Source: Sedimentisphaerales bacterium (GTDB taxonomy: Bacteria > Planctomycetota > Phycisphaerae > Sedimentisphaerales > Anaerobacaceae). From it: 64,000 nucleotides of DNA. This document shows positions 1 through 64,000 of the stretch, piece after piece. The stretch spans positions 4,928,001-4,992,000 of the forward strand of contig OY970194.1 in assembly GCA_963708075.1 (NCBI GenBank), written 5' to 3'. Position numbers and translations under genes: made by a program. The notes beneath the pieces were generated by a model. That model was given only the letters and a program-made list of their open reading frames with translations. It was not told where the DNA came from and ran no database searches. Position 1 is the first letter of the stretch. The number at the start of each line of letters is the position of its first letter.

Positions 1-1521
1 ACGATGTCGTACGCAAGACCATTCCGGCGGAGTATGCCGCGGCGGCTCAGAAGGCCCGGCACGAAATGCTGGACGCCCTCAGCATGTTTAGCGACGAGAT
101 GACGGACCTGCTCCTTGAAGAGCGGCCTGTCGGCGAGGAGATGGTCCGCCGGACGATTCGCGAGGCCACGATCAATCGCGAAATCGTGCCGCTGATGATG
201 GGCTCGGCCTTCAAGAACAAGGGCGTGCAGCCGCTGCTGGACGCCGTCTGCGATTACCTGCCCAGCCCGCTGGATCGCTCCTACTTCGCCCGCGACCACA
301 ACAATGCGGGCACGGAGACGCCGCTGGCCGGCGATCCGGATGCGCCGCTGGTGGCGATGGTCTATAAGATCACCGACGAGCCGTTCGGGCAGTTGAGTTA
401 CGTCCGCATCTACCAGGGCACGCTCGTCAAGGGCGGCCAGTACCGCAACGCACGCACAAATCGCATGCTTCGCGTCGGCAGGATCGTCCGCATGCACGCC
501 AACGACCGCGCGGACATCCCCAGCGCCGGCCCCGGCGACATCGTCGCGCTGCTGGCCGTGGAATGTGCCAACGGCGACACGCTCTGCGGCGAAGAGCGTC
601 AACTACTCGCTCGAAAGCATCTTTATCGCCGATCCCGTGATCAGTCTGTCCGTCATCCCCGCCAGCAACGCCGACCAGGAACGCATGGGCAAGGCGCTGA
701 GCCGGTTCATGAAGGAGGACCCGACCTTCCGCGTCTCGACCGATCCGGAGACCGGCGAGACCGTCATCGCGGGCATGGGCGAGCTGCACCTCGACATCTA
801 CATCGAGCGGATGCGCCGCGAGTACAGGGCGAACGTCACCGTCGGAGCGCCGAGCGTCAGCTACCGCGAGTCCCCGACCGTCGAGGCCAAGTTCGATTAC
901 CGCCACAAGAAGCAGACCGGCGGCTCGGGCCAGTTCGCCCACGTGGTCGGCCGGCTGATCCCGCTGCCTCCGGGCAGCGAGTCCGCGTACGAGTTCGAGG
1001 ACAATGTCAGAAACGGCCGCATCCCCAATGAGTACATTCCCGCCGTGAACAGGGGGTTCCAGGCAGCGATGAAGAAAGGCCCCGTGGCCGGTTACCAGGT
1101 CGTCGGATGCAAGATGTCCCTGGATGACGGCTCGTACCACCCGGTCGATTCCAGCGAGATGGCCTTCCGCATCGCAGGCCGCGATGCCTTCGTCGAGGCC
1201 TTTCGCCGGGCCCGGCCGTGTCTCATGGAGCCGGTCATGAAGGTGGAAGTGGAAACGCCCAAGGAGTACCAGGGCGCGATCGTCGGCGACCTCAACAGCC
1301 GACGCGGGATCATTCACGATACCGAGATCCGCGGCACCTGCGTGGTCGTGCGGGCCGAAGTCCCGCTGGCCTGCATGTTCGGCTACGCCACGATCGTTCG
1401 CGGCATGAGCAAGGGCATGGCCACCTTCACCATGGAAATGTCCCACTACGCCCGGGTCCCCACGAAACTCGCCGAGGAAATCATCACCCGCCGTCGCGAA
1501 AAACAGACCGCGAAGAAGTAA
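1..1521 (+). CDS. fusA: Elongation factor G (5'-truncated by window edge; +1 frameshift near 590, probably a sequencing error)
   Basis: ORF 66-1031 has GSAFKNKGVQPLLDAV and the domain II YVRIYQG/RMHAN motifs. ORF 565-1521 continues with EDPTFRV, GMGELHLDI, HKKQTGGSGQF, DGSYHPVDSSEMAF and MFGYAT. Removing one base at ~590 joins them. Confidence 0.95.
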
Positions 1522-1535
1522 GAAGCCGCACGGAG

Positions 1536-2171
1536 CTACTCGGCCTTGCGAGGGAGGGTCATTGGGCCGATGAACAGCCGTTCGTCGTCGGCATACTTCA
1601 TGACGAACGCCTGCAGCTCTTTAGTCGAGCCCGTCAGGATGGGCCCGCGTTCCCTCATGGTGTGTGCCATTGCCTGTGGTTCGGCCTCCAGCAGCTTCTT
1701 GAATTCCCCATCAAGCGTGATACCGAGCTTCAGTTGATCGCCGATGGCATCCACCCGGAGGAACGTGTGCGAACGCAGGAGAAAAAGCCCGTTGTACGCC
1801 TTCTCCGCGTCAGACTGGCCCATAGGGAACTGGTCAGGAAAGACGTCGAGAAACCGTCGGTTCCCTAGCTTCACCATGCATGCAGCGAGGACCCATTTGG
1901 GACCCAGCTTGTTGGTCAAGGTCAGTCGGTAGATCCGCTTGAACTCGCCCTGCAATTCCTCGGGCAGCGTCTTCGTGGCGCTTTGCTCGAAGCGGGCGAA
2001 CTCCCACTCCCAGGCCGCACCCGGGTTGTTCGAGTCTTCAATCCAGGTGCCGAGAAGCTTCTCGTCAAAGACGATTGTCTCTTTCGTGAAGAGCGGATTC
2101 AGCGAGACAATGGGCACGCAGCCGGCCATTAGACCTGCAAGACAGTAGAACACGACGCTCTTAGCTTTCAT
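1536..2171 (-). CDS. Putative lipoprotein (paralog of 3273-3911)
   Basis: Signal peptide with lipobox (MKAKSVVFYCLAGLMAGC) and an AGGA RBS. Shares VPIVSL.PLFTK..IVFDEKLLG and RRFLD.FPDQFP with the paralog. Confidence 0.8.
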   Translation of the reverse strand: MKAKSVVFYCLAGLMAGCVPIVSLNPLFTKETIVFDEKLLGTWIEDSNNPGAAWEWEFARFEQSATKTLPEELQGEFKRIYRLTLTNKLGPKWVLAACMVKLGNRRFLDVFPDQFPMGQSDAEKAYNGLFLLRSHTFLRVDAIGDQLKLGITLDGEFKKLLEAEPQAMAHTMRERGPILTGSTKELQAFVMKYADDERLFIGPMTLPRKAE

Positions 2172-2625
2172 AATTCCTCTCCTCGACTTGGCCAAATCAC
2201 CGATGATTTGGCTAAGCATACATGGCAAAAGGACGGATGTCTCCTCCCAAATAAGTCCATTCCGCCGCTTTGCGGCGCGAGTTTATCGCTTTGTGGCCTC
2301 CAGCATATTCGAGGCTATTGTCCTTTCCGAAGCATCGCTGCAACTGGTGCATGGGATATATCATGCTGGTGGCTCCAAAGCGGTAAACTCACCTGCCCGC
2401 GACTGCCGGCAGACCTCCACAGATTCCCAAATACACTCCGTGGCTGAGAGCGAGCGGGCTCCCCTCAACTATGGTATTTGATGTCCAGGACAGATGCGGC
2501 TATTGCGTAGGTCGTATGAGGAATTGGCTGAGGGAAGGGGTTCCATCGACTTATTCAAAGGCATCGTAGGAATAGAAAAAGAAAGCTTGGTGTTTGACAC
2601 GTGAATGGCTGAAAGGAGCTTAGCG

Positions 2626-3198
2626 ATGAGTACCACCGAAACATATACGAAATCAAAGGGTGCATCGAGGACGGAAGAGCTTAAGGCTCGCGGCACGGCG
2701 GTGCAGGAGCCAATGATGAAGGCCGAGCCGCAGAAGGAACACCAGTGGCTGCAGAAGCTCGTCGGCGAGTGGACCTATGAAGGCGAAATGACGATGGAGC
2801 CGGGCAAGCCTCCCACGAAGTTCGAAGGCACCGAGAGCGTCCGATCGCTCGGCGGCCTCTGGATTCTGGCCGAAGGACAAGGCGAAATGCCCGATGGCAA
2901 CCCCGTGACGACGGTACTGACGCTTGGCTATGACCCGCAGAGGGAACGGTTTGTCGGCGCATTTGTTGCATCGATGGAGACCCACCTGTGGCTGTATGAT
3001 GGCGCTCTGGATGCGGCCGAGAAGATGCTGACGCTCAATACCGAGGGGCCCAATATGGCTGCCGAGGGGAAGATGACGAGGTTCAAGGACTCGATGGAGT
3101 TCAGGAGCGACGACCATCGCGTGCTTGTCTCGGACATCCTGGGCGACGACGAGAAATGGCACCGGGTCATGACGATCTACTATCGGCGGACGAAGTAG
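2626..3198 (+). CDS. DUF1579 family protein
   Basis: EPQKEHQWLQKLVGEW, GTESVRSLGGLW and TLGYDP motifs are typical of DUF1579. AGGAG RBS upstream. Confidence 0.85.
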   Translation: MSTTETYTKSKGASRTEELKARGTAVQEPMMKAEPQKEHQWLQKLVGEWTYEGEMTMEPGKPPTKFEGTESVRSLGGLWILAEGQGEMPDGNPVTTVLTLGYDPQRERFVGAFVASMETHLWLYDGALDAAEKMLTLNTEGPNMAAEGKMTRFKDSMEFRSDDHRVLVSDILGDDEKWHRVMTIYYRRTK

Positions 3199-3272
3199 CT
3201 GTGCGCAGCGGTGCGAGCCGGACACCTTACGTGGAAGCAATGCATGCCGGCGCTTGTCGCCGCTACGCGGAC

Positions 3273-3911
3273 CTACTTATTCTTTCGGACGAGGGGCAAC
3301 TCGTGAGCGAACAGCCGCTTGTCGTCGGCATATTTCGTGACGAACGACTGCAGCTCTTTGGTCGAGGCCGTCAGGACAATGTGCTCTTCGGTTACCGCGT
3401 GCGCCACCGCCTTCGGCTCGGTTTCCACCAGCTTCTTGAATTCGTCGTCGTCTGTGAACTGGATCTTCAGTTGATCGCCGATCGCGTCCACCCGGACGAG
3501 CGTGTGGCAGGGCACGAAAAAGAACGCATTGAATCCGAGCTTCATCTTCTCCATATCGGACTCGCCCGAAGGGAACTGGTCGGGGAAGATGTCGAGGAAC
3601 CGCCGGTCGCCCAGTCTCACCAGGCATGCGGCGAGAGCGCCTTTATGGCCTTCCTTGTCGGTCAAGCTCACCCGATAGACGCGCTTGTACTCGCTCTGCA
3701 ATTCCTTGGGCAGATTCTCCGCGGCACTCTCCTCGAAACGCGCGAACTCCCAGGATATGCCCGGGTCGTTCGCGTCTCCGAGCCAGGCGCCGAGGAGCTT
3801 CTCATCGAACACAATATCGTCCTTCGTGAAGAGCGGGTGCAGCGAGACGATGGGCACGCAGCCGGCCATCAAACCCAGCAGACAGCAGAACATGATTTTC
3901 TTTGCTTTCAT
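3273..3911 (-). CDS. Putative lipoprotein (paralog of 1536-2171)
   Basis: Lipobox LMAGC; clearly homologous to 1536-2171 along its whole length. Confidence 0.8.
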   Translation of the reverse strand: MKAKKIMFCCLLGLMAGCVPIVSLHPLFTKDDIVFDEKLLGAWLGDANDPGISWEFARFEESAAENLPKELQSEYKRVYRVSLTDKEGHKGALAACLVRLGDRRFLDIFPDQFPSGESDMEKMKLGFNAFFFVPCHTLVRVDAIGDQLKIQFTDDDEFKKLVETEPKAVAHAVTEEHIVLTASTKELQSFVTKYADDKRLFAHELPLVRKNK

Positions 3912-3985
3912 AATTGTCTCTCCTCAGGTTTCGCGATCTGAACTGATTCTTCCCATCGATTATACGGGTTGACTATCACCTTTCC

Positions 3986-4074
3986 GGGTGGCAGCGTCAA
4001 GCGCAGCTTGGCGATGGTCGTGGTGGAATGCGATACAGCCATCGCCAAGGCCTTCGGCCTTGACGCTGCCACCC
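3986..4074. repeat. 89-bp palindromic REP-like element (family A), copy 1
   Basis: GGGTGGCAGCGTCAAG...CTTGACGCTGCCACCC with inner TTGGCGATGG-N21-CCATCGCCAA. Other copies at 12607, 13659 and 39187. Confidence 0.9.
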
Positions 4075-4100
4075 GAGCTTACAGGAAGCACATCCACATG

Positions 4101-4976
4101 TTACTGGAACAGAACCGCCAGGCGGTCTTTTTCCGTCGGGCTGATCCCATTCGGCGCCGTCCACACAGCCAACTCCAGGCTCCTGCGACAGGCGCAGCTC
4201 TCGTCCACCAGCGGCGCATCGCCGGCCAGCAGGGCCCGAATCAGGGTCAGGCAGTTGTCCGTCGCCTTGCGCAGGTTCGACAGGATCTCCTGCAGCAGGG
4301 TCTGCTTGCCCTTGGATTCGTCATGCCCGCGCCACGCGTCGTAGTCGCTGGCCAGGGCCACGAGCGCGTAGCACATTTGTGCCTCGCGGGCGAGCTTGGC
4401 CTCGGGCATCGCGGTCATGCCGATCAGGTCGCCGCCCCACTTTCGGTGCATGAGCGACTCGGCCCGCGTGGAGAACTGGGGTCCCTCCATGCAGACGTAG
4501 GTCCCGTTGAGATGGGCGGTGACATCGAGCGGGATTCCGGCGTGCACCATCCTCTCATGGAGCCGGCCGCAGACCGGTTGGTCCATTTCACAATGCACCG
4601 CGCCGAAGCCGCTGAAGAATGTGTTCGCGCGCTTGAAGGTCTTGTCGATGAACTGATCCACGATCACCAGATCGCCCGGGACGATCTTCGCCTGGAGCGA
4701 GCCGACGGCTCCGCTGGCGATGACGGCGTGCACCCCGAGCTTCTTGAGGGCGAAAATGTTCGCGGCGAACGGCACCTCGCTCGGGGACAGCCTGTGTCCC
4801 TCACCGTGGCGACCCAAGAAGGCGATCTGCCTCTTGCCCAGCGTTCCCAACATGATGGGCCCGCTCGGCTTGCCGAAGGGCGTGTCCACCTCCCGCATCT
4901 CGACGCCGGTCAACTGCGCCGCGAGCGCATCGCCCAATCCTGTGCCTCCGATGATGCCAACCAGCTCACTTGCCAT
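4101..4976 (-). CDS. mtnP: S-methyl-5'-thioadenosine phosphorylase
   Basis: GIIGGTG, TPFGKPS, GRHGEGH, ANIFALK, EGPQFSTRAES, IGMT and SDYD motifs. Confidence 0.92.
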   Translation of the reverse strand: MASELVGIIGGTGLGDALAAQLTGVEMREVDTPFGKPSGPIMLGTLGKRQIAFLGRHGEGHRLSPSEVPFAANIFALKKLGVHAVIASGAVGSLQAKIVPGDLVIVDQFIDKTFKRANTFFSGFGAVHCEMDQPVCGRLHERMVHAGIPLDVTAHLNGTYVCMEGPQFSTRAESLMHRKWGGDLIGMTAMPEAKLAREAQMCYALVALASDYDAWRGHDESKGKQTLLQEILSNLRKATDNCLTLIRALLAGDAPLVDESCACRRSLELAVWTAPNGISPTEKDRLAVLFQ

Positions 4977-5039
4977 TACCAGGTCTCCTTTCTGTGCCGG
5001 AGCTATGATAATCCCGGCAGCCGGGCGCGTCGAGGGGCA

Positions 5040-5145
5040 AGGGTGGACGGGAGTGGACTTGACGGACGTAGTGGGCCAATAGGACCAATGCTCGGCAGTG
5101 CCGATCATAGGTCCTATTCGTCCTATGCGTCCACTGCGTCCACAC
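5040..5145. repeat. Imperfect 9-mer-based hairpin repeat (related copy at 8341-8420)
   Basis: GTGGAC/TAGGAC units followed by their complements GTCCTA/GTCCAC. Confidence 0.6.
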
Positions 5146-5221
5146 TCCCTTCGCGCTGAACCGGCCCGCCCAACCGCCGTACTACCAGGAAACTCGAATC
5201 ATTCTAAAGGAGCCGGCAACT

Positions 5222-5536
5222 ATGGACCTGGTCATTACGGTCAAGGAAATCAAAGGGCACTGCCCGACGTTCCGAACGGGCGATTCATTCGCTCTCAAAG
5301 CCTGCTATCAGCTTGTCAGCGATGTCCCCGTCTGCATGCACGCCCTGGCGGCGCTGATGCCCTGGTACAACGCCCTGCGGGTTTCCGAGCCCGCCGACTG
5401 GGGCCTCGACGGCAAGCAGGACAAGACCAAAGCCTACATCCAGTGTCCCGACCCCTGCCAGTACACCAACGGCGGCACGGTCATCATGGAGATCAGCAAA
5501 GTCGCCCAGGCCCCCGTTGCCGGCGAGACTCAGTGA
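5222..5536 (+). CDS. TIGR04076-like small Cys-rich protein
   Basis: ITVKEIKGHCP....GDSF, C.HAL and QCPDP...GGTV pattern; AAGGAG RBS. Confidence 0.75.
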   Translation: MDLVITVKEIKGHCPTFRTGDSFALKACYQLVSDVPVCMHALAALMPWYNALRVSEPADWGLDGKQDKTKAYIQCPDPCQYTNGGTVIMEISKVAQAPVAGETQ

Positions 5537-5576
5537 CACCCAACGCGGCACCCACTTCGGAGTCGAACTTGCAGCC

Positions 5577-5740
5577 GGTGCCATGCTTACGCTTGCGTAA
5601 GCATGCTTTGCGTATCGAATGGAGCATGTCTACCCACGCGCAAACATGCCGCCCGGCCGCACTTGTAGGATGGGCTTCAGCCCATGCAGTTCTTGTCTTG
5701 GGTACTCTGAACCCTCCGCATGGGCTAAAGCCCATCCTAC
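5577..5740. repeat. REP-like doublets (GTGCCATG family plus a GTAG-type REP pair)
   Basis: GTGCCATGCTTACGCTTGCGTAAGCATG (also at 14657, 33264 and 36088-36117 reverse), followed by GTAGGATGGGCTTCAGCCCAT...ATGGGCTAAAGCCCATCCTAC. Confidence 0.8.
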
Positions 5741-5854
5741 ATTCTCTCATGGGGTTCCCGCGAACGCGGAAAACCTGCTGGAGCAACCCCAAGGGGTCGC
5801 CCCAGCAGGTCTAGGGTGCGTTTGCCGAGGTCTTATCTGCGCGGCTGCGATGAC

Positions 5855-8101
5855 CTACGGTGCGGCGGGCAGGCTCGGCACGATCTTGAGCATCACGCCC
5901 GTCTCGCCCTGAGGTCCCAGCGCGGTCGATCCAAAGACGTACAGCTCGCCGTCGGCGTCCTCGCCGAACCCTCTGAGCCAGAATCCCGTCGGGCCGTCAG
6001 CCACGCCGATGCGCAGCTCCTTGATGACAGCGTTCGAGTCGAGGTAGAAGAGCCTGGCGCTCGGCGCCGCGAACGAGCCCCAGTCGCCGAACACGTAGAG
6101 ACCCTGCAGAGCGGGGATCTGAATGCCTCGATAGACGAAGCCGCCGATGACGACGGCGCCCTCGCCGTGGTCATACTCGGCGATGGGATCGATCAGGTCG
6201 GGCGGCACCGGGCGCACGGGACCGGTCACGACCTTGCCGATGTTCTCGCTGACGGAATCGAACCAGAAGCTGCCTTCCTTGACGTTCCAGCCGTAGTTGC
6301 CGCCTTTGACGATGAGGTCCACTTCCTCGATGTTGTTCTGTCCGGCGTCCCCCACGTACAGATCCCCGGTGAGCTTGTCGAAGCTGAACGTGAACGGATT
6401 GCGCAGGCCGTACGCGTAGATTTCCGGGATGGCGTCCCGATTCACAAACGGGTTGATGCTCGGGACGCCGTACTGACCATTCGCCGAGTCGTTGCCATCG
6501 ACGTCGATGCGAAGGAGCTTTCCATAGATTCTCTGGAGGCTTTGGGCGTTGCCGCCGGGCACGTGGCCGTTCGCCACGTCATTCGCCCGGCCGCCGTCGC
6601 CGAGCGAGAAGTAGAGGAGCCCGTCCGGCCCGAAGCGCAGGGTGCCGCCGTTATGGTTGGATTGCGGCTTGTCGATGCGCAGGATCTTCGCGCCGGCTGT
6701 TCGGATCGATCCGGTTGGCATCGTTGGGGTCCATCCGCCACTCGGCGATGACCGACTGGTGGTTGTTCACCACCCCTTCCGGCATCACATTGACGAAATC
6801 CGCCACTGTGTTGATGTCGATGGGCTCGGACGTATAGGTGTACACCAGCGGATGATTCGCGAAGTCCGGGTGAGTCGCAAGGCCGAGCAGGCCCCGCTCG
6901 TCGTAGTTGCCAAATGTCACCAACCGGCTGCGCACGTCCAACAGAGGCGTCGGCAGCTTGCCGGCCGCGCCGGTCACGACCCACGCCAGACCCGCCTGAT
7001 CGTAGACGAACATGCGTTTGCTTCCATCGTCCGGGACAGCCAGACCCAGCGGCGCGCTCAGGCCCTCGACGACCGGCTGCAGCTCGATTGTGATGTCGCC
7101 TTTGACGATGAGCTGCGGAATGGGATCGACAATGGGCTCCGTCTTCACAGTCACCGTCACGGCCGCGGAGGTCGTCGCATCGGCATCGTTATCCGTGGCC
7201 ACTGCCGTCAGAGCATGCGCGCCAGGATATAGGGTGACAGTCGTGCTGTAGGGCGGCGGCAGGACAGACCCGAGCGAGCTTGTGCCGTCGAAGAACTCCA
7301 CACTCGTCACCGTCCCATCCTTGTCGCTGACTGCGGCCTCAATCGTTACCTCGGCGGGCGAAACAAACGTCGCGCCGTCGGCGGGACCGGTGATCGAGAC
7401 GGAAGGCGGCGAGTTGGGCGCCGGCGTGTAAACGACCACGAGTGTGCCGGCGCCGCGCCGCCCTGGCGAGACACGAATCCGCGCACCGAGCGAGCCGAGG
7501 CTTCCGCCCGGCTGGTCAGCAGCCAGCCAAAATTCTGCGCCGGCTCGTTCACCCAGAGCTGCACGTCCGCCACCAGGCCCGCGCCTGTCCAGGAGTATTT
7601 TGCGTTATCTGCGGACCCCACGGCCGTCGAGGCGCTGGCGGTCGCTGCCGCGTTGCTTTTGGCCCCGGGCGCCGTCCAGGCGGCCGTGCCCATAATACGG
7701 GCGTTCCAGGTTGTCTCTCCGGCTGTTGCCGGCGCCCCGCCGCTGCCGGCCTTGGTCCCTTCCTTCCAGCCCGCCAGCAGGCGTAAGAGATCGAATGTGG
7801 AATTGACCGGGCCGTTGGCCGGGACCTTGACGACCATCAGTTGCAGCGTCGCGGAAGTGACGGTCGATCCGGGCGGGATGCTGCCCAGATCGAAACGCAG
7901 CAGGCCCCGGCGAATGCCGCCGATGCCGTCCCTGCCGGCGTCGAACCAGCCGGTGGCACCCGCATTGTTGCCCGGGGCGCCGGAATTGATGAAGGTGTCC
8001 TCGATGACAGCCAGGTTCGCAACCTCCGCAAGGCTGCACAGCGGCCAGGACAATACGACAAGACAAAGGATTCCCAATACCATACGCGTGCGCGATTTCA
8101 T
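5855..8101 (-). CDS. Secreted PQQ-dependent glucose/sorbosone dehydrogenase-family protein with N-terminal DNRLRE-like and Ig-like domains (two +1 frameshifts, ~7452 and ~6686)
   Basis: Signal peptide; EDTFI/RRGLLRFDL/NFGWLL (DNRLRE-like); PSVSITGP..G (Big-like); ERGLLGLATHP, NHNGG.L.FGPDG.LY, GLRNP and GGNYGW (GSDH). Spread over ORFs 7346-8101, 6651-7439 and 5855-6721. Confidence 0.85.
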
Positions 8102-8427
8102 TCTCGTGCCTCCTGTTTATCCGGTCGGATGGTACGACCTTGGTTCTTCTTTTCTCACCTCGGCCCGGGCCACGCTCGGGCGGCGGTGCCTAACCTCTTA
8201 TCCACTGCCGCCATATGGTACGCAGGGCGCCGCCGCTCATCCATGCGGCGAACGCTGCTTTCCGGATCAGGGGACACCCCTTTTTCGCATAGGGCGAAGT
8301 ACCTAGCCCGTCTCTGCGCACGAGAGAGCCGCCCCTTGCGATGGGAGTGGACTTGATGGACGTAGTGGACCCATAGGACCCGGTCATAGGTCCTATTTGT
8401 CCTATTGGTCCTATAGGTCCTGTCCCT

Positions 8428-11158
8428 TTAGAACCGCACCTGGATCTCGCACGGCTGGGTCAGCGTGATCGCGAGCATGTGCTGGCCGGGGTTGAAATGG
8501 GCCTGCGCCTCGCGCGGGACAGGGCGTATTGCCGCGATCGCGGGCGTGATCTGCGTCGTCATCACGGCCGCGGGCTTCTGGTCCACGCCGGCGAGCAGGA
8601 CGTAGTACGGGTTTTTGCCCCAGCCGTCGACGGTGAAGGTGACGGAATCGCGTGCTTCGCGGAGGTTGCGAATGGCACAGGGGGCATGGATGAACCAGCT
8701 CTTCGTCGCCAGCTTGCGCACGTCGTACAGCCGGCCCTTGTCGAAGAGCTCGGGGACATGGGCCTGGACAGTGCCCGGGTTGATGGCGGGGCCGCCTCGG
8801 AGCTGGGGCTGTAACTCGAAGACATCCGGCAGCAGGCCCTGGCGCTTGGCGTCACTGACGGGCCAGGTCATCTGAAGACCTGTGGCTGTGATGCCTTTGG
8901 CAATCGTCTCCCAGGGACCATCCTTGTCATATTGGCTGAGCAGGTGCAGGGCGGAGGCATAGACCAGGCCGCACCACTGGACGGGCCGGCCGAACCAGGA
9001 TCGGGGCCTGCCAGTTCGTCGCGCCGAGCACGGCGATCGTCGCGTATGGGCCGATCTCGCCGGCCGTCGGATTGATCAGGTACACGAATGGCACGCCGGT
9101 CCACGCCCAGTAGCGGGCCTGCTCCAGGTGCTCCGACTTGCCCGAGAGGAGGTAGCCGAGCGTGTACGCCCGGACCATGTACGCCGAGGCGAGGATGTCC
9201 GGCGTGTGCAGCGGAACTTCCCACGTCTGTGCCCCGCGCGGCACCGTGTTCGCATAGAGCGCCGTCTGCTTGTCCAGCAGCGCCAGACCCTGCCCGATCA
9301 ACTGCGGGTCCGCCGACATCGTCGCCGCCTCCAGGATTTGTGCGACGTCCACGCCCGCCAGGCCGTTGGCGTGCTTGGCGAAATGGGTCTTGCCGTAATC
9401 GACGTCGCCCGGCTGGTAGAGCTTGACGCCCTTGTCGTCGAAGTGCCGGAGCAATCCCTTCGCCTCCTCCTGTCGCTGCTGGATGTATGGGTAAACGCCT
9501 CCAAAGACGAACGGGGCCGTCGGCGTGCGCGTGTGCGAGACGGTGCTGATGTAGGGTTGGCCCTTCGGCATCTTCGTGACGGCCAGGTCCCGCGCCTGCA
9601 CAAGCCTGCGGACGAGGTCCCGGTCCTGCGCCTGATTCGCCAGCCAGTCGATGTACATGATGGCGTCGCCGGCGGGCGCCGCCTTGAAGCTCTCGCCCCA
9701 CACCGCGTGACGGAAGATCCCGCCCTCATTGATCGTCGAATCCAGCCAGCCATGAGCCAGCAGCGTCACCGCCGCATCGAGCCCGCCCGTGAATGTGGGC
9801 ATCGCCGGCAAGCCGCGGAGCGCCACGTACTCCTGCACGGCCGGGATGATCGTCGCACCCTTACCGCCGATGATGATCGCCCGCATGCGAATCGGCTCGT
9901 TCGCCCGCAATCGCAGCGGCGTGTGCGCAACCTGCTCGTTTTCAAACCGCCTGTCGCCCACGGCCGGACCGGTCAACGCCATCACATGCGCGCCCGACCC
10001 GTAGATCTTGTCAGGCGAGTCGAACACAGGCGCGACCATCCCCGACGGCTCCCACACAAGCCCGACGTACCGGCCGTCATGCGCAATCGCCATCAGCGGA
10101 AACGTCACCTTCACCGGATCGGGCACCCGGCGGATGTGCTCGGCCGTCGTGATGTCCGCGTCACTGCTGCTCGGCTCATCCTCCAAGTACTCCAGCCCCG
10201 CGAACAATCCCTGCGTCTTTCGCTCGCCGAACGTCCCCACCCCGGGAAAGAGCGTCAGCCAGGGCAGGTGAATGATGTCCCTGTTCTGGTCAACGACAAA
10301 CTCGGTTTCCACAAGGATCGACCCGTCGACCGGCCCCGGCTCGAATCGCCGCGTCACCGTCCACTTGGCCCCGCCGTTGTCTCTCAGGTCTGTGACATGA
10401 GAGAAGGCTCGGCCTTCTATGTGTATGGACGAGGATTTATTGCTGTTCAGACGGAGCCATTGCGGCTGATCGTTGATGATCATGCCGATCTGCTCCCCCT
10501 TGTAGCCGGCGGCCATCTCCTGCCCATCCACTCGGACGACGAAGTCGCCCACGCCGTCTCGATAGTCCGTGACCATCAAATCCCCCGAGATGACGAACTC
10601 CGGCCCGATGTCGCCTGCGCGAGGCCGCACGGGCTTTTCCCACTGCGGCGGCGGCACCGGCGCGAGGACCTCGACCTCGATGGAGGCGACGACGATCTGC
10701 CCTTCGCTCGTGGCTGGGTCCAGGCGAAATCGCGTGCCCGCTCCGAGCCGCTCCGGGATGACAAGGAAGTAGTCGTGCCACTGGCCATCGCTGTTCACGG
10801 TGAATCGGACGGAATGCCCCGCCTGGAACGTGCGGCCGTAGAACAGTTCGCCGCCCGTGTCGGCGTCCGACTTCATCCGCACTCGCACGCGCACCGTTCC
10901 CTCGCCCGGCAGATCGACCGCCGGCCCTTCGATCCACGGATCGATCCCCGTGGACCGAAACGCCAACCCTTCCGCGGTTGCCGTCAGGCCTTCCGTGTAG
11001 TTGTTCCCCTGCCAGCCCTGCAGCCCCATGGCAAACGCCCAGGCCACGAGCGTCTTGCCGTACACGGTCGCGGGAGCCGACACGACGAAAAGCAGAGCGA
11101 TCAGGCGGAAGCTGCCCTTCAAGATCGGCTTGCAGGTCGTATTTGCCTCGATTGTCAT
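8428..11158 (-). CDS. Large secreted hypothetical protein, possibly carbohydrate-active (CBM-like N-terminus, helical C-terminus); +1 frameshift near 8999
   Basis: ORF 8927-11158 joins 8428-8871 through ..WFGRPVQWCGLVYA.. after removing one base. Signal peptide and FRLDP motif. Confidence 0.65.
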
Positions 11159-11253
11159 AGCGAAAGACCTCCGATTGGCATCAGGTATTTTCTCCTGTCA
11201 TATTCGCAGCAGGTCCATGTGAACCCGACGTGCGAAGTAGTATAATGATCTCC

Positions 11254-12336
11254 ATGACTCTCGAACAGGAGATTAAAGACAAGGGGCGGGAGCTGGGTTT
11301 CGAGGCGGTCGGCATCACCGACGCCTCGCCGATCGGCCGGGAACACGTCGAGCATCTCCAGGAGTGGCTGCGACGAGGCTGCGCCGGACGCATGGACTAC
11401 ATGCATCGCAACCTGGACAAACGCATCGACCCGTCCCAGCTTCGCAAAGGCGCCAAATCCGTGATCGTCGTCGCGCTCAACTACAAGATTGCGGATTGCG
11501 GACTGCGGAGGGCGGATTATGCATCGCAGCGTGATTCTGCCGGCGGTGCGGCAGCCGCGGCCCCGGCCTCCGGCCGCCAATCTGAAATCTCAAATCTGAA
11601 ATTCGAAATCGCCCCGGCCTGCGGCCCTCAATCTCAAATCCAGAATCTGAAATCTGAAATCCCTCCTCGCGGCAAGGTCGCGGCCTACGCCCAATACGAG
11701 GACTACCACACGTTCATCAAGTCGCTGCTGCGCGAGCTGGCGAGCTTCCTGAGCGTGCGTGCAGGCCGCGCCGACCGCTACAAAATCTGTGTGGACTCGG
11801 CCCCGCTGGCGGAGAAGGCACTGGCCGTCCGCGCGGGACTCGGCTTCATCGGGCGAAACCACCTGCTCATCCATCCGCAGCTCGGCCCGCCGCTCCTGCT
11901 CGGCGAGCTGCTGACGACGCTGCCCCTGCAGCCGGACGAGCCGCATGAGGGCGCATGCCAAGACTGCGACCGCTGCATCCAGGCCTGTCCCGCCGGCGCC
12001 CTGCAGCCGGACGGATTCCTCGACGCGAGCAAATGCATCAGTGGCCTGACGCAGTACCCCTCGCCGTCCGAGCCCGCGCCGGACACCCACGGCCGGCTCT
12101 TCGGCTGCGACGAATGCCTCCTGGCCTGTCCCTTCCACCAGCAGGCCCCCGCCCGCACCAATCGCCAATTCAAGTTTCACCCCGACCGAGCCGCCCTCGA
12201 CCTCCGCGAAGTCCTGGCCCTCGATCGCCGGACCTTCGAAGCCCGATTCGCCGACTCCCCAATCAAGCGCCTCGGCCTCGAACCCCTCCAGCAAACCGCC
12301 CGCGCCTGCCTCCAGACCGCTGAGGACCGAACGTAG
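11254..12336 (+). CDS. queG: tRNA epoxyqueuosine(34) reductase, with a repeat-derived in-frame insert
   Basis: LGFEAVGI, MDYM, SVIVVALNY, DYH, VDSAP..EK..A..AGLGFIG.N, CxxCxxCxxxCP and GCDEC..CP motifs. TATAAT at 11241. Confidence 0.9.
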   Translation: MTLEQEIKDKGRELGFEAVGITDASPIGREHVEHLQEWLRRGCAGRMDYMHRNLDKRIDPSQLRKGAKSVIVVALNYKIADCGLRRADYASQRDSAGGAAAAAPASGRQSEISNLKFEIAPACGPQSQIQNLKSEIPPRGKVAAYAQYEDYHTFIKSLLRELASFLSVRAGRADRYKICVDSAPLAEKALAVRAGLGFIGRNHLLIHPQLGPPLLLGELLTTLPLQPDEPHEGACQDCDRCIQACPAGALQPDGFLDASKCISGLTQYPSPSEPAPDTHGRLFGCDECLLACPFHQQAPARTNRQFKFHPDRAALDLREVLALDRRTFEARFADSPIKRLGLEPLQQTARACLQTAEDRT

Positions 12337-12575
12337 GAAGGTGAGAACCGCTCCGCATTCCGAACTCCGCACTCGGGAACCGCCTGGGTGTGGTCGGAAT
12401 TCGGTGGCAATCGGCGAGCCTCTTCGTAGGTCATGCGTCCCCGCACGACCAGTCCGGGCCCTTGCAACGGACTGGATACTGTACAAGACCACAGCCGAAA
12501 GAGGACGAGCGAGGACGCTCGTCCTACGCGGAGCCCCGAATCCGCCACCGAATGGCGGCCGCATCGCTCCCCGAC

Positions 12576-12736
12576 GGGCGTAAGACAAAAAAGTGGCAGT
12601 CGGGCCGGGTGGCAGCGTCAAGCGCAGCTTGGCGATGGTTTGCTTGGGATGCGGTGCAACCATCGCCAAGGCCTACGGCCTTGACGCTGCCACCCAGAAC
12701 TTGGTGCTTGCTCTCCCACAATCTTGTCGTGCACTC
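12576..12736. mobile_element. MITE shell family M2, degenerate copy carrying an 89-bp family A core (12607-12695)
   Basis: GGGCGTAAGACAAAAAAGTGGCA...CCACAATCTTGTCGTGCACTC; flanks TCCCCGAC / TCCCCCAG. Confidence 0.65.
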
Positions 12737-13026
12737 TCCCCCAGGGTGTGGTCGGAATTCGGTGGCGGCGTGTAGCCGCCGTGTGCGGACTGCGCCTCTT
12801 TCGTCCCTTACGGGACTGGCTTTTGTCCTCGGCCCCGGTTCCCCAGCGATAAATCGCTGGGCTATTCTCTATCGCCCTGCGGGCTTGGACAGCACCCGAC
12901 GGGTCGATTACCATCCCGCAGGCGTTGCGGCTATTGGCTATCGCCCTGCGGGCTTGGACTTCGCTCCAGTCCTCTCGCGTCGGCCCGTCCGCCCCACGGG
13001 GGCGATCGACACTAGCCCACCGTTTC

Positions 13027-13181
13027 GTACGTGTTTAGCCTGGACGCGCCCAGTCCTGGGTGGCACGGGCAAACTTGTTTGCCCGTGGGGTCTCGATTGA
13101 CCAGACTCGGTCGAATGAGCACCGTCAAACGAGTTTGGCGGTGCCACCCGGCGAACGGCGGGCTTCACGCTAAACACGTAC
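13027..13181. mobile_element. Small inverted-repeat element nested in the repeat cluster
   Basis: Perfect 13-bp terminal inverted repeats GTACGTGTTTAGC / GCTAAACACGTAC around a GGGTGGCAC...GTGCCACCC core. It interrupts a CCCACCGTTTC(AACGGTGGG) hairpin that is intact at ~13284. Confidence 0.65.
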
Positions 13182-13627
13182 AGCGATCAGTCGCTGGGCT
13201 ATTCTCTATCGCCCTCCGGGCTTGGACTTCGCTCCAGTCCTCTTGCGTCGGCCCGTCCGCCCCACGGGGGCGATCGACACTAGCCCACCGTTTCAACGGT
13301 GGGTACGATAGTCAATCCTATCTCAAAGCCCCGTAGGGGCGAAAGAAGACTGGGCTGCGCTCTTGCGTCGGGTGCAATCCGAATCCGCCACCGAAGGCCG
13401 ACCGCACCCCCAAGGCCCCAAGGCCCGGGTGCGGTCGGAATATGGTGGCAGTCCACGCCGCTCTTCGTAGGGCGAACGTCCCCGTTCGCCCCTGAGGAGC
13501 ACGGGCAATCGCTCAAACCGTCGTGCGAAGACGCACGACAAGGGGGGACGAGCGAGGACGCTCATCCTACGCCGAGGCTCAAATCCGCCACCGTATGGCG
13601 ACCGCACCCAACCGCCCCGCCGATCCG

Positions 13628-13789
13628 GGGTGCACGACAAAAAAGTGGCACTCGATCCGGGTGGCAGCGTCAAGGCCGAAGGCCTTGGCGATGGTTATGC
13701 TGCGTCCGAGGCAGGCCATCGCCAAGCTGCGCTTGACGCTGCCACCCAAGAGTCTCATCCTCGCTCTGCCACAATCTTGTCGTACACCC
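13628..13789. mobile_element. MITE shell family M2 with 8-bp TSD, carrying an inverted family A core (13659-13747)
   Basis: TIR GGGTGCACGACAA / TTGTCGTACACCC; direct repeat CCGATCCG at 13620-13627 and 13790-13797. Confidence 0.85.
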
Positions 13790-13815
13790 CCGATCCGGAA
13801 TTCCGTACTCTGTTG

Positions 13816-13845
13816 TTGACAACTCGCACCGGGCCCGAGTAGAAT
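13816..13845 (+). promoter_or_regulatory. Sigma70-like promoter of the PEP-CTERM gene
   Basis: TTGACA-18 bp-TAGAAT. Confidence 0.6.
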
Positions 13846-13975
13846 CAAGACTGATTGGCACGTCTGAGGCGGTGACGCACGGAGGTCTTCGTCGCCCTGT
13901 CACGGCAGGAGGCCGCACGGTGGGTGTTTCAGTCCCGATGCAACGAGGCGCATCCTGGGACAGGAGGAGTGAGAA

Positions 13976-14533
13976 ATGTGCAGCGTGCGTGGCAATTCCG
14001 GACTCGTTCTCGTGTGCGCCATGATTCTTTGCACGACGGCCGCGGTCCGCGCTCAGGACCTCCAGGTCTCGCCGATGAGCTGGGACTTCGGCAATGTGGC
14101 CGTGGGCAGCTCCGAGATGGTGACCTTCGACCTCCTGGCCGGCTGGCCGACGGCCGTATGGGTGTACGTCGTTTCCCTCCACGAGACTCCCACTCCCAAT
14201 CCGCCCTACGCCAGTCCGGACGATCCACTCTCCCCCTCCTGGTCGCTGGGGGCATTCTCCTTCAATCCCGCGACATGGCCGATCTTGCCCGTGGAACACC
14301 CGGTCGGCAACCACATCTATGTCGACGTGATCTTCACGCCGCCCGCCCCGGGCGACTACCAGGCCTACCTGTTCATCCAGAGTAACGATTCGATCCTTCC
14401 GCCGGGCCCGCACGCGTTCTTCCCGGTGCAAGGCACGGGCGTTCCGGCCGTCGTCCCCGCCCCCGGCGCCGGTGTCCTCGCCCTCCTCGGCCTCAGCGCC
14501 GTCGGCTGGCTGCGCCGCCGCAGAACCCTGTAA
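13976..14533 (+). CDS. Secreted protein with Ig-like domain and PEP-CTERM-like (VPAPG) sorting signal
   Basis: AGGAGG RBS, signal peptide, DFGNV.VG and GDYQAYL.I.SND motifs, C-terminal VPAPGAGVLALLGLSAVGWLRRRR. Confidence 0.85.
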   Translation: MCSVRGNSGLVLVCAMILCTTAAVRAQDLQVSPMSWDFGNVAVGSSEMVTFDLLAGWPTAVWVYVVSLHETPTPNPPYASPDDPLSPSWSLGAFSFNPATWPILPVEHPVGNHIYVDVIFTPPAPGDYQAYLFIQSNDSILPPGPHAFFPVQGTGVPAVVPAPGAGVLALLGLSAVGWLRRRRTL

Positions 14534-14888
14534 CGCCGTACTACAACCGCGCCCGGCCCGTAGGGGCGAATCATCATTCGCCCGCGCATCCTTCATGTCA
14601 TTGCGAGTCCCTGCGCCGCTGCGCGGCTGGTGTCGGGAAGAAACGAGATGGTTTGGGTGCCATGCTTACGCTCGCGTAAGCATGCCTTACCCATCGATCG
14701 GATTGCGGATTGAAGAAGGGAGGGCGCGGCAGGGGCCCGACTGCGGATTGGGACGGGAAGTGTGAAGTCTGAGGTTTGAAGTAAGAAGGAGGGGGCACGG
14801 ATGGGGTCCTGATAGGCCGGATCGGACCGATGCTTGGAGGGGGTGCGGAAAGGGTGGAAAATGCCGTTAAACCTTATGAAAACCGGGT

Positions 14889-14917
14889 TTGCAATCCTCG
14901 CACCGGGGTCTTATAAT
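14889..14917 (+). promoter_or_regulatory. Sigma70-like promoter of the ECF sigma operon
   Basis: TTGCAA-17 bp-TATAAT. Confidence 0.6.
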
Positions 14918-14927
14918 GGCGTACGGA

Positions 14928-15554
14928 ATGGAAAGAATGTTTATGAAGCGTACATTTGAAAAATTGAGCGATGCGGAGCTTCTGGAACGCTATAAGGAGG
15001 GCGACGAGGGGGCGTTTCGGGAGATTGTAAACCGTTATAGGAACAGTCTTTATGCGTTCCTCAAGCAGTTTTTGAACCAGCCGGACCTCGTGGAGGATGT
15101 GTTCCAGGAGACGTTTTTGCAGCTTTTCACCAGCCGGGAGAGCTTCGATCCGAGCCGGCCGCTGCGGCCGTGGCTGTTTACCATCGCGGCGAATAAGGCG
15201 AAAGATGCCCTGCGCAAGAGCCAAAGGACGAGTGCCGTGCCGATCGGGACTATGACCGAGGGCGAGGATATGTCCTTCGACGAGGTGCTTAACGCCCTTG
15301 CGTCCGATACGGCGGTGCCCTACGACGAGGTCGAACGCAACGAAACCGCCGAGCAGGTCAGCGACATCATCGCCAACATGCCGGAAAACCTTCGCGAAAT
15401 TCTCGTCTTGGCCTATTTCAATCGATTTTCCTACAAACAAATGGCCGACATTCTCGCTATACCTATTGGCACCGTCAAGAGCAGGCTCCATACAGCCGTG
15501 GCGAGGTTTGCCAAGGACTGGAAAGCATCAGTTGGGAGTAAAGAGGTCAAATGA
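14928..15554 (+). CDS. ECF RNA polymerase sigma factor (start could be 14928, 14937 or 14943)
   Basis: SDAELL..GDEGAF, EDVFQETFL and WLFTIAANKAKD (region 2); SYKQMADIL.IPIGTVKSRLH (region 4). Confidence 0.92.
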   Translation: MERMFMKRTFEKLSDAELLERYKEGDEGAFREIVNRYRNSLYAFLKQFLNQPDLVEDVFQETFLQLFTSRESFDPSRPLRPWLFTIAANKAKDALRKSQRTSAVPIGTMTEGEDMSFDEVLNALASDTAVPYDEVERNETAEQVSDIIANMPENLREILVLAYFNRFSYKQMADILAIPIGTVKSRLHTAVARFAKDWKASVGSKEVK

Positions 15555-16597
15555 CGCCGTTAAGTGACGCCCAAAAGCAGTTGCTGTTTGATTACTCTTT
15601 TGGCCTGACGTCCGACCGTGACACCTCGGAAGCGGAAGACCTGCTATCCACAAGTCCCGAGGCCGCACAACTCTGCGACCTGCTCCAATCAGCCCTGTCG
15701 CCCCTCGAAAGCGTGGACCCGGAGCCCTGTCCCGACGACCTCGCCGAGCGGACCATCCAGCGACTCAAGGACCAAGCCCGACTCGCCGTCGGCCCCGCCC
15801 GCCTCGAAGAATTACTCTCCGCCGAGCCCGCCCCGGCCGTCCCGCTCCGTGTCCCCTTCTGGCACAACTGGAGCGAGATCGCCGCAATCGCCGCCGTCCT
15901 GCTTCTATTCATCAGCATCCTGATGCCCGCCCTCGGCCTGGCCCGCCAGCGTCACTGGCAGTCCCAGTGCCAGTCCCAGCACGGCGACATCTACGCCGGC
16001 CTGGCCAACTACGTCACCGACCACGACGGCCAATTCCCGACCGTCCCCATGGCCCAGGGCGGACCCTGGTGGAAGGTCGGCACCCAGGGCCCCGAGAACC
16101 AGTCCAACACCCGCCGGGCATGGCTCCTCGTCAAGCAGGGCTATGTCCCCCTGCCCGCCTTCACCTGCCCCGCCCGCCGCGACACCGGCCGCCCCGACCC
16201 CAAGTCCGTCCAGGTCGCCCGCTACAACGATTTCCCCGCCCGCTCCTTCATGCACTACAGCGTCCGCATCGACGGCCCGCAGACCCCCGAGCCCACCCTC
16301 GGCCGAAAGAAAGTCTTCCTCGCAGACCTCAACCCGCTCTCCGAGGAATTCCCGCGCGACATCTCGACCATCCCGAGCATCGAGCTGCGTGACAGCCTCC
16401 TGAAGGCCAACAGCCGCAACCACAACGGCCGCGGCCAGAACGTCCTGCTCTGTGACGGCTCCGTCGAATTCTGCCGAACCCGCCGCACCAGCACCTCCGA
16501 CGACGACATCTTCACGCTCCGAACGATGTCCACCGGCCAAAAAGTCCACGGCGTAGAACGCCCCGCCTCCGAAGACGACACCTTCGTCGGACCGTAA
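15551..16597 (+). CDS. Putative anti-sigma factor with TM helix and DUF1559-like / H-X9-DG C-terminal domain
   Basis: ATGA overlap with the sigma gene; N-terminal LLFDY..G...C..L; TM followed by PALGLARQ....C; NHNGRGQNVLLCDGSV. Confidence 0.75.
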   Translation: MTPLSDAQKQLLFDYSFGLTSDRDTSEAEDLLSTSPEAAQLCDLLQSALSPLESVDPEPCPDDLAERTIQRLKDQARLAVGPARLEELLSAEPAPAVPLRVPFWHNWSEIAAIAAVLLLFISILMPALGLARQRHWQSQCQSQHGDIYAGLANYVTDHDGQFPTVPMAQGGPWWKVGTQGPENQSNTRRAWLLVKQGYVPLPAFTCPARRDTGRPDPKSVQVARYNDFPARSFMHYSVRIDGPQTPEPTLGRKKVFLADLNPLSEEFPRDISTIPSIELRDSLLKANSRNHNGRGQNVLLCDGSVEFCRTRRTSTSDDDIFTLRTMSTGQKVHGVERPASEDDTFVGP

Positions 16598-16738
16598 CGC
16601 GACCGCCCACGCCCGAGCTCCCAATCCGCAATCCGAAATCAACATTCCGCAATCGGAACGTCCCCGCTCCGCCCTCCCACTTCAAACATCAAACCTCAAA
16701 CTTCACACTTCCTTTCCCATTCCGCACTCCAAACGGCC

Positions 16739-16810
16739 ATGTCCACTGGCCAAAAAGTCCGCGGCACAGAGCGCCCGTCCTCCGACACGGATACCTTTGT
16801 GGCCCCCTGA
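16739..16810 (+). pseudogene. Diverged duplicate of the last 72 nt (16526-16597) of the anti-sigma gene
   Basis: Encodes MSTGQKVRGTERPSSDTDTFVAP* versus MSTGQKVHGVERPASEDDTFVGP*; 54/72 nt identical by manual alignment. Confidence 0.85.
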
Positions 16811-17036
16811 AGGGGTGGCGCATGGCCGAAGGTAAGAGGGTAAGAACGTAGGAAGCGGGACGCCCGGGAAACGGCTCAGGGCTTTGAATTAACGATTGAA
16901 AGGTCCACGCAGCTCGTTAGAATGAGATGCCAGACAAGGATCGCAAGGAGAAGGTCACCTCCGTGGCACGCTCCGCGATGACAGACTAATGGTGCATCGA
17001 TGCGCATGTGGAAGCCTAAGCAGGAGGCTGGATAGT

Positions 17037-18701
17037 TTGAAGCACGTGGAGTTTTTACGGGAGAATGGATCGTGCGTGGCCGAGCACGGCAGGAAGAGCA
17101 TTCTGACGCGTACGCAGGGGTCATTCTACACGCATCCGACCATAGGACATCATCTAATATCTGCGATCTTGGATGTAGATCGACCCTTCGTTGAGAAAGG
17201 ATCGTTTTCAATAATCGACCCCTTCTGTGGGGACGGTCGCCTTGTATGCTGGCTCTTGGACGCAATTGCGAGAGGCGGTGCAAGGGTATCCAGTCAGGTA
17301 ACCGTCGAGCTTTGGGATTGCGATGCGAGCGCACTCGCGATTGCACGGAAACAAGTCAAGGCAACGGCATTATCACGCAATATACCTCTCGCATTGGTTG
17401 CTCGCCATTGTGATGCGTTTACCAGGGGACCCCGCTATCACGGCAGATATGACATAGTAGTAACCAATCCGCCGTGGGATGTTCTCAAGCCTGATCGCAG
17501 GGAACTCCTGGATTTAGACACGAGCGCAAATGCCGGGTACATTCGGAACTTGGGGGATCAGCAAGCCTATCTTGAGAGCCAGTACCCCGTCTCAAGACCC
17601 GCTCAACGATTCTCGCGTTGGGGCCTGAACCTCGCTAGGTGTGGAACAGAACTGGCGTTCCGACTCGCGTCACCAAACGGTATCGTAGGCATCGTTTCTC
17701 CAGCGTCACTTCTCGCAGACCAAGTTTCCGAGCAACTCAGAAGGTGGATCTTGTGTAATCACTTGATCACAGATGTCGGTTACTTCCCCGCTGAGTGTCG
17801 ACTATTCGAAGGTGTGGACCAACCTGCGATCACGCTCGTTGCTCTCTGCAAGCAACCCGAGATTCCCACGGTCTTCTCCGCAATAGTGACGAAGTACACA
17901 CGTGATGCGCAGGTTAGAGAGCGAGGCAGAGTGAAGGTTCCACTCTCAGCAGTGGCGAATATGGGTCATATTCTCCCGGTGCATTTCTCCGGTGCTGCAG
18001 TGGATTTCTTGTCATACTGGTCAAGATTTCCTTCTTTCTTCCAGATTGAAAGGGCCGCAGACGGGTTCTATGCGGGCCGAGAACTAGATGAAACGCGATC
18101 GGAAACGTACCTATCGGATCGTGGAAGGTATTCGTTCATAAAAGGTCGAATGGTAGATCGATTCAGGCTCCTGAACGGATCGGTCAGGTATGTCAGAACT
18201 GAGTTAGTACGAATTCCAAAGTCCGTCGAATTTACCAGGGTGGCTTGGAGAGATGTGTCCCGTCCCACGCAGAAGCGCAGGATGCAGGCCACGCTCATCC
18301 CTCCCGGGTGCGTGACTGGCAATTCGCTGAACATCTTATATTTTTCTCCGCCCGCAGATAACAGATTGTATGCACTTCTCGGCATCATGAACTCGCTGGT
18401 ATTTGAGTTCCAACTACGGACGTTCTCCGCAACAGCTCATGTATCCCTAGGGTCAGTCCGAAAGGTGCACCTTCCATGGCCACTCTCGTCAAACCGTTTC
18501 TCAAGAATAGCGGCGATCTGCGAGCGGTGCCTGCAAGGGGATCAACGAAGTGAAGTTGCCATGGAGATCTATGTTGCACGCCTGTATGGCCTCAGCCGGC
18601 GTAGATTTGAGAGCATCCTCGGCTCGTTCGACAAGCTCAGCGAAACGGAGCGTGGCGAGTTGCTCCAACGCGACACTTGGGATGCACTTGGAGATGAATA
18701 A
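17037..18701 (+). CDS. N6-adenine DNA methyltransferase (gamma class, Alw26I/Eco31I-type adenine MTase-like); ORF open from 16989
   Basis: GSFYT, IIDPFCGDG (motif I), DIVVTNPPW (motif IV), LFEGVDQ, C-terminal TRD with LLGIMNSLV. AGGAGG precedes TTG at 17037. Visibly lower GC than the flanks. Confidence 0.88.
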   Translation: MKHVEFLRENGSCVAEHGRKSILTRTQGSFYTHPTIGHHLISAILDVDRPFVEKGSFSIIDPFCGDGRLVCWLLDAIARGGARVSSQVTVELWDCDASALAIARKQVKATALSRNIPLALVARHCDAFTRGPRYHGRYDIVVTNPPWDVLKPDRRELLDLDTSANAGYIRNLGDQQAYLESQYPVSRPAQRFSRWGLNLARCGTELAFRLASPNGIVGIVSPASLLADQVSEQLRRWILCNHLITDVGYFPAECRLFEGVDQPAITLVALCKQPEIPTVFSAIVTKYTRDAQVRERGRVKVPLSAVANMGHILPVHFSGAAVDFLSYWSRFPSFFQIERAADGFYAGRELDETRSETYLSDRGRYSFIKGRMVDRFRLLNGSVRYVRTELVRIPKSVEFTRVAWRDVSRPTQKRRMQATLIPPGCVTGNSLNILYFSPPADNRLYALLGIMNSLVFEFQLRTFSATAHVSLGSVRKVHLPWPLSSNRFSRIAAICERCLQGDQRSEVAMEIYVARLYGLSRRRFESILGSFDKLSETERGELLQRDTWDALGDE

Positions 18702-18712
18702 TAGGTGACCTG

Positions 18713-19921
18713 GTGATACCGAACCATTATAGCCATAAGCTGAGCGCCCTTGACATTGAGATGGTGAAGGCCGTGCCGCCTGGAGGAAACTGGAAGGATA
18801 TACCAGTCACGATTCCATCGCAGCGACTGCGCCAGATAAGAGAAAGCTATGCAAAAGGTGGCGGAAGTCGGTCAACGTACTATGGCCGTCTGCATCCAGA
18901 TCGCCCATCATATACTATCAACACGTGCTTCAATCGACCGGGGAATGGCTGCTTCATTCACTATAACATGCGCGATAGCCAGCACCGTCTGATTTCTCAA
19001 CGCGAGGCTGCCAGACTTCAGAGTTTCCCAGATTCTGTGGAGTTCTTCGGAAGTAAGGCATCGATAAACAAACAGATAGGCAACGCCGTTCCCCCTTTAC
19101 TTGCATTTCAAATAGCGAGTTCCTTTGGCGAGCCAGGTCGTTTTGTTGATCTGTTCTGTGGCGCTGGTGGTCTAAGCCTAGGTTTTGTGTGGGCCAACTG
19201 GAGGCCCGTCCTAGGCGCCGACCTCGAACCATCGTTCCTTCAGACGTACTCGGCTGCCATTGATTCCAATGTTGTCTGTGGGGACATAACGCGCACATCT
19301 GTATTCCAGGAGATCATTGACCGCTCGAGACGCCTTACATCGCATACTTCGGATCGCTTCTTCGTACTTGGAGGACCTCCATGTCAAGGCTTCTCGACGG
19401 CTGGCAATCGGCGATCGATGAGCGACGGACGAAATCTCCTCTATGTAGAGTACTGTCGATCGCTCAAATTGCTACAGCCGGATGGCTTCCTATTTGAGAA
19501 CGTACTTGGACTCACCAATATGGAAGGAGGGAGGGTTTTAGCGACCATCGTCCGAATGCTTGAAGACTTAGACTATAACGTGTCTGTATGGCGTCTCAAA
19601 GCCGAGGACTTCGGAATACCACAGCGACGCCAGAGAATATTTGTGGTTGGTGCTCGGGGCTCTGTGACAATGCGCGCAGGCCCCCCGCCTGTGACAACGT
19701 TCAGTGCTCAAGTGAACACGGACCCCCTTCTGCCTCGCGTAGCCACAGTCAGGGAGGCTCTCGATGACCTTCCACCAATAGGAGCCGGCGAAGATGGCAG
19801 TGTGCTCGCCTATCGGTCAAAACCGAGCACTCCTTACGTGCAGTTCGTCAGAGGCGTCATTTCACCCTGTGAGTACATAGAACAGGTTAGGAGGCATCCC
19901 GCAAATGATACGCGTCACTAA
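18713..19921 (+). CDS. Circularly permuted C5-cytosine DNA methyltransferase (TRD-IX-X before I-VIII)
   Basis: REAARLQSFPD (IX) and QIGNAVPP (X) precede DLFCGAGG (I), GGPPCQGFS (IV), FENV (VI) and PQRRQR (VIII). Confidence 0.92.
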   Translation: MIPNHYSHKLSALDIEMVKAVPPGGNWKDIPVTIPSQRLRQIRESYAKGGGSRSTYYGRLHPDRPSYTINTCFNRPGNGCFIHYNMRDSQHRLISQREAARLQSFPDSVEFFGSKASINKQIGNAVPPLLAFQIASSFGEPGRFVDLFCGAGGLSLGFVWANWRPVLGADLEPSFLQTYSAAIDSNVVCGDITRTSVFQEIIDRSRRLTSHTSDRFFVLGGPPCQGFSTAGNRRSMSDGRNLLYVEYCRSLKLLQPDGFLFENVLGLTNMEGGRVLATIVRMLEDLDYNVSVWRLKAEDFGIPQRRQRIFVVGARGSVTMRAGPPPVTTFSAQVNTDPLLPRVATVREALDDLPPIGAGEDGSVLAYRSKPSTPYVQFVRGVISPCEYIEQVRRHPANDTRH

Positions 19922-21218
19922 TCCGGCGGCATACGCGACATCCTTGCGCCTCTTGGGTGCGCATAGGGCTAATCTCTCTCGGGACTTCAGGGGTAGATTT
20001 ATCCAATTATTTTTGGGTCTCAAGTACTACCAGAACGAGATTCCGAGCATGTTTGCCAACCAGTTCGTGTCGACTGAAACCCTCCAGACTCTTCTCGACG
20101 ATCTGTACGCAAAAGGATCTCGCCCACTTGATGATTGCGTTTTGATGCTCTTCAATAATGGATATAAACCACGAACTGGTCTGACCGGCCAGGGGAGAAG
20201 GGCACCGCAGAATACTTGGCGCAACAACTTCCACCTGCAGAAGGGCGTTGGATGTTATGCTCCTCCCCAAGACCTTTCGAGCGCGGTCTTCCTGAATCAA
20301 TCACGTGTCAGGTGCCGCTATTTGCAGCCTGCACAAAGCGGTGCTCTAGCAAACGCAACCTGCCGACTCTGTCCACGAGGCGCAAGGTACAGAAATGAAG
20401 ACCATAGAAAGTGGCTGCGGATAGACCCGGGTGGAGCTGGATTCGCTGTGGTTGATCTTCTGAACACGGACAATTTCATTCCCTACATCGCACCAAATGG
20501 AAACCGCATCCCCATTCTACCCCTCATCATTGCCTTGTACCATGATGCTCTTCCTGGCCTCGCTCTAGCATCGCGCCAAGAACTGGATGTTGATGACTTC
20601 GCAGATGATTTCAACTTTTCCCCGCAGGAGGTAGTGGCCTACTTTGACGGCGACCCAGCACATCCTGGAAACCAGAGCCTATTGCGCACCTTTGCCGACA
20701 TGTCGTATAGAGACCTTGGCTCAGGTATGGTCCTCCCTCGGGCGAGGCGCCGTGCGCTCGCTCTTACAGCGTGTCCAAGGGTCCGTGTCTTGGCTCCAAC
20801 TCTCTCGGGGACGCCAGCCCCGCCGCCGGGCGTGAACACAGGTTGGGAAGCAGAGCAGTTTGTGATGAGCGCTCTGATTCAGGCTCAATGCACAGTCTTT
20901 AATGTCTCCCGCCAGCGACTAGGGTATGATCTCCTGATCAAGAGAGGACAGCGGACATGGTATGTAGACGTGAAAAGTTCACTCGGCTACTGCAGTCCCT
21001 CGTTGACGCAGCGAGAGTGGGAACAAGCGAGAGCTCACGGTGATGCTTATGTCCTCGCAATTATCGAGAATTTCAATCCCGTGGCTTCAAATACCATCTA
21101 CTGGATTCCCGACCCTTTTGGAACTTGCACAGCAAGGGAATCATCTACTGTAAGCTACGGCATAGCTCGCACCTCTTGGGTGGTACACGCGGTTTCGCTC
21201 AACTCGATTTGGCGTTAG
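19905..21218 (+). CDS. Putative restriction endonuclease with C-terminal DUF3883/NOV_C-like PD-(D/E)XK domain
   Basis: GWEAEQFV...VS....GYDL.......VDVKSS......LT..EW..A....Y pattern; overlaps the MTase stop; N-terminus unrecognised, with several Cys. Confidence 0.7.
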   Translation: MIRVTNPAAYATSLRLLGAHRANLSRDFRGRFIQLFLGLKYYQNEIPSMFANQFVSTETLQTLLDDLYAKGSRPLDDCVLMLFNNGYKPRTGLTGQGRRAPQNTWRNNFHLQKGVGCYAPPQDLSSAVFLNQSRVRCRYLQPAQSGALANATCRLCPRGARYRNEDHRKWLRIDPGGAGFAVVDLLNTDNFIPYIAPNGNRIPILPLIIALYHDALPGLALASRQELDVDDFADDFNFSPQEVVAYFDGDPAHPGNQSLLRTFADMSYRDLGSGMVLPRARRRALALTACPRVRVLAPTLSGTPAPPPGVNTGWEAEQFVMSALIQAQCTVFNVSRQRLGYDLLIKRGQRTWYVDVKSSLGYCSPSLTQREWEQARAHGDAYVLAIIENFNPVASNTIYWIPDPFGTCTARESSTVSYGIARTSWVVHAVSLNSIWR

Positions 21219-21220
21219 AG

Positions 21221-21700
21221 CTAACCAGGGCGCTCGCACCGGGCCTTGGCTCTGGATGCTACGACCTTCCCGATGGCCTTAGCAACTAGCTGTGGCGAAG
21301 AGAGGATATCAGTCTCCCACACCCGGACAACCTTCCAGCCCAGTCTCGTTAGGCGTTTGTCTGTTCGCCGATCACGTTCCATGTTCGAGCGGATCTTTTC
21401 ACACCAATACTGGGCGTTGGTTCCTTCCATCAGCTTGCTTCTAAGTGTCCGCCAATCTCTTCCATGCCAGAAGTCGCCGTCGCAGAACACGACTGTGCGC
21501 GCCGCTATGAACACGACATCCGGCGTGCCAGGCACATTCCTGGCATTCTTGCGAAATCGCAATCCCATCTTGTGAAGTGTGCTTCGCAGTAGCACCTCAG
21601 CCTTGGTGTTCACCGCACGGTTGGCACGCTTAGCGCGTGAGCTTGCGAGCGATGCCGGCTTGAGTCCAATGAAAGAAGGGACGCGGCTTTTTGCTCTCAT
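21221..21700 (-). CDS. vsr: Very short patch repair endonuclease
   Basis: NTKAE..LR..L...GLRFR, PGTPDVVF, VFCDGDFWHG, YW..KI..N..RD and GWKVVRVWE motifs. Confidence 0.92.
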   Translation of the reverse strand: MRAKSRVPSFIGLKPASLASSRAKRANRAVNTKAEVLLRSTLHKMGLRFRKNARNVPGTPDVVFIAARTVVFCDGDFWHGRDWRTLRSKLMEGTNAQYWCEKIRSNMERDRRTDKRLTRLGWKVVRVWETDILSSPQLVAKAIGKVVASRAKARCERPG

Positions 21701-21954
21701 TTCCTACCCATTCGCAAGACTCTCTTGCACATCTCTGCACGCTGTGGCAACTCACTTGGCCTCGACCTTGACCAGCCAGTCTATCGCTCGTGCGTGGGAT
21801 TCTTCAATCATGGTTTCAGCCTTCGTAGCCACTCAATATCCCGCTATCACTAGCATGCTATCGCTTAGCAGAGCCGGTGTCCAGAGGGGCAACGGCGAAT
21901 GCCGAACAGTCATTTTCGGCGAGGGGGCGTGGGCGGAGCCGGTGAGAGGGAAAG

Positions 21955-22250
21955 GGAAGTTTGATTTCTGATTTTTGATGTTTGATTTGAAAACGGGGGA
22001 CGGGGGGACGCCCGAATGCGGAGTGCGGATTTCGGAATGCGGAATGGGACAAGAAATGTGAAGTTTGATGTTTGAAGTGGGAAGGCGGAGGTTGGGGTGC
22101 TCTGCGTCTTGGCGTCTCTGCGTGAGAGGATCAGTTGGCAGTTGCCAGTAGTCGGTTGCCGGTTGGGGACCTGGATTCCCGCCTTCGCGGGAATGACATG
22201 CACAAGGCAGTTTTCGCGTGGTTCGCGTGCTTCGCGGTTGAGGAGCAGTT
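21955..22250. repeat. Mosaic of heptamer tandem repeats and palindromic repeats
   Basis: TTTGA-based and GCGGAAT-based heptamers plus GGATTCCCGCCTTCGCGGGAATGAC. Confidence 0.7.
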
Positions 22251-22255
22251 GTCGG

Positions 22256-23014
22256 TCAGCGGTTCTTTTTCCATCGGGTCTTGCGGCCGTCGGTCCATTG
22301 GGGGCCATTAGGGAACTCGGCGTAGAGCGCCTGGCGGCGCTCGGGGGGCCATTCGTCGGGGAAGTTGAGGCGGGCGAATTCCCGGAAATTCAGGACGGCG
22401 GCACGGTCGTAGGCGCGGGCGGCCTCCTCCTCGATGTCGTAATAGCCGAGCGAGTGCGAGCGGCCGTCACACCAGATTCTCGCGAACCATTTGCGGGTCG
22501 GCTTGTGGTACTGGACGCCTTTGAAACGGGAGGCGCCGCCGATCATCTTGGCCTTGTTGCGGTGGTTCTCCTGGTGGGTGCAGTTGCGCAGGTTGCCGCG
22601 GAGGTTGTCCAGGCCGTTGCCGTCCGTGTGGTCGCAGACCCTGCCGGGAGGCGTCTGCATGATCTCGCGGTGCATGCGGATCGTTTTGCCGTTTTCGTGG
22701 CGGGCGGCGTAGCGACCGTCGACCAGGTGCCACTTGTACTTACTGAGCCACTCGTAGTCGGCGGCGTCGACGTAGGCGTAGAGGCCGCCGGCGACGGGGA
22801 TTCGCTTGACGGAGGCGTCGGCAAGGTCGGGGTCGGCGGGCCTGGCGCGGTAGTTGCGGCAGACGGGGCCCAGGGGCGTCGGCCGGGTCCGGCCGGGCGA
22901 GTCGGGGTGGTTGGCGCAGACCGGCCGGCTCGGAACGCCCGACGACAGGCTCCACATCCACTGGCACCGGTCCCAAGAGGCGAACACGCAACTGTGACAG
23001 GTCGGCTGGGCCAT
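22256..23014 (-). CDS. HNH endonuclease with AP2 DNA-binding domain and Cys-rich N-terminus
   Basis: MHREIM....CDHTDGNGLDNLRGNLR (HNH); SRFKGV....KWFARI......LGYY..EEEAARAYD.AA...F.EFARLNF (AP2); GGAG RBS. Confidence 0.88.
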   Translation of the reverse strand: MAQPTCHSCVFASWDRCQWMWSLSSGVPSRPVCANHPDSPGRTRPTPLGPVCRNYRARPADPDLADASVKRIPVAGGLYAYVDAADYEWLSKYKWHLVDGRYAARHENGKTIRMHREIMQTPPGRVCDHTDGNGLDNLRGNLRNCTHQENHRNKAKMIGGASRFKGVQYHKPTRKWFARIWCDGRSHSLGYYDIEEEAARAYDRAAVLNFREFARLNFPDEWPPERRQALYAEFPNGPQWTDGRKTRWKKNR

Positions 23015-23208
23015 GGTCTTCTCCCTTCCACTGAAGTATCAAGTTTGATGTTTGAATTTTGATTTTTGAAGTTTTCAGGGCGTCCCCGCTCGTCCAAAGG
23101 TACGTGCGAGGACGCACGACATGCAGAGACCCGTGACGTGCGACATTTCGTACATTCTACCCAAGCATGGTCAATTGGTCAAGCACAAAAGGAGGAAAAA
23201 GATGGACG

Positions 23209-23391
23209 GGGTGCGGTCGGCTTTCGGTGGCGGATTTGAGCCTCGGCGTAGGATGAGCGTCCTCGCTCGTCCCCCCTTGTCGTGCGTCTTCGCACGACGG
23301 TTTGAGCGATTGCCCGTGCTCCTCAGGGGCGAACGGGGACGTTCGCCCTACGAAGAGCGGCGTGGACTGCCACCATATTCCGACCGCACCC
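23209..23391 (-). mobile_element. 183-bp MITE (family M1) with 8-bp TSD
   Basis: Inverted near-identical copy of 13427-13609; GATGGACG at both 23201-23208 and 23392-23399. Confidence 0.9.
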
Positions 23392-23494
23392 GATGGACGG
23401 GCGACGGGGCGACGGCGGGACGCCGCGATTTGAAAAAGATTTCCAGATGATTTCAGGCAGATGTCACAACTTCCAGCCACAGAAGGACTTAGAA

Positions 23495-23845
23495 ACAACG
23501 AATCACACAAATGGTACGAATGAAAGACGGGCAAACAGAATTGGTGTAATTCGTGTGATTCGTGGTTCAAGAGTGGGTGGGTTCCGGCCCAAGGCCGGGC
23601 TGGGCAATCTGCGGATGAGAATCAGTTGGCAGTTCCCGGTTGAAAATCTGCGTTCATCGGCGTTCATCTGCGGTTGCATTTCTCCGTGTTCTCCGTGTCT
23701 CCGTGGTGAAGAAGCCTGGATTCCCGCCTCCGCGGGAATGACATTCAAGAGCAGTGTTCGCGTCGTTCGCGGTGAGAGAGGCAGGGGTCAGGGGTCGGGG
23801 ATCAGGGGGCAGCCTCAAATCGGTGTGAATCGGTGAAATCCGGGC
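23495..23845. repeat. Array of short 7-9-mer tandem/hairpin repeats and a second ATTCCCGC..GCGGGAAT palindrome
   Basis: TTCGTG, ATCTGCGTTC, CTCCGTG and CAGGGGT units; CCTGGATTCCCGCCTCCGCGGGAATGAC at 23715. Confidence 0.7.
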
Positions 23846-24007
23846 CGGAAATGTGCGGGCGATTGGCCCCGAGCGCCTTTCGCGGGAATAGCATGAGGGA
23901 AATCTGCGTGAATCCGTAAAATTCCGGCCGGTGAGCCTGACGGACCCGCGGAGGCCGGGATTTCGTGTTTCCGCACCCTGGGAGGTAATCAGCTTCCCCC
24001 CTATGGC

Positions 24008-24072
24008 TTGTAGAGTTTTATGGGTTGTTCTACAACATATAGGTTGACAGCCTGGCCGGAGTTCACTATCCT
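24008..24072 (+). promoter_or_regulatory. Sigma70-like promoter with upstream inverted repeat, ahead of the kamA operon
   Basis: TTGACA(24044)-17 bp-TATCCT(24067); TTGTAGA-N14-TCTACAA at 24008-24035. Confidence 0.55.
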
Positions 24073-24345
24073 GTAACGCCATGAAAGATAGGGGTTGCAC
24101 GGCAAAAGGTGCAAAACGGGTGCTTCGCCCGGGCTGTCGTGGGCTCCATATCGGAATTTTTTTTCTTTAAGATGATTGCTATGGAACATCAGGCCGTCAG
24201 AGAGCATAGTGTCGATGCAAATCGCTTTTCTCGGCGGTGTGATCAATTTCGTGAAGCCATCGTTGTTGGTGGTCGATTTCATGAGATTGTCGTAGTTGAA
24301 CGTGTAGTGAACAGTACCCAAGGAAAAAGAAAGGAAACGTGAATC

Positions 24346-25698
24346 ATGTCTATGTGCCCTGTGGGCGGAGGAGAAGACTCCTGTCATGTCGATACCTCCG
24401 TGTGCACGGGCGACGACGAGCCTCCGCTCATAGCCGTCGCACCCGCCGCGATTGAGACCATGACTTGCCGGCCCAACGGATGGGATGATTGGCGCTGGCA
24501 AATGGCCCATCGCATTCGAACCCCTCAACAACTGTCTGCGGCCTTTCCTCGCTGGGTGGGAGATCCAAACCTCGCTTCTGTGGCGGCCAAGTATCCCATG
24601 GCGATCACGCCCTACTACGTGTCGCTGATTCGCCGCGCGGATAGCTCCGACCCCATCTTCCAGATGTGCGTGCCGCAGATTCAGGAACTGACGGACCCGC
24701 CGTTCCTGAGCCCTGATCCCCTGGAGGAGTGTCATGACATGCCGGTCCCCGGGATGGTCCATCGGTACCCGGACCGCGCGCTGGTCATCGCGACGACCAT
24801 GTGCTCCGCGTATTGCCGGCATTGCACGCGCAAGCGAATCGCCGGAACGCGGGAGACCAGCATCACGAAACGGCGTCTCGAGCAGATTGCCGCCTACCTC
24901 AAGGAGCACCCGCAGATCAGCGACGTGATCGTCTCGGGCGGGGACCCGCTGACGATGAGCACGGAGAATCTTGAGATGGTGCTGTCGCGACTGCGCCAGG
25001 TCCCGTCGGTGCAGATCATCCGCATCGGCACGCGGGTGCCGGTGGTGCTGCCCCAGCGAATCACGGATGAGCTGTGCCAGATGCTGCGCAAGTACCACCC
25101 CCTGTGGATCAACACGCATTTCAACCATCCTCAGGAACTGACGCCGGAAGCGATACAGGCCTGCAATCGGCTCGCCGACGTCGGCATTCCGCTGGGGAAC
25201 CAGTCCGTGCTGCTGCGCGGCGTGAACGATCGCCCACAGATCATCGAGCAGCTCTGCCGCGGCCTGGTGCGCATGCGGGTCAGACCCTACTACATGTATC
25301 AGTGCGACCTCGTTCGCGGCGTGGAGCACTTCCGTACTCCGCTGTCGCGCGGCATGGAGATCATGGAGTATCTGCGCGGCCGGCTCAGCGGTCTGGCGAT
25401 TCCCACCTTCGTGGTGGACGCCCCGCACGGCGGCGGCAAGATCCCCGTCCTGCCGACCTACGTCGTCACGCAAAGTCCGACGCACACGGTGCTGAGGAAC
25501 TACGAGGGGATGCTGATCGCCTATCCCGAGCCGCAGGATCGTTGTCAAGGTCAGTGCCCGACGCCGCAGGAGGAATCCGCGCCGGGGGTCTGGGAACTGA
25601 CGGCGGGACGGTACAGCCGCATCCAGCCTGAGAAGACTCTCCGCCAGGCCAGACGCCAGACGTGCTGCGCATCGGACGAGTCTGTGGGGGATTTCTAA
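24346..25698 (+). CDS. kamA: KamA-family radical SAM/PLP aminomutase (lysine 2,3-aminomutase-like)
   Basis: WDDWRWQ, ITPYY, HRYPDR, CSAYCRHCTR, SGGDPL, RIGTR, HFNHP, NQSVLL.GVND, PYY and GGGKIP motifs. Confidence 0.92.
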   Translation: MSMCPVGGGEDSCHVDTSVCTGDDEPPLIAVAPAAIETMTCRPNGWDDWRWQMAHRIRTPQQLSAAFPRWVGDPNLASVAAKYPMAITPYYVSLIRRADSSDPIFQMCVPQIQELTDPPFLSPDPLEECHDMPVPGMVHRYPDRALVIATTMCSAYCRHCTRKRIAGTRETSITKRRLEQIAAYLKEHPQISDVIVSGGDPLTMSTENLEMVLSRLRQVPSVQIIRIGTRVPVVLPQRITDELCQMLRKYHPLWINTHFNHPQELTPEAIQACNRLADVGIPLGNQSVLLRGVNDRPQIIEQLCRGLVRMRVRPYYMYQCDLVRGVEHFRTPLSRGMEIMEYLRGRLSGLAIPTFVVDAPHGGGKIPVLPTYVVTQSPTHTVLRNYEGMLIAYPEPQDRCQGQCPTPQEESAPGVWELTAGRYSRIQPEKTLRQARRQTCCASDESVGDF

Positions 25699-25702
25699 GC
25701 AA

Positions 25703-26767
25703 ATGAGCAAGACATCACGCGGGACCAGCCCCGATCCTCGCCGGCGAGAGGACGCAGTGACGATCGGGCTGGTCTACGATTTGAGGGACGACTACCTCGC
25801 CGAAGGGTACACCGAAGAGCAAGTGGCCGAGTTCGACTCGGCGGCGACCATTGGCTGTCTGGAGCAGGCGCTGCGGTCTCTCGGCCACACGACCGAGCGC
25901 ATCGGCAACGGCCTGGCTCTTGCCAGGCAGCTCGCCTGCGGCAAGCGGTGGGACCTGGTCTTCAACATTGCCGAGGGCCTGACCGGACGCAGCCGAGAGG
26001 CCCAGGTGCCGGCCCTGTTGGAAATGTATGGGATTTCCTATACCTTCTCGGATCCTCTGGTCTCTGCGCTGACGTTGGACAAGGCGATGACCAAGCGGGT
26101 GATCCAGTCGGCGGGCCTGCATACGCCTCGTTTCGCGGTGGTGACATCGCCCGAGGAGGCAGAGTCCGTCGATCTCGGATTTCCGCTGTTCGCCAAGCCG
26201 CTGGCCGAGGGGACGGGCAAGGGAGTCGATGAGCATTCACGCATCGAATCAAGCGAGGCCTTGAAGAGGGTCTGCATTCGTTTGCTGGAGCGATTCTGCC
26301 AACCGGTTCTCGTGGAGGAGTACCTGCCCGGCCGGGAGTTCACTACAGCCGTCCTGGGGACGGGCCGTGATGCTGCGGTTCTGGGGACCATGGAGATCGC
26401 CATCCGCGAGAACGCTCCGGCCACCGATTATTCCTACGAGGTGAAGGAACTCTGCGAGCAGTGGGTCCACTACTTCCCGATGCCGCACGGGGCCCTGCGC
26501 GATCAGGTCGAAGACCTGGCCTTGAGGGCTTACCGGGTGCTGGAGTGTCGTGACACCGGACGCGTGGATATCCGTCTGGACGCCGGGGGCCGACCTGCAT
26601 TCATCGAGATCAATCCCCTGCCGGGATTGCATCCGACGCATTCGGATCTCCCGATGATCGCCACCCAGGAGGGCATGGCCTACGAGACGTTGATCGGCCG
26701 GATTGTTCAGAGTGCTCTTTCACACCGGGAGTCGGTAGCGTGCCACGCCAAAAAATCAGCGTCCTGA
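25703..26767 (+). CDS. D-Ala-D-Ala ligase-like ATP-grasp enzyme
   Basis: VFNIAEG, LDKAMTK, KPLAEGTGKG, EEYLPGREFT, RVDIR and EINPLPG motifs. Confidence 0.88.
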   Translation: MSKTSRGTSPDPRRREDAVTIGLVYDLRDDYLAEGYTEEQVAEFDSAATIGCLEQALRSLGHTTERIGNGLALARQLACGKRWDLVFNIAEGLTGRSREAQVPALLEMYGISYTFSDPLVSALTLDKAMTKRVIQSAGLHTPRFAVVTSPEEAESVDLGFPLFAKPLAEGTGKGVDEHSRIESSEALKRVCIRLLERFCQPVLVEEYLPGREFTTAVLGTGRDAAVLGTMEIAIRENAPATDYSYEVKELCEQWVHYFPMPHGALRDQVEDLALRAYRVLECRDTGRVDIRLDAGGRPAFIEINPLPGLHPTHSDLPMIATQEGMAYETLIGRIVQSALSHRESVACHAKKSAS

Positions 26768-28380
26768 TCCTGTACAACAGTCCACAGCCGTCCGGTCATG
26801 GCCAAGTCTTTGCTGAGAGCGAGGCGGGTGTTCTGGCCGAAGCAGGGGCCGTTGGCTCGGCTCTGGACAAGCTGCGGATTCCGCACCGGGCGGTAGGCGT
26901 GCGATGGTTCAGCGAGTTGCCCGCCGTCCTGGCTGCCGCGGATGAGCCGGTGGTCTTCAATCTCGTCGAAGGCTTCTGGACGGACGCGGGACAGGCAACC
27001 CTGGTTCCGACCGTCATACACAGCTTCGGCAAGGCCTGCACGGGCAATGATACGAAGGGTCTGCTCTTGTCACTCGACAAATGGCAGAGCAAAGCCCTGC
27101 TTCGGGCCGCAGGGCTTCCTACGCCTCAAGGTCTGATCGTCCAGCCGGGGCAACGCATCCCGGCGAAGGACCTGTTCGACGGTCCTTATATCGTCAAACC
27201 TGTGCAGACCGATGCCAGTGAAGGAATCGATAAGGCCAGCATCGTCCACAAACGCGGCAAGGCCCTGCACGAGGTCGTCCGTCGCATCCACGACCAACTG
27301 GCCCAGCCGGCATTGATCGAGCAGTACATCGACGGACGGGAGTTGAATATCTCCGTAATTTGTCGCGACGGCGAGCCGCAGGTGTTGCCTCTGGCGGAGA
27401 TTGACTTCAGTGCCTTTGAAGCCGGTCGCCCTCGCATCGTGGGATACGAGGCCAAATGGCTTGCGGACAGCTTCGAGTACAACCACACTCCTCGAATCAT
27501 CCCCGCGCCGCTGCCCAAGCGGCTGACTGAGCAGATCCGGGAACTGGCCGTGGCTGCCTGCCGGACACTCGCCTGCCTCGACTATTGCCGCGTGGACTTT
27601 CGCCTCGACAAGGCCAGCCGGCCCTACATCCTGGAGGTCAACGCCAATCCGGATATCTCGCCGGATGCCGGGTTTGCCGCAGCGTTGCAGGCCGCCGGGA
27701 TCTCTTACGAAACCTTCGTGAGACTGAGTATCGACAACGCCCTGGCCCGCGTGCCTCATGAGACTTCACGGCCGACTCGTCCGCGACGGACTCGCACGGC
27801 GAAGGCCCCCGGCGCCCCGGCCATTGAGATCCGCTGGTGCCGGCCCGAGGATCGCCAGGTGGTGCTATCCTTCCTGGCGGAAACGGGTTTCTTCCAGCCC
27901 GGGGAAATCGACATTGCCCGCGAGGTGCTGGATGCGGCGTTGGCCGACGGACCCCAAGGGCATTACCAGTCATTTGTCGCCTGCGTAGAGAGTTCGCAGT
28001 TGTCAGTTCCCAGTTCACAGTCGAGCCACAGCGAGAGCCAACTGTCAACTGACAACCGACAACCGACAACTGCCCCTGAAACGGTCGGCTGGATCTGTTA
28101 TGGCCCGACGCCCTGCACGATCGGGACCTTCGACATCTACTGGATTGGCGTAGCTCCTGCTTGTCAGGGACGAGGCATCGGTCGTGCACTCACGGTCTTT
28201 GCCGAGCAGGCGATTGCTCAGCGAGGCGGCCGGTTGCTGGTCATCGAGACGTCGAGCCGTGAAACGTACCACCCGACCCGGCAATTCTATTTGTCGATGG
28301 GTTACCGTGAGGCAGCACGCATAGCCGACTTCTACGGACCGGCAGACCACAAAGTTGTTCTCGTCAAGGAAGTTGGGTAG
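26740..28380 (+). CDS. D-Ala-D-Ala ligase-like ATP-grasp enzyme fused to a C-terminal GNAT acetyltransferase
   Basis: VFNLVEG, KPV..DASEGI, IDGRE, RVDFRL and EVNANPD; then YWIGV.P..QGRGIG, IETSS and FY..MGY. Confidence 0.88.
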   Translation: MPRQKISVLILYNSPQPSGHGQVFAESEAGVLAEAGAVGSALDKLRIPHRAVGVRWFSELPAVLAAADEPVVFNLVEGFWTDAGQATLVPTVIHSFGKACTGNDTKGLLLSLDKWQSKALLRAAGLPTPQGLIVQPGQRIPAKDLFDGPYIVKPVQTDASEGIDKASIVHKRGKALHEVVRRIHDQLAQPALIEQYIDGRELNISVICRDGEPQVLPLAEIDFSAFEAGRPRIVGYEAKWLADSFEYNHTPRIIPAPLPKRLTEQIRELAVAACRTLACLDYCRVDFRLDKASRPYILEVNANPDISPDAGFAAALQAAGISYETFVRLSIDNALARVPHETSRPTRPRRTRTAKAPGAPAIEIRWCRPEDRQVVLSFLAETGFFQPGEIDIAREVLDAALADGPQGHYQSFVACVESSQLSVPSSQSSHSESQLSTDNRQPTTAPETVGWICYGPTPCTIGTFDIYWIGVAPACQGRGIGRALTVFAEQAIAQRGGRLLVIETSSRETYHPTRQFYLSMGYREAARIADFYGPADHKVVLVKEVG

Positions 28381-28786
28381 GTGCGCGCAGTCATCTACAC
28401 CCTCCAGGCCATGTCCAGCGACCCCAAAGCCCGCGCGTCGAACGCCCCGCCCCTCTGTCATTTCCGCGAACCCCGTAGGGGCGAATCATCATTCGCCCGC
28501 ATATGTCCGACACGGATGCACACGGATTTCACGGATCCCCACTGATTTCAAACTGACCCCTGATCCCCGCCTCCGCACTCCGCACTCCGCGTCCCGCACC
28601 GGCTCCACTCACCCGCTGAAGATGAAAATAAGGGTTGATCCTCGAACACACTCTGTTTAATAGTATGGTGCCCGGAATTCCGTATACTGAGTGCTCGGAA
28701 GGCCGCGCGATGTAGTCGGGCACCGCTAAATGGGAGATGTCGGATTATTATATATCGGGGTGAAATCCGATTTGGGGGTATCCGCC

Positions 28787-29236
28787 ATGAAGATAGAGTA
28801 CTATCACGCTTCGAAGTACGGCAACGGGGTCATGGTCGCCGAGGAGTTCAAGAAACAGATGGCCGGCAAGGCCGTCACGGTCAATGTTCACCATATCCGT
28901 GATGCCACGCCAAAGGAGCTTCCTCCTGCCGACCTGTACCTGTTCAGCTCACCGGGGCGCTGCGGCAAGCCCATCTGGGGCATGCGCCGCTTCCTCAAGA
29001 AAATGGCGTTGCCGGCAGGGACAAAGTACGCCATCCTGACCACCGAGATGCCAACCCCGGAGGAGCGCACCAAGTGGCAACGCATCCGGCCTGTCATGAC
29101 CGAGCGTCTGCAGGGCAAAGGTCTGGTCAAGGTCGCCGAAGGCAAGGTCCTGGTGACCGGACTCAAGGGCCCGCTGGAGGAGGGCTGGCAGAAGAAGGTG
29201 GAAGCCTTCGCCGCCCAGATCCCGATCCTGCCCTGA
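28787..29236 (+). CDS. Flavodoxin-like protein
   Basis: YHASKYGNG..VAE, FSSP and GLKGPLEEG motifs. Confidence 0.7.
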   Translation: MKIEYYHASKYGNGVMVAEEFKKQMAGKAVTVNVHHIRDATPKELPPADLYLFSSPGRCGKPIWGMRRFLKKMALPAGTKYAILTTEMPTPEERTKWQRIRPVMTERLQGKGLVKVAEGKVLVTGLKGPLEEGWQKKVEAFAAQIPILP

Positions 29237-29290
29237 CGGATGCGCTGCGAACCGAAAGCAGAACCTGATCCTGTTCCCCTCCCCTAGGGT

Positions 29291-29482
29291 TTGTGGAATC
29301 AGGTGCTGATAGCCGAAGAAGGATACGAGGGCAAATACGTGGCGTTGCGCTCGATATCCGACCGAACGGTAGTTGCATCCGGAGACAATCCTGAAACCGT
29401 GATGCAGGAGGCCCGCGAACGAGGAGTAACCAATCCCGTGATCTTTTTCGTCCCAAGCCACGACATCACCCTGGTCTATTGA
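29291..29482 (+). CDS. DUF5678-like small protein (start uncertain)
   Basis: YEGKYVAL......VVASG......A...G...PVIFFVP pattern. Confidence 0.7.
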   Translation: MWNQVLIAEEGYEGKYVALRSISDRTVVASGDNPETVMQEARERGVTNPVIFFVPSHDITLVY

Positions 29483-29483
29483 A

Positions 29484-29590
29484 ATGCCGATCAGCGACTT
29501 CCCATTTCTCAAGGCTTCCGACGCGGACCCGACCCCCCCGGCCTTGGCCGGCTGTGCGAATCCAACACTCTGACACGGGCGCGGGAATTG
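29484..29590 (+). pseudogene. Possible truncated remnant of the partner (retropepsin-like) gene downstream of DUF5678
   Basis: ATG at 29484 gives MPISDFPFL.., then a shifted frame gives PRPWPAVRI..; no catalytic DTGA core follows. Confidence 0.35.
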
Positions 29591-30075
29591 CTCACGTCTC
29601 TCCTCAATGCTCTGTGAGATGGTCACCCGAAGCTGAAACGGGGACCATCATCTATTTCCGCTTTCTCCCGTCTCATTTATCCCTCGGCCTTCGCACCTTC
29701 ATGGCCATCTCCCACATTTCGGCCTCACCACATCTATCCGGCCCACGGCGGGCCGCAACTCTCATTTGTCGTAGCAGTACCAGGGGTGTGTCTCTGGGGA
29801 CTGCCATGCTCGAAACGGGCGGGAGAGACAAGGGCCTTTTTGGGAATGCGGAGTGAAGACGCGGGCGGCGGCGGGACACCGTTCGATTGCGCATTGCGGA
29901 TTGCGGAATGAGGAGGCGGGGATCAGGGATCAGGTTGGCTCCCATGTTCTTACGTTCCTACCTTCTTACCCTCTTACCTTCAGCCGTGCGGGGCGGGGGA
30001 GCGGCGGGACACCGGGCGATTGCGGATTTGGGATGTCGGATTGCGGATTGAGGGGGTGGCGTTTCCGCCGCGTGG

Positions 30076-31731
30076 TTACGTTGGGGGTTGTTTCTTCGGG
30101 ATGGTGGTGGTGTAGTGGTTGGTGATGGGGAGTCGGCGGTCTTTGCCGAAGGCTTTGGGGGTGATTCGGACGCCGGGGGCGGACTGGCGGCGTTTGTACT
30201 CGTTTCGATCGACCATGCGGATGACCCGCTCGACCTCGCGGGCGGGCAGGCCGCAGGCTATCAGCTCCCGCGCGGACTGGTCCTGCTCCACGTAGCCCGT
30301 GATGATCCGGTCGAGCAGGTCGTACTCGGGCAGCGAGTCCTGATCCTTCTGGTTAGGTCGAAGCTCGGCGCTGGGGACCCGCTTGATCACGGCTTCGGGG
30401 ATGACCTCGCGGCCGGCTCGCTGGTTGATGTACGCGGCCAGCTCGTAGATCATCGTCTTGGTGACGTCCTTGATCGGGCCGAAGCCGCCGGCGCTGTCGC
30501 CGTAGAGCGTGCTGTAGCCGACGGAGACCTCGCTCTTGTTGCCGGTGGTCAGGACGAGGGCGCCGAGTTGGTTGCTCAGGGACATGAGGATCATACCGCG
30601 GATGCGGGCCTGGAGGTTCTCGTAGGCGAGGCCCATGTCGTTCCATCGCGGCTCGGCCTTGAGGGACTCGTTGAACGGCGTGAGGATCGGCTCGATGGGG
30701 ATCGTCAGCAGCCGGCAGCCGAGGTTGTCCGAAACGCGTTTGGCGTCGGCGATCGTCTCGGGGCTGTTGAAGCGCGACGGCATCGTGACGCAGATGACAT
30801 TCTGCGGGCCCAGCGCTGCGGCGGCGACGGCGGCGGTGACGGCCGAGTCGATTCCGCCGCTGATGCCCAGCAGGACCTGCGTAAAGCCGTTCTTCTGCGT
30901 GTAGTCGCGCGTGCCCAGAACGAGTGCCTCGTACACTTCTTCGAGCGGGCCCTGCGGCTGGGGGACGGGCGGCTGGAAGGGCTTGACGTACACGCCGCCC
31001 TTACCGAGCTCGATGTCGGCCAGGAGCAGGTCCTCCTCGAAGGCTTTGGCCATGGTGACGATCTTGCCTGTGGAGTCGGCGAGGATGCTGCGGCCGTCGA
31101 AGACCAGCTCGTCCTGGCCGCCGACGAGGTTGCAGTAGGCGACGGCGCCGCCGAAGATGTCGGCACAATCGGCGACGACCTTGCAGCGGGTGAAGATTTT
31201 GTTCATGTGGAAGGGCGAGGCGGAGATGTTGACCATGAGGTCGATCCGGCCGATGCGGTTGAACAGGCGGGCGAGCCACTGCTCGTCCCAGATGTCCTGG
31301 CAGATGGTTACGGCGGTTCGCAGGCCGGCGACGTCGACGACCACCGGCTGATTGCCCGGCAGGAAGTACCGCTGCTCGTCGAAGACGCTGTAGTTGGGCA
31401 ATAGGCCCTTGTGGTAGATGGCGTCGATGCGGCCGTCGCGGATCACGGCGGCGGCGTTGAACAGCTCGCCGTTGGAGTTATCGACGAAGCCAACGACAAG
31501 CGTTTTCTGTGGGCAGGCGGCGACGAGATCATCGAGCGCGGCACGGTTGTCCTCGACGAACTGCTTCTTGTAGACGAGGTCCTCGGGTGGATAGCCGCAG
31601 ATGGCCAGCTCGGGGAACAGCACCAGGTCCGCCCCGGCCGCCACCGCCTGCGACCACATCCGCTTCATCTTCGCGACGTTGCCCGATAAGTCGCCCACCG
31701 TCGCATTGAACTGCCCTACCGCGATGCGCAC
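30076..31731 (-). CDS. nadE: Glutamine-dependent NAD+ synthetase
   Basis: Nitrilase domain (FPEL, K..LPNY.VFDE, ICQD) plus synthetase SGGIDS, ENLQARIR, TGNKSE, PSAEL and EYKRRQ. Confidence 0.95.
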   Translation of the reverse strand: MRIAVGQFNATVGDLSGNVAKMKRMWSQAVAAGADLVLFPELAICGYPPEDLVYKKQFVEDNRAALDDLVAACPQKTLVVGFVDNSNGELFNAAAVIRDGRIDAIYHKGLLPNYSVFDEQRYFLPGNQPVVVDVAGLRTAVTICQDIWDEQWLARLFNRIGRIDLMVNISASPFHMNKIFTRCKVVADCADIFGGAVAYCNLVGGQDELVFDGRSILADSTGKIVTMAKAFEEDLLLADIELGKGGVYVKPFQPPVPQPQGPLEEVYEALVLGTRDYTQKNGFTQVLLGISGGIDSAVTAAVAAAALGPQNVICVTMPSRFNSPETIADAKRVSDNLGCRLLTIPIEPILTPFNESLKAEPRWNDMGLAYENLQARIRGMILMSLSNQLGALVLTTGNKSEVSVGYSTLYGDSAGGFGPIKDVTKTMIYELAAYINQRAGREVIPEAVIKRVPSAELRPNQKDQDSLPEYDLLDRIITGYVEQDQSARELIACGLPAREVERVIRMVDRNEYKRRQSAPGVRITPKAFGKDRRLPITNHYTTTIPKKQPPT

Positions 31732-31880
31732 TGCCAAACTCCAACAATTGAACAAACCCTGCACGAGTCATACGCTGGGGATGAGCGCCTCGTGCATGCG
31801 ACCATTCTACGCCCGCCCGCGGCCACGGCAATACCTTTTGCGCGAGAGCGGATGTCCAGCAGGCTTTTGGGCACTGTGCC

Positions 31881-31974
31881 GGGTGGCAGCGGCAAGCGGA
31901 GTCTTCGGAGCTTGCCGATGGCGTGCATGGATAGACACGAGCCATCGGCAAGCTGGCGCTTGCCGCTGCCACCC
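31881..31974. repeat. Palindromic element related to family A (partial copy at 35901-35974)
   Basis: GGGTGGCAGCGGCAAGC...GCTTGCCGCTGCCACCC with inner TTGCCGATGG / CCATCGGCAA. Confidence 0.8.
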
Positions 31975-32163
31975 ATCACTGTCCATCTGAAAAGGCCAGA
32001 TTGAGATCCGCAGAGGACTTCCATTTTACTTTCACACACACGGGCGCGGGCACAGGTTGCTCTGCGGGGGCGGGGTTGGTAGAATATGGGCACGATGGTG
32101 GGCACGGCCCGCTCCGGGTGTGAGCAGGTCCTGGTTGCACACGGGACAGATGAGGAGAAGTCT

Positions 32164-33234
32164 ATGTCAATCCATGCAAGCCCCTTCAATCGACGGGAAC
32201 TGCTCAAGGGTCTGGGGGCCGCGGCGGCGTTCGCATCGCTGGGGCTGCGGCCGGGGCGGGTGCGGGCCGAGGGCGAGACACAAAATGCCGTCGGCACCGG
32301 CGGGCGACTGTTTACGCCGTATGACAAGGCCTCGAAGGTCAGCATCGTCAAGGGCAACGACCGGCGGGAGATCGTGTTCCAGTCGCTCAAGAATATCGAG
32401 AGCGAGGTCCTCGCGTCGATTGGGAATAAGAAGAAGATTCTGGTCAAGCCGAACTTTGTCTCGACCAATCGCCCGCTGGCCGCGAGCCATGCGGATGAAA
32501 TCCGCGGCATCCTCGATTTCCTCAAGCCGCACTTCAAGGGCGAGATCATCGTCGGCGAATCCGCCCCCGGCAAGGGCGGCACGTTCGAAGGCTTCCAGAA
32601 CTTCGGCTACATGCCCCTGGAGAAAGAGTACGGCATCAAGCTGGTGGACCTGAACAAGCAGCCGTGGGTGTACCGCTACGTGTTCGGCAAGGATCATCGC
32701 CCGCTGCCCATTCGAATCATCTCGACGTTCATGGATCGCGACACGTACATCATCTCGGCGGCCAAGATGAAGACGCACGACCGGGCCATCACCACGCTGT
32801 CGCTCAAGAATACGCTGATCGGCGCTCCGCTGAGCGACGGGCAGAAGAACGACAAGTGGCTGACGCACATGGAATACAATTTCACGCCGAAAGAGACGCT
32901 GCACTTCAATATGTTCCATCTGGCCCAGGAGATCTGGCCGGACCTCGGCATCATCGACGGCTTCGAGGCGATGGAAGGCAACGGCCCGATCGGCGGCACA
33001 CCGGTCGATGCCAAGGTCGCACTGGCGAGCCTGGACCCGCTGGCGCTGGACACCCTGACGACCAGAATCATGGGCTTCGATACGTCGAAGATCATGTACC
33101 TGACGGCGATGGCCGAGGCGGGCATGGGCCAGGGCGACATGGCAAAGGTCCAGGTCGTCGGCACGCCGCTCGACCAGTGCCAGTACAAGTTCAAGCCGCA
33201 CGAGAAACTGATCGAGTCCTACGGATTGGGTTAG
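32164..33234 (+). CDS. Tat-exported DUF362 family (Fe-S) protein
   Basis: NRRELLKG Tat motif; ILVKPN, KMKTH...TLSLKN, IIDG..AMEGNGP and DPLALD. Confidence 0.85.
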   Translation: MSIHASPFNRRELLKGLGAAAAFASLGLRPGRVRAEGETQNAVGTGGRLFTPYDKASKVSIVKGNDRREIVFQSLKNIESEVLASIGNKKKILVKPNFVSTNRPLAASHADEIRGILDFLKPHFKGEIIVGESAPGKGGTFEGFQNFGYMPLEKEYGIKLVDLNKQPWVYRYVFGKDHRPLPIRIISTFMDRDTYIISAAKMKTHDRAITTLSLKNTLIGAPLSDGQKNDKWLTHMEYNFTPKETLHFNMFHLAQEIWPDLGIIDGFEAMEGNGPIGGTPVDAKVALASLDPLALDTLTTRIMGFDTSKIMYLTAMAEAGMGQGDMAKVQVVGTPLDQCQYKFKPHEKLIESYGLG

Positions 33235-33262
33235 ACGCAAGAAAGGGTGGTATCGCCAAAAG

Positions 33263-33342
33263 GGGTGCCATGCTTACGCTTGCGTAAGCATGTTTTGCAT
33301 CGCATTGACGAACATGTCTACGCAAGCGTAGACATGGCACCC
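33263..33342. repeat. REP-like doublet GGGTGCCATG...CATGGCACCC (second full copy at 36039-36117)
   Basis: Two internal hairpins, CATGCTTACGCTTGCGTAAGCATG and CATGTCTACGCAAGCGTAGACATG. Confidence 0.85.
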
Positions 33343-33377
33343 GGCGCAGCCGCAGGGACGGCAATGCGGGGGGTCGG

Positions 33378-35873
33378 ATGCACACGATGGATATACGGAG
33401 AATCCTGAAATCCGATTTCGTTCGTCTCGGTGCTCTGATGGGGCTGTGCCTGGCCCTCGGCCTCTATCTGATCGCCACGACGGTACTGATCTCCAAGGAC
33501 GGGGTCTTCTACATCGGTCAGGCTCAAGCTTTCCCTCGCGATCCGCTGGGCGTGGCGCAGAGGCACCCGCCGGGGTACCCGGCCCTGCTGTCGATCGCCC
33601 ATGCGACGACCGGCCTGTTCTCCGCGAGCGACTCGGTTCTGTCGTGGGTCCACGTCTCGCAAAGCGTCACGTTGCTATGCCGGGCGCTGGCACTGGTTCC
33701 GCTGTACTTCCTGGGAAAGTCGCTGATCGGCGGGGCAAGGGCCTTCTGGGCGATTCTGATTCTCCTCGTGCTGCCCTACCCTGCGCAGTACGGCAGCGAC
33801 GTGCTGCGGGACTGGCCCTATGTGTTCTTCCTGAGCCTCGGCTTCTGGCTCTTGTACCAGGCGTTGCGACGGCGGGTCTGGTGGCTCTTTGCCCTGGTGG
33901 GGCTCGACGCCGCTGCGGGGTACTCGATCCAGCCGGCCTGCGCCCAACTGATCCTTTATGGTCTGCTCGGCCTTGCGGTTGGGCTTCGCCCAGACGCAAA
34001 ATATTGCGTCTCTACAGGAAACCGGCCGCTGTGGCGGGGGTCGCTGATGGCTGCCGTTCTACTCGTCGCCGGCTTCGCAGGACCCGTGCTGCCCTTTGCC
34101 TTCGCGACCGGCACGTTGATTCCGCACCAGTTGAGGCCGGCGACATTCAACTCACCTCCTGTGATCATCTCCGTCGGCGGCAAGGGGGCGAGCAGGGATC
34201 CACTGGAATTCGAAGTCCGTGAGGGCGAGCTCCTGGAGGTCGAAATCGAGGCTTCCGACGCACAGGGCGACAATCTGACGTTCTCGCTGGCCTCTGTCCC
34301 GATGGGATCACGGCCGGTCTACCAATCCCGGCCGGCTGCCGGCGGCGATTGCTTCATGACCATCTCGGAAGATGAGAGGAGCGCGCTGCTGGAAATGCAC
34401 CCTCCAGTCGTGCCCAACTATGACGGCATCATCTATTACGCTTACACGCGGGCAGATGCATGCCCCGGCCTGGAGCCCGTGCATCGCCTCTGGTCGCCCG
34501 TCCTGCAGCGGCATTTCTACACGATCTACCCATCGGAGAAGGACGCTGTCCTCGCGGAATCGCCGAAAGACACATGGACATACGAGGGTATCGCGTTCTA
34601 CGCATTTGCCGAAGGCCGCCAACCGCCCGAGGCCGTGCCTGTCCATCGGTTCTCCAGCGAGCAGACAGGACACTCGTGGGCGATCACAGGGAAAATAGGG
34701 ACAGGGAAAATAGGGACAGGGAAAATAGGGACTGTCCCTAATAAGTCTAAGTCGGCGGCGGGTGATCCGGTAGCATGGTATGTCCACGTGGCGAACCAAC
34801 CCCCTGCCGGCATGTCTATGCAGGACAGTACTCTCCGTTGGCAGCCCGGCCCCGGCCAGCGCGGCGAGTGTCAGATCAACATCATCATCAGCGACGGCAG
34901 CATGGAAAGCTGCCAGCTCGTGAAGATAAGGGTCGTTCAGCCCGAGGTGGCATCGTCAGACCCGCTCGTAGGGTGGGTCCTTGACCCACGCGGTCATTCG
35001 AGCGAGACCTTCCCTGACGCGTGGGTTGAGAACCCACCCTACACTTTGCTGCCAGGTGTTCTTTCGTATGCCCTTACGGGCACACTACAAACCGGATCTC
35101 CCGCGTTGGCGCTCCCTGCCGCAATTCCGCATTCCGCACTCCGCACTCCGCACTCGGCATACGCCGGCGTGGGCAGGTTGCCGGGGGCGGTGGACAGGCT
35201 CTTTGACAAGTTTGCCGAGAGCCTGATGGTGTTCTTTCTCGTGCCCTGGTGCGTGGGACTCTATTACCGCATGCGGCACGAGGCGGACCGGCTGGAGCGG
35301 GTTCTGACGACGGCGGTGATCGCGGTGAATGTGGGACTGATCCTCGGCCGGTATGCGTGGGTCGCGCCCGCCATGGAAAGACGGTACTGCCTGGCTCTGG
35401 TCGCGCTGACGATCTTCTACGTGCCGGCGGGCCTGGAGCACATCGCTCTCTGGCTGAGCCGGCGGACCATCACGGCGGACCCATCAAGAGGACTTGCGAA
35501 CAAGCGCACCTCGACCTGGTTCCACGTCCTGGCACTGATCGGCATCGGCATCTGCCTTCCCAAGCTGTTGACGCCGCCGTACGCAGAGAAGGGTAGCTAC
35601 GTGAAGGCCATCCAGTGGCTGCGTGACAACACGCAGCCGGAGGACGTGACGGCCGTACCGGACAACCGGCTGACCTTCTACGCCCAGCGTCCCGGCCTCG
35701 TGTACCGCGATGAGCCGGACCCGCGACGAGCCGACTACATCGTAAGAATTCTCGATGCGGGCATGAAGGCGGCACCGCCGGCGGGCTGGTCCGAGGAGTA
35801 TTCCCTGCCCGTTGACAACCGACGGAACCGGACTCTCGTCATCTACAACACCCACCGCCGCAAGGGCTCCTGA
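33378..35873 (+). CDS. GT-C fold (PMT_2-like) membrane glycosyltransferase with inserted Ig-like and DUF5648-like domains
   Basis: DGVFYI..A, HPPGYP.LL, multiple TM helices, ERRY and AIQWL..NT; soluble insert with PVHRLWS....HFYT...E motifs. Confidence 0.65.
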   Translation: MHTMDIRRILKSDFVRLGALMGLCLALGLYLIATTVLISKDGVFYIGQAQAFPRDPLGVAQRHPPGYPALLSIAHATTGLFSASDSVLSWVHVSQSVTLLCRALALVPLYFLGKSLIGGARAFWAILILLVLPYPAQYGSDVLRDWPYVFFLSLGFWLLYQALRRRVWWLFALVGLDAAAGYSIQPACAQLILYGLLGLAVGLRPDAKYCVSTGNRPLWRGSLMAAVLLVAGFAGPVLPFAFATGTLIPHQLRPATFNSPPVIISVGGKGASRDPLEFEVREGELLEVEIEASDAQGDNLTFSLASVPMGSRPVYQSRPAAGGDCFMTISEDERSALLEMHPPVVPNYDGIIYYAYTRADACPGLEPVHRLWSPVLQRHFYTIYPSEKDAVLAESPKDTWTYEGIAFYAFAEGRQPPEAVPVHRFSSEQTGHSWAITGKIGTGKIGTGKIGTVPNKSKSAAGDPVAWYVHVANQPPAGMSMQDSTLRWQPGPGQRGECQINIIISDGSMESCQLVKIRVVQPEVASSDPLVGWVLDPRGHSSETFPDAWVENPPYTLLPGVLSYALTGTLQTGSPALALPAAIPHSALRTPHSAYAGVGRLPGAVDRLFDKFAESLMVFFLVPWCVGLYYRMRHEADRLERVLTTAVIAVNVGLILGRYAWVAPAMERRYCLALVALTIFYVPAGLEHIALWLSRRTITADPSRGLANKRTSTWFHVLALIGIGICLPKLLTPPYAEKGSYVKAIQWLRDNTQPEDVTAVPDNRLTFYAQRPGLVYRDEPDPRRADYIVRILDAGMKAAPPAGWSEEYSLPVDNRRNRTLVIYNTHRRKGS

Positions 35874-36121
35874 ACCTCCGATATTTACGCCTCTGTCCCC
35901 GGGCGGCATCGGTATCACGCAAATTCCAGACAGCCATCGGCAAGCTCCGAAGACTCCGCTTGCCGATGCCACCCGGTATCTACCGGATTAGAATAGTCGG
36001 AATACTAGTGCCCCAGCTATCTCAACACTGGGGGTGGCGGGTGCCATGTCCGCGCCTGCGTAGACATGCTCCATTCGACGGACAAGACATGCTTACGCAA
36101 GCGTAAGCATGGCACCCGAGC

Positions 36122-37117
36122 CTATCCGGTTTCTTCCCGACACCAGCCGCGCACCGGCGCAGCGACTCGACAGGACAAGCGACGTCTGAATCCGTTGGCA
36201 CGGGTATCCATCGCAACGGTTGTCAGGGACTTACGGCCGGGGCGAAGCGTGGAGGGCAGGAGCCAGCGGGAAGAGAATACAGCTTTGACGAGGATCCCCG
36301 TGTAGATGAGAAGATTCGTCACGGACGAGCAGTCCGTGGCGAAGTGCTTCTTGTGGAAGAGGTACATGGCCCGATAGAACTCGTAGCCCGTCTTCCTGTT
36401 GTTCGTGCTGCAGCCGACGCCCTTATAATGGAGGATGTGGGCGTCGGGGTAGTACATCACCTTCCAGCCGGCCTTCTTGGCCCGGATGCACCAGTCGATA
36501 TCCTCGCCGTAAATCCAGAAGCTCTCATCGAGCAGGCCGATCTGATCGATCGCCCGGCGGCGGATGAGCAGGAAGGCCCCGGACACGGCATCGACCTCGT
36601 GGGTCTGCATCGGATCCAGGTAGGTCAGATTGTACCGGGCCATCACCCTGCTCCGGGGAAACAGCCGGCTCAGCCCGGTGAGTCGGAAGAACGCCACCGA
36701 CGGCGACGGGATGCTCCGCCGACAGGCGAGCTGCAGGGAGCCGTCCTCGTTGAGCACCTGACAGCCGGAGACGCCGACATCGGGCTGGGCGTCCATGAAC
36801 TGCACCATCTTGTCGATCGCGCCGTCCTCGATGAGCGTGTCGGGGTTCAGGAGCAGAACGTAATCCGACCGGCACCTGCGGATGGCCTGGTTGTTGGCCC
36901 GGGTGAAGCCGACGTTGTCATCGTTTTCGATGAGATGGACCTCGGGGAAGTTCTGCCTGAGCATCGGGACACTGTTGTCGCGGGAAGCATTGTCGATCAC
37001 CCAGATCTCGAAGCGGGCATGCCTCGTTTCCCTGTATATCGACTCGATACATTCCCTGAGCAGTCTCTCGACGTTGAAACTGATGATGATAATGGCGATT
37101 GTGGAATTGCTGGTCAT
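36122..37117 (-). CDS. Glycosyltransferase family 2 (WbbL-like)
   Basis: IIISFN, VIDNAS.D, NVGFTRANN, LLNPD, VSGAFLL and YGEDIDWC. Confidence 0.9.
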   Translation of the reverse strand: MTSNSTIAIIIISFNVERLLRECIESIYRETRHARFEIWVIDNASRDNSVPMLRQNFPEVHLIENDDNVGFTRANNQAIRRCRSDYVLLLNPDTLIEDGAIDKMVQFMDAQPDVGVSGCQVLNEDGSLQLACRRSIPSPSVAFFRLTGLSRLFPRSRVMARYNLTYLDPMQTHEVDAVSGAFLLIRRRAIDQIGLLDESFWIYGEDIDWCIRAKKAGWKVMYYPDAHILHYKGVGCSTNNRKTGYEFYRAMYLFHKKHFATDCSSVTNLLIYTGILVKAVFSSRWLLPSTLRPGRKSLTTVAMDTRANGFRRRLSCRVAAPVRGWCREETG

Positions 37118-37138
37118 GCGTCCGTGCGTCCCTTTTCC

Positions 37139-38143
37139 TCAGAAGAGTCTCTTCTTCCACGTCTCCGGCGTCCTATCGTTGATGATTTCCAGCTCGATGT
37201 GGTATTTGAAAGGCCTGGGGCCCCGCCGGCGGATGTAGTCGGCGACGGCGGTCAGGCCGTCCCGCAGCTTGACGCGGGGCTCGTACTTCAGCAGCCGCCG
37301 TGCCTTGTCCGCCGAGCAGTTGGCACAAGTCACTTCCTGCGGCTTCTCCCTCACATAGACAGGCTTGACATCCACCCCTACGATGTCCTCGATGATGGCG
37401 GCCAGCTCATTGATCGTGATGCACTCATCGTCCGGCCCGATATTGATGACCTCGCCGTTGACGCAATCCTCGGTGGCCAGCTTCTTGAGCAGCTCCACGT
37501 CGTCCTGGACGAAGCTGAAGCATCGTTTCTGACTCCCGTCGCCGTAGATGATCGGCGGTTTGCCTTGCAGGATCAGGTTGATCATGATGCTCGCAACGTT
37601 GCGATAGGGATCGTCGTATTTCTGCCGCGGGCCAATGATGTTGTGCGGCACGGCGATAACGTATTCCATGCCGTGGATGGCCGCCAGGTTCCTCAGGAAC
37701 ATCTCCGAGCTGAGCTTGCCGATCCCGTAGGGGTCCTGGGGCCTGGGCGTCATGTCCTCCCTGAAGGGCGTTTCTTCCTGCGTGCCGTACCGCGCCATAC
37801 TGGAGCACAGGATGAATCGTCTCGCTTTGTTGGCGATGGAGGCGGTGATCATGGAGATGGAGGCCTGCACGATGTTCTTGGTCACATAGTACGGGCTGAA
37901 TATGCTCAGTCCTTCATAGGCCGCGGCGGCGCAGTGGTACACGACATCGCAGCCCCGGATGATTTTCGTCAGGGAGTTGTAGTCGTTGCAGTCGCAGTGG
38001 TGAAACTCGACGGCCGTGGCGACGTTGTCCAAGTAGCCCCCGATCAGACTGTCACAGCCGACGACCACGTGGTCGTCCGTCAGGAATGCGTCCGCCAGAT
38101 GACTGCCCAGGAACCCTGCCACACCGCTGATGAAGACTCTCAT
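37139..38143 (-). CDS. NAD-dependent epimerase/dehydratase
   Basis: GVAGFLG, SS...YG, YGIGK, HNIIGP and GDGSQKRCF. Confidence 0.9.
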   Translation of the reverse strand: MRVFISGVAGFLGSHLADAFLTDDHVVVGCDSLIGGYLDNVATAVEFHHCDCNDYNSLTKIIRGCDVVYHCAAAAYEGLSIFSPYYVTKNIVQASISMITASIANKARRFILCSSMARYGTQEETPFREDMTPRPQDPYGIGKLSSEMFLRNLAAIHGMEYVIAVPHNIIGPRQKYDDPYRNVASIMINLILQGKPPIIYGDGSQKRCFSFVQDDVELLKKLATEDCVNGEVINIGPDDECITINELAAIIEDIVGVDVKPVYVREKPQEVTCANCSADKARRLLKYEPRVKLRDGLTAVADYIRRRGPRPFKYHIELEIINDRTPETWKKRLF

Positions 38144-38203
38144 TCCTGCCCCCCGAGAACGACGGGACTGGCCCGCCTGTCACTCACCGCCCATCACCAT
38201 CCA

Positions 38204-39787
38204 TCATCGCCAGCTCAGGTACTTCTTGAAGTCCGCGTAGAGCACCCGGGGCGACCTCGTGTACTGGATGGTCCTTGCCCGGGCCCTGCTGACGAGCCGC
38301 CGGAAACTCTTGTTGTACGTATGGAACCTGTCTTTCATCTCCTGCTCCAGCGGCTCGAACTGCTCCGGCTCGATCGTCTCGACCTGGCGTCGAGAATCGG
38401 CCTTGTAGTAGTGATTCGGCGGCACTGCGTAAAACTCCCCCATACGCATGCTTGGTTTCACCAGGCCCCTGCGGATCCCTTCATGAAACATGACGGTCTC
38501 CGGAAACGGCTCATAGACTCCTATGGCGGCGAAGTCGGGCCTGACCTCGTACATCAAAGCAAGTGTTCTGCGAATGTCCTCTAGGCTTTCACCGGGGGTG
38601 CCTATGAGGAAATACCCCGTCCAGTGGATGCCCACCTTCCTGAAGAGGCGGGCCGCCGCATGGATCTGGTCGAGCGTGATCCGCTTGTTCATCCGTTCGA
38701 GCACCCGCTCGCTGCCGGATTCGATCCCCACCTTCACGCTGTTGCAGCCGGCCCGCTTCATAGTCCTGAGCATCTCCTCCGTCACCAGGTCCACGCGCGT
38801 ATTGCATTCCCAGCCGATGCGAAGCCCCTCGCGGGCCAGAGCGCCGCAGAACTCGGCGACCCGCTTCTTGTCCACGGTGAAGGAATCGTCCTTGAGCGTG
38901 AAGTGCACGGTGCCGAAGGTGTCTCTGACGTGGCGGATCTCGCGGAGGACGTGCTCGATGGAGCGGTACCGGACCTGCCGGTTGTCCGTGGCGCAGAATG
39001 TGCACGAGAACGGGCAGCCCCGGCTGGTCATGATCAGGCCCATGTCCTCGGGCGAGTACGTGGCGCGGTTCATCATCAGAGTCCGGTCAGGCGGAGCAAA
39101 GCCGTCGAGGTCTCTGATCTTATGCCGGAGGGGGTTATGGCGGATTGCTCCGCGCGTGCGAAATGATAAGCCGTCTATTACCTCAAGGGTGGCAGCGTCA
39201 AGCGCAGCTTGGCGATGGTCTTCCTGGGGTACGGCACGGCCATCGCCAAGGCCTTCGGCCTTGACGCTGCCACCCGACGAATCCGCAATCCGCAACCCGC
39301 AATCTGCAATTGCCCCGATCAGTTCCCGTGCCGTGATTTCTCCCTCGCCTCGCACTACGTAGTCGACGGCCGGGCAGATCGTCAGGACTTCTTCCGCTCT
39401 GACGGTAGCGTGCGGCCCGCCGACAATGACCGGACAAGCCGGGTGGACGGCCTTGCTGATCTCCGCAACGCGGAAGGCGGACGCGGCGTAGGCGGTGCAC
39501 ATCGTGATGCCGACCACGTCCGGTCGGGCCGCCGCGATGGTCTGCCGCACCTCCTTCCAGACGGGATTGTCCGGCTCGTGGAAGGAATCGAGGTACTTCC
39601 CGTGGTACCGTGTCAGACACGCGTTGCCGATGATCGATGGGTTCTCGTTGTAGTCGGCGTCATAGACAATCACCTCGTGGCCGGCGTCGCGAAGCGACGT
39701 CCCCACGCTCACCAGGCCGAGCGGAAAATACCGGTTATAGAAGCCGATCAGCCTGTAAAACGGCGGATCTATGAGAAGAACTTTCAC
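38204..39787 (-). CDS. B12-binding radical SAM protein (class B methyltransferase-like) with an in-frame repeat insert
   Basis: PLGL, VGGPHAT, VRGEGE, TSRGCPFSCTFC, DDSFT, GIESGS and GTPGE. Confidence 0.9.
   Translation of the reverse strand: MKVLLIDPPFYRLIGFYNRYFPLGLVSVGTSLRDAGHEVIVYDADYNENPSIIGNACLTRYHGKYLDSFHEPDNPVWKEVRQTIAAARPDVVGITMCTAYAASAFRVAEISKAVHPACPVIVGGPHATVRAEEVLTICPAVDYVVRGEGEITARELIGAIADCGLRIADSSGGSVKAEGLGDGRAVPQEDHRQAALDAATLEVIDGLSFRTRGAIRHNPLRHKIRDLDGFAPPDRTLMMNRATYSPEDMGLIMTSRGCPFSCTFCATDNRQVRYRSIEHVLREIRHVRDTFGTVHFTLKDDSFTVDKKRVAEFCGALAREGLRIGWECNTRVDLVTEEMLRTMKRAGCNSVKVGIESGSERVLERMNKRITLDQIHAAARLFRKVGIHWTGYFLIGTPGESLEDIRRTLALMYEVRPDFAAIGVYEPFPETVMFHEGIRRGLVKPSMRMGEFYAVPPNHYYKADSRRQVETIEPEQFEPLEQEMKDRFHTYNKSFRRLVSRARARTIQYTRSPRVLYADFKKYLSWR
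39187..39275. repeat. 89-bp family A element inside the radical SAM CDS
   Basis: Same arms as 3986-4074, followed by AATCCGC heptamers to ~39310. Confidence 0.9.
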
Positions 39788-39843
39788 GGCCGCTCCTTCA
39801 CCCAAGTCTGTGGCCCGGGAGGAAATGCCACACGCTGTGCGGG

Positions 39844-41238
39844 TCACCAATTGTCATGGTCTTCCAGCTTAATTCCTCTTGTGTCGTCCAAGTATGCGTC
39901 CACGTTGATGGGCCGGCCCTTGAACAGGATCTCGCGAGCGACAATCCACATCTGGCCAAGGATCAACCGGATCTCTTCCATCGGCGTCAGACAGGAAAGC
40001 GCCGCATAGTCGTTCCGTGCCCGTTGTGATTGCAGGATGAAGGAATGGGCCTTTATCGTCAGGCTGCCGTTGACCACCCACGGAGATTCAGACAGATTCA
40101 CAAAGACCATGTCGAACGGCAGCTTCCACGCCACGTGCTTTCGCCTGTCCACCGCCTTGCATCGTTGTCCCCCAAAGCGCAGTGCCTGCCTCGTCTCGAC
40201 AGAGACGATCCCCGACGCCGGAACGACAGGTAGTACGAGGCTGTTTTCATGGATGTTCACGGGCTGATCGCAAGACACACGCGGTGCCGGGCCCGACAGG
40301 GCGATCTGAACGTCACGAACGTCCTGCTCGTTCGTGTTAATGAGCCAGAACGCTTGCCGGTTGTGCGCGAGGAACAGGCCCTGCATCAATCGGAGCCGCC
40401 GCATGATGTGCGACACCGTATCGACGAGGATATCTGGATCGCCGGTGAGAGAATCGATTGCCGTTGTGAATCGCGGGTCAAGCTCCAGCGTGTGCGGGTC
40501 CGCGTACCGGTACAGGTACTGGTATAGAACCGTGAGGCCGTAGTTGCGTTTGAGCATCGCGCGAGCCTGCTCTGTGGCGCAGTCAATGATCCGCCGCTTC
40601 GTGGCGGCGAACCAGCCGTTGACGCAGGGCTTGCGGGGATCGAAGCAGGGCATGGATGGGTTGCGCTTCAGCGTGTCGATGGCGCGCGTCCGGAACAGCC
40701 GGACGTGGTTGATCGTTTTTTTGCAGATGTCGCCCCAGAAGAAGGGACTCGATTCGACCTCGCCGCTGCAGGTGTGCTTCGAGTAATGCGTCAGAAACCA
40801 TCGCAGTACCGGCAGCGATGTCACCTTGTCTTCCCAGTAGAGGTTGTCCGCGTTCTTGGAGTGGCAGATGAACGTGTCGGAGGGAGCGATGTTGCGTTCG
40901 AGGAAATCGAAGGCTTTGCGCGTGTATTCGCGCGGATTGTTGCCGGCGGAGGCCCCGTGAAGACAGACCTCAAAGCCGTGCTCGTGCAGCGTGCGGCAGT
41001 ACTCCAGGTATCGCGGGTCTTCCAGCGTGACCCCACGCAGGGCGGAGTCCGGCACAGGCGGGATGCCGCACCGGTCCGTCGGCTTGAACACCCAGACCGT
41101 CTTGGTCGTCCGGAAGTTCCGGGCCAGCAGGAAATCATAGACGGCCTTGACCTGCTCGAAGGTCGCTGCGTCGGTATCGTCCGTGATGCAGAAGCCTGCC
41201 TTGTACGGGTACGGCGGCCATACGAGCTTCGCCTTCAT
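39844..41238 (-). CDS. Hypothetical protein, polysaccharide deacetylase-like N-terminus
   Basis: FCITDDTD, TTKTVW and EVCLHG motifs. Confidence 0.6.
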   Translation of the reverse strand: MKAKLVWPPYPYKAGFCITDDTDAATFEQVKAVYDFLLARNFRTTKTVWVFKPTDRCGIPPVPDSALRGVTLEDPRYLEYCRTLHEHGFEVCLHGASAGNNPREYTRKAFDFLERNIAPSDTFICHSKNADNLYWEDKVTSLPVLRWFLTHYSKHTCSGEVESSPFFWGDICKKTINHVRLFRTRAIDTLKRNPSMPCFDPRKPCVNGWFAATKRRIIDCATEQARAMLKRNYGLTVLYQYLYRYADPHTLELDPRFTTAIDSLTGDPDILVDTVSHIMRRLRLMQGLFLAHNRQAFWLINTNEQDVRDVQIALSGPAPRVSCDQPVNIHENSLVLPVVPASGIVSVETRQALRFGGQRCKAVDRRKHVAWKLPFDMVFVNLSESPWVVNGSLTIKAHSFILQSQRARNDYAALSCLTPMEEIRLILGQMWIVAREILFKGRPINVDAYLDDTRGIKLEDHDNW

Positions 41239-42011
41239 CAGTCCCTGACTCCCTTGACCATAATGATCCCGGCGAGTCGGCGAAGCGGGCCCAGCCGCTC
41301 GAACGTGACATCGACCGCCTTGAACAGGGGCAGCAAAGTCTCGGGCAGCCGCTTGGTCGTGAAGAGGAACTGCTTGACGTCCTCGACTCTGAACCCGGCG
41401 TTGGTGAAAAGCTGCACGGCCTGTGCTTTCGTGTAGAGCGTGTCATGAATATGCGGGGCGATGCCGAGAAGGCGCTTGATCGCGCCGTGCCAAGGCGAAT
41501 GCCGGTTGGGGAAATCGACGATGGCGACGCCGCCCGGTCGCAGCTTCCTGTGGATTGAATCCAACGCGGCTTGCGGATTCGGGCAGAAACGAATTGTGGA
41601 GAACGAGAGCACCACATCGAAGGCATCATCCGGCAGCATCGCGAGGCTCTCCGCGTCGTCCACGACAAAGGACACGTTCGTGATTCCGTAGTGCTTCAGC
41701 CGCTTCTCGGCCACGCAAATGCTGTCGGCCGACAGGTCCACGGCGGTCAGGTGCCTGAACTTGGCGGCCAGCAGCGAGGTCATGTGTCCGAAGCTGCAAC
41801 CGATCTCCAGGACCTTCGACTCATACGACGCCGATGTCCCGGCGAGCTTCAGGGCCTCCGTGACTTTCCGGTCGATGAAGTAGTGGGAAGCCCTGGATTC
41901 CGGCACCCGCGAGTTGCCGCCCGCGGAGAGCCATGCAGCGCTATTCAGCTCCCTGGCCTCGCTATCGTATTTGGCGAGCATATCCGCCTTGATCCTGGCC
42001 GACGTGTCCAT
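41238..42011 (-). CDS. Class I SAM-dependent methyltransferase
   Basis: VLEIGCSFG, AVDLS, FDVV and LRPGG. Confidence 0.88.
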   Translation of the reverse strand: MDTSARIKADMLAKYDSEARELNSAAWLSAGGNSRVPESRASHYFIDRKVTEALKLAGTSASYESKVLEIGCSFGHMTSLLAAKFRHLTAVDLSADSICVAEKRLKHYGITNVSFVVDDAESLAMLPDDAFDVVLSFSTIRFCPNPQAALDSIHRKLRPGGVAIVDFPNRHSPWHGAIKRLLGIAPHIHDTLYTKAQAVQLFTNAGFRVEDVKQFLFTTKRLPETLLPLFKAVDVTFERLGPLRRLAGIIMVKGVRD

Positions 42012-43179
42012 TCCTTTGGTCCCTGGCAGAAATCACGCGTTCATACAGAGCCTTCTGCTGCCGTGCCACCGCGTCGACGGCAAATTCGGTCTCCACCCTG
42101 TGCCGGGCGGCCTGCACCATCTGCCGGACCTGCTCGTCCGGCATCCGCAGGTACGTTGTCACCGTGTCGGCGATAGCCTGCGGCTCGCGGGGCGGCACGA
42201 CAAATCCGGTCCGGCCGTGGAGCACCATCTCCGACACCGCCCCGACATCCGTCGCCACGACGGGCACCTTCATCGCCATCGCCTCCAGCAGCGCCACCGG
42301 ACAGGACTCCTCGATGGAAGCGAGCACGAAGACATCCAGGGCCGACAGGATCGCCGGGACATCCTCGCGAAAGCCCGTGAAGACGACATCCTGCTTCAAG
42401 CCGAGCTGCTCCGTCAACTGTTGCAGATGGTCCCAGTACCCGCCGTCGGTGTCGAGCCTTCGGCCGACGATCACGAATTTGGCGGCCGGGACCCGGCTCT
42501 TGATCCGGCCGGCAGCCTCGATGAAATACGTGAGTCCCTTGAAGCGGTTCACGTTGCGGATCGTACCGATCAGCGCGCAGTCGGCAGGGACACCCAGCCC
42601 CTGCCTGACTTTGCGGCGTAGCTCCGGGCCGCGCTCGTCCGGCGTGAACTTCTCCGTATCCGCACACGAGTGAAGCACGATGGTCTTGTCCCGCAGCTTC
42701 GGGTTGCCGGCGGTGTACTGCTTTTTGAGGCTCTCGCCCTGCACGAGGACCGTCGAGGACAGGCGGGTCATCAGAGGCATGAGCACCGGCCGCAGCGGGC
42801 GGGGCAGGTAGTCGTTGTAGAGCCAGACAATCGGCCGGCCCGTCAGCCGCGCCGCCAGCGCCGGCACAAAATTTGTCACGCCATCGACATGTACAATATC
42901 GATGTCATTGGCTTTGATGATCCGACACAGCCGCCACAGCGTGTACGGCAGCGTGGCACCGAAGACGAGCAGATGCGGGATCGCCCAGCGCCGCCGGAAG
43001 CACTGGATATGCCTGCAAGCGTAGGAGCGAAAGCCCTCGGGCTGCCAGGTCTCGCCGCCTTTGTAGCCGGTCAGGAAGATCGTCTCGATGTTGTACGCCC
43101 GCAACCGCCGCGCGACGGCATGTGCCCGCCGGTGGGGTCCGCCGCAACGATTGTCGAGGATGCAGTAGAGGACTTTCAT
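41962..43179 (-). CDS. Glycosyltransferase family 4
   Basis: KG...FIEAA, FTGFREDV, E..PVALLEAMA..VPVVATDVG. Confidence 0.9.
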   Translation of the reverse strand: MKVLYCILDNRCGGPHRRAHAVARRLRAYNIETIFLTGYKGGETWQPEGFRSYACRHIQCFRRRWAIPHLLVFGATLPYTLWRLCRIIKANDIDIVHVDGVTNFVPALAARLTGRPIVWLYNDYLPRPLRPVLMPLMTRLSSTVLVQGESLKKQYTAGNPKLRDKTIVLHSCADTEKFTPDERGPELRRKVRQGLGVPADCALIGTIRNVNRFKGLTYFIEAAGRIKSRVPAAKFVIVGRRLDTDGGYWDHLQQLTEQLGLKQDVVFTGFREDVPAILSALDVFVLASIEESCPVALLEAMAMKVPVVATDVGAVSEMVLHGRTGFVVPPREPQAIADTVTTYLRMPDEQVRQMVQAARHRVETEFAVDAVARQQKALYERVISARDQRNGHVGQDQGGYARQIR

Positions 43180-44582
43180 CGCTTGCCTGTCTCCTGATCG
43201 CCCGCGACAGGCACTGCGGCCCGCTGCCAGTGCCTGGGTTTCTTGAAATCAAGCCGCGGAACCTCATCGAGTGACATCGGCCTGGTCCGGCCGCTCTGTT
43301 CTACGTGGACTACGCTCAACCCGGCAAGGTCGGCGGCGAATCGCGATTTCCTGTGGGTCAGAGCGTGGTACACCATTGGGATTCGGGCGATGTTGTATCC
43401 AACAACGCGGGTCAGGACGGCATCGATGCACGCGGGGTTTTCGCCGCCAACCAGGAGGCCAGCCGATTTGGGCGAAGGCTTCACAGGTCCCTGTCCCTCG
43501 CCTGCGATGATGCCATCGACGACCGTGAGGATATGCCTGGGGGCCTTGGAGCCGAAATAGATTGCGTGGTTTAAGTCGAGGATCGTTCGCCAGAGGGTGT
43601 CGTTGCCGCTCCAACTGCCGCCTGAGATCATGCCGCCGCCGGCGCCAATCGCCGCGGCTTTGAGCATCCGGTGTGCGGTGGAATAAGCGATCCGCTTAGG
43701 GACAGACATTGTCGCGTAGGTCTCCCACCAGTCGTCGTACAGCCGGTCCGCCCATCGGGAGAACACGTTGCCCGTACAATAGCAGTCTCCACCCTCGAAG
43801 TAGGAGCCTCGGATATGGTGCGGCAGGGATTCTTTGGGGCCGCAGATTCCGACGAGGTTCTTCAACGCCCCGGTCAGGCCGGTCTTCATGTGCGTCTTGA
43901 GCTTCGGCAGGTTGATGAGCAGATCGGCATCGAGGACGCGCTTGACGAACAGGTACTTGTGTCGGCCGGGGCCATGGTGGGCGAGCATCAGGCTCGGCTT
44001 GTACATCGTTACCCGGAAGTCCTTCGCGTAGTCACCGATCTCTTCGAGAAAACTGTCCCGGCCGAGATCCATGGACTGGTACTCCCCATCATCCTTGCCC
44101 ACCTGCGGCGAGATGGGACAGCCGGTCATTTTGCCCTGCAGTTGGAGGACCGTCGAACGCCAGTCCTGCACCTCGATCTTCAACGCAGGATACTCGCGCT
44201 TCACCATCTCCAGCAGTTCGCTCATTCGGCTGAGCCGCAGGAGCGCCTCGAAATTGCAGCCCTGAAGCGGCGAGTCTCCGATGATAATCGTGCCCGTCCC
44301 TTGCATCGCCGCCGCACACGCATAGATCATGTGCCGGATCAGGGACGTGTGCGTCACGAGGGACTCAATGCTGTAACCGAGGGGATTGTGATCCATCACC
44401 CAGTTGGGCTTGATGACGGCGGTGCCGCCGGGGTTAAGCCATTGCCTGAAGGGATTATCCGGGTCACAGCCCCACGCCGACCACAGCCGCCGCAGCGCGA
44501 GCAGGACGGGATCGTCGGCCTTGTCGTATGGGAACGATTCATAGGCCGGCTCTGCGAGCACCATGTAAACCTCGGACCTCAT
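43176..44582 (-). CDS. DUF362 family protein
   Basis: VIKPNWV, GDSPLQ, NLPKLKTH...TGALKN and VDGIIAGEGQGP. Confidence 0.85.
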   Translation of the reverse strand: MRSEVYMVLAEPAYESFPYDKADDPVLLALRRLWSAWGCDPDNPFRQWLNPGGTAVIKPNWVMDHNPLGYSIESLVTHTSLIRHMIYACAAAMQGTGTIIIGDSPLQGCNFEALLRLSRMSELLEMVKREYPALKIEVQDWRSTVLQLQGKMTGCPISPQVGKDDGEYQSMDLGRDSFLEEIGDYAKDFRVTMYKPSLMLAHHGPGRHKYLFVKRVLDADLLINLPKLKTHMKTGLTGALKNLVGICGPKESLPHHIRGSYFEGGDCYCTGNVFSRWADRLYDDWWETYATMSVPKRIAYSTAHRMLKAAAIGAGGGMISGGSWSGNDTLWRTILDLNHAIYFGSKAPRHILTVVDGIIAGEGQGPVKPSPKSAGLLVGGENPACIDAVLTRVVGYNIARIPMVYHALTHRKSRFAADLAGLSVVHVEQSGRTRPMSLDEVPRLDFKKPRHWQRAAVPVAGDQETGKR

Positions 44583-44760
44583 CGAGCATCCCCTCTCAGG
44601 TCGAGCGTACCCCCGAAGAACAGGCCACAGCAGGGAGGATCGAACCGTTCCCGGCCCCCACCATGATGCAGCATCAGGTCCCCAAGGTACGCTCTGTCGC
44701 GACAACTGGATAGATGCGCCCGAGTATAATCATGGAACCTGCAATCGATGGGTGAGGAAT

Positions 44761-45675
44761 TTACTCATTTGGCAGCCGCAGCATATCTCCAAGGACATTG
44801 AGGAAGTCACGAGTATAGTAGGTGATGAAACCGGCGGCGGGAGTGAACGTCAGTTCTCCGAAGATGGGATTGCCACTGACTTCATATAGATCGACACGCA
44901 CAAAGGGAAACGGCCGCGAGAGGTCCCTGGCTATTTCCAACATCGTTGCATAGGAGCGCGGCTTCGGTATGTCTATGCCGGTGCGTTCCCCCTCGACCAG
45001 GTACTCATCGCGCGTGTTCCAGTCGAGATCGTATACGACTTTGGATACGTGCCCTCCAATGACTCTATTGCACAACACCAGGCAAAACGCCGGTTCCCCA
45101 TGGAAGCAGTGGAATTTGTAGTCGATCAATGATGTCGATAGCCCCCCATCCTGCTCCAGGTATCGTTCCGCCAATATGCGTGGCGTCATCCGCCTGTAGT
45201 ACGGTTCTGCCGTAACGACTCCAAATGGCGTTCGCAGCCAGTGCTCCAACTGTCTGCGAGTGTCGGCGATATCCAGAGCAGCTTTGTCTTTGACGAGAAT
45301 TACGGCCGCACTCGCGTTGTTGGCCTTAAGAACAAAGGATGCGGGCAATACACTGAAATCGATGTCCTTTGCCCGCGAATACACGCCAAACAGCTCATTC
45401 AGCATGCTTGCGTAGCCGTACTCTCGAACGTAGTCCCGCACTTTCACTTTGTCCGCCAGTTCCACCCATCGCGACGTGTCGGATCGGAACTTCATCCATT
45501 GTATTTTCGCGTTGAAATCTCTTGGGGCATTGAGGTCCAATGCATGCCCGGCCACCCTTCGATAGCGATAGGCCGCCACTGCCTCGGGGCCTATGATTCC
45601 CAGCGCACAGGTCCGGGCTCTGCACATCCCGTTGTGCAGCCATCTGCCGGTTGCTTTGTAAGCTGTACGGATCAT
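44761..45675 (-). CDS. TupA-like ATP-grasp protein (polysaccharide modification)
   Basis: F.AKIQW.K, LADK..VR.YV, FVLKAN, DYKFHCF.G, FVRVDLY and FGELTFTPAAG; lower GC than neighbours. Confidence 0.85.
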   Translation of the reverse strand: MIRTAYKATGRWLHNGMCRARTCALGIIGPEAVAAYRYRRVAGHALDLNAPRDFNAKIQWMKFRSDTSRWVELADKVKVRDYVREYGYASMLNELFGVYSRAKDIDFSVLPASFVLKANNASAAVILVKDKAALDIADTRRQLEHWLRTPFGVVTAEPYYRRMTPRILAERYLEQDGGLSTSLIDYKFHCFHGEPAFCLVLCNRVIGGHVSKVVYDLDWNTRDEYLVEGERTGIDIPKPRSYATMLEIARDLSRPFPFVRVDLYEVSGNPIFGELTFTPAAGFITYYTRDFLNVLGDMLRLPNE

Positions 45676-46913
45676 TTCGTAGTCGTATCGTCTTTGGGTA
45701 GTCCGTAACGCAGGAAGAGAAAGCCGAACAGAATCTGTAAGTACACCTGGTTCGAGAACAGGAAATAGTTGTAGAAGGAAAAGAGGATGAATACCAGCAA
45801 CACCAGGTAAAGGTTGAGGTAAGGAAACCAGGAGGCGGCCCGAGCCCGCAACATGGAGACTGCCAGGCCGAGCGCGTAGGGCGCCGCCACCACGCCGACC
45901 ATGCCGAAGTCCTCGTAGAAGTTCCGCAGGTAGGTGTACACGTTCGCCAGGTACGGGACCAGGACGAATTCACCGAAGACGGAGATGTCGGTCTCGGGCG
46001 CCAGGTGGAACCGGTAGAGCCATTTGTAGAACGGGAAGAACATGTATTGCCCAAGATGGTAGCGGCCATCAAAGGTGGTGAGGAATTCGTTGAATGCTGC
46101 CAGCGGTGAGGCCAGGTACCAGAAGAGATGATAGACGAAGCCCTGGAGGCGGTCGGGCCGGTCATACTCGGCGCTCTTGCGAAGCAGCAGGTCGATGATA
46201 AAGAACAGCACGACCACAGCCGCCAGCGGAAGCAACAGGGTGAGGGCAGAATGTCCCGCGGCCGGGCGGCGATCCAAGCCGCGAACGAAGCAGTACGCGA
46301 ACACCATGTACACGATGTTGACCGTGGCCTCCTGGCGGCTGACGCTGGTCAGGCCGATGGCCAGCGTGATCAGCAGGAAGCCCACCAGATAGAAGTACTT
46401 CCGGCGGCTGGTGTCTACGTGCAGGAGCACACCCAGCAGTACGAACCCAAGGGAGAACACGCTGCTCGTGATCGAATTCAGCATCACGACCCAACTGGTC
46501 TCGAACACGCCGGCGGTGACAAACATCGCGAATCCGTCGCGAAGCATACCCGGATGGGTCAGCAGCTCGGGAACGCTCGTGCCGAGGCTCGAAGCGATGG
46601 CCGCGGTCCGGTACAATGCCAGCGCCAGTGCAAGCAGTCCCATGAGGGCCGCGAGCGGGAGTATGCGCATGATTCGTTCGGGGCTGAGGCCTCGGGCCGG
46701 GGACACAGGCTCGACCGGCGGAAGGAACCGCCGGAACGCTGCCCAGGTCAGGTAGCCCAGCGAGAAACCGCCCACGTTCAGCAGCACCGCCGCCCAGAGG
46801 AGCGACGCAGGGGCTGGGAACGTCCCCGCGTACACGCCGCCCAAGTACAGGGCGACCGCCGTCCCCCAGACGGATAGAAACAGCACCAGCGGGTTCATGA
46901 GGTATCGAATCAT
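45672..46913 (-). CDS. wzy: O-antigen/oligosaccharide repeat polymerase
   Basis: About 10 TM helices; NVYT.L..FYEDFG..G motif; polysaccharide cluster context. Confidence 0.75.
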   Translation of the reverse strand: MIRYLMNPLVLFLSVWGTAVALYLGGVYAGTFPAPASLLWAAVLLNVGGFSLGYLTWAAFRRFLPPVEPVSPARGLSPERIMRILPLAALMGLLALALALYRTAAIASSLGTSVPELLTHPGMLRDGFAMFVTAGVFETSWVVMLNSITSSVFSLGFVLLGVLLHVDTSRRKYFYLVGFLLITLAIGLTSVSRQEATVNIVYMVFAYCFVRGLDRRPAAGHSALTLLLPLAAVVVLFFIIDLLLRKSAEYDRPDRLQGFVYHLFWYLASPLAAFNEFLTTFDGRYHLGQYMFFPFYKWLYRFHLAPETDISVFGEFVLVPYLANVYTYLRNFYEDFGMVGVVAAPYALGLAVSMLRARAASWFPYLNLYLVLLVFILFSFYNYFLFSNQVYLQILFGFLFLRYGLPKDDTTTK

Positions 46914-47848
46914 CCGGCCAGATCATCCCTCTTGCCGAGGCGTCCGGTGAGCCCGTCGGCGATCGCGCGAAGCATCAGCCTCATTCCCGCCCTGCCGTGG
47001 CGAAGCCCCAGAATAAGACCCGTGAGAGTCAGTTTGAAGTTCCGCAGCGCGGCGTGCTTGAAATGCCGGTTTACGATGAAGGTGTTGCGGATAGTGTAAT
47101 ACTGCCTCGATCCGAACGCCCCCGGCTGCTGCCTTGGGTGATAGACCCTGCTATCCACGACAGTGTACAGGCGGAACCTTTTGGCCGCCCGGAATTGGAA
47201 GTCCGTTTCATCGCCGTAAATGAAGAACTCCCTGCGGGGCAAGCCCACCTCCTCCACCACCCGGGCGGGCACGAACGTCCCATTGAACGGGCAGATCCAG
47301 CGATAGAGTCCGTCGTGTACCTTGTCCGATACTTCGCTGAGCCGCCAGTGAAAGGCCCCCATCCTCGGAGAGCCACTGGCCGACATTTCGCGCAGCGGGA
47401 ACGCAAGCGCGTCGCCATCCTGCTCGTCGCGGGCAAGCACCAGCGAATTCAGGGTGAAGGGCTCACCCTGTGCGGCCATCAGCTCCTCCTTCTTTCGGAC
47501 GAGCGTGTCGAGCGCATCCGGCGCTGCCAGCACATCATCATCCATCAGCCACAGCCAGTCGAAGCCCGCTCCCGCAGCGCGCTCCATGCCCTCCGCGAAG
47601 CCCCCGGCGCCGCCTGCATTCTCCGGCATTTGAACGTAGTGCACCGCCGTGTGATTGTCGGCTGGAGACATCAATCCCCGGGCGAGCAGATACTCATGCG
47701 TTCCGTCGGTGGAGGCGTTGTCGATGATGTACAGCCCATCGAGCGGACGGCTCTGGCCAAGCAGCGAGTCCAGGCACTCGCCCAGCAACCGCTTGCGGTT
47801 GTACGTCACCACGATGGCGGCAATCCTCTCTGGCTTGTTCTCAGGCAC
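46910..47848 (-). CDS. Glycosyltransferase family 2 (galactofuranosyltransferase-like)
   Basis: VVTYNR, IIDNASTDGT, N.GGAGGF, WLMDDD and FIYGDE; adjacent to glf. Confidence 0.85.
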   Translation of the reverse strand: MPENKPERIAAIVVTYNRKRLLGECLDSLLGQSRPLDGLYIIDNASTDGTHEYLLARGLMSPADNHTAVHYVQMPENAGGAGGFAEGMERAAGAGFDWLWLMDDDVLAAPDALDTLVRKKEELMAAQGEPFTLNSLVLARDEQDGDALAFPLREMSASGSPRMGAFHWRLSEVSDKVHDGLYRWICPFNGTFVPARVVEEVGLPRREFFIYGDETDFQFRAAKRFRLYTVVDSRVYHPRQQPGAFGSRQYYTIRNTFIVNRHFKHAALRNFKLTLTGLILGLRHGRAGMRLMLRAIADGLTGRLGKRDDLAG

Positions 47849-48938
47849 GGTCCTGAATCTCCCGAAAGACGTTCAACGCTCGCTCGACAACCTCGTCCAT
47901 ATTCAGATACTGGTACTGGGCCAGCCTGCCGACAAAGTGCGTGTCATCCAGCCTGTCCGCGTCAGCCCTGTAGCGGGCGTAGAGCGCGTGGTTGGCCGGC
48001 GTAGGTATGGGGTAACAGGCGGGCCCTTCCTCGCTGCCGTACTCGTAGCAGATCGTCGTCTGCGGATTCTGCTGCAGATACAACTGCTTGAATTCGGTGA
48101 TCCGTGTGTACTCCTGGTGGTTGGGATAGTTGACCACGGCAGCATTCTGAAAGCGTTCGACGGGCAGGGTCTCGAATCGGAACTCAAGGCCTCTGTACGG
48201 CAACCGGCCGTACCGCCAGTTGAAGAATTCGTCGATCGCGCCGGTGAAGATACACCCCGCGGCATCGACCGATCCCGCGACGTCCCGGTAGTCCGTCTCC
48301 AGGCGAACCTCGATGTCCCGGCTGTCCAGCATCCGCTCGAACATCCGCGTGTAGCCCTCTGTGGGTAGGCCCTGCCAGGCGTCCGTGAAGTACCGTGTGT
48401 CCCGGTCAAAGCGTACCGGCAGCCGGCCCGTCACCTGCGGATCGAGTTGCTCCGGGTACAGATCCCACTGCTTCTTCGTGTAGTTTCGGAACAGCAATTC
48501 GTAAAGTTCCGTGCCGACCTGCGAGACCACCACGTCCCGCGCGTTCTCGATCCGGGCGAGCCTGACCCTTCGCTGCTCGAAGTACTCCCGCATCTCCTCG
48601 GCCGTGAATGTCCGCTCGCAGAGCCGCTCCATCGTGTCGAGGTTGATGGGCAGGTACACCCGCTTTGTCCCGAGGTTGGCGAGCACGCGGTGCACGTAGC
48701 CGTTCCATTCCGTGAACTGCGAAAGATAGTCCCACACGGCCCTATTGTTCGTGTGAAAGATATGCGGCCCGTACCGCTGGACGAGCAGGCCGTGGTCGTC
48801 GCGAAAATCGTACGCGTTTCCGCCGATGTGGTTGCGGCGCTCGACGAGCAGGACCCGCTTGTGCAGAGCGTTGGCCAGCCGCTCCGCGAGCACGCATCCG
48901 GCAAAGCCGGTCCCGACGATGAGATAATCATACCTCAC
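47841..48938 (-). CDS. glf: UDP-galactopyranose mutase
   Basis: GTGFAG, R.HIGGNAYD, YGPHIFHT, YTKKQW, TRITEFK and GRLAQYQY.NMD. Confidence 0.95.
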   Translation of the reverse strand: MRYDYLIVGTGFAGCVLAERLANALHKRVLLVERRNHIGGNAYDFRDDHGLLVQRYGPHIFHTNNRAVWDYLSQFTEWNGYVHRVLANLGTKRVYLPINLDTMERLCERTFTAEEMREYFEQRRVRLARIENARDVVVSQVGTELYELLFRNYTKKQWDLYPEQLDPQVTGRLPVRFDRDTRYFTDAWQGLPTEGYTRMFERMLDSRDIEVRLETDYRDVAGSVDAAGCIFTGAIDEFFNWRYGRLPYRGLEFRFETLPVERFQNAAVVNYPNHQEYTRITEFKQLYLQQNPQTTICYEYGSEEGPACYPIPTPANHALYARYRADADRLDDTHFVGRLAQYQYLNMDEVVERALNVFREIQDRA

Positions 48939-50229
48939 GCCGCTCCTCCCCGGCTTTCGGCCGAAAGACATTGATGCCGTGGCTTCGCAGGACCAGGAAC
49001 ATCCACACTGTGACGAGCGTCTCCGTCAGCAGCGCCGTGGCCGAGATCCCGATCTGCTGAAACGGCACGACCAGAGCCACAGCCAGAATGATATTGAAGA
49101 AGCCGGCCGCCGTCAGGATTCGCGTCATGGCGCGCTTGAGCCCGAAGTTAACCATGACCTGCACGCCCAGGATGTTGCTCAGACCGATGATGAACGGCAG
49201 GAAGGACAGGATCCGGATCACGGGCACGCCCGGCGCGAACTTCTCCCCGAGAGCGACGCGTGCGATGAGCGGAGCGGCGATGAACAAGCCCACGGACAGC
49301 GCGAGGGTAAGGATGCTGACAAGCCAGACCACCCGCGAGATAAACGCCAGGGCCGCCTGCCTCGACTGGGAGGCCAGCTTGGCGATATGCGGGAAGATCG
49401 CCTGCGACAGGGGGAGTTGCAGGCCCTGGACCGCCCGCGCAATCTTGTCACCTGCGGCATAGTAGGCGACGGACGCATTGCCCGCAAACAGGCCCAGAAT
49501 GACGATATTGCTCGTCGTATAAAGCGTGGTGGCCATCCGCGACACGAAGATGTGCCAGCCGTTCTTGAACTCTCGTACGAGCGCGGCCACCGGCGGAATG
49601 TAGAAACGGATGGGAAACACGCGAAACGCCACGATCAGCGAGATCAGCCCCACGCCAATGACGGTCAGGGACTGGAACGCGGGGACATAGAGGTAATCCT
49701 CCGGACCCCTCACAAAGAGAAATACCAGGACGATGAACAGCAGCCTGGCGATGACATTGGTGATGGCGACGAGCTTCATCCGCTCCATGCCCTGGAAGAG
49801 CCAGGCGGGCAGGAGCCACTGGCCGATCACGGTCCCAAAGGCAAGCAGGTACACTGCCCAGTCGGCACGGAGCCTGGGCACGGCCACGATGATGATTCCC
49901 AGCGCCACCAGGCTCAAGACTACCAGCAGGCAGCGCAGCAGCATGACGGCCGAGAAGACCTCCGAGACCTTTGCCGGGTCCTCCCGGTTCATGGCGATCT
50001 CGCGCGTCGCCGAGAGGCTGAACCCGTAGTCGGTCAGCGTCAGGAAATAGATGCTCACGGCCCGGGCAAACTCGACCAGCCCATACCGCGAGTCGCCCAG
50101 CACCCGGAACAGATACGGCAGAATGATCACCGGCACCAGGTAATTGCTGGCCTGGACGATCGACAGGGCCACAAAGTTGCTCAGAACCCTGCGGTTGCGT
50201 CCCCAGGTGGCTTTGATCTCTTGTAACAT
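48928..50229 (-). CDS. wzx: Polysaccharide flippase
   Basis: LPYL.RVLG...YG, TDYGF..SATR, WLFQGME.M; about 12 TM helices. Confidence 0.9.
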   Translation of the reverse strand: MLQEIKATWGRNRRVLSNFVALSIVQASNYLVPVIILPYLFRVLGDSRYGLVEFARAVSIYFLTLTDYGFSLSATREIAMNREDPAKVSEVFSAVMLLRCLLVVLSLVALGIIIVAVPRLRADWAVYLLAFGTVIGQWLLPAWLFQGMERMKLVAITNVIARLLFIVLVFLFVRGPEDYLYVPAFQSLTVIGVGLISLIVAFRVFPIRFYIPPVAALVREFKNGWHIFVSRMATTLYTTSNIVILGLFAGNASVAYYAAGDKIARAVQGLQLPLSQAIFPHIAKLASQSRQAALAFISRVVWLVSILTLALSVGLFIAAPLIARVALGEKFAPGVPVIRILSFLPFIIGLSNILGVQVMVNFGLKRAMTRILTAAGFFNIILAVALVVPFQQIGISATALLTETLVTVWMFLVLRSHGINVFRPKAGEERREV

Positions 50230-50233
50230 CTTT

Positions 50234-51475
50234 TCAAGGCCTGTCCCGGCCGAGTTGCCCGGGCGGGCACTCCAGCACAACGGCGGCAAAGATCGCGACC
50301 ATCATGGCGACCACGAAGACGAGCAGGCTCATCCCGACCACGTGTTTGGGGACGGGATAGATCATGGGGCTCTCGCCCGCACGAGTGCTGACCAGGGCCA
50401 GGTTCTCCGTCCTGCGCATGTAGGATTTGAGAAAGTCGGCCTGTGCCCTGTCTTTGCACGCAAGCTGCTGTTCGCCCACGAAGCCGAGGAATTGCTGCAC
50501 CGTGTAGTGCGTCAGGATGCTCTGCTCGACCTGGTTGAGCAGCTTGCCGGCGAGATCGAGCACGCCGACACAGTAGGTGTACTTGCCCTCGCTGCCCTGA
50601 ATGGTTTCCTGTAAATCGATGATCTTGAATTGGGCTGCCTCGATCTGATAGCGCAGGGGCAGGAACTCCCGGCAACTGTTGACATCCGTGAACTGCAGGA
50701 CGAGACTGTCCCGGCCTATCTCGACTCGGCCGGGCTGGTCGCCCGACCCGGAGGCGGGGCCTTCCAGAGCCTTGAGCTTCTCCAATCGCTCCTGCTCCCT
50801 CTGGAGATCTATATCCAGCGTGAACCGACCATCTTCAATTTCCGCGGCGGTATCCTTGAGCTCGTGGATCAGCTCCTTGAGATCGCTGCGTATCGCGTAC
50901 ATGGGCAGCACACGCTCGAAGTTGCCCGTGACCACGGCGGCGATGGTTTCCACATCCTTGCGTGACCGGCCGGTGACCTGGACGGACAGAAGCTGCGCCT
51001 GGAAGGCACTGATCTTCTCAGACGTGGCAGGGTCCGTGGTCTGGAGACGCTTTGGATAGGCCGGAGAGGCGGTCAGCCGGATCAATTTCTCCAGTGAGCC
51101 TTCCGACCGGCAGTCGAGCAGCTCCCGGGCACACCGCATCAGCCCCTTCTCACGGAGCTGGCCGGCGACCTTCTCCAGATTCTCCAAGCTGTAGAATCGC
51201 CGCACGATGACATTATATTCGCTTTCCTTGGCCGGGTGCTCGTAGACGAAGGTAGCGGTGTACTTTCGGGGCCACAGGGACAGAAGCATGGCCGCCAGCA
51301 AGGCCGGAAGGAGCGAGCCGACCGCGATGAGCAGCCTCCGGCGCCAAAGCAGGTGCAGGAATGCCGCAGATGCGAGATTCGAATTCCGAAATTCGAGGTT
51401 GGACACGGTCCTTGTGTGGTCTACATCCTTCATAGGCAGGCACAGAAAACGCATCTCCCGGGCGGTTCGATTCAC
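50234..51475 (-). CDS. Wzz-like chain-length determinant
   Basis: LWRRR + TM + P.KYTA at the N-terminus, central coiled coil, P.PK + TM at the C-terminus. Confidence 0.65.
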   Translation of the reverse strand: MNRTAREMRFLCLPMKDVDHTRTVSNLEFRNSNLASAAFLHLLWRRRLLIAVGSLLPALLAAMLLSLWPRKYTATFVYEHPAKESEYNVIVRRFYSLENLEKVAGQLREKGLMRCARELLDCRSEGSLEKLIRLTASPAYPKRLQTTDPATSEKISAFQAQLLSVQVTGRSRKDVETIAAVVTGNFERVLPMYAIRSDLKELIHELKDTAAEIEDGRFTLDIDLQREQERLEKLKALEGPASGSGDQPGRVEIGRDSLVLQFTDVNSCREFLPLRYQIEAAQFKIIDLQETIQGSEGKYTYCVGVLDLAGKLLNQVEQSILTHYTVQQFLGFVGEQQLACKDRAQADFLKSYMRRTENLALVSTRAGESPMIYPVPKHVVGMSLLVFVVAMMVAIFAAVVLECPPGQLGRDRP

Positions 51476-51891
51476 ATCTCCGTTTCACTCCCCTGCCAGG
51501 TGACTGAGGACAGGGCCGAGCCGTCACTGTAGTGGCCGCCCAAATCCATGTCAAGACATCGTTTATGTGTACGTGATCCCCCCGGTGGCACCGCCGAGAG
51601 CTTCGTCCTGGTGGTCACAGAGGTCGGGGCAACGTCTTCACCTCGCCCGCGATTGAGTCCCATAACGGCAACGGCCACTTCGTGGAAGGCTTCCTCGGTG
51701 TCACATCGACCGTCGGCATCACAGAGGCCCGCATCCGCGTCGTGGATGCAGGGACAGGCGAGGCTGCCCTGCGGGCCTTCGAACTCGATCATCTGCAGAT
51801 CGGCCAGCCGGTTCCTCTGGTTCCCGCTCGCGGTGCGATTCTTCCGGGCGGCCTGGGCGTCGGCCTGGGCGGGTATCTGCGACGACGTCAC
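51472..51891 (-). CDS. Hypothetical protein (uncertain)
   Basis: ORF abuts the wzz-like start; no recognisable motif. Confidence 0.25.
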   Translation of the reverse strand: MTSSQIPAQADAQAARKNRTASGNQRNRLADLQMIEFEGPQGSLACPCIHDADAGLCDADGRCDTEEAFHEVAVAVMGLNRGRGEDVAPTSVTTRTKLSAVPPGGSRTHKRCLDMDLGGHYSDGSALSSVTWQGSETEM

Positions 51892-52174
51892 AGCCTATAA
51901 TCGTCTGTCTCCCCCCTATGCGCGCCCACGGCCGCGACAGGCCGCCGGTGACGGGAATGGCACGCGCCCGTTATCGGACATATCGGGCAGCGGAACCGGG
52001 CCGCAACGAGCAGAGCCCCCGACGTAATCTCCTGTATCCACACGGAGATTCATGCCCTCTTTGAGGAATCCCCTGGAATCCGCCGCCGGCTGCCCTGCCA
52101 GGCAGCCAATGCCATGCACTTAAGTCCCCTCCCAGGATGACCGACGATAGCAAGGCGGCAAGCAGGTATCTTTG

Positions 52175-52203
52175 TTGACAAATAAATAGGGCTCCTGTAT
52201 GAT
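52175..52203 (+). promoter_or_regulatory. Sigma70-like promoter for the DUF11 surface protein genes
   Basis: TTGACA-17 bp-TATGAT. Confidence 0.65.
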
Positions 52204-52349
52204 ACAGTTGACTGATTATGGACGGGCGTGAAGAAAAGGACTCCTACTGATCATCCATGGATCCCGCCACACGGAAGTTCAATCGCGATAAGTGCGCAGA
52301 GTGCGCGCCCATCGCGTGTCGTGCAATTGAACATGGTGGGCTCAATATT

Positions 52350-54866
52350 ATGAAAAACAGAAGTAGCGCAACAGATTGCCACGGTCAGTTCATGCGTGTC
52401 GCCGTGGCGGCGATCCTGCTGGCGGGCACGGCGACGATGAGCCAGGCCAAGTCGCTGTATGTGATTGCCCAGAACCTCTACCTGGACCGTCCATTGCCGT
52501 TGCACGCGTACAATATTGGACCCGACGGCAGGCTGATGTTCCAGACCCAATACGGAATCCAGTCCGTAGCCGGCGGCGCAGTGGGGATCACCATCGACTC
52601 CGACTCGGGATCCCTGTTCATCACCTACGAGTTCACCAACGAGATCCGGGTGGTCGATGCCGTCACCATGGACGAACAGCTCATCGCCGTGGCCCAGGGG
52701 GCCTCGGACCTGGCCGGCATCGTATACGACCATGACAAGGGGCTGTTGTATGCGGTGGACCGTGAGAAGTCGAACTTGTACGCCTATCGGTGGCATCCAG
52801 ACACTGGCCAACTCAACAATGTGCAAGGCTCGCCGTTCGAACTCAAAGGCGCGGAGGCGTATGGAATCGCCCTGGATGAGATTGACGATCAACTCTACGT
52901 GGGCGGCCCCCGCAGGGAAGTGCTCGTGTATAACACGTCCGACTGGTCACTGGTTCGTACCATCCCTCTGAGTCGCACGGCCATCAGCGTCGCGGTGGAT
53001 GCGAAGCGCGGCTACCTCTACACCGGAGGCGGATACATCGGCAACTGGTATCTGACGCAATACAATCTCGTCACCGGCACGGAAGCCGAGACCCAGATCG
53101 CGCCGGACGCCGGCGTCATGGGTCTGGCGGTCGATCCTGCAACCGGCTTCATCTACGCCACCACCGGCCGGGACAACCTGCCTGGCGGCGATGACCTCCT
53201 GGTGTTCGACAGGAGCCTCCGGCAGATTCAGGTCTTTGAGGATATCGGCAGCGCCACCGGCATGGTGATCCCCGGCAAGGAGACCAGCTACAACCCGCTT
53301 CACCTGGTCAAGACCGTCGAGACGCCCTCCGCAGTCGTCAGCCCCGGCACCGTGCCCGAGATCCCCATCGGCGGCGAATTCACCTACAGCATCTGCTTCG
53401 ACCATGATGGATACACCCTGACGGACGTTGTCGTTACCGACACGCTGCCGCCGGAAGTGACGTTCGTGCGAGCAGACGACAACGGGAATGGGACTTCCGG
53501 CCGCTATGATTCCCAAATGCACACGTACACGTGGCAGGATCCGCCCCTATCGACGGGGCCGACGACCTGCCTGAGACTCGTCGTGCGGGTCAAGCCGGAT
53601 ATTCCTGTTGGAACCTTCGTGTTCAACTCCGTGACGATCGACACAGCCCAGACGCCGCCCACCACGATCACCACGGAGGCCCTCGCGGCGGTGATTGCGC
53701 TGCCGTTCAGTCCCCTCAGCCTGACCAAGACCATCGTCAGCGGCGCGGATGCAAATGATCCCAGCGGCACCGTGTACGCCAATCCAGGCGACCTTATCAC
53801 CTATCGGATCTGCTACGGCAACGAGGCGAACACCCAGCCCGTGACGAATGTCACGATCGTCGACCCCCTGCCCACACAACTCATCTTCGAACCCGCCGCC
53901 AACCGGTCGGTCATTTATGATGAACGGAATCGTATCTGCACGTGGTCCTTCCAATCGCTGGCCCCGGGACAGACCGGCTGCGTCGATCTGGTCGTGCGGA
54001 TAGCCAGGGACACCCCTGGGGGCCAGGAGATCACGAATCTCGTTACGATTGACAGCGACGAGACGGCTTCCACGGCCAGGCCCGCGGTCGTAGTCACCTC
54101 GGATAACCCGTTGCGACTGACCAAAACGATCAAGAGCGGCGCCTTCGAGGACCCGAAGGTCAGAGGCCGGCTTCTCGTGAATCCGGGGACCGATCTCACC
54201 TATGAGATTTGTATCGCAAACCCTTCCACCCGCACAGTGACCCAGATCTCGATCATCGACTACCTGCCAAGGTCGGTGAGATTTGTGGGAGATCCCGATG
54301 ACAGATCCTACGACCCCGACCGCCATACCTACACGTGGTTCTACGACTCGCTGGCGCCGGGGGACGAGAAGTGCTGGCAGCTTGTCGTCCACGTGCCGGA
54401 GGAAACACTGCCGAGTACCGTCATCAGCAACACGGCCACGGCGTACGCCTGGCAAACGCAGACGGTGACGACGAAGGTCGATGTGAATATCCCGGATGAG
54501 CCGGTGGAGCCGCTGGAGGACCCGGTGGGCTGCTCTCTGCTGCTCAAGCCCACGAAGCTGTACAGGAACCTGCACGAGCAGCCGACGGAACTGATGGCCG
54601 TGCTGCATATGCCGGAAGGGTGCGGAAAGCAGATGATCGCCAACCGGCCGCTGATCCTCACGCCGGGCGCTATCCCCGCACAACCTCGGCGCATTTTCGG
54701 CACCACCAGCGCGGGGGCGGTCATGGCGTTCTTCGATCCGCAGGCCCTGCTGGCGGCCACCACGGTCAACGGTTATCTCACGGTGACGGTGACCGGGCAG
54801 CTTACGGACGGCCGATCCTTCCAGGGCCATCAGGACATACAAATCTTCCGATCCAGCGAGGAGTAA
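52350..54866 (+). CDS. Secreted surface protein: beta-propeller + 3 DUF11-like repeats + C-terminal domain
   Basis: Signal peptide; GIAL/AVD propeller repeats; L.KT.....G...TY.I......V.I.D.LP repeats. Confidence 0.85.
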   Translation: MKNRSSATDCHGQFMRVAVAAILLAGTATMSQAKSLYVIAQNLYLDRPLPLHAYNIGPDGRLMFQTQYGIQSVAGGAVGITIDSDSGSLFITYEFTNEIRVVDAVTMDEQLIAVAQGASDLAGIVYDHDKGLLYAVDREKSNLYAYRWHPDTGQLNNVQGSPFELKGAEAYGIALDEIDDQLYVGGPRREVLVYNTSDWSLVRTIPLSRTAISVAVDAKRGYLYTGGGYIGNWYLTQYNLVTGTEAETQIAPDAGVMGLAVDPATGFIYATTGRDNLPGGDDLLVFDRSLRQIQVFEDIGSATGMVIPGKETSYNPLHLVKTVETPSAVVSPGTVPEIPIGGEFTYSICFDHDGYTLTDVVVTDTLPPEVTFVRADDNGNGTSGRYDSQMHTYTWQDPPLSTGPTTCLRLVVRVKPDIPVGTFVFNSVTIDTAQTPPTTITTEALAAVIALPFSPLSLTKTIVSGADANDPSGTVYANPGDLITYRICYGNEANTQPVTNVTIVDPLPTQLIFEPAANRSVIYDERNRICTWSFQSLAPGQTGCVDLVVRIARDTPGGQEITNLVTIDSDETASTARPAVVVTSDNPLRLTKTIKSGAFEDPKVRGRLLVNPGTDLTYEICIANPSTRTVTQISIIDYLPRSVRFVGDPDDRSYDPDRHTYTWFYDSLAPGDEKCWQLVVHVPEETLPSTVISNTATAYAWQTQTVTTKVDVNIPDEPVEPLEDPVGCSLLLKPTKLYRNLHEQPTELMAVLHMPEGCGKQMIANRPLILTPGAIPAQPRRIFGTTSAGAVMAFFDPQALLAATTVNGYLTVTVTGQLTDGRSFQGHQDIQIFRSSEE

Positions 54867-54944
54867 ATGTCGCTATCGCTGGCGGAGGAGTCTTCGCGCT
54901 CCTGAACCGAGCGCGCATAGTGCAGTTCACAGGAGAACTCAACT

Positions 54945-57900
54945 ATGAAGAACCGAAGTAGAACAACTGTTTGCCGCAGTCGTTTTTTATGGGCCGTTCT
55001 GGTCGCGATTCTATTGCCGAGCCCTGCGCCAACGCAGGCCAAATCGCTGTACGTGATTGCCCAGAACCTCTACCTGGACCGTCCGTTGCCGTTGCACGCC
55101 TACGATATCGGGCCCGACGGCCGGCTGACGTTCCAGACCCAATACGGAATCCAGTCTGTAGCCGGCGGCGCCGTGGGGATCACCATCGACTCCGACTCGG
55201 GATCCCTGTTCATCACCTATGAGTTCACCAACGAGATCCGGGTCGTCGATGCCGTCACCATGGACGAACAGCTCATCGCCGTGGCCCAGGGAGCCATAGA
55301 CCTGGCCGGCATTGTGTACGACCACGACAAGGGGCTGCTGTATGCGGTGGACCGCGAAGAGCCGAACTTGTACGTCTATCGGTGGGACGCAAGCCGCGGC
55401 CAACTCAACAACGTGCAAGGCTCGCCGTTCGAGCTCAAGGGCGCGGAGGCCTATGGAATCGCTCTGGATGAGATTGAGGATCAGCTCTACGTGGGCGGCC
55501 CCAGCAAGCAAGTGCTCGTCTACAACACGTCCGACTGGTCACTGGTTCGTACCATCCCTCTGCACCGCACGGCCATCAGCGTCGCCGTGGATGCCAAGAG
55601 GCGTTACCTCTACACCGGAGGCGGATACATCGGTAACTGGTATCTGACGCAATACAATCTCAGCACGGGGGTCGAGACGGAGACTCTGATTGCCCCTGAC
55701 GCCGGAGTCATGGGTCTGGCAGTAGATCCTGCAACCGGTTTCGTCTATGCCACGACCGGCCGGGATAACATGCCCGGCGGTGATGACCTCCTGGTGTTTG
55801 ACAGGACCCTCAGGCAGATCCAGGCCATCGAGGATATCGGCAGCGCCACCGGCATCGTGATCCCCGGCAAGGAGACCAGTTATAACCCGCTTCACCTTGT
55901 CAAGACCGTCGAGACCACGTCAGGGACTGTCACCCCCGGCACGGTCCAGGAGATTCCCCTCGGCCGGGAATTCACCTACAGCATCTGTTTCGACCACGAC
56001 GGGTATACCCTGACGGACGTCGTCGTTACCGACACGTTGCCGCCGGAAGTAACATGGATCCGGGCAGACTACAACGGTGGTCCCGGCCAATATGACCCCG
56101 ACAAACACACGTACACGTGGCGTAACGCGCCCCTGTCCATGGGTCCGACGACGTGTCTGGAACTCGTTGCACGACTCAAGCCGGAGGTCACTGCCGGCAC
56201 CGTTGTGCGCAACTCCGTGACTATCGACACGGGCCAGACGCCACCCACCACCTTCAACATGGATGCCGTCGCGGCTGAGATCGCACAGCCGTTCAGTCCT
56301 CTCGGCGGGAGCAAGGAGGCCCTGGGCGGCGCGACCACAAGCGGCCCCGGCGGCACTACGTACGCCAACGCAGGCGACCTCGTCACCTACCTGATCTGCT
56401 ACAACAACGAGGCGAACACACAGGCGGTGACCAACGTCACCATCACCGATCCCCTGCCCCAGGGACTCATTTTCGAGCCCGACGAAAACCTGCTGGTACG
56501 GTATGACGAAGACACCCGCACCTGCACGTGGTCCGTTCCGTCGCTTGTGGGTGGAGGCAGCGGCTGCGTCGATCTGATCGTGCGGGTGGCCGGGGATATC
56601 CCCACGGGCACCGTGATCACGAATTCCGTCTTGATTGACAGCGACGAGACGGACGAGGCCACCATCAACGCGGGCCCCATCACGGCGGTGGTCCCGCAAC
56701 CATTCAGTCCGCTGAGCCTGAGCAAGGCCGCCGTCGCCGGCGTGGACGCGAACGACCCCACCGGCATCGTGTACGCCAATGCGGGCGACCTCGTCACCTA
56801 TCGGATCTCGTACGACAGCGGCGCGAACACGCAGACCATGACCAATGTCACGATCGTCGACTTCCTGCCCCCGGAGCTTGTTTTCGAACCCGATCTCAAT
56901 CCGTCCGCCCGCTACGACGAGAGGGGCCTGACCTGCACATGGTCCTTCCAGTCGCTGACGCCGGGACGGCCCGGGTCCGTCGATCTGGTGGTGCGAGTGG
57001 CCGGCGATACCCGTGCGGGCGCAGAGATCACGAATTCCGCAAGGATTACCAGCGACCAGACGGAACCGACGGACGCTGAGGCGCACGCCATCACCGTGGT
57101 GAGGCCGGAGGGATTCCGCCCGTTGAGCCTGCGTAAGGCCGTCGTTCCCGCGGTGGATGCAAACAACCCTTCCGGCTCCGTGTATCCCAAGGCAGGCGAC
57201 CTCGTCACCTACGAGATCTGCTATGGCAACGAGGCGAACACACAGGCCGTGACCAACGTCACGATTGTCGATTCCTTGCCCCCGCAGCTCATTTTTGAAC
57301 CTACCGGCAACCAGTCGACGCGCTACGATGAACAGAATCGTACCTGTACGTGGTCCCTCCCATCCCTGGACCCGGGACGGACCGGCTGCGTCGAGTTGGT
57401 CGTGCGGGTAGCCGGGGATGTTGCCGGGGGCACGGAGATCACGAATCTTGTTACGATTGACAGTGACGAGACGGCTCCCACGACCATCTCTGCGGTCATC
57501 GTCACCGCGGATGAACCTCTGCGATTGACCAAGCGAATCAAGAGCGGCGCTTTCGAGGACCCGGACATCAGAGGCCGACTTCTCGTCAATCCGGGAACCG
57601 ATCTCACCTATGAGATCTGTCTCGCCAACACCTCTACCACCAGCACGGTGACTCAGGTTCTCGATCATCGATGACCTGCCGTGGCCGGTGACATTTGTCA
57701 GCGCGACGGGAGATCCGAATCAAACGTACTACGATTTCCGCAGCCACACCTACACGCGGTTCTATGACTCGCTGGCGCCGGGCGCCAACAACTGCTGGGA
57801 CCTGGTCGTGCACGTGCCGCAGGATATAGCCCCGGGCACTCTCATCAGCAACATGGCCACGGTGTACGCCCGGGAAACCCGGACGGTCACGACGACGGTC

Positions 57901-58287
57901 GATGTGAATACCCCGGATGAGCCGGTGGAGCCGCTGGGGGACCCGGTGGGTTGCTATCTGCTCCTCAAGCCGACGAAGCTGTACCGGGACCTGCGTAAGC
58001 AGCCGACGGATCTCATGGCAGTTCTGCATCTGCCGGAGGGATGCGGCAAGCAGATGATCGTCAACCAGCCGCTGATCCTCACGCCGGGCGATCTCTCCGC
58101 ACCGCCGCTGCGCATCTTCGGCACTACGACCGCCGGGGCAGTCATGGTGTTCTTCGATCCGGACGACCTGCTGGCGGCCACCACGGTCAACGGCTATCTC
58201 ACGGTGACGGTAACCGGGCAGCTCACGGATGGGCGGTCCTTTGAGGGCCACCAGGATATCCAGATCTTCAGATCCAGCGAGGAGTAA
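54945..58287 (+). CDS. Paralogous surface protein: beta-propeller + 5 DUF11-like repeats (+1 frameshift near 57658)
   Basis: ORFs 54945-57674 and 57688-58287 join after removing one base (compare CAGATCTCGATC in the paralog); both paralogs end in QDIQIFRSSEE. Confidence 0.85.
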
Positions 58288-58290
58288 GCC

Positions 58291-58333
58291 GTCATTGTCA
58301 CCGGCGGAGGGATTTCTGCCGGCGCAGAATGAC
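58291..58333. terminator. Hairpin between the convergent CDS and tRNA
   Basis: GTCATT..CCGGCGGA...TCTGCCGG..AATGAC. Confidence 0.4.
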
Positions 58334-58356
58334 TGCGCATGTGTCGGGATGGAAAA

Positions 58357-58443
58357 CGGAGAGGGCGGGATTCGAACCCGCGGTGCCCCGTAGAGCACAC
58401 TGGTTTTCGAAACCAGCTCGATCAGCCACTCCGACACCTCTCC
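58357..58443 (-). tRNA. tRNA-Ser(CGA)
   Basis: Reverse complement GGAGAGG...CTGGT-TTCGAAA-ACCAG, long variable arm, GGTTCGAATCC T-loop, CCTCTCC-G; CCA not encoded. Confidence 0.95.
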
Positions 58444-58594
58444 GTGCCGAAACACGGGCAAACGCCGCAGACGATGCGCGACCATCCGCCCCTAACTGCC
58501 GATTTCATTGTATCTTACATCCACGCCAAGGCAAGCAGAAAAACCCCCTTGCGGCCCGTGCGACTACATTTCGTGGGGAAAACAGCGCTCATTT

Positions 58595-58687
58595 GTCATG
58601 CTGAACGAAGTGAAGCATCCGGGCAACGAACGTGACCAACGCTCGTTCTCCTGTTCGGGCCAGATCCTTCGCTGCGCCCAAGATGAC
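58595..58687. repeat. GTCAT-type REP-like doublet
   Basis: GTCATGCTGAACGAAGTGAAGCATC...GATCCTTCGCTGCGCCCAAGATGAC. Confidence 0.6.
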
Positions 58688-58768
58688 CGGGTCCACGCAA
58701 GGGGTTGTGGTTGGGCATGGCGCCATGGCGACCCACGAAGCTTAGTCGTATGCCACGGCCTGGGGAGG

Positions 58769-60275
58769 TTACCAGGCGTAACGGACTTTGTAGGTAACAG
58801 TCTTCTCCTGGCCGGCGGGGACCTGGACGCGGAACTCGACGGTCTGGCTGTCGATCTTGGTGAAAGGGTCCGACTTTTCAGCGATCTCCCAGGTGCTCCA
58901 GCGGTACAGGTGCTCGACGACGCGGAGTTCGACGGTGCCATCCTCTTTGCGGTTGCGGAGCTTGATCTCGAAGGCCTCATTGAGCCCGTGGCGAGCGGAA
59001 TCGACCTGGAAGTCCGTCCTGCGTCGCTCGCCTACGAGGTCGAAGGCGTCGCCCGTACGAACGCGAATCGTCTCATCCCGCGGCGTGTGATCGATTGTGT
59101 TCTCGCCAACGAACTCCAGTTGGCCGTCGTCGTCCTGGCGGTAGAATCGCATCCGCCCCCTCGGCAGGGGAATCCCCAGGTGGTTCTCCTTGGAATTCCT
59201 GATTTCTTTCATCACCCACACTTTGGGATTGGATGCTGTGCCGAGGTCGGACTCTTGTCGCGGACCTCCGAGCGAGCGATACAGTCTCGGATTGATCCTG
59301 GCCCCATCGTAGACGTAGGTACGCTGGCTCTGAGCGCCCTCGGCGCGGAGGAACTCGACCTGCTTGGTTTCGCCGTCGTGCAGCGTGGTCGGGCGGCTCA
59401 GAGTGTAGAGATGGTATTCCTCGAACGCCTTCTCCGACACGACAGGCGTCATGTCGGCATCGGCCATGGCGACGCCTCCCATTCCGCCGTAGCCGCCCAT
59501 CTCCTCCCGAACCTTGCTGACGTCGCCGGCCATGAGCTTGATGCGGGCATTCTCGAAGGTCGTGCCGGTTCTCGTTCTCGACGGTCACCCAGCCTATCAT
59601 GTCGATCTGATCGCTCTGGTCCCGGGCCACAACGCTGTAGTCCGCTTCCCAGCTCATTCCGCCGGTGACGTAGCTCAGCTCCGCGTCGAGTTTGCCGGGC
59701 TGGTCCGCCTGGAGGACCCAGTGAAGCGTCGGTTTGAGAATGGTGTCATCCCTCAACGATGGGAACAACGGCTCGCCGGGCAGGCTGAAACGCAGCTTGC
59801 CGTCGACCTCGATGATGGGTTGGCCGGCCGGCTGATCCGGGTAGCCGTCCTCTCCCGACACGTACAGATATTCGTCGGGGTTGCCAGGCCGGCGCTCGTA
59901 CCCGCTGCGTACGACCTTGCCACGAACGATCTCGTCGCTGCGGCCTTCTTTCTTGACGAGAAACTCGATCTCATAGCCTTCATACAGGGACAGGAGCAAT
60001 CCCTGCGAGACCGGATCGGCCCGATAGTTCTGCTCGAGGATCCGGATGGCGTGCTCACCCTTAGGATCCCGCAAGATCACGGAGTCAGGCTCCAGGTGGG
60101 CGGTGACGTCTGTCACGCGCACCTCGTTGATGCCCGCCGTCAGGTCGAGCGCCAGCGGTCGGCGCACCACGGCAAAATCCTGGTTGTAGATCGTCAGGGA
60201 CGGCTCGGCCGCCGCAACGCCGACAAAGCCCAGTAGAATGCCAACGACAATCGAGGTGTACCTGCTCTGATGCAT
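58769..60275 (-). CDS. DUF4139 domain secreted protein (+1 frameshift near 59570)
   Basis: LTIYNQDFAVVR, LEQNY, LSY.TGGMSWEADY, YHLY.L....L..GETKQV, PLP.G..R.Y and IDHTP.DE. Confidence 0.88.
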
Positions 60276-60430
60276 GGTGTTCTCCCTTCCTTTCTATCTC
60301 ATATATGTCCGGTTCCACAGCGCGAGGTTTCTCGCCGCCTGCCGCCTTCATGATGAGGCTGTCAATTGCGGCGCGCATCATACGACAATAGCGCAAGAAT
60401 CGCAATGATAGGGCGGTGAGCGGACTTGTC

Positions 60431-60609
60431 GGGTTCGATCGTCATTGGGTGGCGGATTCGGGCTCCGCGTAGGACGAGCGTCCTCGCTCGTCCCTTTTGG
60501 GCTGTGACCTTACACAACAGGCAGTCTGCTGCAAGGGCTTGGATGGGTCGTGCGGGGACGCACGACCTACGAAGAGACTCGCGATTGCCACCATGTTCCG
60601 ACCGCACCC
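60431..60609 (-). mobile_element. 179-bp MITE (family M1) with 8-bp TSD
   Basis: Inverted homolog of 12386-12566; GACTTGTC at 60423-60430 and 60610-60617. Confidence 0.88.
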
Positions 60610-60615
60610 GACTTG

Positions 60616-61554
60616 TCAGCGGGCGGCGTTTCGGGGGATGTAGTACAGGCCCGGGCTGGGACCGCCGTCCTCAAACGGCGGGACCCCTTCGGGGGACTTC
60701 GATACGCGCATGGGGATTGCCTCGGATGGCAAGTACGTCTCTACGTGGCCGTCGGTGTAGCCGGCCCGCAGCTTCACGTCGGCCACCCTGTTCGGGTCGC
60801 CGTCGGCCTTCCACCACGCGGAGGTCAACTGGGTCTCCGGGTCGATTTCCCCCCCGCCGAGCCTCTCGCAACTGGCGAAGGCATCGGGCGTCCGCCAGTG
60901 CCCGTAGCCGAAGTAATCGGTGACCAGCAGGCGGCTCTGGCTGCCGGCGGAGGCGGGAGTCCGCGGGCCGCGGAACAGACGGGGGCCCTCCCCGAGATAG
61001 CCGATGTAGCCCCAGTAGAAGCAGTAGGTGCCGCTGAGCGGGTCAGTCGGCGTGGGCGTGTCCGGGTTGTCCCAGTCATCGCCGGCGTCCCAGGCCTCCT
61101 GCAGGTACTGGTACTTCTGCGGGGCGTTCGGACAGAACATCGTCTCCGCGTCGGTAATGTAGTTTCGCAGGTAGGCGCTCATCGAGCGGTGGATCTGGGG
61201 GCTGCGTTTGTCGATACCGATCAGGCGGGTGCTGTCGGACCAGTTCCACGCATCGCCAACCCCGACGGTGGCCACGGACGGGGGGTAGAGATCGTCATTA
61301 TCCGAGGCGTACAGATTGACGCTGTTGGTGACTTCCCGTTGGTTGCGCATGCTGATCAAGGTGTAGGCCTGGCGGCGGGCGCCGTTGATGGCCGGCACCG
61401 CGATGGCAAGCAACACGGAAATAATCGAGATGACCACAAGCAGTTCAACGAGCGTGAACGCTTTCACCCCGCCGGTTGCGACCGAGATGTGATGGCACCT
61501 CGTGTCGATCTCCAAATCCTCCGAATCCAGAGTCACAAGTCCTGAGCCGGTCAC
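60616..61554 (-). CDS. Prepilin-type N-terminal cleavage/methylation protein (DUF1559-like)
   Basis: AFTLVELLVVISIISVLLAIAVPA...AR, FCP and Y.DGHVE. Confidence 0.85.
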   Translation of the reverse strand: MTGSGLVTLDSEDLEIDTRCHHISVATGGVKAFTLVELLVVISIISVLLAIAVPAINGARRQAYTLISMRNQREVTNSVNLYASDNDDLYPPSVATVGVGDAWNWSDSTRLIGIDKRSPQIHRSMSAYLRNYITDAETMFCPNAPQKYQYLQEAWDAGDDWDNPDTPTPTDPLSGTYCFYWGYIGYLGEGPRLFRGPRTPASAGSQSRLLVTDYFGYGHWRTPDAFASCERLGGGEIDPETQLTSAWWKADGDPNRVADVKLRAGYTDGHVETYLPSEAIPMRVSKSPEGVPPFEDGGPSPGLYYIPRNAAR

Positions 61555-61987
61555 CCTTTAGCACCGGTTTCAAGCCCCGGGACTCACTTTTCTCCATTTA
61601 CCTGCCGAGACTCTGACTTACTGCCAATTATATGCCACTGCGGCAACGCTGGCAAGCAGAATCGGCCCTCGCGGGCCATTTTTCCACGCTGCCGCAAGTC
61701 CCTGCATACACGTAAGATAGCGCACCAACCGCTACTCATACATGAGAAATTCAGTTATTTCCGTCCTATAGTACCTCGTGACAACAGCGCGTGTTCGCAA
61801 AAACGATGAAGGAGAGCGCGTGCAGGGCTGGGAGAGTCGCCATGTCAGCCCTGCACTGCTCTCCTGCCACCTCCTGCCGGTGTTTCCACCAGCCCTCCTG
61901 TTCCCACCACTCACGAGTGTGCCGCGGCGGCAGGAGAGTCCTTTTCCTGCACCGCACGATCACCTCAACCGAAGCCTTGATATATTC

Positions 61988-64000
61988 CTAATGATTGCTC
62001 TTACTTGCATAGGGCGTGCCGCCGTACGCGCCCATATTGATTCTCCCGCCGTTGGGCGTCGGCTCCCCGCGATAATCATCCCTCGAATTGCCCGCGTCGA
62101 TGCAGGGACTCGTCTTGCTGTCGGTCACCCAGGTATTCGATGCGTACACATACCGGCCCCACTGGGACTTCAGGTGGTAGTCGCTTCTGTCCTTGTCAGC
62201 AAACAACGGGTCCGTCTGGAGGTTGCCCGCGGCTTTGTCCGCGGTGTTGTATTGCATATTGCTGAAGCGGGGCTTGGCCTTTCCCTTGCCCTCCGCGTAT
62301 ACATCGACGTTGTTATACCAGATGATACAGTTCGTGATATTGGGGTCGGACCCGTCATAGGTGAGGATGCCAGTGCCGTTGCCGACAATAGTCAGGTTCT
62401 TCAGCGTGGGCGAGGCGCTGACGCAGAGGATGCCGGCGTCGGAGGCGCCGGTGATCACGAAATTCGCCAGAACGCTGCCGGGCCCTCCGGTCCTGAACAT
62501 GACCGTGTAGCCATCGACCGCGGCAAGGACCGCCGCGTCGCCGGCGCTCCGCACAGTGATCGCCTTGCCACAGAAATCGATATCCTCTTTGTAGTTGCCG
62601 GGCCAGACGAGGACCGTGTCGCCATCTTGGGCCCTGTCGATGGCAGCCTGCACCGTGCGAAATGTCTGGCTGATCCCGGACACCCCGCCGCCATCCACGT
62701 GGAGGGTGGCGTGCTCAGGTCCGTGGCTGGCCTCTTTTGTGCCGCCGTAGGCTCCCATGTTGATCCGGTTGCCGTTTGGCGGGGGTTCCTCGCTGACGGA
62801 GGCCGAGGGATCGCCTGCGTCGATGCAGGGGCTGTGGTAGTCCTGATCGTACACCCATCGTCCGGAGCCCGGATCGTAGCGGCTGTACTTCGATTTCAGA
62901 TGATAGTCCCCCGCGTCCGCGTTCGCGAACCGGGGATCGGTACTGATGTTGCCGAGAACCGGAATAGCTGCCCTGGATATCGGAATAGGTTACCGTATCC
63001 CTGAGTAGAGAGTCTGTGATGACCAGCCCTTTGCCCGCGTTACCCCAGAGGATGCTGCTCGTGACCACGACGTCGGCGCCGCTGGACTGGACTCCGCCGG
63101 CGGCTCCGGTCACCGCCCCAGGCAGAAACTCATTCTGGGCGATGGTGCAGTTGATCACGCTCACCCGGCACCGGGGTGAGCCCGCGCCGCCTTCGACGCA
63201 GATGCCGGCCCCGGCAATCGCCGCGTTCCTTGAAAAGATGCAGTTGCGGAAAGTCACGCTGGCGGTCACGTCGGTCGAGGCGCCGGTGCAGTAGGCTCCG
63301 CCGCCCCGGACGCTATACGCAGCGATGTTATTGGAAATAGTGCAGCCTGCGACGGTCGCGGCGCTTTTCTCGAAGTACAGGCCCGCGCCAAAGCTGTTTC
63401 GATACGCGGCGTTGGCGCGGATGATGCATTTGCTGATGGTGGCGTTGGAATTTGCGATCAGGCCGATGCCTGCGCCGCGTCCCCCGGAGGTCGCCGTGCC
63501 AAGCTCGCCGGCGATGCACTCCTCGATGGTGCATTCGGAGATCACGGGATCGGCCCCGACGCCGCCGATGCCGCCGCCGAGCTCGGCGCCGCAATCCTCA
63601 ATGATACAGTTGGCGATGGTGGGGCTGCTGAACGCACAGTAGATGCCGCCGCCAATGGGATCGCGGACGCTGGGCAGGGGGTTGGCCGGCACTTGTGATC
63701 CGTAGATCCGCCCGCCTCGAATCGTCAGGTTGGACACGACCGCACCGGATGCTTCCCCGCTGTGGAAGTAGAACCCTCTATGCCCCCCCTCCGCCCTTCC
63801 CGCAACTCCTTCACAGTCCAGGATTGTATCCTTGGCCTCGCCGGCCCCCCTGACCGTGATGGCTTTGCCCTTGAAATCGATGTCGCGGTTGCCCGGGCCG
63901 CGATACGTGCGTCCGGCCAGCTCGATCACGTCGTCATCGCTTGCGTTATCGATGGCCGCCTGGATCGTAGGGAAATCCCGCGGCACCTGGATGGTCACCG
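61988..64000 (-). CDS. Large secreted right-handed beta-helix protein (partial at window end; +1 frameshift near 62957)
   Basis: TIQAAID.A, IDFKGKAITVR, GGGIYC..SSPTI.NC, and twice D.HLKS..G...SPCIDAG..EP.PNG.RINMGAYGGT. Confidence 0.85.

Follow-up and report, generated by a model that had tools for sequence, protein, structure and literature searches.

A putative two-domain nuclease family linked to Eco31I/BsaI-type methylases in a likely horizontally acquired island of a Sedimentisphaerales bacterium

We examined a four-gene island in a 64,000-nucleotide stretch of Sedimentisphaerales DNA (the window) that probably encodes a type II restriction-modification system gained by horizontal transfer: an Eco31I/BsaI-type methylase pair would mark GGTCTC, and an unrelated two-domain nuclease (gene 3) would cut the unmethylated site. 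The gene 3 family is likely a new restriction-endonuclease family for a known site. The features of the locus are as follows:

16900..21950, no strand: low-GC island with all four genes (GC profile, absence in relatives)
17037..18701, plus strand: M1, N6-adenine DNA methyltransferase of the Alw26I/Eco31I/Esp3I family, 554 aa from a TTG start
18713..19921, plus strand: M2, circularly permuted C5-cytosine methyltransferase (TRD-IX-X-I...VIII), 402 aa
19905..21218, plus strand: gene 3, putative restriction endonuclease (N-terminal domain, linker, NOV_C/DUF3883 domain), 437 aa
19905..20705, plus strand: gene 3 N-terminal domain, residues 1-267 (model, conservation)
20691..20795, plus strand: gene 3 variable linker, residues about 263-297 (low identity, low pLDDT)
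20820..21209, plus strand: gene 3 PD-(D/E)XK nuclease domain, Hjc-like, residues 306-435 (fold match, conservation)
21221..21700, minus strand: Vsr very-short-patch repair endonuclease, accessory, 159 aa

The GC content of the island is 53.5% versus 61.8% in the remainder of the window, and GC3 of its genes ranges from 0.52 to 0.63 versus 0.80-0.85 in two host genes. A full-length nuclease homologue was absent from 40 of 40 relatives searched, and in the 10 congeners (11 fetched) with enough flank, the 1.5 kb that follow the upstream host gene contained no restriction-modification gene. We regard the island as likely a horizontally acquired type II system. All four open reading frames are intact at the coordinates that the initial annotation had given; the most likely start of M1 is the TTG at 17037, with AGGAGG ahead of it and homologues beginning at the same place, and the first 17 bp of gene 3 coincide with the last 17 bp of M2. 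The vsr gene lies on the minus strand, convergent with M1, M2, and gene 3, and is therefore outside their operon, which leaves the low GC of the compact operon first described standing but not its unity. A promoter scan performed at chance level (4 found vs 3.7 expected), and no holder of the system was among the matches listed from RNA sequencing runs.

M1 passes TIGR02987 (389.3 bits, cut-off 353.5), shares a WRDVSR...GNSL segment with Eco31I-type M1 enzymes, and is 34% identical to the E. coli Eco31I-type enzyme, while M2 matches PF00145 (E 7.6e-60) at 50% identity to its E. coli counterpart. E. coli EC958 carries methylases identical to those of Eco31I, named M1/M2.EcoMI (PMC4659465). As noticed initially at the N-terminus of M2, TRD-IX-X precede motif I, the same order as in the natural permuted enzymes of the PMC5944983 S5 Dataset, in which the M2.Eco31I and M2.BsaI rows match M2 in both motif order and TRD. 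Judged by sequence, M1 and M2 are an Eco31I/BsaI-type methylase pair. Their proposed place in the Alw26I/Eco31I/Esp3I group was upheld, with the TIGR02987 m6A methylase and the permuted m5C methylase both present; gene 3 is not the TIGR02986 HNH endonuclease of that group.

Alw26I, BsmAI, and BcoDI recognize GTCTC, and Esp3I and BsmBI recognize CGTCTC. The motif G.GSRS[TS]YYGR occurred in 22/22 M2 enzymes linked to a gene-3-family nuclease and in 10/10 linked to close Eco31I-type nucleases, versus 0/18 linked to distant ones; among the PMC5944983 S5 rows, those of M2.Eco31I and M2.BsaI have it, and those of Alw26I, BsmAI, BcoDI, Esp3I, and BsmBI do not. Because both methylases carry Eco31I/BsaI recognition motifs, the predicted site is the already known GGTCTC and not a new one, with M2 predicted to give GGT(m5C)TC and M1 to methylate the A in GAGACC, so that m5C and m6A would mark opposite strands. 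The new specificity suggested at the outset was rejected, since the TRD motifs and the methylase trees point to Eco31I/BsaI. A related alternative, that the specificity of this type II system has shifted (e.g., to a variant or degenerate GTCTC-group site), strikes us as rather unlikely. It would accommodate the two second-TRD-segment positions at which the window M2 differs from M2.Eco31I (Y to C, H to F), the lack of relationship between gene 3 and the Eco31I nuclease, and a distant relative of the gene 3 N-terminal domain that accompanies an Esp3I-like TRD (locus L039), which indicates that the domain family is likely able to switch targets; but the group-diagnostic motifs of both methylases are those of Eco31I/BsaI, the Y-to-C change also occurs at a locus where the pair stands beside an Eco31I-family nuclease (L023), and in the trees, the E. 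coli Eco31I-type enzymes fall within the gene-3-linked methylases. The host shows a mild shortage of GGTCTC (observed/expected 0.83, rank 176 of 4096) and has the lowest value of 13 congeners per Mb and versus a reversed control; this depletion is not specific, because CGTCTC versus its control likewise reached its minimum in the host, and lower values still were seen in several order-level relatives that lack the nuclease.

The layout first proposed for gene 3, an unrecognized N-terminus followed by a C-terminal PD-(D/E)XK domain, was confirmed. Its C-terminus carries a NOV_C/DUF3883 domain (E 4e-9, above cut-off) with the GYDL...VDVKSS motif, and by VIA this nuclease domain resembles the Hjc structure 2wcw (Z 8.8, rmsd 2.8, 93 residues). 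D342 and K357 are conserved in 55/55 homologues, as is D or E at position 355 (D355 in gene 3), leaving the catalytic motif intact as in type II restriction-modification. A modeled homodimer scored 0.75 versus 0.00 for the best control. The mark was attained by 20 of 30 homodimers of solved structure and by 1 of 23 single chains; the interface lies wholly within residues 312-436, contacts agree at least 56%, and partner pLDDT is at least 81. The nuclease domain is thereby predicted to dimerize. Likeness to solved Hjc dimers may contribute to this score. The linker first described between the two domains appears as a low-confidence stretch (pLDDT <50 at residues 274-299), with a mean identity of 14% versus 57-58% in the two domains and an N256-G313 spacing of 48-70 residues across the 55 homologues.

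The N-terminal part (about 265 aa) matched no family, including the known modification readers (PUA, SRA, EVE, type IV families), and yielded no Foldseek match; the ESM Atlas gave no match at 0.9 or above. The domain was modeled with a pLDDT of 95.7 and contains a Cys-rich insertion, an invariant NxWRNN motif, and invariant Cys117, Cys137, and Cys153. Its VIA matches were weak (best Z 4.2, none at or above 5), with top rows nearly all winged-helix proteins and the DpnI winged helix among them (Z 3.2). This domain likely serves DNA recognition and possibly binds zinc. Modification-dependent enzymes, too, can contain winged-helix and DUF3883 domains; this, along with the weak fold match, we count against a restriction role.

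We propose that the N-terminal domain reads the site, with NxWRNN as the likely base-reading motif and the three invariant cysteines plus one His or Cys as a likely zinc site, and that gene 3 would cut GGTCTC copies lacking methylation, its small Hjc-like domains pairing in the manner of FokI to introduce a single double-strand break. From its long, variable linker, gene 3 may cut outside the site, perhaps at a loose distance and best with two sites; since linker length varies (48-70 residues), a fixed cut distance is uncertain, though the architecture fits type IIS.

Gene 3 had been called an orphan, which did not hold, as 209 homologues were found (50-63% identity among the matches listed), spread over many bacterial phyla plus one archaeal bin; one plasmid and one viral contig were among the matches, and both of these loci also carry the methylase pair. 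GenBank phages gave no match, E. coli genomes searched with the DNA of one homologue gave none, and longer fused forms (766-2185 aa) were not seen among 3758 candidates, which is weak evidence. In 29 genome loci, M1 and M2 lay directly upstream on the same strand in 20, M2 was present with the contig ending before M1 in 4, and the pair was 2.5 kb away in 1; one locus had none and 3 were uninformative. M1 and M2 are fused in four related loci. A separate nuclease gene is thus stably linked to cognate methylases, as in type II systems, the exception being locus L017, where an intact nuclease copy with a ribosome-binding site lies 35 bp behind Lamassu lmuB in a 7.6-Mb genome of unstated completeness (G001) that has no match to either methylase of this type. 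A live GGTCTC cutter should be toxic in that genome, and we count this against a restriction role, as we do the co-occurrence at L023 of a gene-3-type nuclease and a full Eco31I-family nuclease (504.5 with TIGR02986) beside one methylase pair.

Both observations would suit a modification-dependent (type IV) or otherwise independent defense nuclease, travelling with methylases that shield the host or simply adjoin the nuclease gene. The DpnI resemblance would fit as well, as would the modularity of the N-terminal domain, distant matches of which are joined to HNH, to another nuclease-like tail, or to a P-loop domain. DUF3883 is the cutting domain of the modification-dependent YenY4I (PMC6765204), which fits this reading too; that DUF3883 works as a nuclease there also speaks for the restriction role. 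Likewise in favor of restriction, at L039 a distant relative of the N-terminal domain, joined to HNH, sits between another Alw26I-group methylase pair. A type IV enzyme would, however, have no cognate protective methylase, whereas methylases accompany 25 of 26 informative loci in many phyla, 24 of them with the methylases immediately upstream in the same orientation; the two-strand methylase pair would guard against no nuclease in those loci, and the N-terminal domain matches no PUA, SRA, EVE, or type IV family. We therefore consider this explanation unlikely.

The Vsr protein passes TIGR00632 (128.2 bits, cut-off 97.85) and would repair T:G mismatches from deaminated m5C, optionally. Among the 29 genome loci, a single one has vsr next to the pair, with one weak match ~3 kb away in another case and one plasmid locus in addition; Vsr, initially listed as part of the system, was rejected as a core gene because it is rarely beside homologous systems. 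That most loci lack Vsr could hint that gene 3 is itself a site-specific nicking or repair nuclease serving the methylases (e.g., at T:G mismatches in GGTCTC), a reading that the small size of the Hjc-like domain, its single active site per chain, and the harmless orphan in G001 would also suit. We think this very improbable, given that the window already carries its own Vsr, two active sites would come together in the predicted dimer, and the methylase pair would have no nuclease partner.

A restriction endonuclease unrelated to that of Eco31I thus remains our preferred reading of gene 3. The initial view that it is not the HNH endonuclease of the group was borne out: gene 3 had no NCBIfam match, TIGR02986 included, and its profile comparison with the Eco31I HNH nuclease gave a probability of 0.3%, so homology between the two was rejected as undetectable. 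The Eco31I HNH nuclease had no match in the host's own genome, nor did control genomes give one, and no Eco31I-type nuclease was found in the DNA examined at the 24 directly linked loci (tblastn, ORF clustering). Pfam, NCBIfam, PADLOC, and PDB (REBASE being outside scope) held no characterized full-length homologue; PADLOC REase models matched none of 14 diverse members, while Eco31I-type controls matched PDLC03469. A literature search, with subscription papers and REBASE outside its coverage, found no paper on the family or on a carrier methylome. Of the proposal that a new REase family, possibly with a new specificity, was recruited to the pair, the unclassified two-domain nuclease and its stable linkage survive and the new specificity does not.

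In both methylase trees (quick ones for M2), nuclease-linked and Eco31I-linked enzymes form one clade (SH-aLRT 99 and 100), and AU tests reject a single clade of nuclease-linked methylases (p 0.0009 for M1; 0.0037 for M2). According to these trees, one methylase lineage has seen two unrelated nucleases trade places. Across 20 loci, distances in the nuclease tree correlate weakly with those in the methylase trees (M1 rho 0.15, p 0.13; M2 rho 0.21, p 0.049), an observation counted against a restriction role. With confidence a little above even, we suggest that the N-terminal domain is an undescribed zinc-stabilized winged-helix module whose GGTCTC recognition evolved independently of BsaI/Eco31I, that it has been swapped onto PD-(D/E)XK, HNH, and P-loop effectors, that the 437-aa enzyme is a compact BsaI alternative with its own cut position, and that the two nucleases were exchanged several times on this lineage.

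Golden Gate cloning relies mainly on BsaI/Eco31I, and to our knowledge, the sequenced GGTCTC cutters are HNH proteins of one family. If true, an unrelated enzyme for GGTCTC would clearly exemplify convergence in sequence recognition. It might also serve as a new reagent with a cut different from that of BsaI, and its DNA-binding domain, for which there is no close solved structure, would be separable. A widespread family labeled 'DUF3883/NO VEIN domain protein', which PADLOC and NCBIfam do not flag as a restriction enzyme, would in addition gain a function. Restriction of foreign DNA would in itself be an ordinary role.

Among known systems, Eco31I/BsaI shares with the window an m6A and a permuted m5C methylase in the same order, with the same recognition motifs and in the same clade of both trees, but its nuclease, listed as HNH in PMC2441816, lies on the opposite strand, whereas here a PD-(D/E)XK enzyme follows M2 on the same strand. 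Alw26I/BsmAI/BcoDI and Esp3I/BsmBI share the methylase families, and the M1-M2 fusion of the four related loci recalls M.Alw26I and M.BsmAI, but they differ in TRD motifs and have HNH nucleases. FokI and BpuJI are type IIS enzymes with winged-helix recognition domains, FokI dimerizing via its catalytic domain; gene 3 shares their two-domain plan with a linker, a predicted nuclease-domain pairing (FokI), and a weak winged-helix resemblance, but has no sequence match to them and a Cys-rich insertion, and neither is among the fold matches listed, an absence that does not exclude likeness. The tail of Tiamat TmtA is likewise NOV_C (PADLOC E 1e-9 over ~100 residues), although TmtA models span 1300-1800 aa and the tail alone matches gene 3. 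Finally, the modification-dependent YenY4I/McaZI (DUF3427-DUF3883) share the DUF3883/NOV_C catalytic domain, whereas gene 3 has no detected PUA or DUF3427 reader and is linked to a cognate-looking methylase pair.

Four intact genes form an island in the window.

17037-18701, + strand: M1, an m6A DNA methylase
18713-19921, + strand: M2, a circularly permuted m5C methylase
19905-21218, + strand: gene 3, a putative restriction endonuclease of 437 aa, overlapping M2 by 17 bp
21221-21700, minus strand: vsr, a very-short-patch repair endonuclease

The low-GC block described in the initial annotation stands (53.5% GC versus 61.8% in the remainder of the window; GC3 of 0.52-0.63 versus 0.80-0.85 in two flanking host genes), and its single operon of four genes does not, as vsr runs convergently to the other three. 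No full-length gene 3 homologue was found in the 40 relatives searched, one of which gave a weak tail match; the host gene upstream of the island was found in 21 of 23 congeners, and no R-M gene lay within 1.5 kb past that gene in the 10 loci with enough downstream DNA (11 fetched). We conclude that the four-gene island was imported. Just before it lies a second copy of the 3′ end of the host gene upstream (16526-16616 and 16739-16829; 91 bp, 71% identical), and 61-bp inverted repeats (82%) flank the island at 16673-16733 and 22031-22091; these may be insertion relics or common host repeats. An adjoining minus-strand gene (22256-23014) encodes an HNH_3 plus AP2 protein, probably unrelated to the R-M system, and three plus-strand genes at 24346-28380 encode what we take to be a lysine 2,3-aminomutase-type radical SAM enzyme-like protein and a pair of D-Ala-D-Ala ligase-like proteins, of which the second presumably has an acetyltransferase-like tail.

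The nuclease had been called an orphan, yet 209 of the 8000 candidates scored are homologues with E no worse than 0.001, and the gene is conserved beside methylases. Across 29 genome loci with a homologue (in Acidobacteriota, Verrucomicrobiota, Pseudomonadota, Bacteroidota, Chloroflexota, Cyanobacteriota, and one Thermoplasmata bin), M1 and M2 lay directly upstream on the same strand in 20, with the two fused into one gene in four and frameshifts in two; M2 was present on a contig ending before M1 in four, the methylase pair was 2.5 kb away in one (L023), no methylase was present in one (L017), and three were uninformative for linkage. Vsr, previously counted as part of the system, adjoins the pair in 1 of the 29, with one further weak match ~3 kb off, and so drops out of it. 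In the reverse search by M2 of metagenome and viral contigs, the best 36 of at least 160 loci included 12 with the Eco31I-type motif, accompanied by an HNH nuclease (nine), the gene 3 family (one), or neither (two). Two viral contigs carry a lone Eco31I-type m5C methylase (L114:3950-5179 and L117:3869-5194), with no M1 or nuclease within 4 kb, likely as phage protection against GGTCTC cutters.

Two of the loci count against a restriction role and would fit a less likely alternative, in which the family is a methylase-independent nuclease. L017 (3126-7317, genome G001) holds an intact, apparently translatable homologue 35 bp past Lamassu lmuA-lmuB, with a type III-like R-M pair facing it, in a genome where no methylase of the M1 or M2 type was found, and this copy has possibly been co-opted by Lamassu; at L023, a homologue and a full TIGR02986 nuclease sit beside one methylase pair. 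A restriction gene that is silent or redundant would also account for both loci.

Among matches listed, 119 homologues (self excluded) are 50-63% identical over 86-100% of length and are annotated only as hypothetical, DUF3883/NO VEIN, or Holliday-resolvase-like; a profile search reached 54 representatives with E no worse than 1e-30. Pfam finds NOV_C at 318-391 and nothing else, PADLOC matches only the NOV_C tail of its Tiamat and Hma models (control Eco31I-type nucleases match REase_II strongly), and the PDB gave no sequence match. The initial view that this is not the HNH-type endonuclease of the Eco31I group is borne out by the absence of an NCBIfam match and by a probability of 0.3% against a profile of 19 Eco31I-family nucleases.

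The proposed two-domain layout with a C-terminal PD-(D/E)XK domain likewise agrees with the full-length model (pLDDT 85.7), in which the N-terminal domain is confident, residues 274-299 are disordered, and the C-terminal domain resembles archaeal Hjc resolvases (93 residues at rmsd 2.8, Z 8.8), the top structure match in a second comparison too. All 55 homologues compared keep D342 and K357 and have D or E at position 355; the linker is 14% conserved, with the N256-to-G313 stretch 48-70 residues long. DUF3883 has been described as a PD-(D/E)XK family (PMC3424549), as an active cutter in YenY4I (PMC6765204), and, in an archaeal survey, as a presumed marker of one group of type II nucleases (PMC10609329). 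Modelled alone, the N-terminal domain (pLDDT 95.7) had no Foldseek match; its VIA matches were all weak (Z 4.2 at most) and almost all to proteins with a winged helix, the fold that reads DNA in FokI and BpuJI (PMC12065111). C117, C137, C153, and R106 are invariant in 117/117 sequences, with H167 in 105, and we infer that NxWRNN reads bases and that the protein binds zinc. Two copies predicted together, zinc included, scored 0.75 versus 0.00 for the best control, a mark reached by 20/30 solved homodimers and 1/23 single chains (counts only roughly valid here) and perhaps helped by likeness to Hjc dimers; contacts agree at least 56%, partner pLDDT is at least 81, and the interface is residues 312-436. 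The predicted dimer would follow the plan of FokI, in which both strands are cut by paired catalytic domains (PMC2673415).

In distant relatives, the N-terminal domain is joined to HNH_2 (four proteins), another nuclease-like tail (two), or a P-loop domain by our own sequence reading (one). In a second undescribed nuclease arrangement (L039:651-5191), a distant relative with HNH, frameshift-split there and fused in P0249, is flanked by an Alw26I-like m6A methylase on one side and, on the other, by a permuted M2 whose TRD is Esp3I-like. As an independent case, L039 favours the view that the domain helps to read GTCTC-group sites.

The initial pairing of m6A and permuted m5C methylases is upheld, with M1 passing TIGR02987 (389.3 bits; cut-off 353.5) and M2 a C5 methylase with TRD-IX-X placed in front. 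Natural permuted m5C enzymes are catalogued in the S5 Dataset of PMC5944983, whose alignment splits them into three groups by the segment before YYGR: GGRTT (Alw26I, BsmAI, BcoDI), GxVRTT (Esp3I, BsmBI), and GxGSRST (Eco31I, BsaI). The window M2 reads GGGSRST, and G.GSRS[TS]YYGR occurs in 22/22 M2 linked to gene 3 homologues, 10/10 linked to close Eco31I-type nucleases, 0/18 linked to distant Eco31I-family nucleases, 1/1 with both nucleases, and 2/6 unassigned; M1 has the WRDVSR...GNSL segment common to Eco31I-type enzymes and absent from distant ones. SMRT gave GAG(m6A)CC for methylases identical to those of Eco31I, accompanied by a nuclease gene on the other strand (PMC4659465), and both marks were found in another E. 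coli (PMC12679398). Rather than the new specificity first suggested, the predicted site, judged from these motifs, is GGTCTC. Site depletion in the host genome is non-specific. Genome-wide, the host extremely avoids CAGCTG (observed/expected 0.04), with TTTAAA (0.19), TTGCAA (0.32), CTCGAG (0.34), and GTCGAC (0.36) also avoided, which points to a long history of contact with other restriction systems.

Quick trees (M2, 57 rows; M1, 39) each have a single clade that holds both the gene-3-linked and the Eco31I-linked methylases (SH-aLRT 99 for M2, 100 for M1), and the E. coli Eco31I-type pair (L037) clusters with several gene-3-linked pairs (98 and 100); L031 has an M2 identical to the one in L037, and by eye this matches the M2.Eco31I row. 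AU tests rejected a single clade of gene-3-linked enzymes for M1 (p 0.0009; 21 vs 17 rows) and M2 (p 0.0037; 22 vs 28 rows, six unassigned dropped), with partial or broken M2 (L001, L011, L016, L024, L026, L046) and the duplicate L132 omitted. The methylase trees are unrooted for the exchange question and therefore give no direction of nuclease exchange. The nuclease tree repeats their tip clades, but nuclease and methylase distances correlate weakly overall (rho 0.15, p 0.13 with M1; rho 0.21, p 0.049 with M2; 20 loci). At L023:5983-12752, an endonuclease III-like DNA glycosylase lies between the two nuclease types, a possible intermediate of exchange.

Taken together, we consider it likely that the island encodes a restriction system of type II, FokI-like in plan and directed at GGTCTC, whose nuclease family is absent from the libraries and papers searched. 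Its predicted way of working is like that of Eco31I/BsaI, but it has no HNH nuclease of that family and, for this reason, stands outside it.
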